Shown: in pieces, positions 1 through 32,000 of the stretch
Layout of the letters: every line of letters begins with the position of its first letter
Numbering within the stretch: position 1 is the first letter of the stretch
Assembly: GCF_000015025.1 (NCBI RefSeq)
Contig: NC_008578.1
Location: 2,310,001-2,342,000, forward strand
DNA: 32,000 nucleotides
Direction: 5' to 3'
From: Acidothermus cellulolyticus 11B
GTDB lineage: Bacteria; Actinomycetota; Actinomycetes; Acidothermales; Acidothermaceae
The notes under the pieces: model-generated
Told to the model about the DNA's origin: nothing
Databases searched by the model: none
What the model saw: the letters and a program-made list of their open reading frames with translations, nothing else
Made by a program: the position numbers and the translations under genes

Positions 1-214
1 GATCCTGTTCACGGGTGAAACCAACGTAACGCCCCGTCAGCTCGTCAATCAGATCAATCAGCCGCTTCGGCAGGGCCCTGACACCATCGTGTTCACCGAG
101 TTGTTCGGCGATGAGATACATCTCGCGCAGGAGTTCGGCGGAATGTTCTCCCGCCTGCGCATGCAAGAGCACCGGTATGCGCAGCAATTGGACGTCGTGC
201 AACGGTTCGGTCAC
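1..214 (-). CDS. hypothetical protein, N-terminal part only (gene runs off the left edge)
   Basis: Absent from the ORF track because it is open at the window edge. The minus-strand frame from GTG at 214-212 reads VTEPLHDVQLLRIPVLLHAQAGEHSAELLREMYLIAEQLGEHDGVRALPKRLIDLIDELTGRYVGFTREQD without a stop. The GTG overlaps the TGA of the upstream gene (GTGA). Confidence 0.4.
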   Translation of the reverse strand, partial: MTEPLHDVQLLRIPVLLHAQAGEHSAELLREMYLIAEQLGEHDGVRALPKRLIDLIDELTGRYVGFTREQD

Positions 215-759
215 GCCGCCCGTACCACGCGGTTTCGCTCGGTGCGCCGCGCGTCACTCATGACCTGCGCACCTCCGTTCCGATCACTGTAGCGAGCCGG
301 CGGCACGACATCGGGCGGTTCGACGCCCCACTCACCGAAACCGTGCCGCTCCGCGTTCCCCGGATCGCCGCCCGTGCCGTGACCGCCGCCGCTGGTACGC
401 GGAACCTCGCACCAGACGGTCTTGCTCGACGGTCCCACCTCTTCTCCCCACGCACGAGCGAGTTCAGCTATCACGCGCAACCCGCGACCTGTGGTGGCGA
501 CGTCGGAGAAATTTCGCCGAACCGCCCGGATCCACGGCGCCTCGTCGATCACCTCGACCCGTACGGACGTTTCTCCTATCCAAAGCCGCACGACGAAAGC
601 GGTGCCGGCATGCAAGATCGCATTGGTAGCCAGCTCACTTACGATCTGAGTGACAACCCACTCGTCAGCTGAAGCACCCGCCTCATTCAGCGCGGAGCGC
701 GCGAAGCGCCGAGCGGCCGCGACGCTGCGCGGATCCGGTTCGAACCGTGATTCGGGCAC
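211..759 (-). CDS. ATP-binding protein, RsbW/SpoIIAB-like anti-sigma-factor kinase fold (HATPase_c_2-like) with a Gly-rich C-terminal tail
   Basis: 182-aa ORF. The N-terminal pattern RRFARSALNEAGASADEWVVTQIVSELATNAILHAG...VRVEVIDE...GRGLRVIAELARAWG...KTVWCEV is typical of RsbW-like serine kinases. Confidence 0.7.
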   Translation of the reverse strand: MPESRFEPDPRSVAAARRFARSALNEAGASADEWVVTQIVSELATNAILHAGTAFVVRLWIGETSVRVEVIDEAPWIRAVRRNFSDVATTGRGLRVIAELARAWGEEVGPSSKTVWCEVPRTSGGGHGTGGDPGNAERHGFGEWGVEPPDVVPPARYSDRNGGAQVMSDARRTERNRVVRAA

Positions 760-839
760 GGACGGATTTTAGGCCGATTCACCAGCGACGAGAACACCAG
801 GGCCGGGAGCCTCCGGGTGCGTCGCGCCGCGATAGGAGA

Positions 840-2000
840 TCACACGCCCAGTCCGGTCGCGCCATCCGACGGTTGAGCACCGCTTTCTGCAGGGTGATAT
901 GGGCTGCCTTCTGCCGCGGGGTATACGACGAGGTCGGTCGCTTTGACGGCAAACCATGCGTCATCACCGACCCGTAACCGGAGCAGGGCGAGTGATTCGG
1001 CGGTAATATCTGCGATCATATTCGCCGGACGTGACACGCCAAGGCGGACGACGTGACCGTACTCCTCCACACTCGTCACGCGGGCTTTCCAACAGTTGCG
1101 CGGACTGCCGTCCGGCCGCTCGCGGTACACGGCGACAGCGCTTGGCCGCACGGCGACGAAGACATCACCGACAGGCGCGTCGACCACCTGCCATTCCATT
1201 CCGGTTCCGAGTCGAATCACCCGTCCGTCACACACCCCCCGGTGCAGATTGATCCCACAGAGCCGTGCCACGTACTCCGTGCGCGGATGGGATGCAACCG
1301 CCGCCGGGGCGCCGCGTTGCACCACCCTGCCGGATTCCATCACGACAAGGTGATCCGCCAGGACGAACGCATCCATCGGGTCGTGGGTCACCACAATGAC
1401 ACCGCCGGGAAATGTCGTGAGCATCTCCCGCAGCTCGGCCCGCACGCTCATTCGCGTCCCAATGTCGAGGGCGGCAAGCGGCTCGTCCAGCAGAAGGACG
1501 GTTGGATCGACGGCGAGCGCCCGGGCGAGTGCGACGCGCTGGGCTTGACCTCCCGAGATCTCGGTCGGACGCCGATGCGCGAGCGCCCCGACGCCGAAGC
1601 GATCCAGCAGCTGCTGTGCCCGGCGTCGCGCGGCGGCTTTTCTGACTCCGTGAGCCCGCAGACCAAAGGCAACGTTATCCAATACCGTCATCCGGGGAAA
1701 GAGAACGTAATCCTGCGGAACGTAGCCGACCTGTCGCTCCCGCGGGCTGAGCCTGATCCGGTCCGCATCGTCTACGATGCGGCCGCCGATCGCGATGAAT
1801 CCAGCGGTCAACCGCTCCAGACCGGCAATCGCTCGCAGCAATGTGCTCTTGCCGGCGCCGCTGGGACCGAGGACGGCGAGAATTTCACCCGGTGCAACGG
1901 ACAGGGCCGCATCCAGCCTGAAAGTGTCGCGTCGCACGACGGCGTGGACGTCCAGCCCCGGGTGTCGTGGCGTCGTGTCCGTTGGTTCCGGCATGCTCAC
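840..2000 (-). CDS. modC: molybdate ABC transporter ATP-binding protein with C-terminal TOBE-like domain
   Basis: Walker A GPSGAGKS, ABC signature ISGGQAQRVALARAL and Walker B LLLDEP. Sits directly downstream of modB in a modABC arrangement. GTG start at 2000. Confidence 0.85.
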   Translation of the reverse strand: MSMPEPTDTTPRHPGLDVHAVVRRDTFRLDAALSVAPGEILAVLGPSGAGKSTLLRAIAGLERLTAGFIAIGGRIVDDADRIRLSPRERQVGYVPQDYVLFPRMTVLDNVAFGLRAHGVRKAAARRRAQQLLDRFGVGALAHRRPTEISGGQAQRVALARALAVDPTVLLLDEPLAALDIGTRMSVRAELREMLTTFPGGVIVVTHDPMDAFVLADHLVVMESGRVVQRGAPAAVASHPRTEYVARLCGINLHRGVCDGRVIRLGTGMEWQVVDAPVGDVFVAVRPSAVAVYRERPDGSPRNCWKARVTSVEEYGHVVRLGVSRPANMIADITAESLALLRLRVGDDAWFAVKATDLVVYPAAEGSPYHPAESGAQPSDGATGLGV

Positions 2001-2013
2001 GGCACGTTTCGTC

Positions 2014-2817
2014 TCACAGAGCGGCGATCCATCGACGCCACAACGCCAGCAGTACGCCGGTGGACGCCAGCAACAACACCAGGCTCAATCCGATTGCCGA
2101 TTGCGGATCGTGCTGAAATTGCAAATAGATTTCCAGCGGCATGGTGCGCGTGGTCCCTGGGAAGCTGCCCGCAAACGTAATCGTTGCTCCAAACTCACCG
2201 ATCGCCCGCGCCCAGCAGAGCAATGAACCTGCGAAAACGGCGGGCAACACGATCGGCAGAACCACGCGCCGGAAGATGAACAGCGGCCCGGCGCCCAGCG
2301 TGGATGCAACATCGGCGTACTTCGTGTCCACCGCACGCAGAGCACCTTCAACCGACAGCACAAGGAACGGCATCGCGACAAAAGTCTCGGCGACGACGAC
2401 GCCGGCGGTGGTGAACGGCAGCGAGATCCCCGCGGCGTGCCAGAGCCAGCTCCCGACCAGACCGCGGCGCCCGTACGCCAACAGGAGAGTGAGCCCTCCT
2501 GCAACCGGCGGCAGCACGAGCGGCAAGGCGATGACCGCCCGCGCGGCGTTCCGAATGGACGTCGGGAGCCGGCACATCGTCCAGGCAAGCGGAAGCCCGA
2601 CCAGCAGCGAGAGGAAAGTCGCGATCGTCGCCGTCTCCAGGGACAAGCGCAACGCTGTCAATGCCTCCGGTTTGCCCAATTCGGCTACCAGATTGCGCCA
2701 CGGCGCCCGGACCGCAAGGCTGACGAGCGGAACGCACAAGAAGAGGAAGCCGGCGAGGGCGAAGACGGCGACGAGCCCTGTCTGGAGCGCGTACCTACGG
2801 GACGTCGAAGCCGGCAT
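2014..2817 (-). CDS. modB: molybdate ABC transporter permease
   Basis: Multi-TM ORF with the EAA-loop-like segment VEGALRAVDTKYADVASTLGAGPLFIFRRVVLP. Lies between modA and modC. The preferred start is the internal ATG at 2817; the track ORF extends to 2853. Confidence 0.8.
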   Translation of the reverse strand: MPASTSRRYALQTGLVAVFALAGFLFLCVPLVSLAVRAPWRNLVAELGKPEALTALRLSLETATIATFLSLLVGLPLAWTMCRLPTSIRNAARAVIALPLVLPPVAGGLTLLLAYGRRGLVGSWLWHAAGISLPFTTAGVVVAETFVAMPFLVLSVEGALRAVDTKYADVASTLGAGPLFIFRRVVLPIVLPAVFAGSLLCWARAIGEFGATITFAGSFPGTTRTMPLEIYLQFQHDPQSAIGLSLVLLLASTGVLLALWRRWIAAL

Positions 2818-3718
2818 CGGCAAACACCTGCTCGTTGTTACGGACGAAAGCAACGAACGCGGCCGCCAACGCGGAATTCCTGCTGCCGGTGACGACCGCG
2901 AGGACGTACGTGTTCACCGCAGAGCCAGCCTGCGCGATCGGCACACCGTCGACCTTCCCACCGGCCCGGCGCACGTCCGTCCGGTATACCAGGCCGGCGT
3001 CGACCTCGCCGAGCTCCACTTTGGCAAGCACGGAACTGACGTCGTCTTCGAGGGTCACCGGATGGACCGTGACGCCGGCTGTTTGCAGCAGCTTCGCGGC
3101 GGCCGAGCCGCACGGCACCGTAGGCGCGCACAGCGCCAGCCGTATCGCCGAACTTGCGAGGTCTGCCAACGAGCGGATATGACGGGGATTCCCCGGGGCG
3201 ACTGCGATTTCCAGTTCATTACGTGCGAAAGTCACCGGGTTGCTTGCCTTGTTGTGCGCGACGACCTGCTGCATGATCTGCTCATTGGCGGATGCGAAGA
3301 CGTCGGCGGGCGCACCTTGTAAAATCTGCTCGGCCAGCGTGTCTGACCCGCCGAAATTCGTCACCACCCGAACCCCCGGGTGGGCTGCTTCGAAACCTCC
3401 GGCGAGCTGGGTGAAGACATCCTGCAGTGACGCCGCAGCGAAGACCACGATCCGGCCGCCGCCGGAGGCCGTTGATGACGCTTTCGATCCGTGCCCACTC
3501 GCGCACGCCGCCGCGAACACGGCAACAACGGGAATAAGGAGCACGGCTCGGCAGCGCCGCAAGCCGGATCGGACGCCGCCCGGATATTCGCCGCCCGGAT
3601 AGTCGCGCCGCGATCCGGGCCCGTCACCGTGTCCCGCACAGGTCAACCGCCGGGGGCGCTGTTTCGCAACCAGCCGCTCAATGCCCGACGTACGTGTCAG
3701 AGCCGGCAAAACCCACAT
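2795..3718 (-). CDS. modA: molybdate ABC transporter substrate-binding lipoprotein
   Basis: Lipoprotein-type signal RRCRAVLLIPVVAVFAAAC, then a periplasmic-binding-protein body (IVVFAAASL...NFGGSDTLAEQI). The start is uncertain: ATG 3718, ATG 3781, or TTG 3562, which gives a clean signal peptide and about 255 aa. Confidence 0.8.
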   Translation of the reverse strand: MWVLPALTRTSGIERLVAKQRPRRLTCAGHGDGPGSRRDYPGGEYPGGVRSGLRRCRAVLLIPVVAVFAAACASGHGSKASSTASGGGRIVVFAAASLQDVFTQLAGGFEAAHPGVRVVTNFGGSDTLAEQILQGAPADVFASANEQIMQQVVAHNKASNPVTFARNELEIAVAPGNPRHIRSLADLASSAIRLALCAPTVPCGSAAAKLLQTAGVTVHPVTLEDDVSSVLAKVELGEVDAGLVYRTDVRRAGGKVDGVPIAQAGSAVNTYVLAVVTGSRNSALAAAFVAFVRNNEQVFADAGFDVP

Positions 3719-3725
3719 CCTCTCG

Positions 3726-4124
3726 TCATGACGCCGGAACTTCGACAACGACGTTGGTCGCTTTGATGGCGGCAACGGCAAGGGTTCCCGGCTGGAGCTC
3801 CAGGTCGTCCGCCGCCTCGCGGCTCATCAGCGAAACAACGCGGTACGGTCCGCACTGCATCTCGACCTGAGCCATCACCGTGTCCCGAACCACCCGGGTG
3901 ACGATTCCCGCCAATCGGTTCCGCGCGCTTTCGCGGGCCGTCGGACCGGTGGTGATCGCCTCATGCCGCGACTGAGCCAACTGAGCCAGCTCGGCACCGT
4001 CAACCACCTGACGGCCGGAGGTATCCCGGGCGACGCTCAATGCGCCCGCCGCGATCCACCGTCGGACCGTGTCGTCGCTGACTCCGAGCAGGCGGGCCGC
4101 TTCACCAACCCGTAACGCCGTCAC
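3726..4124 (-). CDS. molybdenum-responsive regulator candidate: excisionase/MerR-type HTH plus TOBE (Mop) domain
   Basis: Only the last 132 codons of the 341-aa track ORF look real. GTG start at 4124. [29 protein letters not shown], then the TOBE-like [60 protein letters not shown]. Heads the mod operon. Confidence 0.8.
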
Positions 4125-4166
4125 GGGCCAACGATACCGCGATTGCGGATCTGGATGCCGCTCTGT

Positions 4167-4182
4167 CTCCGCATATGCGGAG
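4167..4182. promoter_or_regulatory. perfect 16-bp palindrome CTCCGCATATGCGGAG in the divergent promoter region (candidate operator of the Mop/TOBE regulator)
   Basis: Read directly from the sequence. It is its own reverse complement. It lies 43 nt upstream of the regulator GTG (4124) and about 135 nt upstream of the BNR gene start. Confidence 0.4.
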
Positions 4183-4316
4183 TTGCGACGCGAGAAGAGT
4201 TCGCCCCCCGTCGGCGAGCACGTGCGGAGAACGGCGGACGCGAACCCCGCACCGTCACCCCGTGCGGTACCGTGCCGAGACACGGCAGGTGCGGTCGCGC
4301 CGGGGAGGTGGCCGAG

Positions 4317-5429
4317 GTGGCGGTACGAGTTCTCATCGGCACCCGCAAGGGTGCCTTCATCGCGACGTCCGACGACACCCGACGGAGCTGGTCGGTGACC
4401 GGGCCGCTGTTTGCCGGATGGGAGGTCTACCACGTTCAAGCGTCGCCCGTTGATCCGGACCGCCTCTACGCCGCGCCGTCCCGGGGCTGGTTCGGTCAGA
4501 CCATCCAGCGCTCGGACGACGGCGGTCGCTCCTGGCAATTGGTCGGAAATGATTTTCGTTACGACGGCGAGATCGGGGATCATTTCTGGTACGACGGAAC
4601 GCTCCGGCCCTGGCATTTCACCCGGGTATGGCACCTCGCGCCGTCGCCGGTCGACGCGAACACGGTGTATGCCGGAACCGAGGACGCCGCGCTGTTTGTG
4701 TCGAGCGACGGCGGCCAGACCTGGCCGGAATTGACCGGGCTTCGTTGCCACGACACGGCACCGAATTGGGCCCCGGGCGCCGGCGGATTATGCCTCCATA
4801 CCATCCTCTTTGATCCGCGCGATGCCACTCGCATGCATGTGGCTATTTCCGCTGCGGGTGTTTTGCGCTCCGACGATGCCGGCCTCACCTGGCGGACCGC
4901 CAATCGCGGACTCCGCTCGGATTTCCTGCCGCAACCCGAAGCCGACGTCGGTCACTGCGTGCACAAAATCGCCCGTCATCCGGCGCGGCCGGACGTCCTC
5001 TTCATGCAGAAACACTGGGACGTGATGCGCAGCGACGACGGCGGTAACAGCTGGTACGAAATCAGCGGCGACCTCCCCAGCGACTTCGGTTTTCCGATCG
5101 CCGTTCATCCCCATGACCCTGACACCGTGTACGTGGTTCCCATCACGAGCGACACCGAACACTTCCCGCCGGAGGGACGGCTGCGGATATACCGTAGTCG
5201 CACCGGCGGGCGGTACTGGGAACCGTTGAGCAAGGGACTTCCGCAAGAACACTGCTACGTCAACGTGTTACGCGACGCCTTCGCAACAGACGAGCTTGAG
5301 CCGTGTGGACTGTACGTCGGAACCACCGGCGGCCAGATTTACGCCTCCGCCGACGAAGGTGCCACGTGGACGACGATCGGCCGTGACCTACCCGCCGTGC
5401 TCTCCGTCGAGGTGCAGACTCTGCGATGA
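4317..5429 (+). CDS. BNR/Asp-box repeat beta-propeller protein (sialidase-like / Ycf48-like fold)
   Basis: Five Asp-box motifs (SxDxGxxW): [40 protein letters not shown]. Likely GTG start at 4317, with GGAGG 8 nt upstream; 4308 is an alternative. The 5' part of the track ORF (from 4143) overlaps the divergent promoter. Confidence 0.8.
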
Positions 5430-5752
5430 CGGAAGCCACGGTACGGGTCGTTTTGCCTACGGCGTTGCGGGATCTCATTCGCTCCAGCGGCGCAGCGGAT
5501 CCCGGTGCTGATGTCAGCGTAACCGTCGCAGGTCCAGCCACCTGGGGTCGTGTGCTGGCTGCACTCGAGACCCGCTACCCAATGCTGCGCGGCACGCTGC
5601 GCGACCAGGCGACCGGTGCGCGCCGGCCGCTCATTCGGTTCTTCGCATGCGGCACGGACGTGTCGCACACCGACGCCGACCAGCCGCTGCCGGATCCCGT
5701 ACAGCTTGGACACGAACCGTTGCTCATCGTCACGGCGGTCGCCGGCGGCTGA
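5426..5752 (+). CDS. MoaD/ThiS-family ubiquitin-like beta-grasp protein ending in Gly-Gly
   Basis: 108 aa, C-terminus ...[10 protein letters not shown] followed by stop. Its ATG overlaps the TGA of the BNR gene (ATGA at 5426-5429). Confidence 0.75.
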
Positions 5753-6212
5753 GCACGTCGAGCAGCCGGTCGAGGAAAGCAAACTGCTCGGGCACAATCT
5801 TGTCGCGCGCGGTTTCCGGTGAGAACCAGGTGGCCCGGTCGATTTCCGGAAACTCCCGCAGCTGTCCGGATCCTGGCGGCCACTCCAGGCGAAACGTGTT
5901 GCTGTGCACGGTGGTGACATCGAGATCACACTCGACCGCCCACGCGCGCACCACCTTTCCGCCGCGTTGCCGAATTTCGCCGAGATCGACCGCCCGGTCG
6001 ACGGACACCGATTGGCCCACCTCTTCAAGAAATTCCCGTGCCGCCGCGAGCTTCGGATCCTCACCGTCGGCGTACTCGCCCTTCGGAATCGACCAGACAT
6101 GGTGGTCACGGCGGCTCCAGAACGGTCCGCCGGGGTGCACGAGAAGCACCTCGACGCCGCCGCCGGGTGTCCGGCGGTACGCGACAATGCCGGCGCTCCG
6201 CTTCGCGGTCAT
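5730..6212 (-). CDS. NUDIX hydrolase
   Basis: Nudix-box-like segment [22 protein letters not shown] in a 160-aa ORF. Its ATG overlaps the stop of the upstream esterase gene (ATGA at 6209-6212). Confidence 0.8.
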
Positions 6213-7177
6213 TTCTCCAGAACGGCCGCAAGCCAGCGCAGCTGCCGTCCCGCCTGAAACGGTCCGCCGCCCTCGTGGTCGTTGAAGGGATACACCACGA
6301 TCTCCTTCGGTCCTCGGTAGGCGTGAAAAGCCGCAAAGACCGTGGATGGCGGGCAGATCTGGTCCATGACGGCGACCGAGAAGAGGGCGGGAGCGGTCGC
6401 CCGGGTGGCGAGGACCGCGCCGTCGAAATAGGCCAGGGTCGCGAAAACCTGCTCCACCTGGTCGCGATGAGCCTTGAGATACCGGACGATCTCACCGTAT
6501 GGATCCGCGGGGGAAATCTCGCACGCCCGGCGAAAGTGACATAAAAATGGGACGTCAGGCATGACAGCGGCGACATCCGGCACCAGAGCGGCGGCCGCCA
6601 GACTGAGCCCGCCGCCTTGACTCACGCCCGTCACGGCGACTCGTGCCGCATCGACGAGCGGATGAGCGCGCAGCGTACGCACGGCCTGCACGGCGTCGAC
6701 GTAGACCCGGCGATAGTAGTACGTGGAAGGGTCCAGAATTCCACGGGTCATGAAGCCGGGTTGCGCGGGCGGCGCCTCAGCGGCGTCGATCGTATCGCCC
6801 GTCGTCCAACCGCTTCCTTGCCCACGGGTGTCCATCACCAGGTGGGCGTAACCGGCCAACGCCCAGAAGACGTGTTCGTGAGCCAATCCCCGGCCGCCGT
6901 TGTAGCCCTGAAATTGGACGACGCCGGAAAGCGGTTCGTGGCGCAACGCAGCGGGAGGCAGGTGGAGCCAGGCGCGAATCGGCTGGCCGCCATAGCCGCA
7001 AAACGTGACGTCGTACGACTCCACACAGCGCAGGCCGGTGTCGACCGGCGTGAATGTCGGCTCGGGATCCGGTGCCTCAGCCAGCGTCGCTGACCAGAAC
7101 TGGTCAAGGTCCGCCGGCTGCGGCAGGGCCGGTGCGTAGGTGGTGAGCTGGTCCAGTGGCAGATCAATATTCGGCAC
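6209..7177 (-). CDS. acetylxylan esterase / cephalosporin-C deacetylase family (CE7)
   Basis: N-terminus PNIDLPLDQLTTYAP, nucleophile motif GVSQGG and C-terminal NDHEGG are typical of CE7. GTG start at 7177 with AGGAGG 7 nt upstream. Confidence 0.8.
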   Translation of the reverse strand: MPNIDLPLDQLTTYAPALPQPADLDQFWSATLAEAPDPEPTFTPVDTGLRCVESYDVTFCGYGGQPIRAWLHLPPAALRHEPLSGVVQFQGYNGGRGLAHEHVFWALAGYAHLVMDTRGQGSGWTTGDTIDAAEAPPAQPGFMTRGILDPSTYYYRRVYVDAVQAVRTLRAHPLVDAARVAVTGVSQGGGLSLAAAALVPDVAAVMPDVPFLCHFRRACEISPADPYGEIVRYLKAHRDQVEQVFATLAYFDGAVLATRATAPALFSVAVMDQICPPSTVFAAFHAYRGPKEIVVYPFNDHEGGGPFQAGRQLRWLAAVLEK

Positions 7178-7412
7178 GACACGCCCTCCTCGCGCTTGCA
7201 GCTGGGTCGGACGCCGCCACCGGCGCCCGGTCAACGCACACGCTACTCACCAGGGATGGTCTGACGCCGTCCCGGCGTCCTGCGGAGCCGCCGATCTGCC
7301 ATGCCGCAACCGCCTTCCGGCTCAATACCAGAGCGCCACTACCAGGGCGCCGGCGCCAATCCGTCGCGACCGGGATTTCCGGTGCCTGCAAACGCGTTCC
7401 GCCAGCCTGAGG

Positions 7413-8561
7413 CTACTGACCAGGACCGCCCGACGCCGGTGGCGGCGCCGTGGATTCGCGAACAATGAGCTCGGTGGACAATTCCATCCGTTGGGTGCGC
7501 AGCCGGACGCCGTTGATGAGGTTGAGTAGCATCTCGGCAGCGGTCCGGCCCATCGCCGTGAGGGGTTGGCGGACCGTCGTCAACGGGGGTGAGAGCCAGC
7601 GTGCAACGGGCAAATCGTCAAAGCCGATGACGCTGAGATCCTGCGGTATGCGCAGGCCGCGTTGCCGTGCAGCCTCGTACACCCCAAGTGCTTGTTGGCC
7701 ACTGCCGGCGAATATCGCCGTCGGTGGATCGGGAAGTGAGAGGAGCTCTTGGCCGCAACGAAATCCGCCTTCGTGCTGGAAATCGCCGTACCGGATGTAC
7801 TCCGGGCCGACCGCGACACCTGCGCGATCAAGGGCGAACCGGTACCCATCGACACGTGCGCGGCTGCACAGCCAATCCTCCGGCCCTGAGATGATCCCGA
7901 TCCGCCGGTGACCAAGCTCGAGGAGATGCTCCGTCGCCGCCATCCCTCCGGCCCAGTTCGTCGCCCCGACGCTCGGCACTTCCGGCGCGGGCAGGTTCGC
8001 CGGATCGATGACGACAAGGGGAATCGACTGCTTGTGCAGCTGGGTCCACTGCTCCGTCGTCAATTCCGACGTCACCAGGATCACGCCGTCGGTGTCGTGA
8101 CTGGCCAGCGAACTCGTCCAACTCGTCGGCCGGGCGCTGCCGTGCCGAACCGCTGACACGACGACCCCGCGGCGCTGATCGGCAAAGAAATCCTCCACGC
8201 CCCGAAGAATTTGAATGGCCCACGGACTGCCGAGCTGGTTGAAGATGAGATCGATCAGACCGGCGCGGCGCGCGGACCGGCGTCCCGGCCGCACGTAGTT
8301 GTACTGAAGCAGCAACTCCTCGACGCGGGCACGGGTCTGCGGGGCTACGTCGGCCCGGCCGTTGACGACTTTCGACACCGTCGGGAGCGAGACACCCGCT
8401 TCAGCAGCAATAGATGCCAGGGTGATCCGCGTTCGCCGCCCGGCCACCGCCCGGTTTGCGCCGTTGCGCTCCCCGATCTCTGCCGACACCGCGGTCCGCC
8501 TTCCGCCGTCGTGCGAAACTCTCGGTGAGCTATCGTAACCGGCTTGGTCGGGGAACGACAT
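7413..8561 (-). CDS. LacI-family transcriptional regulator
   Basis: HTH TLASIAAEAGVSLPTVSKVVNGRADVAPQTRARVEELL followed by a periplasmic-binding-like sugar-sensor domain. Last gene of the ABC operon. The start may be downstream of 8561. Confidence 0.85.
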   Translation of the reverse strand: MSFPDQAGYDSSPRVSHDGGRRTAVSAEIGERNGANRAVAGRRTRITLASIAAEAGVSLPTVSKVVNGRADVAPQTRARVEELLLQYNYVRPGRRSARRAGLIDLIFNQLGSPWAIQILRGVEDFFADQRRGVVVSAVRHGSARPTSWTSSLASHDTDGVILVTSELTTEQWTQLHKQSIPLVVIDPANLPAPEVPSVGATNWAGGMAATEHLLELGHRRIGIISGPEDWLCSRARVDGYRFALDRAGVAVGPEYIRYGDFQHEGGFRCGQELLSLPDPPTAIFAGSGQQALGVYEAARQRGLRIPQDLSVIGFDDLPVARWLSPPLTTVRQPLTAMGRTAAEMLLNLINGVRLRTQRMELSTELIVRESTAPPPASGGPGQ

Positions 8562-8567
8562 AGCCGA

Positions 8568-9431
8568 TCAGCCCTTGACCGCGCCGGTGAGCGCACCAAC
8601 GATGCGCCGCTCCGCTGCCACGAAGAACAGCAACGTCGGCAGGATCGACAGCGCAGTGAAAGCCAGCACACGCGCCGTGTCCTGGGAGTACTGCGTCTGG
8701 AAAGCCGCAACGCCCAAGGGAAGGGTGAAATGTTGCTGGTCATTGAAGACGAGCAGGGGGAGCAGGTAGAAGTTCCAGCTCGTGACGAACGAGAGAATCG
8801 CCACCGTCGCCAGTGCCGGCCGGGAGAGCGGAAGGAGAATGCGCACAAAGAATCCGAGGCGGCTGGATCCGTCGACGACGGCGGCATCCTCCAGCTCAGC
8901 CGGAATGGCCCGCATGAACGGCCGGAGGATGACAATGGTGATCGACAGCGAGAACGCTGCCTCCGGGATGGCGACTCCGAAGTAATTCTCCAGGAGCCCG
9001 AGATCCCGCAACCAGAGGTAGAGCGGGAGTGCGGCGACCGTCAGCGGGAAGAGCAACCCGATGGTGAAGAACGCGTAGATAGCCTCCCGCCCGCGGAATG
9101 CGTACCGCGACAGCGCAAATGACGCCATCGCACCGATCACGACCGTGAGGACCGTCGCGACAACAGCGATGATGGCGCTGTTTCCCATGAAGCGCCAGAA
9201 TGTGGACGACGTGACAATGTCGCGGTAATTCGACAAGACCCACGGGTGCGGCCAACCCGCCGGCGATGCGTTGATCGCGGCCGTCGTACGGAATCCACCG
9301 ATGAAGACGAAGAAGAGCGGGATCAGGGTGACGACGAACACGACGACGGCCGCGGCATACGCGGAAATCGTCCCCCACGGTATTCGGGGCTCCCACGCTT
9401 GACGCGGTTGACGATACGCGACCGCCGACAT
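8568..9431 (-). CDS. carbohydrate ABC transporter permease (MalG-like)
   Basis: Six-TM-type ORF with the EAA loop AIPAELEDAAVVDGSSRLGFFVRILLPL. ATG 9431 abuts the TAG of the upstream permease. Confidence 0.9.
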   Translation of the reverse strand: MSAVAYRQPRQAWEPRIPWGTISAYAAAVVVFVVTLIPLFFVFIGGFRTTAAINASPAGWPHPWVLSNYRDIVTSSTFWRFMGNSAIIAVVATVLTVVIGAMASFALSRYAFRGREAIYAFFTIGLLFPLTVAALPLYLWLRDLGLLENYFGVAIPEAAFSLSITIVILRPFMRAIPAELEDAAVVDGSSRLGFFVRILLPLSRPALATVAILSFVTSWNFYLLPLLVFNDQQHFTLPLGVAAFQTQYSQDTARVLAFTALSILPTLLFFVAAERRIVGALTGAVKG

Positions 9432-10430
9432 CTAGCCCACCGCCCTCGTCAATGCACCTTCGACGTCGCGCCGAAGGGCGAATCGCTGGTAAATGAGCGC
9501 GAATACGAAGCAGATGACGAAGAGAATGACGGCCACCGCGCTGCCGTAGCCAAATTCGTACCGCCGGAATCCGTGATCAATCATGTACACCGACATGGTT
9601 GTCGACGCATTCGCCGGGCCGCCAAGCGTCATGATCCAGACGAGGTCGAAGAGCTGGAGCGAGCCAATCATGGAGAGGAAGATCCAGATTCGGATCGTCG
9701 GTCCGAGGAGCGGGAGAGTGACCCGGCGGGTGACCTGCCACGGGGTCGCGCCGTCCAGCGCAGCGGCCTCGCGCAACTCGTCGGGGATGCCCTGCAGGCC
9801 GGCGAGCAGCAGGACAATGCCGAAGCCGATGTATTTCCACGTGATGACGACAAAGAGCGTGTACAGCACCAGGTGTTGATCGGCCAACCACGGGCGGATC
9901 AGACTCTCGAGCCCGATCGCTTTGACAACCTGGTCGACGAAGCCACCCGGCTGCAGCATGAGCAGCCAGATGACCGCGGTGACCGCTTCCGAGAGGACGT
10001 ACGGCGAGAAGACCACCAGGCGGAGAAAGCCGCGCCCGAACATCCTCCGGTTGAGCAAGAGGGCGATCCCGATGCTCAACGGCAGCTGAATGAAGAGGGA
10101 CAACAATGCGATGATCACATTGTGCAGAATCGCCTTATGAAAGACGGGGTCCGATAAGGCTGTCTGGTAATTACGGATGCCGACGAAATCCGTGAGCGGG
10201 CCGAATCCCGACCAGTGATAGAGGCTGTAGTAGACGGCGACGGCGATCGGTACGAGAACAAATCCCACGAAGAGGAGAAATGCCGGGCCGAGGAGCAGGA
10301 GCAGCTCGGCGCGAACCCGCCAAGAGAGGCGGGCTCGGCGCGGCCTCATCGGGAGCCGAGCCGCCGCCACGGGAGTCGTGGCTGGGGCAGCCGTCCCGAC
10401 CGCCCCAGCCACGTTGCGTTCTGCTGTCAT
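9432..10430 (-). CDS. carbohydrate ABC transporter permease (MalF-like)
   Basis: EAA loop GIPDELREAAALDGATPWQVTRRVTLPLL. Multi-TM. Possible shorter start at MRPRRARL (10349). Confidence 0.9.
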   Translation of the reverse strand: MTAERNVAGAVGTAAPATTPVAAARLPMRPRRARLSWRVRAELLLLLGPAFLLFVGFVLVPIAVAVYYSLYHWSGFGPLTDFVGIRNYQTALSDPVFHKAILHNVIIALLSLFIQLPLSIGIALLLNRRMFGRGFLRLVVFSPYVLSEAVTAVIWLLMLQPGGFVDQVVKAIGLESLIRPWLADQHLVLYTLFVVITWKYIGFGIVLLLAGLQGIPDELREAAALDGATPWQVTRRVTLPLLGPTIRIWIFLSMIGSLQLFDLVWIMTLGGPANASTTMSVYMIDHGFRRYEFGYGSAVAVILFVICFVFALIYQRFALRRDVEGALTRAVG

Positions 10431-10453
10431 GTCGCTCCGTCAGTGCGAACTGC

Positions 10454-11863
10454 TTACTTCGACGACACCGACGCCGCCAGGCTCTCCGGACTGCCGGAAC
10501 CCGCGAAGAAGTCGGCGACCGCCGAGTCAAGCGCCTGTCCGGCATCGGTCGGCAGCGCCTGGTCGAAGTACAGCTGGTTGTACGACACCGTTCCGATGTA
10601 CTGAAGGACCGTCTTCAGCGTGGGGTCGGTGATGGCGTCGCTTGCCTCGCTGTTGGACGGCAGGCTGACGGCGCTCTGCTTCACCAGGTAGCGCTGGACA
10701 TCGGCGCTGGTGATGTACTCCAGGAACGCCGGGCAGGCGTTGGTGGCCTTGTAGGTGCAGCTGAAACCGTCGCCACCGCCGAGTCCGGCGTTCTGGTCAC
10801 CCGCACCGCCGGACACCGACGGGAAGGGGAACCAGCCGAGTTTCGACGCGAAGTTCTTGTCCTGGGTGAGCGACGGCATGACCAGGATTTCCCAGTCACC
10901 CTGCAGCTCCATTGCCGCCTTGCCGTTAGCCACCAAGCCGGCCGAGCTGCCGGCGCCTTGTTGTGCGGGCGTGCCAAGGAATCCGGTCTGGAACGGCTTG
11001 GCGTCAAGGAACTTCTTCATGTCCTGACCGGCCTTAACGAAGCAGGGGTCAGAGAATTTGACGTTGGCGATGGACGACGTCACCGTGTCCTTCGGGCATT
11101 CCCGAAGCACGAAGTACTCCCAGTAGAAGGCGTCCGGCCAACGGTCCTTGCCGCCCAGCGCGATCGGGGTGATCCCTGCCGCCTTCAGCTTGTCGATGTC
11201 TTGGTACAGCTCGTCCATCGTCTTCGGCGGCGAGGTGATGCCCGCCTTTTGGAACAGGTCCGTGCGGTACCAGAAGCCGACGATGTGGTAGTCGTACGGA
11301 ATTCCGTACCACTTGCCGTCGACCTGCCAACCCTTGGCCGACGGGCCGAGCCGGTCGACCCAGCTCGAGACACAGGCCGTCATGTCCATCAGTTTGCCGG
11401 ACTTGACCTGCGTCGCTTCGGATCCCCCGCCCCACTGCTGGTACAGAGACGGCGGATTGTTGGACTCGAGTGCGGCCGGCACCTTTGTCGTGAATTGCTC
11501 ATTTTGAATGGGCACAATGTTGAAGCTCACGTTCGGGTGCTGTGCGTGGAAATCGTCGGCCGTCTTCTGCCACGCCGCCTTCCCCGGATCGGCTGTGGCG
11601 TTGTGCCACCACGTCAGCGTGACGGAGTCGGTCGGGAACGGACAGGACGATGACGCCCCGCCGCTGCTCGACGCGCTGGCGTTCGTGCTGCTTGACCCGC
11701 CGGCGCTGGGAGACGTTCCGCTGGAGCCTCCCGTGCTCTTGCCGGAGCTGCAGGCAGCCACCGTGAGTGCGACGGCGACGGCGAGCGCGAGCCCGGCGCG
11801 CCGCCGCGCTTTCGTGCGAGTCCAACCGCCGGGGAGGCGGCGATCCTCACTGCTTGTGCTCAT
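10454..11863 (-). CDS. carbohydrate ABC transporter substrate-binding lipoprotein
   Basis: Signal/lipobox ALAVAVALTVAAC, a Ser/Gly-rich linker, then a family-1 solute-binding body. Preferred start is ATG 11863; the track ORF reaches 11920. Confidence 0.85.
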   Translation of the reverse strand: MSTSSEDRRLPGGWTRTKARRRAGLALAVAVALTVAACSSGKSTGGSSGTSPSAGGSSSTNASASSSGGASSSCPFPTDSVTLTWWHNATADPGKAAWQKTADDFHAQHPNVSFNIVPIQNEQFTTKVPAALESNNPPSLYQQWGGGSEATQVKSGKLMDMTACVSSWVDRLGPSAKGWQVDGKWYGIPYDYHIVGFWYRTDLFQKAGITSPPKTMDELYQDIDKLKAAGITPIALGGKDRWPDAFYWEYFVLRECPKDTVTSSIANVKFSDPCFVKAGQDMKKFLDAKPFQTGFLGTPAQQGAGSSAGLVANGKAAMELQGDWEILVMPSLTQDKNFASKLGWFPFPSVSGGAGDQNAGLGGGDGFSCTYKATNACPAFLEYITSADVQRYLVKQSAVSLPSNSEASDAITDPTLKTVLQYIGTVSYNQLYFDQALPTDAGQALDSAVADFFAGSGSPESLAASVSSK

Positions 11864-11926
11864 GGGCGCCCCTTCGAGGACAGACCCGCGCGGGTGCGCG
11901 GGTAGCTGGCTGATCCCCACTGCCCG

Positions 11927-11943
11927 GAAAGTTTCGGAACTTT
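11927..11943. promoter_or_regulatory. candidate operator, site 1: GAAAGTTTCGGA inside the CG-centred near-palindrome AAAGTTTCGGAACTTT
   Basis: Seen in the sequence, about 64 nt upstream of the binding-protein start. The same 12-mer recurs in inverted orientation at 12080-12091. Confidence 0.4.
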
Positions 11944-12078
11944 GACCGGGCGAGTTGCGATACTTCTACCGCTCGGCCACAAGGTAAAGCACCAACGAAC
12001 TACGGTCAACACCTTTCGAGATAGGCTGTCGAACCGTTACATTTCTGCAAGTGCGGTGGGCCGAGCGCTACTACCGGC

Positions 12079-12095
12079 GTCCGAAACTTTCGGAC
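12079..12095. promoter_or_regulatory. candidate operator, site 2: perfect 17-nt palindrome GTCCGAAACTTTCGGAC
   Basis: Seen in the sequence, 50-66 nt upstream of the GH3 GTG start. Contains the reverse complement of the site 1 12-mer. Confidence 0.4.
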
Positions 12096-12144
12096 AGCAT
12101 CCGCTGGTCGGACTGCTGCGGCGGCGAATGAAACGGAGAGAGCA

Positions 12145-14598
12145 GTGCTGCGACGTGATACGGACCAGACGTCGGCCGCGAATGGTTCTCTGCCGATCTG
12201 GCGGGACCCGACGCGTTCTCCGCGGGAGCGGGTTGCGGATTTGCTGGCCAAGATGACGCTCGAGGAAAAGATCGCCCAGTTGTACGGCGTCTGGGTGGGA
12301 GCGGACGCGTCCGGCGACGGCGTGGCGCCGCACCAACACGACATGAGCAACCCGGACCTTGACTGGCACGCGCTGATTTCGCGAGGCATCGGACAGTTGA
12401 CCCGTCCCTTTGGTACGGCGCCGGTGGATCCTGCCCTCGGCGCACGTGCGCTGGCGCGAACTCAGGCGGAAATCGTCGCCGCCAATCGTCACGGCGTCCC
12501 GGCACTGGTGCACGAAGAGTGCCTCACGGGTTTCATGACGTGGGGCGCCACCACATACCCCACGCCGTTGGCCTGGGGGGCGAGTTTCGACCCGGCGCTC
12601 GTCGAGGAAATGGGCCGCCAGATCGGCACTGCCATGCGGCGCATGGGTGTGCACCAAGGACTCGCCCCGGTTCTCGACGTCGTCCGCGATTACCGCTGGG
12701 GCCGGGTGGAGGAGACCATCGGTGAGGACCCTTACCTCGTGGGCACGATCGGATCCGCGTACGTGAAGGGGCTCGAATCCGCCGGAATTGTCGCGACCCT
12801 CAAACACTTCGTCGCATATTCCGGTTCGCGGGCGGGCCGCAATTTCGCACCCGTGGCGACGGGACCGCGCGAACTCGCGGATGTTTTTTTGTTGCCTTTT
12901 GAAATGGCGCTCCGCCTAGGCGGCGCGCGCTCCGTCATGCATTCGTACAACGAAATCGACGGCGTACCCGTCGCAGCAAATGCGGATCTGCTCACCAACC
13001 TTCTTCGCGACCAATGGGATTTTCACGGCACGGTCGTCTCGGACTACTTCGGCATCGCTTTCCTGCGTCGCCTGCACCAGGTCGCGGAAGATGACACCGG
13101 TGCCGCTGTTCTTGCCCTCACGGCCGGCATCGACGTCGAACTTCCCACCGTGCACTGCTATGGAGAGCCGTTGACCCAAGCGGTTCGAGCCGGCCTGGTC
13201 TCCGAGGAGCTCATTGACCGCGCAGTCTGCCGGGTACTCGAGCAGAAGTGCGAGCTTGGCCTGCTCGACCCGGATTGGACACCGGAGCCGGCGGCTGTCC
13301 GCGAACTTGGCCACCATGCCGAGACCGACGCCGATGACGCCCGCGGCACGATCAACCTTGACCCCCCGGAATCCCGCGCCCTCGCCCGGCGCCTGGCGGA
13401 GGAATCCGTCGTGCTGCTCGCCAACACCGGTGTGCTGCCCATCAGCAACGTACGACGGATGGCTGTCGTCGGCCCGCTGGCTGACGACCCAGCGGCGATG
13501 CTCGGTTGCTACACCTTCGAGAGTCACGTCCGTTCCGCCCATCCGCAGGTGCCGCCCGGAATCGACATTCCGTCCGTTCTCGAGGCCCTGCGGGCCGAAT
13601 TCCCGGAGACCAAAATCGAGCACGCCCGAGGCTGCGACGTCCGCAATGACGACCGATCCGGCTTCCCGGAGGCCGTGGCCCTTGCGGAGAGCGCAGACCT
13701 CTGCGTGATTGTCGTCGGCGATCGGTCCGGGCTCTTCGGTCGAGGAACCTCCGGGGAAGGCTCCGACGTCCCGGACCTGCGGCTACCCGGCGTGCAGGAA
13801 GAATTCATCCACCGGATCTGTGATGCCGGCACACCGGCGGTCCTCGTTCTCCTCACCGGACGGCCGTACGCTCTCGGCGGGTTGGCCGATCGGGTTCAGG
13901 CGATCGTGCAAGCGTTCTTCCCCGGTGAGGAAGGAGGATCGGCGATTGCCGGCATCCTCTCCGGCCGGGTCAGCCCGTCCGGTCGCCTTCCGGTGAGCAT
14001 CCCGCGGCACCCCGGTGGCCAGCCGGGTACCTACCTCACGCCGCGGCTCGGTCAGCGATCGGACGTGAGCAGTGTCGACCCGACGCCGCTCTGGCCGTTC
14101 GGTTACGGCCTGTCCTACACGTCATTTGCCTGGGACGACGTCCGGTTGGACGGCGTGCCGATCAATGAGCCCGTGGAGACGCCGGTTGACAGCGTCGTCG
14201 AGCTCTCCCTGCGGGTGACGAACACCGGTCACCGGCTCGGCACCGACGTCGTCCAGCTCTATCTTCACGATCCGATCGCCCAAGTGACCCGGCCGACGGT
14301 TCAGCTCATTGGGTATGCCCGAGTCACCGTCGCTGCAGGGGAGAGCCGCCGGGTCACATTCCGCATCCCGACCGACGTCTTCGGATTCACCGGGCGCGAC
14401 GGGCACCGGATCGTCGAGCCCGGTGAGATTGAACTGCGCCTGTCGGAATCCAGCAATTGCCCGCGCTTCTCGGTCCCGGTCCGCCTTGTCGGTGAGGTAC
14501 GGCGTCTCGGTCCCGACCGTGCGTTGGTAACGACGGCGCAGGTGAGCGAACCCGTTGCCGCCGCCGGACAACACCAGGGCGAGGGACTAGCCGAATAA
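12145..14598 (+). CDS. glycoside hydrolase family 3 (beta-glucosidase / beta-xylosidase type) with C-terminal Fn3-like domain
   Basis: 817 aa. GH3 hallmarks: LEEKIAQL, RWGRVEETIGEDPYL, KHFVAYS, and SVMHSYNEIDGVPV...GTVVSDY with the nucleophile Asp. GTG start at 12145 after GGAGAG. Confidence 0.9.
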   Translation: MLRRDTDQTSAANGSLPIWRDPTRSPRERVADLLAKMTLEEKIAQLYGVWVGADASGDGVAPHQHDMSNPDLDWHALISRGIGQLTRPFGTAPVDPALGARALARTQAEIVAANRHGVPALVHEECLTGFMTWGATTYPTPLAWGASFDPALVEEMGRQIGTAMRRMGVHQGLAPVLDVVRDYRWGRVEETIGEDPYLVGTIGSAYVKGLESAGIVATLKHFVAYSGSRAGRNFAPVATGPRELADVFLLPFEMALRLGGARSVMHSYNEIDGVPVAANADLLTNLLRDQWDFHGTVVSDYFGIAFLRRLHQVAEDDTGAAVLALTAGIDVELPTVHCYGEPLTQAVRAGLVSEELIDRAVCRVLEQKCELGLLDPDWTPEPAAVRELGHHAETDADDARGTINLDPPESRALARRLAEESVVLLANTGVLPISNVRRMAVVGPLADDPAAMLGCYTFESHVRSAHPQVPPGIDIPSVLEALRAEFPETKIEHARGCDVRNDDRSGFPEAVALAESADLCVIVVGDRSGLFGRGTSGEGSDVPDLRLPGVQEEFIHRICDAGTPAVLVLLTGRPYALGGLADRVQAIVQAFFPGEEGGSAIAGILSGRVSPSGRLPVSIPRHPGGQPGTYLTPRLGQRSDVSSVDPTPLWPFGYGLSYTSFAWDDVRLDGVPINEPVETPVDSVVELSLRVTNTGHRLGTDVVQLYLHDPIAQVTRPTVQLIGYARVTVAAGESRRVTFRIPTDVFGFTGRDGHRIVEPGEIELRLSESSNCPRFSVPVRLVGEVRRLGPDRALVTTAQVSEPVAAAGQHQGEGLAE

Positions 14599-14742
14599 CA
14601 GGCCGCCGACACCCACGAATGACGCGGGGGGCGTCCGCTGCCGTTCGCCTAGAAACGTTTCGAATTTCGCGTCCACACTTAGTGGTCCTCGATGGGGCAC
14701 CGATAACGTGCCCAGAACATCCGACCACCGAGGGAGTGACGC

Positions 14743-16218
14743 ATGGCGGAAGCTGCGCAGACCCGAGTCCGCGATTGGCTGGCGGCCGTGGTCTCGCCGC
14801 GGAGCCGGCGGGACGCGCGCGCTCTCCAGGGTTACCTGCGACGAATCGCCTCCGGTGACCTCGTATCGTCGCCGCCCGTAATGCGTACCCGGTGGGCGCA
14901 CGAGATCTTGACCGGTATCGACGAACTTCGTGGCCAGTGGTCTGCGCACCTCAACACGGACCGGCGGATCGTCCGCGGGCTGGCCACCGAATGGCGGCGG
15001 ATGAACGACGTGGCCTGGGAGATGATGTCGGCGTCCGAAAATACCGTCCGTGACGTGGCGGACGCCGCAGCGTCAGCAACCGAGCTCTCCGAACGGATTA
15101 CGGTCATCGCACACGGAGTGGAAGAAACCGCGGCAACAATTCGGAGCATCGCCGACCACGCATCGCAAACGTCGACGGTCTCCTCGCACGGCGCCAAGAA
15201 GGCGGAAATCGCCCGAGAATGCTTTGAAACCCTGCGTGCCGCCACGCAACGGGTGGAAGACATTGTCAAACTGATCGTCCGCATCGCGTCCCAGACGCAA
15301 TTGCTCGCCCTCAACGCGTCGATTGAAGCGGCGCGAGCCGGTGAGCTGGGGCGCGGCTTCGCGGTCGTCGCCGGCGAAGTGAAGCAGTTGGCCGAGGCAA
15401 CCGGGCGGGCCACCGACGATGTGATCGCTACCATGCGGGACATCGAAACCGGCTCGGCAGCCGCCGCGGACGCGGTCCGAGACGTCACCGTCACGATTGA
15501 TCAGGTGGACGCCGGACAGGCGGCCATCGCCGCGGCGGTCGTCCAGCAGACGGCGACAACAAGTTCGATCGGGGACAGCGCGTCGGCCGCAGCCGAACGC
15601 GCGACCGTTCTCGCCGAGCACGTCAAGGCGCTCACGCACGCGGTCCGGCTCTCCGCTTACGCCGGTGCTCAGGCCCGCACGGTCGCCGCGGAAGTGGCGC
15701 ACGCCGAGCAGGCACTGAACGACGCATTGGCGCGGTGGACCTTCGCCGAGATGCCCGACGATGACGTCGGGGAACCCGCGGCCGGCTTGGACCCGGATTC
15801 CGGTGTCACGAAAGAGAACGGCGTCATCACCATCCAGAATTATGCGATCGGCGAAGGCTTGCATCGCTTTTCATACCGCGGGCGATGGGGACACGCGACA
15901 GCGAATATCGAGGCGGAAGGCACGAATTCCCATTCGAGCATGCCCGGCGACACGGCGACCCTGCGCTTTTCGGGACGGCAAATCCGGTTCTACGGCGTCC
16001 TCGCACCGAACCACGGTCTGGCCAGCGTCCGCGTCGACGACCAGCCGGAGACGATTATCGATCAGTACGCCGAGCAACGGGTGCACGGGGCCTTGCAGTG
16101 GGAGAGTCCGCTGCTGCCGCCGGGTGAGCACACGTTCACGCTCACGGTTCTCGGTGAGGCGAATCCCAAGTCCCGCTACGTCTGGGTCAACATCGACCGG
16201 GTCGAGGTCGTCGAATAA
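14743..16218 (+). CDS. soluble methyl-accepting-chemotaxis-protein signalling-domain protein with C-terminal beta-sandwich (CBM-like) domain
   Basis: Canonical MCP hairpin-tip motif [38 protein letters not shown]. No hydrophobic TM segment. The last ~135 aa ([29 protein letters not shown]...[10 protein letters not shown]...[12 protein letters not shown]) look like a jelly-roll carbohydrate-binding-type module. Confidence 0.8.
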
Positions 16219-16257
16219 GGCCCGACCGGGCGGACAACTCTCCGCTAAGGTGACGGT

Positions 16258-17553
16258 GTGGTCGTCAGCACCGCACCTGGTCGCATCGCGCTGATCGGAT
16301 CGGGAGAAACGACGCCGACGATGGTGGGCGTCCACCGCGAGATCTTCGCCCTGACGCCGCCGGGTGACGCGGTGCTGGTGGACACCACGTTCGGATTCCA
16401 ACTCAACGCGGACGAACTCGTCGCTCGTACGCAACACTATTTCGCGGAGAGCCTCGGCCGCCGTGTCGATGCGGTGTCATGGCGGCGCGCGGACGCCGCC
16501 GCGTCGACGTTGGACCGTGCTCTCGCAAGGATCTCTACGGCTACGTGGGTTTTCGCCGGTCCGGGAAGCCCAAGTTACGCCCTGCGCCAGTGGCGCGACA
16601 CGCCCATGGTCGGTGCGCTCGGCAGCGTCATCCGACGGGGCGGCACGCTCGTGTTGGGCAGCGCGGCTGCCATAACCGTCGGAAAGTACGCAGTTCCGGT
16701 TTACGAGGTGTACAAGGCGGGTTTCGATCCTTATTGGGACGAGGGTCTCGACCTGCTGGGTACATTCCTCGACCTTGAGCTTGCCGTCATTCCGCATTTT
16801 GACAACGCCGAAGGGGGCACGCACGACACCCGCTACTGCTATCTCGGCGAACCGCGGTTGGCCGCGCTCGAACGGGAACTGCCGGATGGGTCGGGGATTC
16901 TGGGCATTGACGAACACACCGCCGTCATCATCGACGTGGCCGAGCAGACTGTACGCGTGACCGGTAACCGGACGATGACCCTTCGAGCGCGCGGTCGGTC
17001 GCGGATTTTCCCGGCCGGTTCGTGCCTGCAGGTAAGCGACGTGCGAGCGTGGTTCGCAGGCGAGGCGACGGTCGGGTCGGGCTTCCCCGAACCGGCAACC
17101 GGGGCAGCACCGCCGCCGACAACCGGCGCGGTGCCGGTCTTAGCAGGTGACGCGCCCGTGCTGTCCCTGCACGAGGCGACCCTCCGCGCACGGACCCGCT
17201 TCGACGCCGCCGCAGCGGACCGTGACGCAGCAACGATGGTCGACGCGATCCTTGGTCTGGAACAGGCCATTCAGGACTGGAGTGCGGACACTTTACAGAG
17301 CAGCGACCGTGACGAAGCACGGCGCGAACTCCGGTCGCTCATCGTCCGGCTCGGCGAATTCGCCCAAGCAGGGGCACTCGACACGTCCGACCTGGTCGCC
17401 CCATTCGTCACCGCGCTCCTCGACGTCCGGTCACAGGCACGCAGCCGCGGTGATTACCAAACGGCAGACGACATTCGTGACCGGCTCATCCGGGCCGGTG
17501 TCGAAGTGCGGGACACACCGGACGGCGTCCGGTGGCTTCTCCCGGAAAAATAG
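16258..17553 (+). CDS. fusion protein: class-I glutamine-amidotransferase / peptidase-S51-like N-domain plus cysteinyl-tRNA-synthetase-like C-terminal region
   Basis: The N-terminal assignment (RIALIGSGETTP...WVFAGPGSPSYAL...GTLVLGSAAA...IPHFDNAEGG) is from memory only. The C-terminus GDYQTADDIRDRLIRAGVEVRDTPDGVRWLL closely resembles the extreme C-terminus of bacterial CysRS. Confidence 0.65.
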   Translation: MVVSTAPGRIALIGSGETTPTMVGVHREIFALTPPGDAVLVDTTFGFQLNADELVARTQHYFAESLGRRVDAVSWRRADAAASTLDRALARISTATWVFAGPGSPSYALRQWRDTPMVGALGSVIRRGGTLVLGSAAAITVGKYAVPVYEVYKAGFDPYWDEGLDLLGTFLDLELAVIPHFDNAEGGTHDTRYCYLGEPRLAALERELPDGSGILGIDEHTAVIIDVAEQTVRVTGNRTMTLRARGRSRIFPAGSCLQVSDVRAWFAGEATVGSGFPEPATGAAPPPTTGAVPVLAGDAPVLSLHEATLRARTRFDAAAADRDAATMVDAILGLEQAIQDWSADTLQSSDRDEARRELRSLIVRLGEFAQAGALDTSDLVAPFVTALLDVRSQARSRGDYQTADDIRDRLIRAGVEVRDTPDGVRWLLPEK

Positions 17554-17629
17554 CTCGTTCCGAGCGACGCCGTTCGCTGGTCGCACCGTGCGGCTTCTCG
17601 ACTTCTGTTGGCGACTGCGGGCGGTGGGG

Positions 17630-18115
17630 TCAGCCGGCCTCGAGACGTCGTATCTCAACCGCATCGGGGGTAAAGGCAAGCGTGAGGTGGAACCCCTCGA
17701 CGTGTAAGGCACATTCATAGTGGCCAGGGATCCGCCACGACACCCGGGCGGATCGGATTTCCCGGCCGGTCAATGTCTCGAGCGCCTTGTTGACGGTCCG
17801 GACCTGCTCGTCGTACCGGCGTCCCAGCGGCAACCGGTGCATCACGCTACCGAGGAGCAGTTCGACATCCGGACCGAGGCGGCGGGCATGCCCGGTCTCC
17901 AAGGCCAACCGGCAGGTACGTTCGACCGCGTCGACATCGTCGGCCGGAATGGTCCCGGCGGCAACGTCCTGAGCGAGCCGGGCATAATCGGCCCGTCGAT
18001 CGTCAGGCAGTGCAGCGGCGAACGCCTTCAGGGCGGCTGCCACGGCACGAGCCTCGTCCTCCGAAACCGTGACGGGAATCGGATCCAACGGCGGCGCGTC
18101 CTGCTCCGATGTCAT
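17630..18115 (-). CDS. hypothetical protein, translationally coupled to cysH
   Basis: 161 aa from the ATG at 18115, which overlaps the cysH TGA (ATGA at 18112-18115). High GC3. No family recognised. The 5' 31 codons of the track ORF are rejected. Confidence 0.6.
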   Translation of the reverse strand: MTSEQDAPPLDPIPVTVSEDEARAVAAALKAFAAALPDDRRADYARLAQDVAAGTIPADDVDAVERTCRLALETGHARRLGPDVELLLGSVMHRLPLGRRYDEQVRTVNKALETLTGREIRSARVSWRIPGHYECALHVEGFHLTLAFTPDAVEIRRLEAG

Positions 18116-18882
18116 GTAACGATGAGTTCCTTGGCCTCGTGTTCGAACGTGCCGGTCTCGATCGGGCAGTGAATGCCGCATTCCTTCGGAGCGCCCTGCT
18201 CCCACCACCAGCGCCCGGCGCGGTCGTCTTCACCGGGCTGAATAGGACGGGTGCACGGGGCACACCCGATGCTCGTGTACCCCTGCTCGTAGAGGGGGTG
18301 AATCGGGACGTCGTTGCTCCGGGCGTACTCCCAGACCTCGTCATTGGTCCAGTCGGCAAGTGCGTTGACTTTGACGATCCCGCCGTGGTCGTGGTCGAGT
18401 TCCACTTTCTTGATGGCGGCCCGAGACGCCCACTGGTCACGGCGCAGACCGGTGAACCAGCCGTCCAAGTCGCGCAATTTCTTAACCAGCGGGCGCACCT
18501 TGCGGACCTGGCAGCAGAACATCCGCTGCGATACGCTCCGCCGAAAGAGATCCATGCCCTGAGCGCTCACCATCTCGCTGACTTCGGTTGCGTCGGGAAA
18601 CAGAATTTCCCACCGTGTCTGCGGATACCGCTCCCGCACCTCGTCAATGAAGGCGTACGTCTCCTGCGGCAGACGGCCGGTGTCGACGGTGATGACCCGG
18701 ACGTCGGGACGGAGTTTCGCCGCCATGTCAAGGACGACCATGCCGTCGATCTGCAGCGCGGTCACCACGGCGATGCGATCGCCGAGTTCTTCCAACGCCC
18801 AGGCGATAACGTCCTGCGGTTCCTGATCGTCGAGTTGAACCGCGATCTCACCGATTTCCAAGTCGTCAAAGACGCGTCCCAT
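18112..18882 (-). CDS. cysH: adenosine 5'-phosphosulfate (APS) reductase, Fe-S type
   Basis: PAPS-reductase fold with the Cys pair CC (MFCCQVRKV), CxxC (GCAPCT) and the catalytic KECGIH motif, as in actinobacterial APS reductases. Confidence 0.9.
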   Translation of the reverse strand: MGRVFDDLEIGEIAVQLDDQEPQDVIAWALEELGDRIAVVTALQIDGMVVLDMAAKLRPDVRVITVDTGRLPQETYAFIDEVRERYPQTRWEILFPDATEVSEMVSAQGMDLFRRSVSQRMFCCQVRKVRPLVKKLRDLDGWFTGLRRDQWASRAAIKKVELDHDHGGIVKVNALADWTNDEVWEYARSNDVPIHPLYEQGYTSIGCAPCTRPIQPGEDDRAGRWWWEQGAPKECGIHCPIETGTFEHEAKELIVT

Positions 18883-18884
18883 GG

Positions 18885-20804
18885 TCAGCCTCCTGACATG
18901 GCCATGACGAGGGAAATTTCGGTACCCGGAGCCACCGGAGTATCCAAACCGTCAAGGGTGCGGATGTCGTCATCTCCGACCGTGACGAGATACGCCTCGG
19001 CAACGTCGCCGTTCGGCAGGACGGCGGCACCGAACGCCGGATGCCGCCGGCTGACGGCCTCCAGCGCCTCGCGGACCGTTCGAGCCGACACCTCGTACCG
19101 ATCCGCACCACCGATCATCGCGAGCAACGGACCGGGCACGGTAACAACAACGCCAGTCGCGGATTCGGATTCCCGCTCGCCGCCGGCGATCCGCTGCAAT
19201 TCCTCGTCGGTCCGGGTCGCTGTGAAATCGCCGAAGGTGAAATCGGCGGCGCCGCGGCGTCGTCGCTCCTCGAGCCACGCGCCGACAAGCCGGGCCAGAA
19301 CATGCTCGATCTCAGTCGTCGGGACGCGTCGCAGCAGACGCCGTCCGATCGCCGCCCGCCGTCCGAGACCGCCTCCGATGGTGACGTCATACGCCTCAAT
19401 GCGCTCGTCGGAACCCTCGACGGAGGTCGACGTACCTTGCAGACCGATTTCACCGATCCAGTGCTGGGCGCAGGCGTGCGGGCAGCCGTCCATGTGAATG
19501 GTGAGTCCGTCGATTTCCTGCGCGCCGAAGGTGGCGGCGAGATGGTCGAGAATCGCGTCGAGTTTTCCTTTCGTCTCAGCAACCGAGTAATTGCAGAACT
19601 TGTGGCTGGTGCACGCGACCGATCGACCGTACGCCCGGCTTCGGTCGAGCGGAAAATCCATGGCCGCGAGCGCGTCGCGGACGTCGTCCAATCGATCCCG
19701 CGGCACATTGCCGAGGATGAAGTTCTGCTGCCGGGTGAACCGCACGTCGCCGCCGAGCTGGTCCGCAAGGTCGGCGATCGCGTGCAGGTGGTGCGCGGTA
19801 ATCCGCCCGGACGGCACCGGAACGCCGACGTACACCAGCTCGGGATTGCGCTGCGGATGCACGCCGAGATGGTCGGCCTCACCGACGGGTTCGGGCGCCC
19901 GGCCGTCGGGGAGTCGGCGGCCCAGCACCTCCTCGACTTTGGCGCGCATGCCTTCCGGCCCGTAATCGTCGACCATGAATTTGATGCGCGCCTTGGCTCG
20001 GGAAAGCCGGTACCGCAGATCACGCTGCCAGGCATCGGTCACCGCACGCAGCACGGCGATTGCATCGTCCCGGGGAACAAAAACGCCGAGGTCGCGCGAG
20101 AGCCGCGGGGTGTTCGACATCCCGCCGCCGACCCGAAGACCGAAGCCCAGTTCGCCGTCCTGCTCAGTCGCGACGAGAGCGACGTCGTGGAAATCCGGTC
20201 CGTTGCACTGAGCCGGGCAGGCCGAAATCGTGTACTTCAGCTTGCGCGGCAGATTCGAGTACTCCGGGTTGCCCGAGAAGAAGGCAGCGGCCTCCTTGAC
20301 GATGGGCCATACGTCAAAGAGCTCCCCGTCCTGCAACCCCGCGACTGGGCAGCTGGTGATGTTCCGGACGGTGTCGCCCTCGGCCCCGGCCGTCGTGAGC
20401 CCGGCGGCCTCGATCGCCGCCATCACGTCGGGAAGCTGCGCCATGGGAACCCAGTGCAGCTGGATGCCCTGGCGGGTCGTCAATTCCGCCTCGCCGCGGC
20501 CGAAAGCGGCACTGATGTCACCCAGCGCCCGGAGCTGGGCCGGGGTCACGCGACCAGCCGGAACCTTGATCCGCACCATGAATGTGCCGATCTTCGGCTT
20601 GTCATGGGCCAGGCCCCACCAGTACAGCCGGACGATCTCCTCCTCGGAGATTTCCTCGTACCCACGCTCGATCAGCTCGGGAAGCTCGTCTCGAACCGCA
20701 AGCCCGGGACGATCGCGTTTGAGCCGTTCGATGAAGTTTCGCTTGTATACAAGGTCCCAGTCCGGCGCTGGCCGGAGCTGGCGGGACGGGGCGGTAAGAG
20801 TCAC
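18885..20804 (-). CDS. sirA: ferredoxin-dependent sulfite reductase (SirA/NirA type) with C-terminal CysO/ThiS/MoaD-like beta-grasp domain ending in GG
   Basis: Siroheme/4Fe-4S ligands CTSHKFC...CPHAC. 639 aa. The last ~90 aa (VVVTVPGPLLAMIGGADRYEVSARTVREALEAVSRRHPAFGAAVL...YLVTVGDDDIRTLDGLDTPVAPGTEISLVMAMSGG) contain no Cys and follow the CysO/MoaD pattern. GTG start at 20804. Confidence 0.85.
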   Translation of the reverse strand: MTLTAPSRQLRPAPDWDLVYKRNFIERLKRDRPGLAVRDELPELIERGYEEISEEEIVRLYWWGLAHDKPKIGTFMVRIKVPAGRVTPAQLRALGDISAAFGRGEAELTTRQGIQLHWVPMAQLPDVMAAIEAAGLTTAGAEGDTVRNITSCPVAGLQDGELFDVWPIVKEAAAFFSGNPEYSNLPRKLKYTISACPAQCNGPDFHDVALVATEQDGELGFGLRVGGGMSNTPRLSRDLGVFVPRDDAIAVLRAVTDAWQRDLRYRLSRAKARIKFMVDDYGPEGMRAKVEEVLGRRLPDGRAPEPVGEADHLGVHPQRNPELVYVGVPVPSGRITAHHLHAIADLADQLGGDVRFTRQQNFILGNVPRDRLDDVRDALAAMDFPLDRSRAYGRSVACTSHKFCNYSVAETKGKLDAILDHLAATFGAQEIDGLTIHMDGCPHACAQHWIGEIGLQGTSTSVEGSDERIEAYDVTIGGGLGRRAAIGRRLLRRVPTTEIEHVLARLVGAWLEERRRRGAADFTFGDFTATRTDEELQRIAGGERESESATGVVVTVPGPLLAMIGGADRYEVSARTVREALEAVSRRHPAFGAAVLPNGDVAEAYLVTVGDDDIRTLDGLDTPVAPGTEISLVMAMSGG

Positions 20805-21120
20805 AGAGGTCTCCGAACCTTAACGATGTTTTCCGATCGGACGAGTAGGTTATTGCTCACGGGCGAGCATCATGTGCCTTGAGGTACACGGTTATCGGCG
20901 ATTGCGGCTCACTAATCAAGTGACGGCCAGGAAACGACTGACCGGTCAATCGCCGCGGGGCGCACTCGTACAACGGCAGAGACAAGGGATCATGACACCC
21001 ACGACCCCTGAGCACCGTGCACGAATCATGGCGAACAGTGTACCGAACCGGTCGCACCGGGCCCAGCCGTGCTGATGTGATCAAGGCGAGCCGACGGAGA
21101 GTGGATCGGTCGCTGGCGTG

Positions 21121-21158
21121 GATCGGCCGTACCGCCATGCCCGGCGGTACGGCCGATC
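21121..21158 (-). terminator. stem-loop (16-bp perfect stem, 6-nt loop) downstream of the symporter gene
   Basis: GATCGGCCGTACCGCC-atgccc-GGCGGTACGGCCGATC, read directly from the sequence, about 75 nt after the stop at 21234. No U-tract. Confidence 0.45.
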
Positions 21159-21233
21159 CCTTCCGTCACGGATACGAAGTACGGATACGCAGGACAGCCA
21201 CGCCCCAGACGCGACCGCGGCGACCGGGGACGC

Positions 21234-22817
21234 TCAGGCAGGCACCCGCACTTCGGAGGCGTCCGCCACGAGGTAGTCCTCGTCGCGGGTGGCGTCGAGG
21301 CCGCGCGGGGCTTTCGACAACACCGGGGTGAGAACGACAGCGACGACGATGTTGAACACTAAGGTGATCAACCCGATCCACATGGTCACCTTCGTGTGGA
21401 TGCCCCAATGCGTAAACGCCCACTGGGACCCGCCGAAGTGCCCGTGTCCGCCCGCCTTCGGTGTCAGCCAGAGCATCCAGAGCGACGAGACCATGCCGAC
21501 GACCCAGCCGGCCATCAACGCCCAGCGGTGGAACCACCGCGTGTAGAGCCCGAAGACGACGGCCGGCAGGATCTGGATAATGATGATCCCGCCGATCAGC
21601 TGGAAGTCGAGCGCGAAGCTGACGTTCAGGAAGAGGATGACGAGCAAGGCGCCGAGTTTGACGACCAAGGACACAATCTTGCTGACCAACGCCTCTTCAG
21701 CCGGGGAGGCGGTCGGCCGGAAGTACGGCCGATAGATGTCCCGGGTGAAGGTGTTGGCCGCGGCAATCGACATGATCGCCGCAGGCACCAGCGCTCCAAT
21801 GGCGATCGCCCCGAAGGCCAGACCGGCAATCCAGGCCGGGAATTCCGCGTGGAACAGCATCGGCACGATCGTGTTCGTATCCGCCTTGCCACCGGCGCCA
21901 AGCGCCGGTTTGACACCAGCCGCGATCGCCATGTAGCCGAGCAGCGCAAGGAAGCCGAGCATCAGACTGTACGCCGGAAGCAGCGACATGTTCTTCTTGA
22001 CCGTGTCTCGGCTCTTCGCAGCGAGCACGCCGGTGACCGAGTGCGGATAGAGGAACAGGGCCAGCGCCGAACCGAAGGCCAGCGTGGAGTATGCGAGATA
22101 CTGCGTGTCCTTGAGCGTAATGCCGCCGGATTTGGCCGCCGCGAAATGCGCATTCGCCGCCGAGAAGATGTGGTCGTACCCGTGGAGTTTGTACGGAATC
22201 CAGATGACGGCCGCGAGCACCGCGGCGTAAATCAGGATGTCTTTCACGAATGCAATCAGCGCCGGTGCACGCAATCCTGACGAATACGTGTACGCAGCGA
22301 GCACGGCGAACGCAATCCATAACGGCCAATCGCCGTTGATGCCTGCCGCCTCGATCACCGCTCTGATGCCGGCCAGCTGCAAGGCGATGTATGGCATGGT
22401 TGCCACGATGCCGGTGAGCGCGGTCGCGACGGCGAGCGCGTGGGAACCGTGCCGGCCCCGGACGAAATCTGCAGCGGTAACAAAACCATGCCGCCGGGCC
22501 ACCGACCACATGCGGGCGGCTGCGAACATGACGATCGGATAGACCACAATGGTATACGGCACGGCAAAAAATCCAAGCGCGCCAGATCCGAAGACCAGGG
22601 CGGGAACGGCCACGAACGTGTACGCGGTGTAGAGGTCACCGCCGACGAGGAACCACGTGACCCACGTGCCGAAACGGCGGCCGCCCAAGCCCCATTCATC
22701 GATATGCGCAAGCGTTTCGCCACGCTGCCAACGCGCCGCGAGAAAACCGAGTACCGCGACGAACACAAAGAGAACAACGACGAGGGCAAACTCGGTGCCG
22801 TTGAACGGAACCTTCAT
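21234..22817 (-). CDS. sodium:solute symporter family transporter (MctP/monocarboxylate-permease-like)
   Basis: 527 aa, about 13 TM segments. N-terminus RRFGTWVTWFLVGGDLYTAYTFVAVPALVFG is typical of the SSS members that pair with DUF3311 proteins. Confidence 0.9.
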   Translation of the reverse strand: MKVPFNGTEFALVVVLFVFVAVLGFLAARWQRGETLAHIDEWGLGGRRFGTWVTWFLVGGDLYTAYTFVAVPALVFGSGALGFFAVPYTIVVYPIVMFAAARMWSVARRHGFVTAADFVRGRHGSHALAVATALTGIVATMPYIALQLAGIRAVIEAAGINGDWPLWIAFAVLAAYTYSSGLRAPALIAFVKDILIYAAVLAAVIWIPYKLHGYDHIFSAANAHFAAAKSGGITLKDTQYLAYSTLAFGSALALFLYPHSVTGVLAAKSRDTVKKNMSLLPAYSLMLGFLALLGYMAIAAGVKPALGAGGKADTNTIVPMLFHAEFPAWIAGLAFGAIAIGALVPAAIMSIAAANTFTRDIYRPYFRPTASPAEEALVSKIVSLVVKLGALLVILFLNVSFALDFQLIGGIIIIQILPAVVFGLYTRWFHRWALMAGWVVGMVSSLWMLWLTPKAGGHGHFGGSQWAFTHWGIHTKVTMWIGLITLVFNIVVAVVLTPVLSKAPRGLDATRDEDYLVADASEVRVPA

Positions 22818-23060
22818 CGCTTCTCACCTCGCGATGCGCGGTACACGATCCAGGTGCAGATCATGGCGATGGGAATCCAAGCGAGCTGGTACCAGTAGAA
22901 AAACGGCATGCCGCCGATGGTCGGCGAGTAACGGTTATAGAACGGTGGAACCAGTGTTCCGATCAGCGGAAGGAGAAGCAGCAGGTAAACGGCTCGCCTA
23001 CGCGCGCGAGCCCGGCGCGTTCGGTGCAGCGGGTTTCCCAGAATCTGGTGATGACGCCAT
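22814..23060 (-). CDS. DUF3311-like small membrane protein, apparently frameshifted near its 5' end
   Basis: The body frame reads ...RRRAVYLLLLLPLIGTLVPPFYNRYSPTIGGMPFFYWYQLAWIPIAMICTWIVYRASRGEKR and ends in an ATGA overlap with the symporter. That frame has no ATG, GTG or TTG upstream of the internal Met. The ATG at 23060 has a GGAGG SD but is in another frame and stops at 22998. Confidence 0.5.
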
Positions 23061-23321
23061 GCGGACCTCCGGTAGGAGCGTGCGGGGCGGGGCGCCGCGC
23101 ACAGACCGACGTGAGCGACCGGGTGAGCAACGGCGATCGCCGCTCACCCTTTGCCTATAGGTTGCGCGGGAGGGCATGAAGGTTTACCTCAGTTACCTGG
23201 GCGACGAGAGTAACCCGGACGGCAAAATCACATGATCGATAATCTGGCGCCCACCGACCCGCCAGCCGCGATAAGACAATGCGCCCCACCCCGCACCTAC
23301 CACGTGCAGAGCGCTAATCCC

Positions 23322-23819
23322 GGAGATCGGCACGGATGGCATGGGTCCCGGTGATGGTGGGTCGTCACGGCGTACACCTTGGTCGCCGTACCCGCCTTGG
23401 TCTACGGCAAAGGCGGTTTGGGATTTTCCGCCGTTCCGTACACAATTGTCGTATTTTCGATTGCACTCATCTTTCTGCCTCGGTTCTGGACCCTTGCGGT
23501 CCGAAACGGCTGCTGCTGTATCCGCACGTCATGACATGCACCTTCGCCGCGAGGAGCGCCGACGTCGTTCCGCGGACCTGCTTCGGTCTATTCGCCTGGA
23601 CGGCGCTCCTCGCTCTTGTCGCACTCGCCGGGTTGGGTGCTGCGGCGGCCGGAGTTCACGTGGGCCGTACCCCTCACCATCGACGGGCTGCACGCGCGTG
23701 TCTACGCCGGATCGCCGGCCTTACTGGTAAATCTGATGGTTGCAGCCGTATTGACGCCCCTGTTGCGGCTCGTGAAGGTGGCGGAAAGGCTCGACACGAC
23801 GGACATCGACCAGGGATGA
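23322..23819 (+). pseudogene. decayed remnant of a paralogous sodium:solute symporter (N- and C-terminal fragments, frameshifts, large internal deletion)
   Basis: The frame at 23355 reads WWVVTAYTLVAVPALVYGKGGLGFSAVPYTIVVFSIALIFLPRFWTLAVRNG (intact gene: GDLYTAYTFVAVPALVFGSGALGFFAVPYTIVVYPIVMF). The frame ending at 23819 reads FTWAVPLTIDGLHARVYAGSPALLVNLMVAAVLTPLL (intact gene: WAFTHWGIHTKVTMWIGLITLVFNIVVAVVLTPVL). Confidence 0.65.
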
Positions 23820-23863
23820 CGGGAGGAAGCAATGCGCCAAGCGTTGTTTGCGATGGACCGCCG

Positions 23864-24475
23864 ATGAATCCGCGCGGCCGAGACTACGAAGACACCGCAG
23901 CGGACGTTGCCGCGGGCGGTGCACTCGACCTTCGCAACGCCGAGCGCGAGGCGGCACTTACCTGGCTCTTTGACCGTCATTACCCGGAGCTTCTGCGACT
24001 GGCTGTTCTGTTGGGCGGCGGTCAGGAAGCGGAAGATCTTGTGACCGAAGCGTTTTGTCAGCTGCACAGACACTGGCCGCGTCTTCGTGATCCGATGGCC
24101 GCTCCGGGATATCTCCGATCCGTCGTGTGCAATTTGGTGCGTATGCATCTACGACACCTGCAGGTTGTCCGCCGGCATGCCGAACAGCGGCTGCCTGATA
24201 GTGATTCCGCAGAATCACAAGTCGTCCTGCGTGAAGATCAGCGTGAGGTCATGACGGCGCTTCGGCGTCTTCCCGAGCGTCAACGCCAGGCCTTGGTGTT
24301 GCGGTACTGGATGGACCTCAGGGAGCACGAGATTGCCGAGGCGATGGGCATTACGACCGGCGCGGTGAAGGCGCACATTTCCCGAGGAATGGCGGCGTTG
24401 ACGAGATATCTGACAGCATCGCCCGCCCTGCCGGCTGTCCCCCGCTCGAGTGCCGAGGTAGGAGTCCTCCCATGA
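23864..24475 (+). CDS. ECF (group 4) RNA polymerase sigma factor
   Basis: Region 2 FDRHYPELLRLAVLLGGGQEAEDLVTEAF and region 4 LPERQRQALVLRYWMDLREHEIAEAMGITTGAVKAHISRGMAAL. Preferred start is ATG 23864, with 23816 as an alternative. The upstream part of the 379-aa track ORF is read-through of the pseudogene. Confidence 0.85.
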   Translation: MNPRGRDYEDTAADVAAGGALDLRNAEREAALTWLFDRHYPELLRLAVLLGGGQEAEDLVTEAFCQLHRHWPRLRDPMAAPGYLRSVVCNLVRMHLRHLQVVRRHAEQRLPDSDSAESQVVLREDQREVMTALRRLPERQRQALVLRYWMDLREHEIAEAMGITTGAVKAHISRGMAALTRYLTASPALPAVPRSSAEVGVLP

Positions 24476-24753
24476 TGCCGGACACTGAAGAACGCCTGCG
24501 TGACGTTCTAGACGCAGTGGCACGTCAAGTCAGGCTCGATACCCGGGGATATCAACGCACCCAAGCAGCATGGCGTCGTCGAGAGCGTCGGCGCAGGCTT
24601 GTCGCTACTTTTATCGCGACCATAATCATCGCTACCGCTGGCATAGTCGGTTTGTGGGCGTTGAATCGAGGCGATTCTGGCGAGCCCGTTATTTTTGACG
24701 GCCCCCAGCTGCACCCGACATCGCTCATCGTCCGCGTACCGCCCGGCTCCTGA
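24472..24753 (+). CDS. single-pass membrane protein, possible anti-sigma factor
   Basis: Its ATG overlaps the sigma-factor stop (ATGA). Arg-rich juxtamembrane segment, then one TM (LVATFIATIIIATAGIVGLWAL). No recognisable zinc anti-sigma motif. Confidence 0.55.
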   Translation: MMPDTEERLRDVLDAVARQVRLDTRGYQRTQAAWRRRERRRRLVATFIATIIIATAGIVGLWALNRGDSGEPVIFDGPQLHPTSLIVRVPPGS

Positions 24754-24875
24754 CCGGACCGGAGTGGAGAGGCGAATCTGTTTGTCTACGGCCATCCCGG
24801 TATCGTTTGTGGGTGTGATACGGCTTTCGTGTATCCCGACGACCACGGCATTCCGTTGATCGAAGTCAGAGCATC

Positions 24876-26171
24876 GTGACCGTGCGCACAGCTGTCGCAC
24901 TCCCCATAATGACGGTGGTGCTCGTCTCCGCGTGCAGTCTCGGCAACCACGCCACCCGTCCGCCGGAACCACCGAACCCGGCAGGGCGGGGCGTCACCAG
25001 TGTCGTACCAACGACCGCCGCCGGCTCGCCGACCGGCAACGTCGCGAGCGCGACCGCTCCTACGGCCAACAGCCCGGCAGACGACCTACCGACGGTGGAG
25101 ATCGCCGCAGTTGGGGATCTCACCCTCGGCAACACACCGCGGTTGCCGCCGAACGCCGCGGGCTATCTGGCGTCGGTCCGCAGCGCCCTCGCCGCGCCGA
25201 TTGTCTTTGCGAATCTCGAGGGCGCGTTGACGAATTCAGCGGCGACCAAGTGCCCGACGCCGACACCGTCACCGAGCCCGTCGTCGTCCACGTCACCGAT
25301 GTCGGCGCCTCCACGCGCCAGCAAACCGACGATCACGCGGTCGCCGTCCGCGTCCGGGACTCCGCAGACGACCGCCTCGCCATCCCCGCGGGCGTGCTTT
25401 GCATTTCGCATGCCGCCGGATTTCGCTGCGTCCGTATTGAAGTCGAGCGGCTTCACGGTACTGAACAGTGCGAACAACCACTCGCACGACTTCGGGCCCA
25501 GCGGGGTCGCCGATACATCGGCCGCTCTGAAAGCCGCGGGCATCGCACAGACCGGCTTGCCGGGTCAGTTTGCTCTCGTGTCGGCCAACGGAATTCGCGT
25601 CGCGTTCATCGGCTTCGCCCCCTACGACACCACAAACGACATGCGCAAGGGCGCCGCGGCACAATCACTCATCACGCTGGCGCGCGCCCAAGCGGACATT
25701 GTCGTCGTCTACATGCACGCCGGCGCCGAAGGAACACGAGCGGCGCACGTCACCGGAACGGAGGAGTATTACCTCGGCGAGGACCGCGGCAATGCACGGG
25801 CATTCGCGCACGCTGCGATCGACGCGGGAGCAGATCTCGTCATCGGGAGCGGCCCGCACGTCCTGCGCGGCATGGAGTACTACCGTGGCAAGTTGATCGC
25901 GTACAGTCTCGGTGACTTCGCTGGCTACTACACGTTCGCCACCAACGGAACGCTTGCGCTCTCCGGCATCTTGCACGTCCGGCTCGACCGGGCCGGCCGT
26001 CTCGTCGGCGGCCGTTTCATCTCCACGCACCTCGACGCCGCGGGCCGGCCAACCCTCGACCCGACAGGCCGCGCGGCGGCGTTCATCAACGGCTTGTCCA
26101 GACAGGACTTCGGCGTTGCCGCAGCGGTGATCAATCCGGACGGCACTCTCGCAATGCCGCAACGGCGTTAA
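24876..26171 (+). CDS. CapA-family (PGA_cap metallophosphatase-like) lipoprotein with a Pro/Ser/Thr-rich insertion
   Basis: Lipobox VLVSAC. CapA-like motifs AAVGDLTLG, FANLEGALT and VLNSANNHSHDFG. GTG start at 24876. Confidence 0.75.
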   Translation: MTVRTAVALPIMTVVLVSACSLGNHATRPPEPPNPAGRGVTSVVPTTAAGSPTGNVASATAPTANSPADDLPTVEIAAVGDLTLGNTPRLPPNAAGYLASVRSALAAPIVFANLEGALTNSAATKCPTPTPSPSPSSSTSPMSAPPRASKPTITRSPSASGTPQTTASPSPRACFAFRMPPDFAASVLKSSGFTVLNSANNHSHDFGPSGVADTSAALKAAGIAQTGLPGQFALVSANGIRVAFIGFAPYDTTNDMRKGAAAQSLITLARAQADIVVVYMHAGAEGTRAAHVTGTEEYYLGEDRGNARAFAHAAIDAGADLVIGSGPHVLRGMEYYRGKLIAYSLGDFAGYYTFATNGTLALSGILHVRLDRAGRLVGGRFISTHLDAAGRPTLDPTGRAAAFINGLSRQDFGVAAAVINPDGTLAMPQRR

Positions 26172-26245
26172 GCAGCTGCCGACGCCGAATCGCCTGCCGC
26201 CCAGCCGCACGTCCCGTGGCGACCGGATCCGTTCCGGTGGACGAG

Positions 26246-26318
26246 TGGGCCGCCCGGGGATCGAACCCGGAACCCGCGGATTAAAAGTCCGCTGCTCTGC
26301 CAGTTGAGCTAACGGCCC
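26246..26318 (-). tRNA. tRNA-Lys (anticodon UUU)
   Basis: The minus-strand sequence GGGCCGTTAGCTCAACTGGCAGAGCAGCGGACTTTTAATCCGCGGGTTCCGGGTTCGATCCCCGGGCGGCCCA folds as a cloverleaf. Anticodon loop CTTTTAA. No CCA is encoded beyond the discriminator. Confidence 0.9.
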
Positions 26319-26441
26319 GAAGCGTGACGCGTCACACGGTGGGCATCGTCCAGTGTGCCAGCCGGCAATGGCCGGAGCGCTACCGGAGTGGTCCGCTGGA
26401 TCCGGACCACTCGGGACAATAGGGTCGAGGAGTACGGCAGA

Positions 26442-27734
26442 ATGATGCGGGGGTCGATCATGGCACGGTTCGGTTCACCAGGTGACACCAATTCAGTCGC
26501 CGTTACGACAGAGGCCCCAGCACTGACGAATCGCGAGCCGGTCACGGATAGGCCCGACAACCCCGAAACGGCAGGCAGCACCACAGCGACCACCGACCCG
26601 GCCGTGACGTCGGCCGCCGACAGCGGCGACCCTGCCCCCGCCGCGACCGACCACCCGACTCCCGCCGACCACACGCCGTCCACCGGAGACGCGCTTCCCA
26701 CCGGAGAGGCGACGCCAGCCGGTCACACGCCGTCCGTCGGAGACGCACCGCCGAGCGGAGACGCGACGATCGTGCTGCCCGCACACGTCGGACCAGGCCC
26801 AGAACCGAGCCTTCCCGCGCACCGACATGGGCGGCGGTGGCTGCGGGCGGTTCTCGCGGCGTTGATCGTACTCGCATTCGGCGCCGCCGGCACCGGTCTC
26901 GCCTGGCAACAATCACAGCTTGCGCACCTCCGGTCCGACGTTGCGGCGCTGCGCGCCGCGCAGGCCGAACAGGTCACGGCCCTGCAGTCGAGCCTCAGCG
27001 CCCAGCGGCAGCAAATTTCCGCATTGAGCGGTCAACTCGTGGCGGCCCGCAGTGCCCTCCAGAACACCCAGAACCAACTCAAATCCGACGAAGAACGGCT
27101 GAACATCGCAACGGCTCAGCTGCCGCCGGACTTGACCGAGCTCGCGGCACGCGTGACGCCGTCCGTCGTCCTCGTGAGCTGCGTCTCGGGGACGACGACA
27201 ACGAGCGGCACAGCGTTCGCACTTGCTCTCCCACAAGCGTCCGGATCGCAGACCACATTGGTGACGGCCGAGCACGTGGTCGACGGCTGCACTGACCCCA
27301 ATTCCGGTGTCCTCTCCATCACGGCCGGGAATCGGTCCGCATCCGCGGCCGTTCGGGCGTACGACGCGGAGAACGATGTCGCCCTGCTCGACACCAGCCT
27401 CCGCATACCGCCGTTGCAGCCGGCAAGCAACGGTCCGGTCGTCGGCGAATTCGTCATGGCAGTCGGAAATGCCCTCGGCATCGTCGTCAACAATGTGACC
27501 TCCGGCATAATTTCTCAGGTTTATCCGACCTATTTTCTCGATACAGCGCCGATAAGCAACGGCAATTCCGGTGGCCCGGTCGTCGACCGCTCCGGAAATG
27601 TGCTGGGCATCGTCGATTGGGGATACGCGTCCGGCACCGAAGCGCCGTTGGTGGAGAATCTCAACGCCTCGCTGCGCTTGTCGGTGCTCTGCCAGAAATT
27701 GCTGACGGGAGCGGTGTGCCGCAGCCTCCACTAG
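26442..27734 (+). CDS. membrane-anchored trypsin-like (S1) serine protease with a Pro/Thr-rich repeat N-terminus and a coiled-coil linker
   Basis: Catalytic triad context TAEHVVDG, ENDVALLD and SNGNSGGPVVD. One TM (WLRAVLAALIVLAFGAAGTGLAW). Start ATG 26442, 9 nt after GAGGAG. Confidence 0.8.
   Translation: MMRGSIMARFGSPGDTNSVAVTTEAPALTNREPVTDRPDNPETAGSTTATTDPAVTSAADSGDPAPAATDHPTPADHTPSTGDALPTGEATPAGHTPSVGDAPPSGDATIVLPAHVGPGPEPSLPAHRHGRRWLRAVLAALIVLAFGAAGTGLAWQQSQLAHLRSDVAALRAAQAEQVTALQSSLSAQRQQISALSGQLVAARSALQNTQNQLKSDEERLNIATAQLPPDLTELAARVTPSVVLVSCVSGTTTTSGTAFALALPQASGSQTTLVTAEHVVDGCTDPNSGVLSITAGNRSASAAVRAYDAENDVALLDTSLRIPPLQPASNGPVVGEFVMAVGNALGIVVNNVTSGIISQVYPTYFLDTAPISNGNSGGPVVDRSGNVLGIVDWGYASGTEAPLVENLNASLRLSVLCQKLLTGAVCRSLH
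26667..26770 (+). repeat. imperfect 54-bp (18-codon) tandem duplication inside the protease N-terminal region
   Basis: CACACGCCGTCCaCCGGAGACGC at about 26670 and CACACGCCGTCCgTCGGAGACGC at about 26724, encoding HTPSTGDALPTGEAT and HTPSVGDAPPSGDAT. Confidence 0.6.
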
Positions 27735-27846
27735 GCGACGTACGGCACACTCCAGTGGGCGATGTACTGCACACTGCAGGAGTCGCCGGGTGACTCGACA
27801 CCCTGCCGCCGTCCGACGCTGCGGAATTTCCCGGCCGCGCAACGCA

Positions 27847-28317
27847 TTACCGCGCTGAGGGCGGCTCTGCGGCAAGTGCCTCCAGCGCCGGCAGCGCCGC
27901 TTCGATCGCGTCCACCTGCTCCGGGGCCAGACGGGCAATCCGTTCCGCAAGGGCCGCGGCCCGCGACTGCCGCAATTCGGCAAGCGTGCGCCGTCCGCTC
28001 TCGGTAAGGCTGAGGAGGCAGGCCCGGGCGTCGGCGGCATCAGGCGATCGGGAGACCAGGCCGGAACGGACGAGGCGGTCGACAACCCTGCTCATCATCG
28101 GCGGCGCCACGTTCTCGACCGCGGCAAGCTCGCTCAACCGGACCGGCTGATGCGCCTCAACACTCGCCAGTGCCGAAGTCTCCGACGGAGTCAACCCGCC
28201 GGAAGCGTGCTGGCGCACCGCCCGCGCTAATCGGCCGACGACGATCCGCAACCGGGCGGCGATTTCCGCCTCCCGGGACGGACCCGCGGCCGGCGTAGAG
28301 ACCACGTCCCGGCGCAC
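27847..28317 (-). CDS. MarR-family transcriptional regulator
   Basis: Winged-helix segment LTPSETSALASVEAHQPVRLSELAAVENVAPPMMSRVVDRLVRSGLVSR. Preferred start is GTG 28317, 5 nt after GAGGAGG. The track start at 28392 would overlap the divergent Rrf2 gene. Confidence 0.8.
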   Translation of the reverse strand: MRRDVVSTPAAGPSREAEIAARLRIVVGRLARAVRQHASGGLTPSETSALASVEAHQPVRLSELAAVENVAPPMMSRVVDRLVRSGLVSRSPDAADARACLLSLTESGRRTLAELRQSRAAALAERIARLAPEQVDAIEAALPALEALAAEPPSAR

Positions 28318-28375
28318 CGCCACCTCCTCGGGCTCGAATCTACGAACTTTCCCGACCGGCTGCGATGATGACCCC

Positions 28376-28846
28376 GTGCACATCTCCGCCAAGACCGATT
28401 ACGCGATGCGCGCCATGCTCGTCCTGGCACACGCAGCCCGCGAGCGAGCCGACGCGTGGGTCAAAGCCGAGGAGATCGCCGACGAACAGCGGCTCCCGCG
28501 CAAATTCTTGGAGGCGATCCTCGCGGACTTACGGCGGGCGCGGCTTGTCGAGAGTCTACGGGGAGCCGAAGGCGGCTATCGGCTCGCCAAGCCGGCGTCG
28601 GCGATTTACGTCGCGGACGTGATGCGCGCCGTGGACGGCCCCCTCGCCGAGGTTCGGGGACTACGCCCGGAGAACGTCCGCTACGAGGGTGCGGCCGCTG
28701 GTCTGCAGGATGTGTGGGTCGCCGTTCGCGCCGGACTTCGGGCTGTGCTCGAGCGAGTGAGCGTCGAGGACGTCGCCAACCGCGCCCTGCCCAAGCCGGT
28801 GCAAGACCTTGTCGCCGAACTGCAAGGCTGGATTCCCCGTTACTGA
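28376..28846 (+). CDS. Rrf2-family transcriptional regulator (no Cys residues, so not an Fe-S type)
   Basis: N-terminus HISAKTDYAMRAMLVLA...KAEEIADEQRLPRKFLEAILADLRRARLVESLRGAEGGYRLAKP is the canonical Rrf2 winged helix. GTG start at 28376. Confidence 0.85.
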   Translation: MHISAKTDYAMRAMLVLAHAARERADAWVKAEEIADEQRLPRKFLEAILADLRRARLVESLRGAEGGYRLAKPASAIYVADVMRAVDGPLAEVRGLRPENVRYEGAAAGLQDVWVAVRAGLRAVLERVSVEDVANRALPKPVQDLVAELQGWIPRY

Positions 28847-28987
28847 CGCGGCTCGGTCTCGACCGGCAGGATGACGAAGCCGCGGCGGCCTGGCGATCCC
28901 CGTCGCTGCAGCGGCTGGCTCTGGAGCCTCGGGGCGTCGTCACGAGCCGAGCTCGTGCAGGCATCAAGAGCCAAACACGTGTCATCG

Positions 28988-29329
28988 TCAATAGCCGAGC
29001 TCGTGCAGCCGCTCGTCGTCGATGCCGAAGTGGTGGGCGATTTCGTGCACGACGGTCTTGCGCACTTCGTCGATCACTTCGGACTCGGTTTCGCACAGCG
29101 CGCAGATGGTGTTGCGGTAGATGATGATGCGGTCGGGCAGGACGCCGCCGTACGCCGTGGTGCGCTCGGTCAGCGGGATGCCGACGTACAACCCCAGCAG
29201 TTCTGGATCGTCGGGCTCATCTTCGACGAAGACTGCGACGTTCCGCATCGCCCGGGCGAACTCCTCCGGGATGCCGTCAAGCGCCTCGGCGACGAGCTCG
29301 TCGAACCGGTCCGGATCGACGTACACCAC
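28988..29329 (-). CDS. small zinc metallopeptidase-family protein (HExxH)
   Basis: About 113 aa from GTG 29329: VYVDPDRFDELVAEALDGIPEEF...VVHEIAHHFGIDDERLHELGY, with the HEIAH motif. The upstream 67 codons of the track ORF are rejected. Confidence 0.75.
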   Translation of the reverse strand: MVYVDPDRFDELVAEALDGIPEEFARAMRNVAVFVEDEPDDPELLGLYVGIPLTERTTAYGGVLPDRIIIYRNTICALCETESEVIDEVRKTVVHEIAHHFGIDDERLHELGY

Positions 29330-29525
29330 GACTCGAGAAAACCACAATGATCCGCCGGACGTCGAGCTCACCGCGCGGCACCCGCGAACCGGCGAAAGAC
29401 GATCACCTTGCGGCCGGTGGCGGACGGCAAGCCGGACCCGCGGTAGCGGCCGGTCCCGCCGTCCCCTATGCTTGGTCAGTCCCGGAACGTCCGTTCGGGC
29501 GCGGCCGTCGACCGCCGTTGCTGCC

Positions 29526-29598
29526 GCCCTCATCGTCTAGCGGTCTAGGACACCGCCCTTTCAAGGCGGCGGCACGGGTTCGAATCCCGTTGGGGGCA
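29526..29598 (+). tRNA. tRNA-Glu (anticodon UUC)
   Basis: GCCCTCATCGTCTAGCGGTCTAGGACACCGCCCTTTCAAGGCGGCGGCACGGGTTCGAATCCCGTTGGGGGCA. Anticodon loop CTTTCAA. Confidence 0.9.
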
Positions 29599-29683
29599 CG
29601 CGAGGACGGCGGCCACGTGCCGCGACGGACGCTGGCTGGGATGGCGAACCGAATACCGCTCGGCTAGCCTGTGCATGAGCATG

Positions 29684-29760
29684 GTCCCGTGGTGAAGCCT
29701 GGAGTTCACGCCGCCCTGTCAAGGCGGAGGTCGCGGGTTCGAATCCCGTCGGGACCGCCA
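29684..29760 (+). tRNA. tRNA-Asp (anticodon GUC), CCA encoded
   Basis: GGTCCCGTGGTGAAGCCTGGAGTTCACGCCGCCCTGTCAAGGCGGAGGTCGCGGGTTCGAATCCCGTCGGGACCGCCA. Anticodon loop CTGTCAA. Confidence 0.9.
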
Positions 29761-29802
29761 ACCGTATCTGCAGCCGGTGCCGAGCCAAATCGCTCAGCGC
29801 GG

Positions 29803-29879
29803 GGCCAGGTAGCTCAGTTGGTACGAGCGCCCGCCTGAAAAGCGGGAGGTCGGCGGTTCGATCCCGCCCCTGGCCACCA
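29803..29879 (+). tRNA. tRNA-Phe (anticodon GAA), CCA encoded
   Basis: GGCCAGGTAGCTCAGTTGGTACGAGCGCCCGCCTGAAAAGCGGGAGGTCGGCGGTTCGATCCCGCCCCTGGCCACCA. Anticodon loop CTGAAAA. Confidence 0.9.
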
Positions 29880-29899
29880 CGATCGAAAACCCCGGCTGC

Positions 29900-30535
29900 T
29901 CAACGGGACGGCGATACCGCGGCGGCTGTGTCCCACGCATAGTTCGGAAATCGCCGACCCCGCGGCACGACGTCCGGTGAGGCCTCCAACCCCCACGCCG
30001 TCCACCCAGGGCGTGGATACCGGGCGAACAATTCGAGGTACGGCCCGGGTGAGCAGGCTTCGATGATGTCGTACTGTTCGTCCGGCTTCCTGCTGTGTTC
30101 CCGTTTCCGGGTCTCAATGAGATTCACCTGCGACCGTCCGGGCGCGAGTGTGCGCATTCTGCCGCGGACGCCGAAAAGGATCGGTTCGGTGACGTTGCGG
30201 AAATAAAATCCGACGCCGCGGCCGTCAGGGCCGCCGTCCTTCCGCCGCTTCACCCACACGATCATGGAAACGTACCGGAACCCCCACGCCGCCATCACCT
30301 GAAGACCGTCGGGGATCAGCGCGTTGGGACACCACAGGTACAAGTGAGCCGCATCGGCGACAACCTCGCCGACCGGCAGCGCCGAAATTTCGGCAACCGT
30401 CATGGTCTCGTAGCGGCCAAGGCGTCGGTGCTCCGGCGCGACCTTGCCTGTTCGGTTGACAAACCGCCATGGCGGATCGGCCAACACGGTCCGGAAACCA
30501 CCCGGAACCGTCGGAAGTGCAACGCTCATGGTCAT
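29900..30535 (-). CDS. MT-A70-family N6-adenine DNA methyltransferase (orphan)
   Basis: 211 aa with the catalytic DPPW motif (VLADPPWRF) and the MT-A70 core (LYLWCPNALI...MAAWGFRYVSMIVWVK...REHSRKPDE). The stop lies 20 nt from the tRNA-Phe 3' end. Confidence 0.85.
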   Translation of the reverse strand: MTMSVALPTVPGGFRTVLADPPWRFVNRTGKVAPEHRRLGRYETMTVAEISALPVGEVVADAAHLYLWCPNALIPDGLQVMAAWGFRYVSMIVWVKRRKDGGPDGRGVGFYFRNVTEPILFGVRGRMRTLAPGRSQVNLIETRKREHSRKPDEQYDIIEACSPGPYLELFARYPRPGWTAWGLEASPDVVPRGRRFPNYAWDTAAAVSPSR

Positions 30536-30570
30536 CTACGCTATCCCGCCGCACACCAGCGACCGCGTTG

Positions 30571-30660
30571 CCACACGTGTTGACGCTTCTCGGCGCCGGC
30601 CCATGCATGTTGACACCCCTGCGCACCGGCCCATGCGTGTTGACGCTTCTCGGCACCGGC
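30571..30660. repeat. three contiguous 30-bp direct repeats, each carrying TGTTGAC
   Basis: U1 CCACACGTGTTGACGCTTCTCGGCGCCGGC, U2 CCATGCATGTTGACACCCCTGCGCACCGGC, U3 CCATGCGTGTTGACGCTTCTCGGCACCGGC. U1 and U3 match at 27 of 30 positions. An inverted GTCAAC follows at 30676-30681. Confidence 0.8.
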
Positions 30661-30669
30661 CAATAAGTT
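30640..30669 (+). promoter_or_regulatory. candidate xylA promoter: -35 TTGACG (30640-30645), 18-nt spacer, -10 TAAGTT (30664-30669)
   Basis: Hexamer match by eye only. Located 35 nt upstream of the xylA ATG. Confidence 0.3.
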
Positions 30670-30703
30670 GGGACTGTCAACAAAATCCGGACCGGAGGCG
30701 GGA

Positions 30704-31927
30704 ATGTCACTCACCACTGCATCGTCGAAAACTATCGAAGTTGCCACGCCGTCGAAGGAAGACCGTTTCAGCTTTGGTCTGTGGACCGTCGGCTGGCAGG
30801 CGCGTGATCCCTTCGGTGAAGCGACACGTCCGCCGCTGGATCCGGTGGAGGCTGTTCACAAGCTCGCCGAATTAGGCGCCTACGGGGTCACCTTCCATGA
30901 CGACGACCTCGTTCCGTTCGGCAGCAGCGATGCGGAGCGCGCTCGGCTTATCGACCGTTTCAAGAAGGCGCTTGCCGACACCGGCCTGGTCGTCCCGATG
31001 ATGACGACGAATCTCTTCACCCATCCGATCTTCAAGGATGGTGCGTTCACCGCCAATGACCGGTCCATTCGGCGGTATGCGATCCGTAAGGTGATGCGCA
31101 ATCTGGATCTGGCGGCCGAACTCGGCGCCCGTACGTACGTTTTCTGGGGTGGCCGCGAGGGAAGCGAAATCGACGCCGCAAAGGACATTCGTGCTGCGCT
31201 TGACCGGTACCGCGAGGCGATTGACACCCTCGCGCAATACGTCAAAGACCAAGGCTACGGCATCCGGTTCGCCCTCGAACCGAAACCCAATGAGCCGCGG
31301 GGTGATATTTTCCTCCCGACGATCGGGCATGCGCTCGCGTTCATCAACTCCCTGGAGCATTCGGACATCGTCGGGCTGAATCCTGAAGTCGGTCACGAGC
31401 AGATGTCCAATTTGAATTTCGTGCACGGGATCGCACAGGCCCTCTGGCACGGGAAACTCTTCCACATCGACCTCAACGGCCAGCACGGGCCGAAGTACGA
31501 CCAGGACTTGGTCTTCGGTCACGGTGACCTGCTCAGCGCGTTCTTCCTCGTCGACCTGCTGGAGAACGGCTTTCCCGGCGGCGGCCCGGTGTACGACGGT
31601 CCGCGGCACTTCGACTACAAGCCGATGCGCACGGAGGACATCGACGGCGTCTGGGCGTCCGCCGCGGCGAACATGCGCACGTACCTCCTCCTCAAGCAGC
31701 GGGCAAAGGCGTTTCGAGCGGATCCGGAGGTGCAGGCCGCACTCACCGCAAGTCGTGTTCCCGAGTTGGCCGTCCCCACCCTCGGCGAGGGCGAGTCGTA
31801 CGCCGACCTGCTGGCCGACCGGTCCGCGTGGGAGGAATTCGACGTCGATCGAGCCGCCAACCAAGGCTACGGGTACGCCCGTCTCGATCAGCTCGCCATC
31901 GAGCACCTCCTCGGCGCACGCGGCTGA
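30704..31927 (+). CDS. xylA: xylose isomerase
   Basis: Actinobacterial XylA hallmarks [51 protein letters not shown] and [15 protein letters not shown] 30704, 6 nt after GGAGG. Confidence 0.9.
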
Positions 31928-31960
31928 CCCGCGACGACCCGGCTACGAAACGGACACCCG

Positions 31961-32000
31961 ATGACGCGAACGCTCGTCGCCGGCGTCGATTCGTCGACCC
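31961..32000 (+). CDS. xylB: xylulokinase, first 13 codons only (runs off the right edge)
   Basis: MTRTLVAGVDSST matches the FGGY-kinase/XylB N-terminal motif (VAGVDSST). Positioned directly after xylA. Confidence 0.55.
   Translation, partial: MTRTLVAGVDSST

Follow-up and report, generated by a model that had tools for sequence, protein, structure and literature searches.

Why is the gene for a small beta-grasp protein with a Gly-Gly end coupled to the gene for a beta-propeller, and what could two such proteins do together? The question is raised by two genes of Acidothermus cellulolyticus 11B in the 32,000-nucleotide stretch of DNA that was analysed as a whole (the window). A sequence-only reading had noted a propeller of about 370 aa with five Asp-boxes, whose stop codon overlaps the ATG of a 108-aa protein ending in AVAGG, and the ORF pair proved to be as described, with a 370-aa propeller and an overlap by ATGA. 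The pair is a conserved two-gene unit and probably constitutes a new sulfur-transfer or protein-tagging system. Its features are listed here.

4304 to 4308, plus strand: ribosome-binding site GGAGG, 8 nt 5′ of the propeller GTG (read directly)
4317 to 5429, plus strand: propeller gene, seven-bladed Asp-box (BNR) beta-propeller of 370 aa (ORF, GTG start to TGA)
4512 to 4535, plus strand: Asp-box 1, SDDGGRSW, residues 66-73 (translation)
4701 to 4724, plus strand: Asp-box 2, SSDGGQTW, residues 129-136 (translation)
4869 to 4892, plus strand: Asp-box 3, SDDAGLTW, residues 185-192 (translation)
5031 to 5054, plus strand: Asp-box 4, SDDGGNSW, residues 239-246 (translation)
5346 to 5369, plus strand: Asp-box 5, SADEGATW, residues 344-351 (translation)
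5426 to 5429, plus strand: ATGA start/stop overlap of the two genes (sequence)
5426 to 5752, plus strand: small gene, ThiS/MoaD-type ubiquitin-like beta-grasp protein of 108 aa ending in AVAGG (ORF, ATG to TGA)
5744 to 5749, plus strand: terminal Gly-Gly codons GGC GGC, with the stop codon next (sequence)

Results

The propeller belongs to the superfamily of PDB 3b7f

The propeller start at 4317 was favoured over that of a longer ORF from 4143 and over a 424-aa database call (P0121), since homologues share the start M-x-x-VRVL. In addition to the five exact S-x-D-x-G-x-x-W boxes, two degenerate boxes are present at residues 18-25 and 294-301, which together indicate seven blades, and the strand pattern of the AF2 model gave seven blades of four strands each. 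The protein passed the Pfam cut-offs for BNR (35.8 bits, cut-off 27) and Sortilin-Vps10 (55.2 bits, cut-off 33). Repeated hairpins, Pfam matches and propeller fold thus place it among the Asp-box (BNR) beta-propellers. It matched PDB 3b7f with an E value of 1.1e-69 over residues 3-365 at about 37% identity, and Foldseek gave a TM score of 0.86 to this seven-bladed structure. The propeller is a member of clade A of the 3b7f/Reut_B4987 superfamily, which, together with its ThiS-like partner, is defined in the present analysis.

3b7f itself is Reut_B4987 of Ralstonia eutropha JMP134, a structural-genomics entry deposited as 'glycosyl hydrolase, BNR repeat'. It has seven blades and five Asp-boxes like the window propeller and falls in the same superfamily, but it belongs to another clade (clade D) and lacks Cys214, His106, His282 and Cys313 of the window family. 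The partner found in its clade has 86 aa and ends in ALSGG, and 3b7f was solved without it. Its function is listed as 'not known' (PMC2716378).

No signal peptide was found on reading the propeller sequence, and the protein is predicted to be cytoplasmic. Three better known identities were considered and rejected. GH33 exo-alpha-sialidases also carry Asp-box repeats on a beta-propeller, but they are six-bladed, whereas the window protein has seven blades, scores 24.1 bits against BNR_2 (PF13088; cut-off 31.4) and is apparently cytoplasmic; sialidases are also absent from its best structural matches in Foldseek. A GH74 xyloglucanase, in which the catalytic cleft is built from two seven-bladed propellers in tandem, was rejected because the window protein is a single 370-aa propeller, to which GH74 structures match by one domain only (TM to target 0.32-0.36). 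Ycf48/HCF136 was rejected on scores of 17.3 bits against PF14870 (PSII_BNR; cut-off 27) and 17.6 against NF010237 (cut-off 326). Homologues of the propeller are labelled 'exo-alpha-sialidase' by RefSeq and 'photosystem II assembly factor-like' by JGI. The sialidase label of RefSeq describes the repeats rather than a function.

A divergent ubiquitin-like protein of the ThiS/MoaD type

AF2 modelled the small protein confidently as a beta-grasp (pLDDT 90.4, pTM 0.82). Its top Foldseek matches, each with a probability of 1.00, were SAMP1 (3po0), CysO (4n6e_B and 3dwg_C) and MoaD (5mpo and 6jbz); SAMP1 was the best of them, and HVO_2177 was also among the best structural matches. Since the stop codon directly follows Gly-Gly, the protein needs no processing. 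Beta-grasp fold and extreme C-terminal Gly-Gly are features of the ThiS/MoaD superfamily, and 72 of the 76 complete copies in clade A end in GG. The earlier description as a GG-terminated beta-grasp of the MoaD/ThiS type was thus upheld.

Sequence models recognised the protein poorly. No match was obtained in Pfam, ThiS (PF02597) being absent at E <= 0.1, and NCBIfam returned SAMP1 only (E 0.0018, below cut-off). In comparison, partners from clade D and clade B scored 52 and 27.7 bits, respectively, against PF02597 (cut-off 22.5); the clade-A carrier is too divergent for the Pfam ThiS model. Profile comparison by hhalign nevertheless joined the clade-A small protein to the ThiS-family partner of clade D (97.2% probability, E 3.7e-11). 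In the small-protein family, 33 columns are invariant, among them those of YPMLRGTxRD, RFFAC and AxAGG. Some of its homologues are labelled 'molybdopterin synthase sulfur carrier subunit' by JGI.

The pairing is conserved in three clades

In clade A, the small gene lies directly downstream of the propeller gene in all 80 related genome loci, and the 4-bp ATGA overlap, by which the two genes are translationally coupled, is kept in 68 of them. These loci belong to unrelated genomes from about 12 phyla, a range much wider than the Actinobacteria in which the sequence-only reading had proposed to look. In clade D, which was sampled from metagenomic relatives, the partner is directly downstream in 73 of 74 loci. 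The pair is also present in all 5 loci of clade B (Proteobacteria; Burkholderiales/Pseudomonas), with the gene order reversed. Thus the pair is real and coupled as had been proposed, and its conservation in related genomes, on which the proposal was to stand or fall, holds in three clades. The partnership has survived a change of gene order and a fall of propeller identity to 32-37%, which argues for a functional or physical link. Pairing of propeller and carrier is close to obligate and far beyond chance. The propellers of a fourth clade, clade C (about 42% identical), have no adjacent carrier (0 of 4 loci).

The window pair has the arrangement that characterises this group, a 3b7f-superfamily propeller with an adjacent gene for a GG-terminated beta-grasp protein. 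Propellers are about 78% identical between phyla, the same as within one phylum, which is unusual, and invariant residues are numerous in both proteins. The superfamily comprises 999 clusters at 50% identity, and one propeller clade was present in at least 598 of 185,579 scanned genomes, which were taken one per species. Pseudomonas aeruginosa, Ralstonia solanacearum, Burkholderia and Cupriavidus metallidurans also have the pair; in P. aeruginosa it adjoins pmpM and probably corresponds to PA1355/PA1356.

Neighbouring genes include an occasional E1

All-against-all clustering of the neighbours of 80 clade-A and 80 clade-D loci gave no conserved third gene. The commonest neighbours in clade A were an ECF sigma factor (10 of 80 loci) and YciI-like proteins (9 of 80); the ECF classification paper (ECF42) contains nothing on the pair. 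In clade D, a parB...atpI synteny group that includes a peroxiredoxin was seen, and 11 loci have a Prx5-type peroxiredoxin next to the pair. A gene for an E1 made up of ThiF and rhodanese domains stands beside the pair in 7 of the 160 loci. Six of these belong to clade D (6 of 80), with the E1 gene 3′ of the small gene on the same strand, and one to clade A (1 of 80; locus L068), where it lies divergently upstream of the pair. Such a gene was not found in the 32-kb window, and no JAMM gene was seen among the neighbours of the loci.

The sequence-only reading had noted that in the window the pair is divergent from a Mo-responsive regulator and modABC. The regulator proved to have HTH and TOBE domains, and beyond it come modA and modB, which both exceed their NCBIfam cut-offs, and a modC-like ATPase. 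That reading had also suggested regulation of the pair by molybdate. As a property of the family this was rejected, because no mod, TOBE, MoaE or other Moco gene recurs beside the pair in the 80 clade-A loci. The promoter region shared with modABC is therefore specific to the present genome, where molybdate control of the pair is possible as a local hypothesis, with a palindrome at 4167-4182 as a candidate binding site of the HTH-TOBE regulator.

Fusions of the two proteins and invariant residues of the propeller

Natural fusions of the two proteins occur in both orders, propeller-carrier in P0244 and carrier-propeller, with GG internal, in P0287 and P0383. P0277 joins a Ser/Thr kinase to the propeller. 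Many 469-aa 'fusions' in the protein database were discarded as frameshift artefacts of long-read MAGs, recognised by a garbled propeller C-terminus and split neighbouring genes. Some members of the small-protein family carry extensions after GG (L065, L069, L080, P0090 and P0011), and L076 is a fusion of the small protein with a sigma factor. The AF2 model of P0244, computed from a block alignment, had a pTM of 0.74 with the tail undocked and a pLDDT of 44 at the terminal GG.

Among 81 propeller sequences, 108 of the 370 positions are invariant. They are concentrated on the top-face loops and the innermost strands, 52 of them falling in predicted top-face loops, and the predicted top face around the axial pocket is almost invariant. 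According to the topology rules of propellers, the innermost strands are predicted to bring their invariant polar residues together in a His-rich ring, and the axial pocket would be lined by the invariant His39, His106, His161 and His216 together with Asp325 and Glu365/Gln367. All clades share H161, H216, H233, H264 and R319. Axial metal centres with His ligands are found in N2O reductase (CuZ), thiocyanate dehydrogenase and carotenoid cleavage oxygenases, in which seven blades are present and the innermost strands each give one axial His. These families are unrelated to the window propeller, whose His ring is deduced from sequence position.

Discussion

A possible sulfur carrier and its acceptor

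The two genes may encode a self-contained two-protein system, consisting of a ThiS/MoaD-type carrier and a dedicated partner. A rhodanese-bearing E1 of the MoeZ/MoeB class, usually encoded elsewhere, would activate the C-terminal glycine of the small protein and most likely turn it to a thiocarboxylate. The small protein would then dock on the propeller, with its flexible A-x-A-G-G tail reaching the axial pocket. The propeller would serve as the acceptor enzyme, as MoaE, ThiG, CysM or BexX do for their own carriers, and would pass the sulfur to a substrate, possibly via a metal in the His ring. What was observed is the carrier fold with its GG end, the coupled pairing in three clades, the occasional E1 linkage and the clustering of invariant residues; from these we infer activation, docking geometry, metal and sulfur transfer. 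That an E1 activates the C-terminus of the small protein, and that the conserved top face and His-lined channel of the propeller receive it, is the reading we tentatively prefer, while allowing that it may well be wrong. In a broader form, the pair would be the core of an unrecognised, phylum-spanning Ubl-carrier system, in which a propeller with a predicted axial His (perhaps metal) site performs new chemistry on an activated ThiS-like C-terminus, either sulfur insertion into a metabolite or metal centre, or Urm1-like tagging or persulfidation; the chances for and against this broader form seem to us evenly balanced. No conserved gene beside the pair, among the clade-A and clade-D neighbours, points to a substrate, cofactor or pathway, and we know of no Asp-box propeller that uses a thiocarboxylate. 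Since clade C propellers lack an adjacent carrier, the propeller may also have a carrier-independent activity.

Several known systems resemble this arrangement. In MoaD-MoaE, ThiS-ThiG, CysO-CysM and BexX-CysO (2-thiosugar synthesis, PDB 4n6e), a small GG-terminated beta-grasp gene likewise stands beside, and is often coupled to, the gene of the receiving enzyme, and a rhodanese E1 of the ThiF/MoeB class is occasionally in the operon. In contrast to these systems, the partner here is a seven-bladed propeller instead of a protein with the MoaE fold, a TIM barrel or a PLP enzyme, and the pair comes without accompanying pathway genes. The earlier view that a propeller fits neither MoaE nor ThiF/ThiG as partner, and that the module is uncharacterised, was correct. 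MoaX of M. tuberculosis, reportedly a cleaved MoaD-MoaE fusion, offers a precedent for a carrier upstream of its acceptor. The Urm1-Uba4-Ahp1 and SAMP-UbaA-JAMM systems have the same small-protein fold and GG end. In them a single E1 suffices (Uba4 has a rhodanese domain), and the small protein has a dual capacity as sulfur carrier and tag. However, they have no dedicated propeller partner, conjugation is a hypothesis for the present pair, and the JAMM protease is absent from the neighbourhoods of the pair.

Other explanations

Tagging or persulfidation of the Urm1/SAMP kind, with the E1-activated small protein attached to proteins without E2 or E3 and the propeller as dedicated target, adaptor or reader of the GG end, is in our judgement unlikely, though the evidence gives it some weight. 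SAMP1 is the closest structural match of the small protein, Urm1 complexes also match, and rhodanese E1s of the Urm1 type are occasionally in the operon. Propellers are common as substrate or degron receptors; the Kelch propellers KLHDC2 and KLHDC3 recognise GG at the C-terminus of proteins, and a complex of KLHDC3 with ubiquitin (9d1z) is among the Foldseek matches of the small protein. The very high conservation of both proteins is typical of several protein partners, and the genes found repeatedly near the pair encode small proteins of stress type (HxlR, VOC, YciI) and the ECF sigma factor. The Prx5-type peroxiredoxin of clade D recalls Urm1-Ahp1, but the peroxiredoxin loci all share the one parB...atpI synteny group, and the linkage may therefore reflect no more than inherited position. 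Moreover, a protein modifier usually acts on many targets and is not strictly coupled to the gene of a single partner, and neither JAMM nor another deconjugase is linked to the pair. The absence of a JAMM gene nearby would suit a different role, in which the propeller is a hydrolase acting on the C-terminus of the small protein (precursor processing, deconjugation or thiocarboxylate hydrolysis) in place of the JAMM of the CysO, QbsE and SAMP systems. The forms with extensions after GG, the sigma factor fusion and the two fusions with internal GG would have to be cleaved if function depends on a free GG, and a catalytic metal could be bound by the invariant His/Asp/Glu cluster. Hydrolases make up most of the Asp-box propellers characterised so far (PMC2716378). 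This role is nevertheless improbable: over 90% of the small proteins are encoded with a terminal GG, so that processing would rarely be needed, a module of tag and remover alone has no evident output, and assembly errors may account for some of the extended or fused forms, since frameshifted fusions clearly occur in long-read MAGs.

The small protein could also be a non-covalent structural or regulatory subunit of a propeller with its own binding or enzymatic function, the GG tail serving as plug or ligand without chemistry. Clade C propellers without an adjacent carrier fit this, the kinase fusion P0277 suggests sensor use of the domain, and carrier-propeller fusions with internal GG would work without a free C-terminus. 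We give it little chance, because three widely diverged clades all retain GG exactly at the C-terminus, the hallmark of C-terminal activation in the ThiS/MoaD/Ubl superfamily, and because E1 genes are in the operon at some loci. Lastly, the small protein might be the MoaD of molybdenum cofactor synthesis beside modABC, with the propeller as an unrelated neighbour, as would be suggested by the adjoining HTH-TOBE regulator and modABC in the window and by the JGI name of some homologues. This is scarcely credible, since the propeller accompanies the small gene, with translational overlap, in 80 of 80 loci, no MoaE or other Moco gene occurs in the window, neither these nor mod genes recur beside the 80 loci, no NCBIfam MoaD or Pfam ThiS model matches, and the small-protein family has invariant motifs of its own.

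ThiS/MoaD-type Ubl proteins are the prokaryotic roots of ubiquitin signalling. Known members each have a defined acceptor enzyme or target; here the carrier comes tied to a protein whose fold is altogether different. The system is directly testable, as 3b7f provides a crystal structure for one clade and some hosts of the pair are open to genetic work, and working it out could reveal a new sulfur metabolite, a cofactor maturation step or bacterial protein tagging. Literature searches on the pair, on 3b7f/Reut_B4987 and on PA1355/PA1356, and within two beta-grasp surveys of the Aravind group, gave no description of it. In at least one transcriptome paper, the P. aeruginosa propeller gene was taken as an adhesion factor, apparently from its sialidase/PSII name.

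Organization of the gene pair

The pair consists of a propeller gene and a small gene encoding a GG-terminated, ubiquitin-like protein, the putative carrier:

4317-5429, + strand, propeller ORF, GTG to TGA, 370 aa
5426-5752, + strand, small ORF, ATG to TGA, 108 aa

The propeller stop and the small-gene start share ATGA, and GGAGG is located 8 nt ahead of the propeller GTG. Start 4317 was preferred over a longer ORF from 4143 because homologues begin at the same point. The propeller protein carries five exact and two degenerate S-x-D-x-G-x-x-W boxes, scores above the Pfam cut-offs for BNR and Sortilin-Vps10, and has no signal peptide, while the small protein ends in AVAGG with the stop codon immediately after it. 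Divergent from the propeller gene are an HTH-plus-TOBE regulator, then modA, modB and a modC-like ATPase. The sequence-only reading had described the ORFs, the ATGA overlap, the boxes, the AVAGG end and the divergent mod neighbours accurately. A NUDIX hydrolase gene (5730-6212, - strand) is convergent with the small gene, their 3′ ends sharing 23 nt (5730-5752), and no terminator-like site was found between the two.

Structure and family of the two proteins

The propeller sequence matched one solved structure, 3b7f (Reut_B4987 of Ralstonia eutropha JMP134; E 1e-69), and structural comparison gave a TM of 0.86, followed in rank by GH74 enzymes, DAIP, Ycf48 and sortilin. In the sole paper that we found on it, 3b7f is a seven-bladed Asp-box propeller with its function listed as unknown (PMC2716378). 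The window protein is an Asp-box propeller and a member of the 3b7f superfamily, which comprises 999 clusters (50% clustering, E <= 1e-30); more than 8000 homologues of the propeller were found. Assignments as GH33 sialidase, GH74 enzyme or Ycf48 were rejected by Pfam/NCBIfam scans and structural comparison.

The small protein had no match in Pfam and a single one, SAMP1, below threshold in NCBIfam. Its AlphaFold2 model, built from a 30-homologue alignment, was a beta-grasp fold (pLDDT 90.4, pTM 0.82), the C-terminal tail being predicted at lower confidence, and Foldseek against the PDB returned SAMP1, CysO (including the BexX-CysO complex), HVO_2177, MoaD and Urm1. The family, with 3986 homologues, has 33 invariant columns, including YPMLRGTxRD, RRxxxRFFAC and AxAGG. 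Its fold, its GG end and its profile similarity place the small protein in the ThiS/MoaD superfamily, even though the Pfam model itself does not recognise it.

Conservation of the pair in clade A; fused and extended forms

Scanning one genome per GTDB species yielded at least 598 propeller relatives, and the best 80 loci (L001-L080, clade A, the family of the window propeller) were analysed. They cover Actinomycetota, Acidobacteriota, Gemmatimonadota, Verrucomicrobiota, Planctomycetota, Chloroflexota, Dormibacterota, Eremiobacterota, Methylomirabilota, Hydrogenedentota, Rhodothermales, Proteobacteria and one Firmicutes MAG. Among these best 80 of at least 598, the small gene lay immediately downstream on the same strand in all 80, the 4-bp overlap was retained in 68, and 72 of 76 complete small proteins ended in GG, most commonly as AMAGG; the pairing singled out by the sequence-only reading is therefore kept in relatives. 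Mean identity of clade A propellers was 79.2% within phyla versus 77.8% between phyla, hence almost no phylum signal, which points either to extreme constraint or to a high rate of horizontal transfer, and the window propeller is an outlier at about 69% identity to all 80.

When every ORF of the best 80 clade A loci was clustered, no third conserved gene appeared: the clusters were the pair and shadow ORFs, followed by ECF sigma factors (10/80) and YciI-like proteins (9/80). A Pfam scan of the nearest and second-nearest neighbours of these loci showed no family exceeding 4 members. No mod, TOBE, MoaE, ThiG or JAMM neighbour recurred among them, and thus the modABC link, which had suggested molybdate regulation of the pair, is local to the window and does not hold as a general feature. 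The 32-kb window itself likewise contains no MoaE, ThiG or JAMM gene. Three additional gene tables placed the pair amid HxlR, VOC/PhnB-like, YciI, DoxX and ECF sigma genes, surroundings that hint weakly at a stress island.

A propeller-carrier fusion, P0244, was found on a JGI contig, its junction confirmed in DNA; at the protein level, P0287 and P0383 are carrier-propeller fusions with an N-terminal ThiS domain and internal GG, and P0277 has a Ser/Thr protein kinase fused N-terminal to the propeller. Many other database "fusions" were frameshift artefacts. Those of about 469 aa (L082, P0242, P0243, P0245, P0248, P0250, P0260) come from long-read MAGs in which adjoining genes are also split, a caution against taking database fusions as Rosetta-stone evidence. 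Small proteins with 2-25 residues added after GG (L065, L069, L080, P0090, P0011), and one on a Bryobacterales contig (L076, ~1947-3180) that runs stop-free past AIAGG into an ECF sigma factor, are either precursors needing processing or assembly errors.

Divergent clades

Clade B was found by tblastn against plasmids and chromids; its propellers show 32-36% identity and occur in R. solanacearum, Burkholderia, C. metallidurans CH34, Mitsuaria and a P. aeruginosa plasmid region adjoining pmpM. Here the order is reversed, an 89-aa MoaD/ThiS gene ending in QALSGG lying immediately upstream of the propeller in 5/5 loci (L174 2699-4095 on P. aeruginosa pZYPA1927, L085, L086, L087, L175). The P. aeruginosa pair is surrounded by ECF sigma, MFS, VOC, YciI, YbaK and pmpM genes and is probably PA1355/PA1356; a single mention of PA1356, in a transcriptome paper (PMC11538994), treats it as a factor in adhesion or biofilm formation. 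Clade D came from metagenomes scanned with the 3b7f sequence and comprises 80 loci at 65-73% identity to 3b7f, with an 86-aa gene ending in ALSGG downstream in 73 of the 74 having at least 300 bp downstream. Clade B and D partners scored above the Pfam ThiS cut-off, and the clade A small-protein family aligned with them over its full length at 97.2% probability. Since clades A, B and D all have ThiS-type partners, the partnership predates the clade split, and it outlasted a gene-order reversal.

Clade C (Streptomyces, Rhodobacter, Marivivens, Fuscovulum; propellers ~40-42% identical) had no carrier gene within 3-4 kb of the propeller in 4/4 loci. In a single case, L084 1592-5119 (Rhodobacter sp. 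CZR27), such a propeller divergently adjoins egtB-egtD, which are ergothioneine synthesis genes.

Possible function of the pair

Asp-boxes sit in C-D loops and mark the bottom face of propellers (PMC2716378). Of the 370 propeller positions, 108 were invariant in 81 sequences. With strands taken from the AF2 model and faces assigned by standard propeller topology, the predicted top-face loops hold 52 of these residues (36% of top-face loop positions), bottom A-B loops are invariant at only 10% of positions, and the innermost strands bear H39, H106, H161, H216, D325 and E365/Q367, or roughly one polar residue for each blade. H161, H216, H233, H264 and R319 are common to all clades. The modelled pattern would fit an axial site for a ligand or metal, overlain by a broad, conserved surface for docking. 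In the AF2 model of the P0244 fusion (pTM 0.74, terminal GG pLDDT 44), docking was neither seen nor excluded.

The reading that needs the fewest assumptions is a carrier-acceptor pair: an E1 would activate the GG end of the small protein, the carrier tail would enter the axial site of the propeller, and sulfur would be handed on to a substrate. We hold this to be plausible, at somewhat less than an even chance. The scheme is likened to MoaD-MoaE, ThiS-ThiG and CysO-CysM, from which the pair differs by a new acceptor fold. A ThiF-plus-rhodanese E1 gene, the thiocarboxylate-making type of MoeZ, MOCS3 and Uba4, lies a few bases past the small gene in 6 clade D loci and divergently upstream of the pair in one clade A locus (Parahaliea).

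In a second reading the pair would be a tagging or persulfidation system of the Urm1/SAMP kind, in which the propeller serves as target or adaptor; we consider this rather unlikely. A Prx5-type peroxiredoxin gene, divergent just upstream of the pair in 11 clade D loci (L113, L116, L121, L122, L123, L129, L131, L134, L141, L147, L163), recalls Urm1-Ahp1. However, all of these loci belong to one synteny group (mnmG-parA-parB ... atpI-atpB), so the neighbour may be inherited gene order alone. That the propeller is a GG-specific hydrolase in place of JAMM seems improbable, and that the small protein is an ordinary MoaD for Moco synthesis hardly credible. A purely non-covalent role as a subunit is likewise improbable.

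We found no description of the propeller-carrier pairing in the literature. Two comprehensive beta-grasp surveys mention no BNR, Asp-box or sialidase-type partner; the word "propeller" is absent from one, and occurs in the other only as a figure-legend domain abbreviation. ThiS-type carrier systems are known in kind, and a near-obligate propeller partner is unprecedented. The system is widespread and open to testing in model bacteria.

Other features of the window

Two sulfur metabolism genes lie 10-15 kb downstream of the pair and are unlinked to it in other genomes: 16258-17553, possibly MshC- or CysS-like, which matches the CysS C-terminal anticodon-binding domain only, and 18885-20804, a sulfite/nitrite reductase (NIR_SIR). 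The divergent intergenic region contains a 16-bp perfect palindrome, CTCCGCATATGCGGAG (4167-4182). It lies upstream of both divergent genes, 16 nt from the start of the HTH-TOBE regulator and 135 nt from that of the propeller gene. The window has no second exact copy, and one site with 3 mismatches occurs (12910) versus 0.13 expected by chance. The molybdate regulator may use the palindrome as its operator.

Follow-up and report, generated by a model that had tools for sequence, protein, structure and literature searches.

Introduction

Fusion of a ThiS domain to the C-terminus of sulfite reductase was described for Nocardioides and Acidothermus by Iyer, Burroughs & Aravind (2006; PMC1779556), who proposed that sulfur from such clusters passes to the ThiS/MoaD-like protein and who listed Nocardioides sp. 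with both the fusion and a separate ThiS–JAB–cysteine synthase operon. The protein analysed here, encoded within a 32-kb stretch of DNA (the window), resembles these fusions, known from Nocardioides sp. and Acidothermus cellulolyticus, in that a ThiS/MoaD-type domain stands at the C-terminal end of an actinobacterial sulfite reductase encoded in a sulfate-assimilation cluster. Unlike the wider class of sulfur-assimilation clusters to which that study assigns both genomes, with JAB, E1 and ATP sulfurylase genes, its locus is a compact three-gene operon. The fusion architecture is thus already known, having been published in 2006, and it is widespread and routinely annotated, including in NCBI and JGI records; the novelty implied by the initial annotation of the window is not supported.

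Solved counterparts of the two parts are separate proteins in Mycobacterium tuberculosis. CysO (Rv1335) is a free carrier of ~93 residues encoded beside mec and cysM, in contrast to the present carrier, which is part of the reductase polypeptide and has no adjacent partner gene; the in vivo origin of the sulfur loaded onto CysO is called unresolved in the literature (PMC3227635). The sulfite reductase SirA/NirA (Rv2391, 1zj8) lacks a C-terminal carrier domain. Its gene is followed by cysH, as at the fusion locus.

In Wolinella succinogenes, the HcyS/HcyF/HcyD/MetY system likewise employs a ThiS-like carrier, and the thiocarboxylate of HcyS is the sulfide donor of a PLP sulfhydrylase (PMC8191291). 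Unlike the fused tail, HcyS is a free protein that is synthesised with one residue too many at its C-terminus and has to be trimmed, and the product of the pathway is homocysteine. The sulfite reductase of the Wolinella cluster was reportedly proposed as the sulfide source by Krishnamoorthy & Begley in 2011. A carrier and an enzyme from one pathway are also covalently joined in M. tuberculosis MoaX, a MoaD–MoaE protein (PMC4326299, PMC3227635); there, however, the carrier is N-terminal and cleavage is needed to free its Gly-Gly, whereas the sulfite reductase fusion has its carrier at the C-terminus, with a Gly-Gly that is free from the outset.

Results

Fusion gene and reading frame

The fusion gene, comprising a sulfite reductase core and a CysO-like domain, was delineated from the open-reading-frame list, Pfam and an AF2 model at positions 18885..20804 of the minus strand (639 codons plus TGA). 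It starts with a GTG at 20804, preceded by GGAG six bases upstream, and its product ends in ...VMAMSGG; the 639-residue length initially assigned to this SirA/NirA-type frame was borne out by the list. When the whole protein was searched against Pfam, two NIR_SIR_ferr + NIR_SIR units were found, plus ThiS (PF02597), and the AF2 model had a mean pLDDT of 86.9. The C-terminal extension postulated from the unusual length is real, because the solved M. tuberculosis NirA/SirA chain of 566 residues aligns to fusion residues 11–514 only.

The initial annotation had asked whether a stop or frameshift separates the two parts. Throughout 18885..20804, core and tail are read in one continuous frame with neither, and the fusion is kept in more than 100 homologues. 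The probability that an assembly or sequencing error, through a lost stop or a frameshift, merged two separate genes, sirA and a small cysO, is therefore practically negligible. The same architecture was found in all 120 homologues among the matches listed, which derive from many isolates, MAGs and metagenomes, as well as in 15 reference-genome loci, retrieved by a scan with a six-sequence tail alignment, and 25 metagenome loci. Nothing was found in favour of an artefact, and conservation of the fusion rules it out. Apart from one identical database entry, the listed homologues share 62–70% identity with the fusion protein, at most 70% for any named one, and the fusion is conserved across several actinobacterial families.

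Reductase core

The core (residues 1 to ~543; 19176..20804, minus strand) is a ferredoxin-type sulfite/nitrite reductase whose two NIR_SIR_ferr + NIR_SIR units scored 148 and 159 bits in Pfam. Across 61 sequences there is no variation at its siroheme/[4Fe-4S] cysteines, C398, C404, C441 and C445, and the corresponding CX5C...CX3C motifs align to those of plant nitrite reductase. Two units together with these motifs are the signature of NirA/SirA-type ferredoxin-dependent sulfite/nitrite reductases. The best Foldseek match of the core was M. tuberculosis NirA/SirA (1zj8_A; target TM 0.86), which carries the same cysteine motifs and is 32% identical to it. The cutoffs of the curated NirA equivalogs of NCBIfam (NF007125 and NF007126) were not reached, with 345 bits versus a cutoff of 594 and 320 versus 523; judged by sequence, the fusion protein is a member of a distinct subfamily within the NirA/SirA superfamily. 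The core resembles plant nitrite reductases about as closely as it does M. tuberculosis SirA. The tight coupling of an APS reductase at every locus argues for sulfite, not nitrite, as the predicted substrate.

Linker and CysO-like domain

Core and tail are separated by a poorly conserved linker (ERESESAT, residues ~544–551; 19152..19175, minus strand), with low column conservation and AF2 pLDDT values below 50 at residues 544–547. There follows a CysO/ThiS/MoaD-type beta-grasp sulfur-carrier domain of ~88 residues (552–639; 18888..19151, minus strand). As initially noted, cysteine is absent from the last ~90 residues, which rules out a ferredoxin role for the tail.

PF02597 matched residues 573–639, scoring 25.5 bits on the full-length protein and 29 bits on the isolated tail (curated cutoff, 22.5), its last model position coinciding with the last residue of the protein, and it matched 27 of 27 homologous tails. 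In profile comparisons, the tail was aligned end to end with CysO from Amycolatopsis (4n6e_B; E 2e-13, profile positions 3–91 on chain residues 2–90) and from M. tuberculosis (3dwg_C; E 2.2e-10, positions 3–91 on residues 2–93), GG on GG, thereby including the residues at which CysO forms its thiocarboxylate. The second-best PDB match of the profile was a MoaD-related protein; the closest solved full-length relatives are the CysO proteins. The predicted fold superposed on CysO with rmsd values of 1.5–2.0 Å, and Foldseek gave a target TM of 0.91 at 1.5 Å for 4n6e_B and of 0.85 for 3dwg_C. An exhaustive search of representatives identified the closest stand-alone relatives as ~90-residue proteins with 37–49% identity and the same end position. 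The PF02597 score, the beta-grasp fold (AF2/Foldseek) and the terminal Gly-Gly are those of ThiS/MoaD/CysO carriers. The assignment of the extension to this group, first made from a residue pattern, is borne out by sequence, profile, predicted fold and conservation, the beta-grasp prediction and the ThiS match that it called for both being present. Within the AF2 model, pLDDT was 82–93 for residues 552–634 and below 50 for the last four, 636–639, which suggests that the Gly-Gly end lies on a flexible tail.

The NCBIfam carrier models SAMP1 and archaeal MoaD scored below their cutoffs on the tail. SAMP1 was nevertheless its best NCBIfam match (33 bits; cutoff, 60), and SAMP1 structures were among its fold matches, which would accord with a SAMP/TtuB-like role, with ligation of the Gly-Gly end to lysines on target proteins. 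Such conjugation is very improbable, since a 70-kDa enzyme would have to serve as modifier, the SAMP1 score is far under the family cutoff and the CysO matches are much stronger.

Conservation of the terminal Gly-Gly

The Gly-Gly codons, GGA GGC (18888..18893, minus strand), encode a free and strongly conserved C-terminus, in line with the exposed end proposed at the outset. Gly-Gly is terminal in 115 of 121 homologues among the matches listed and in all 25 independent metagenome copies, a divergent clade included. In four homologues the terminus reads GGAR or GGSR, and another is longer by 16 residues; judging from their sequences, such proteins would need trimming or be inactive as carriers. 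The survey of homologues for the same extension, suggested with the initial annotation, showed all 120 listed to be fused, with the tail essentially ungapped and nearly as conserved as the core (61% versus 69%). The tail is missing from at least one reductase in the clade of the fusion, at locus L043, and is thus dispensable for sulfite reduction.

The two codons double as the GGAGG Shine–Dalgarno sequence of cysH. This overlap does not explain the conservation of Gly-Gly and was ruled out as its cause, because the residues are retained at loci where the cysH start lies 32, 61 or 145 nt downstream. At the present locus, the spacer from stop to ATG is 2 nt (GGA GGC TGA cc ATG), with the last glycine codon 5 nt from the ATG, rather than the 3 nt given initially for the distance from Gly-Gly to cysH.

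Operon and neighbourhood

The operon order is fusion gene, cysH and a gene for a 161-residue protein. cysH (18112..18882, minus strand) begins 2 nt after the fusion stop and encodes a thioredoxin-dependent APS reductase, with 161 bits for PF01507 in Pfam and 250 bits for TIGR02055 (cutoff, 235); the two genes show co-transcription-style packing. The third gene (17630..18115, minus strand) starts with an ATG that overlaps the cysH stop (ATGA). Its homologues lie immediately 3' of cysH in 10 fusion loci and in all 72 of the 80 metagenome loci that extend far enough upstream to reveal it. Of 55 informative metagenome loci in which it follows cysH, 25 have a fused reductase, 17 an unfused one and 13 no reductase upstream. 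The third gene tracks cysH, not the carrier tail, and a role as dedicated partner of the fused carrier was ruled out, since it follows cysH regardless of fusion. Its product had no match in Pfam, NCBIfam or the PDB, and its AF2 model, predicted from a four-sequence alignment (pLDDT 88.7), had no Foldseek match at E<=0.001. Nor does the protein have a conserved Cys or His motif; together with the lack of a sequence or structural match, this led us to reject a divergent JAMM, E1 or rhodanese. The ABC transporter at the left end of the window is ModABC, which ruled it out as a sulfate importer.

Genes for E1, CysM, MetY and JAMM were not found within the 32-kb window, nor as conserved neighbours in 20 genome loci or in L100 and L101, and no MoaE or ThiG gene lies near the fusion in any locus examined. 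These absences bear on the possibility that the tail is a working thiocarboxylate carrier that feeds homocysteine/methionine synthesis through a MetY-type enzyme, or molybdopterin, thiamin or a thio-metabolite, instead of cysteine. We regard this as distinctly unlikely, given that MetY, MoaE and ThiG genes are missing near the fusion in every locus examined and that CysO proteins take both top places among the full-length matches, in sequence as in fold; in its favour are the MoaD-related protein second among the PDB matches of the tail, the MetY of W. succinogenes, which draws sulfur from a carrier protein thiocarboxylate (PMC8191291), and the listing of O-acetylhomoserine sulfhydrylase as a neighbour in ThiS clusters of the sulfur-assimilation type (Iyer et al., PMC1779556).

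The missing linkage to activating or consuming enzymes, seen in all neighbourhoods examined, would also fit a structural or docking module without chemistry at its C-terminus, which might bind ferredoxin or CysH, mediate oligomerisation or act as an autoregulatory plug. Beta-grasp domains are common interaction modules, and both the tail-less member of the clade and the members with residues beyond GG speak for a docking role. A module of this kind is nonetheless rather unlikely, as it leaves unexplained the near-universal, exactly terminal Gly-Gly (115/121 and 25/25) on a probably flexible tail and an end-to-end similarity that points specifically to CysO and not to beta-grasp domains in general.

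Some unfused relatives have genes for DsrE and TusA, which belong to families of cysteine-persulfide carriers, between reductase and cysH; their presence indicates that different lineages attach a carrier at this step. The same position, after the sulfite reductase and before cysH, is occupied in Corynebacterium by cysX, a small cysteine-rich, ferredoxin-like gene between cysI and cysH (PMC1266029), as the initial annotation had correctly noted. CysX has four cysteines, and neither it nor DsrE or TusA is a Gly-Gly thiocarboxylate carrier.

Discussion

Both domains of the protein are identified, and its strongly conserved Gly-Gly is free because the carrier domain sits at the very end of the chain. 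By analogy with known carriers, we consider it fairly probable that the protein is bifunctional, a ferredoxin-dependent sulfite reductase with a tethered CysO-type carrier that would act through a thiocarboxylate. The flexible linker would tether the carrier to the siroheme/[4Fe-4S] reductase. Following the CysO/MoeZR/CysM/Mec system of M. tuberculosis, a MoeZ-type E1 encoded elsewhere would adenylate the terminal glycine, and the acyl-adenylate would be converted to the thiocarboxylate, most economically by the sulfide just made by the attached reductase or, alternatively, by a persulfide on the rhodanese of the E1. A CysM-type (or MetY-type) PLP enzyme would then take the thiocarboxylate as its sulfide donor, and a JAMM hydrolase would regenerate the carrier. 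Fusion would keep nascent sulfide protein-bound where it is produced, and channelling of sulfide onto the thiocarboxylate is plausible by the same analogy.

A more specific version is suggested by DsrC, whose flexible C-terminal arm takes sulfur from the siroheme sulfite reductase DsrAB. The adenylated CysO domain might reach with its flexible Gly-Gly tail into the siroheme pocket of the reductase to which it is attached, capturing sulfide in cis, in a DsrC/DsrAB-like manner, which we hold to be unlikely. The analogy is functional only: although DsrAB (2v4j) is among the distant fold matches of the core, DsrC differs from the fused tail in its fold, in its cysteine chemistry, in being a separate polypeptide and in serving dissimilatory metabolism. 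The cysH-coupled 161-residue protein might act alongside such capture as a further scaffold of an APS-to-carrier channel. If cis capture were true, sulfide would at no point leave the protein in free form, and the long-sought physiological donor of sulfur to CysO-type thiocarboxylates would be the reductase itself.

The searchable literature yielded no biochemical work on a fusion of this type. Among genomic hints that sulfite reductase may be the sulfur donor of CysO, a natural, widely conserved union of carrier and sulfide producer is the strongest, and it offers a single polypeptide in which this can be examined. Actinomycetes, including M. tuberculosis, are believed to gain resistance to oxidative stress from the thiocarboxylate route to cysteine, so that a sulfide-channelling variant of it would be of physiological interest.

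Domain composition and predicted structure of the fusion protein

The fusion gene (18885..20804, minus strand) encodes 639 residues from a GTG start at 20804, with GGAG six bases 5' of it, to the C-terminus ...VMAMSGG-stop, and its reading frame is unbroken from the reductase core into the tail. Pfam returned two NIR_SIR_ferr/NIR_SIR units (148 and 159 bits), a duplication characteristic of siroheme sulfite/nitrite reductases, and a ThiS match (PF02597) at residues 573–639, which reached the final model position and exceeded the curated cutoff of 22.5 bits both in the full-length sequence (25.5 bits) and in the isolated tail (29 bits). SAMP1 and archaeal MoaD, both sub-threshold, were the sole NCBIfam matches to the carrier. 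The cluster cysteines C398, C404, C441 and C445 were invariant and aligned with the CX5C...CX3C motifs seen in enzymes of solved structure; the tail, as initially annotated, contains no cysteine.

A profile was built from 27 homologous tails, all of which (27/27) passed the Pfam ThiS model. It aligned end to end, Gly-Gly over Gly-Gly, with two CysO crystal structures, that of Amycolatopsis orientalis (4n6e_B, E 2e-13) and that of M. tuberculosis (3dwg_C, E 2.2e-10), followed by a Thermus MoaD-related protein and SAMP1. The nearest stand-alone relatives from an exhaustive tail search were free proteins of ~90 residues, 37–49% identical and with the same end position.

An AlphaFold2 model of the full-length fusion was computed with 61 input sequences (mean pLDDT 86.9, pTM 0.81). 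Residues 552–634 formed a compact domain (pLDDT 82–93), and confidence was low at linker residues 544–547 and the final four residues. With Foldseek, the core was best matched to M. tuberculosis NirA/SirA (1zj8_A; target TM 0.86, 32% identity), and the tail superposed on CysO 4n6e_B (target TM 0.91, rmsd 1.5 Å, 88 columns) and 3dwg_C (target TM 0.85). The PF02597 match, CysO profile alignments and predicted fold bear out the initial annotation of a CysO/ThiS-like tail ending in Gly-Gly: the protein combines a sulfite reductase core with a CysO-type β-grasp domain. The linker between them is probably flexible, judging from the model; the Gly-Gly end is free and strongly conserved, and probably flexible as well.

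Conservation of the fusion and of its C-terminus

The fused architecture was found in all 120 homologues listed (~606–698 residues), most already carrying a precomputed ThiS annotation. Apart from one identical database entry, they were 62–70% identical to the fusion, and they included the isolates Sphaerimonospora mesophila, Leekyejoonella antrihumi and Flexivirga oryzae together with many MAGs. Fifteen reference-genome loci with the fusion spanned Mycobacteriales, Streptosporangiaceae, Jatrophihabitantaceae, Intrasporangiaceae, Nocardioides, Marmoricola and Nocardiopsaceae. With a continuous frame and an architecture conserved in homologues, a lost stop codon or frameshift is excluded; the fusion is genuine, and the prospect of an artefact is negligible.

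Identity to the query was 61% in the tail, essentially ungapped, versus 69% in the core. Gly-Gly was the C-terminus in 115 of 121 retrieved sequences, the exceptions being five with 2–16 residues after GG and one truncated entry, and in 25/25 independent metagenome copies, a divergent clade included. The gene's 3' end reads GGA GGC TGA, then cc, then the cysH ATG, so the spacer is 2 nt; the Gly-Gly was correctly placed just before cysH in the initial annotation, at a distance given wrongly as 3 nt. The codons GGA GGC also constitute the GGAGG Shine-Dalgarno sequence of cysH (18880..18893, minus strand), the same bases serving the carrier's functional end and the cysH ribosome-binding site. This overlap is ruled out as the reason for Gly-Gly, since the motif is retained where cysH starts 32, 61 or 145 nt downstream.

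Two related loci (L100, 10001-14589; L101, 10001-14637) carry variants ending in GGAR or GGSR, the stop overlapping the cysH start. The two residues after GG would block a thiocarboxylate unless trimmed. These longer operons continue with cysH, the third gene, a siroheme synthase (NAD_binding_7/Sirohm_synth_M) and a uroporphyrinogen methyltransferase, and contain no E1 or JAMM gene.

At another related locus, L043, a reductase of the same clade (729-2504; 1088 bits for the core) stops after the core domain, with cysH directly following; members of the clade can therefore lose the tail, or some never acquired it. If the tail served only for structure or docking, this would fit the tail-less relative and the lack of linked partner genes (the 32-kb window has no cysD/N, cysK/E/M, E1 or JAMM gene) but not the conserved terminal Gly-Gly, and we regard it as rather unlikely.

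Operon organisation and the third gene

Across 20 loci, the sole conserved neighbours of the fusion were cysH (18112..18882, minus strand), encoding a thioredoxin-dependent APS reductase (TIGR02055, 250 bits), and the third gene (17630..18115, minus strand; 161 residues), whose ATG overlaps the cysH stop. The fusion is tightly coupled to APS reductase. The third-gene product had no sequence match in Pfam, NCBIfam or the PDB, and its model (pLDDT 88.7; six helices, then a four-stranded sheet) had no significant structural neighbour. In 80 metagenome loci encoding relatives (L020-L099), the gene directly followed cysH wherever upstream sequence was present; among 55 informative loci the reductase was fused in 25, unfused in 17 and absent upstream in 13. 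The gene thus follows cysH with fused, unfused or no reductase, and a role as a partner specific to the carrier domain was rejected. Family members, which also occur at L016 (12810-13262), L017 (12848-13378), L019 (12911-13372) and L100 (12711-13184), have ~150–175 residues, a predicted helical bundle plus four-stranded sheet, the motifs LALETGKAR and RMPGRY, nearly always a C-terminal Gly, and often an overlapping stop/start with cysH.

In one group of unfused loci, reductase and cysH are separated by a 750-nt slot occupied by two genes, one of the DsrE family (48 bits) and one for TusA (60 bits), at L070 3446-3856 and 3873-4112, at L080 3254-3790 and 3801-4046, and also at L069, L071, L072, L076-L078, L085 and L093. 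Both are persulfide-type sulfur carriers. The small gene initially proposed for this position in corynebacteria is indeed present, encoding the four-cysteine protein CysX (PMC1266029). Lineages therefore vary in the small sulfur- or electron-handling module placed there.

Remainder of the window

The rest of the window comprises ModABC, an MctP permease, sugar-utilisation genes and regulators. The left-end ABC transporter (843..3781, minus strand) was rejected as a sulfate importer, being a ModABC molybdate system (TIGR01256, 121 bits; TIGR02141, 202 bits). Convergent with the cys operon, a 431-residue protein (16258..17553, plus strand) unusually pairs a weak N-terminal Peptidase_S51/cyanophycinase-like match (16.5 bits) with a cysteinyl-tRNA-ligase anticodon-binding domain at its C-terminus (PF23493, 32.5 bits, above cutoff). 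A 491-residue protein (14743..16218, plus strand) bearing the signalling domain of methyl-accepting chemotaxis proteins (PF00015, 90 bits) lies in an actinobacterial sugar-utilisation neighbourhood.

Putative function and relation to known architectures

By analogy, the tail may well be a thiocarboxylate carrier, the consuming pathway being left open; protein conjugation by the tail is most improbable. In the related Wolinella pathway, studied by the Begley laboratory, a sulfite reductase has reportedly been proposed to feed HcyS. If the M. tuberculosis pathway (PMC3227635) applies, a MoeZ-type E1 would adenylate Gly639, the adenylate would be converted to the thiocarboxylate, and a CysM-type enzyme would take this as its sulfide donor. 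The sulfur source for CysO loading was stated to be unknown (PMC3227635); the fusion suggests sulfide from the attached reductase.

The initial reading of domains, fold and terminal Gly-Gly was correct, and the protein is an instance of a known architecture. ThiS at the sulfite reductase C-terminus was described in 2006 for Nocardioides and Acidothermus by Iyer, Burroughs & Aravind (PMC1779556), who proposed that sulfur from such clusters passes to a ThiS/MoaD-like protein and listed Nocardioides sp. with a separate ThiS-JAB-cysteine synthase operon. NCBI names these fusion proteins "MoaD/ThiS family protein", JGI also annotates them, and searches of the accessible literature found no experimental study of the fusion. 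Beyond the 2006 description, the present analysis shows how widely and strictly Gly-Gly is conserved, and adds the compact operon of fusion, cysH and third gene, DsrE/TusA as alternative occupants of the reductase-cysH slot, and an uncharacterised cysH-coupled protein family.
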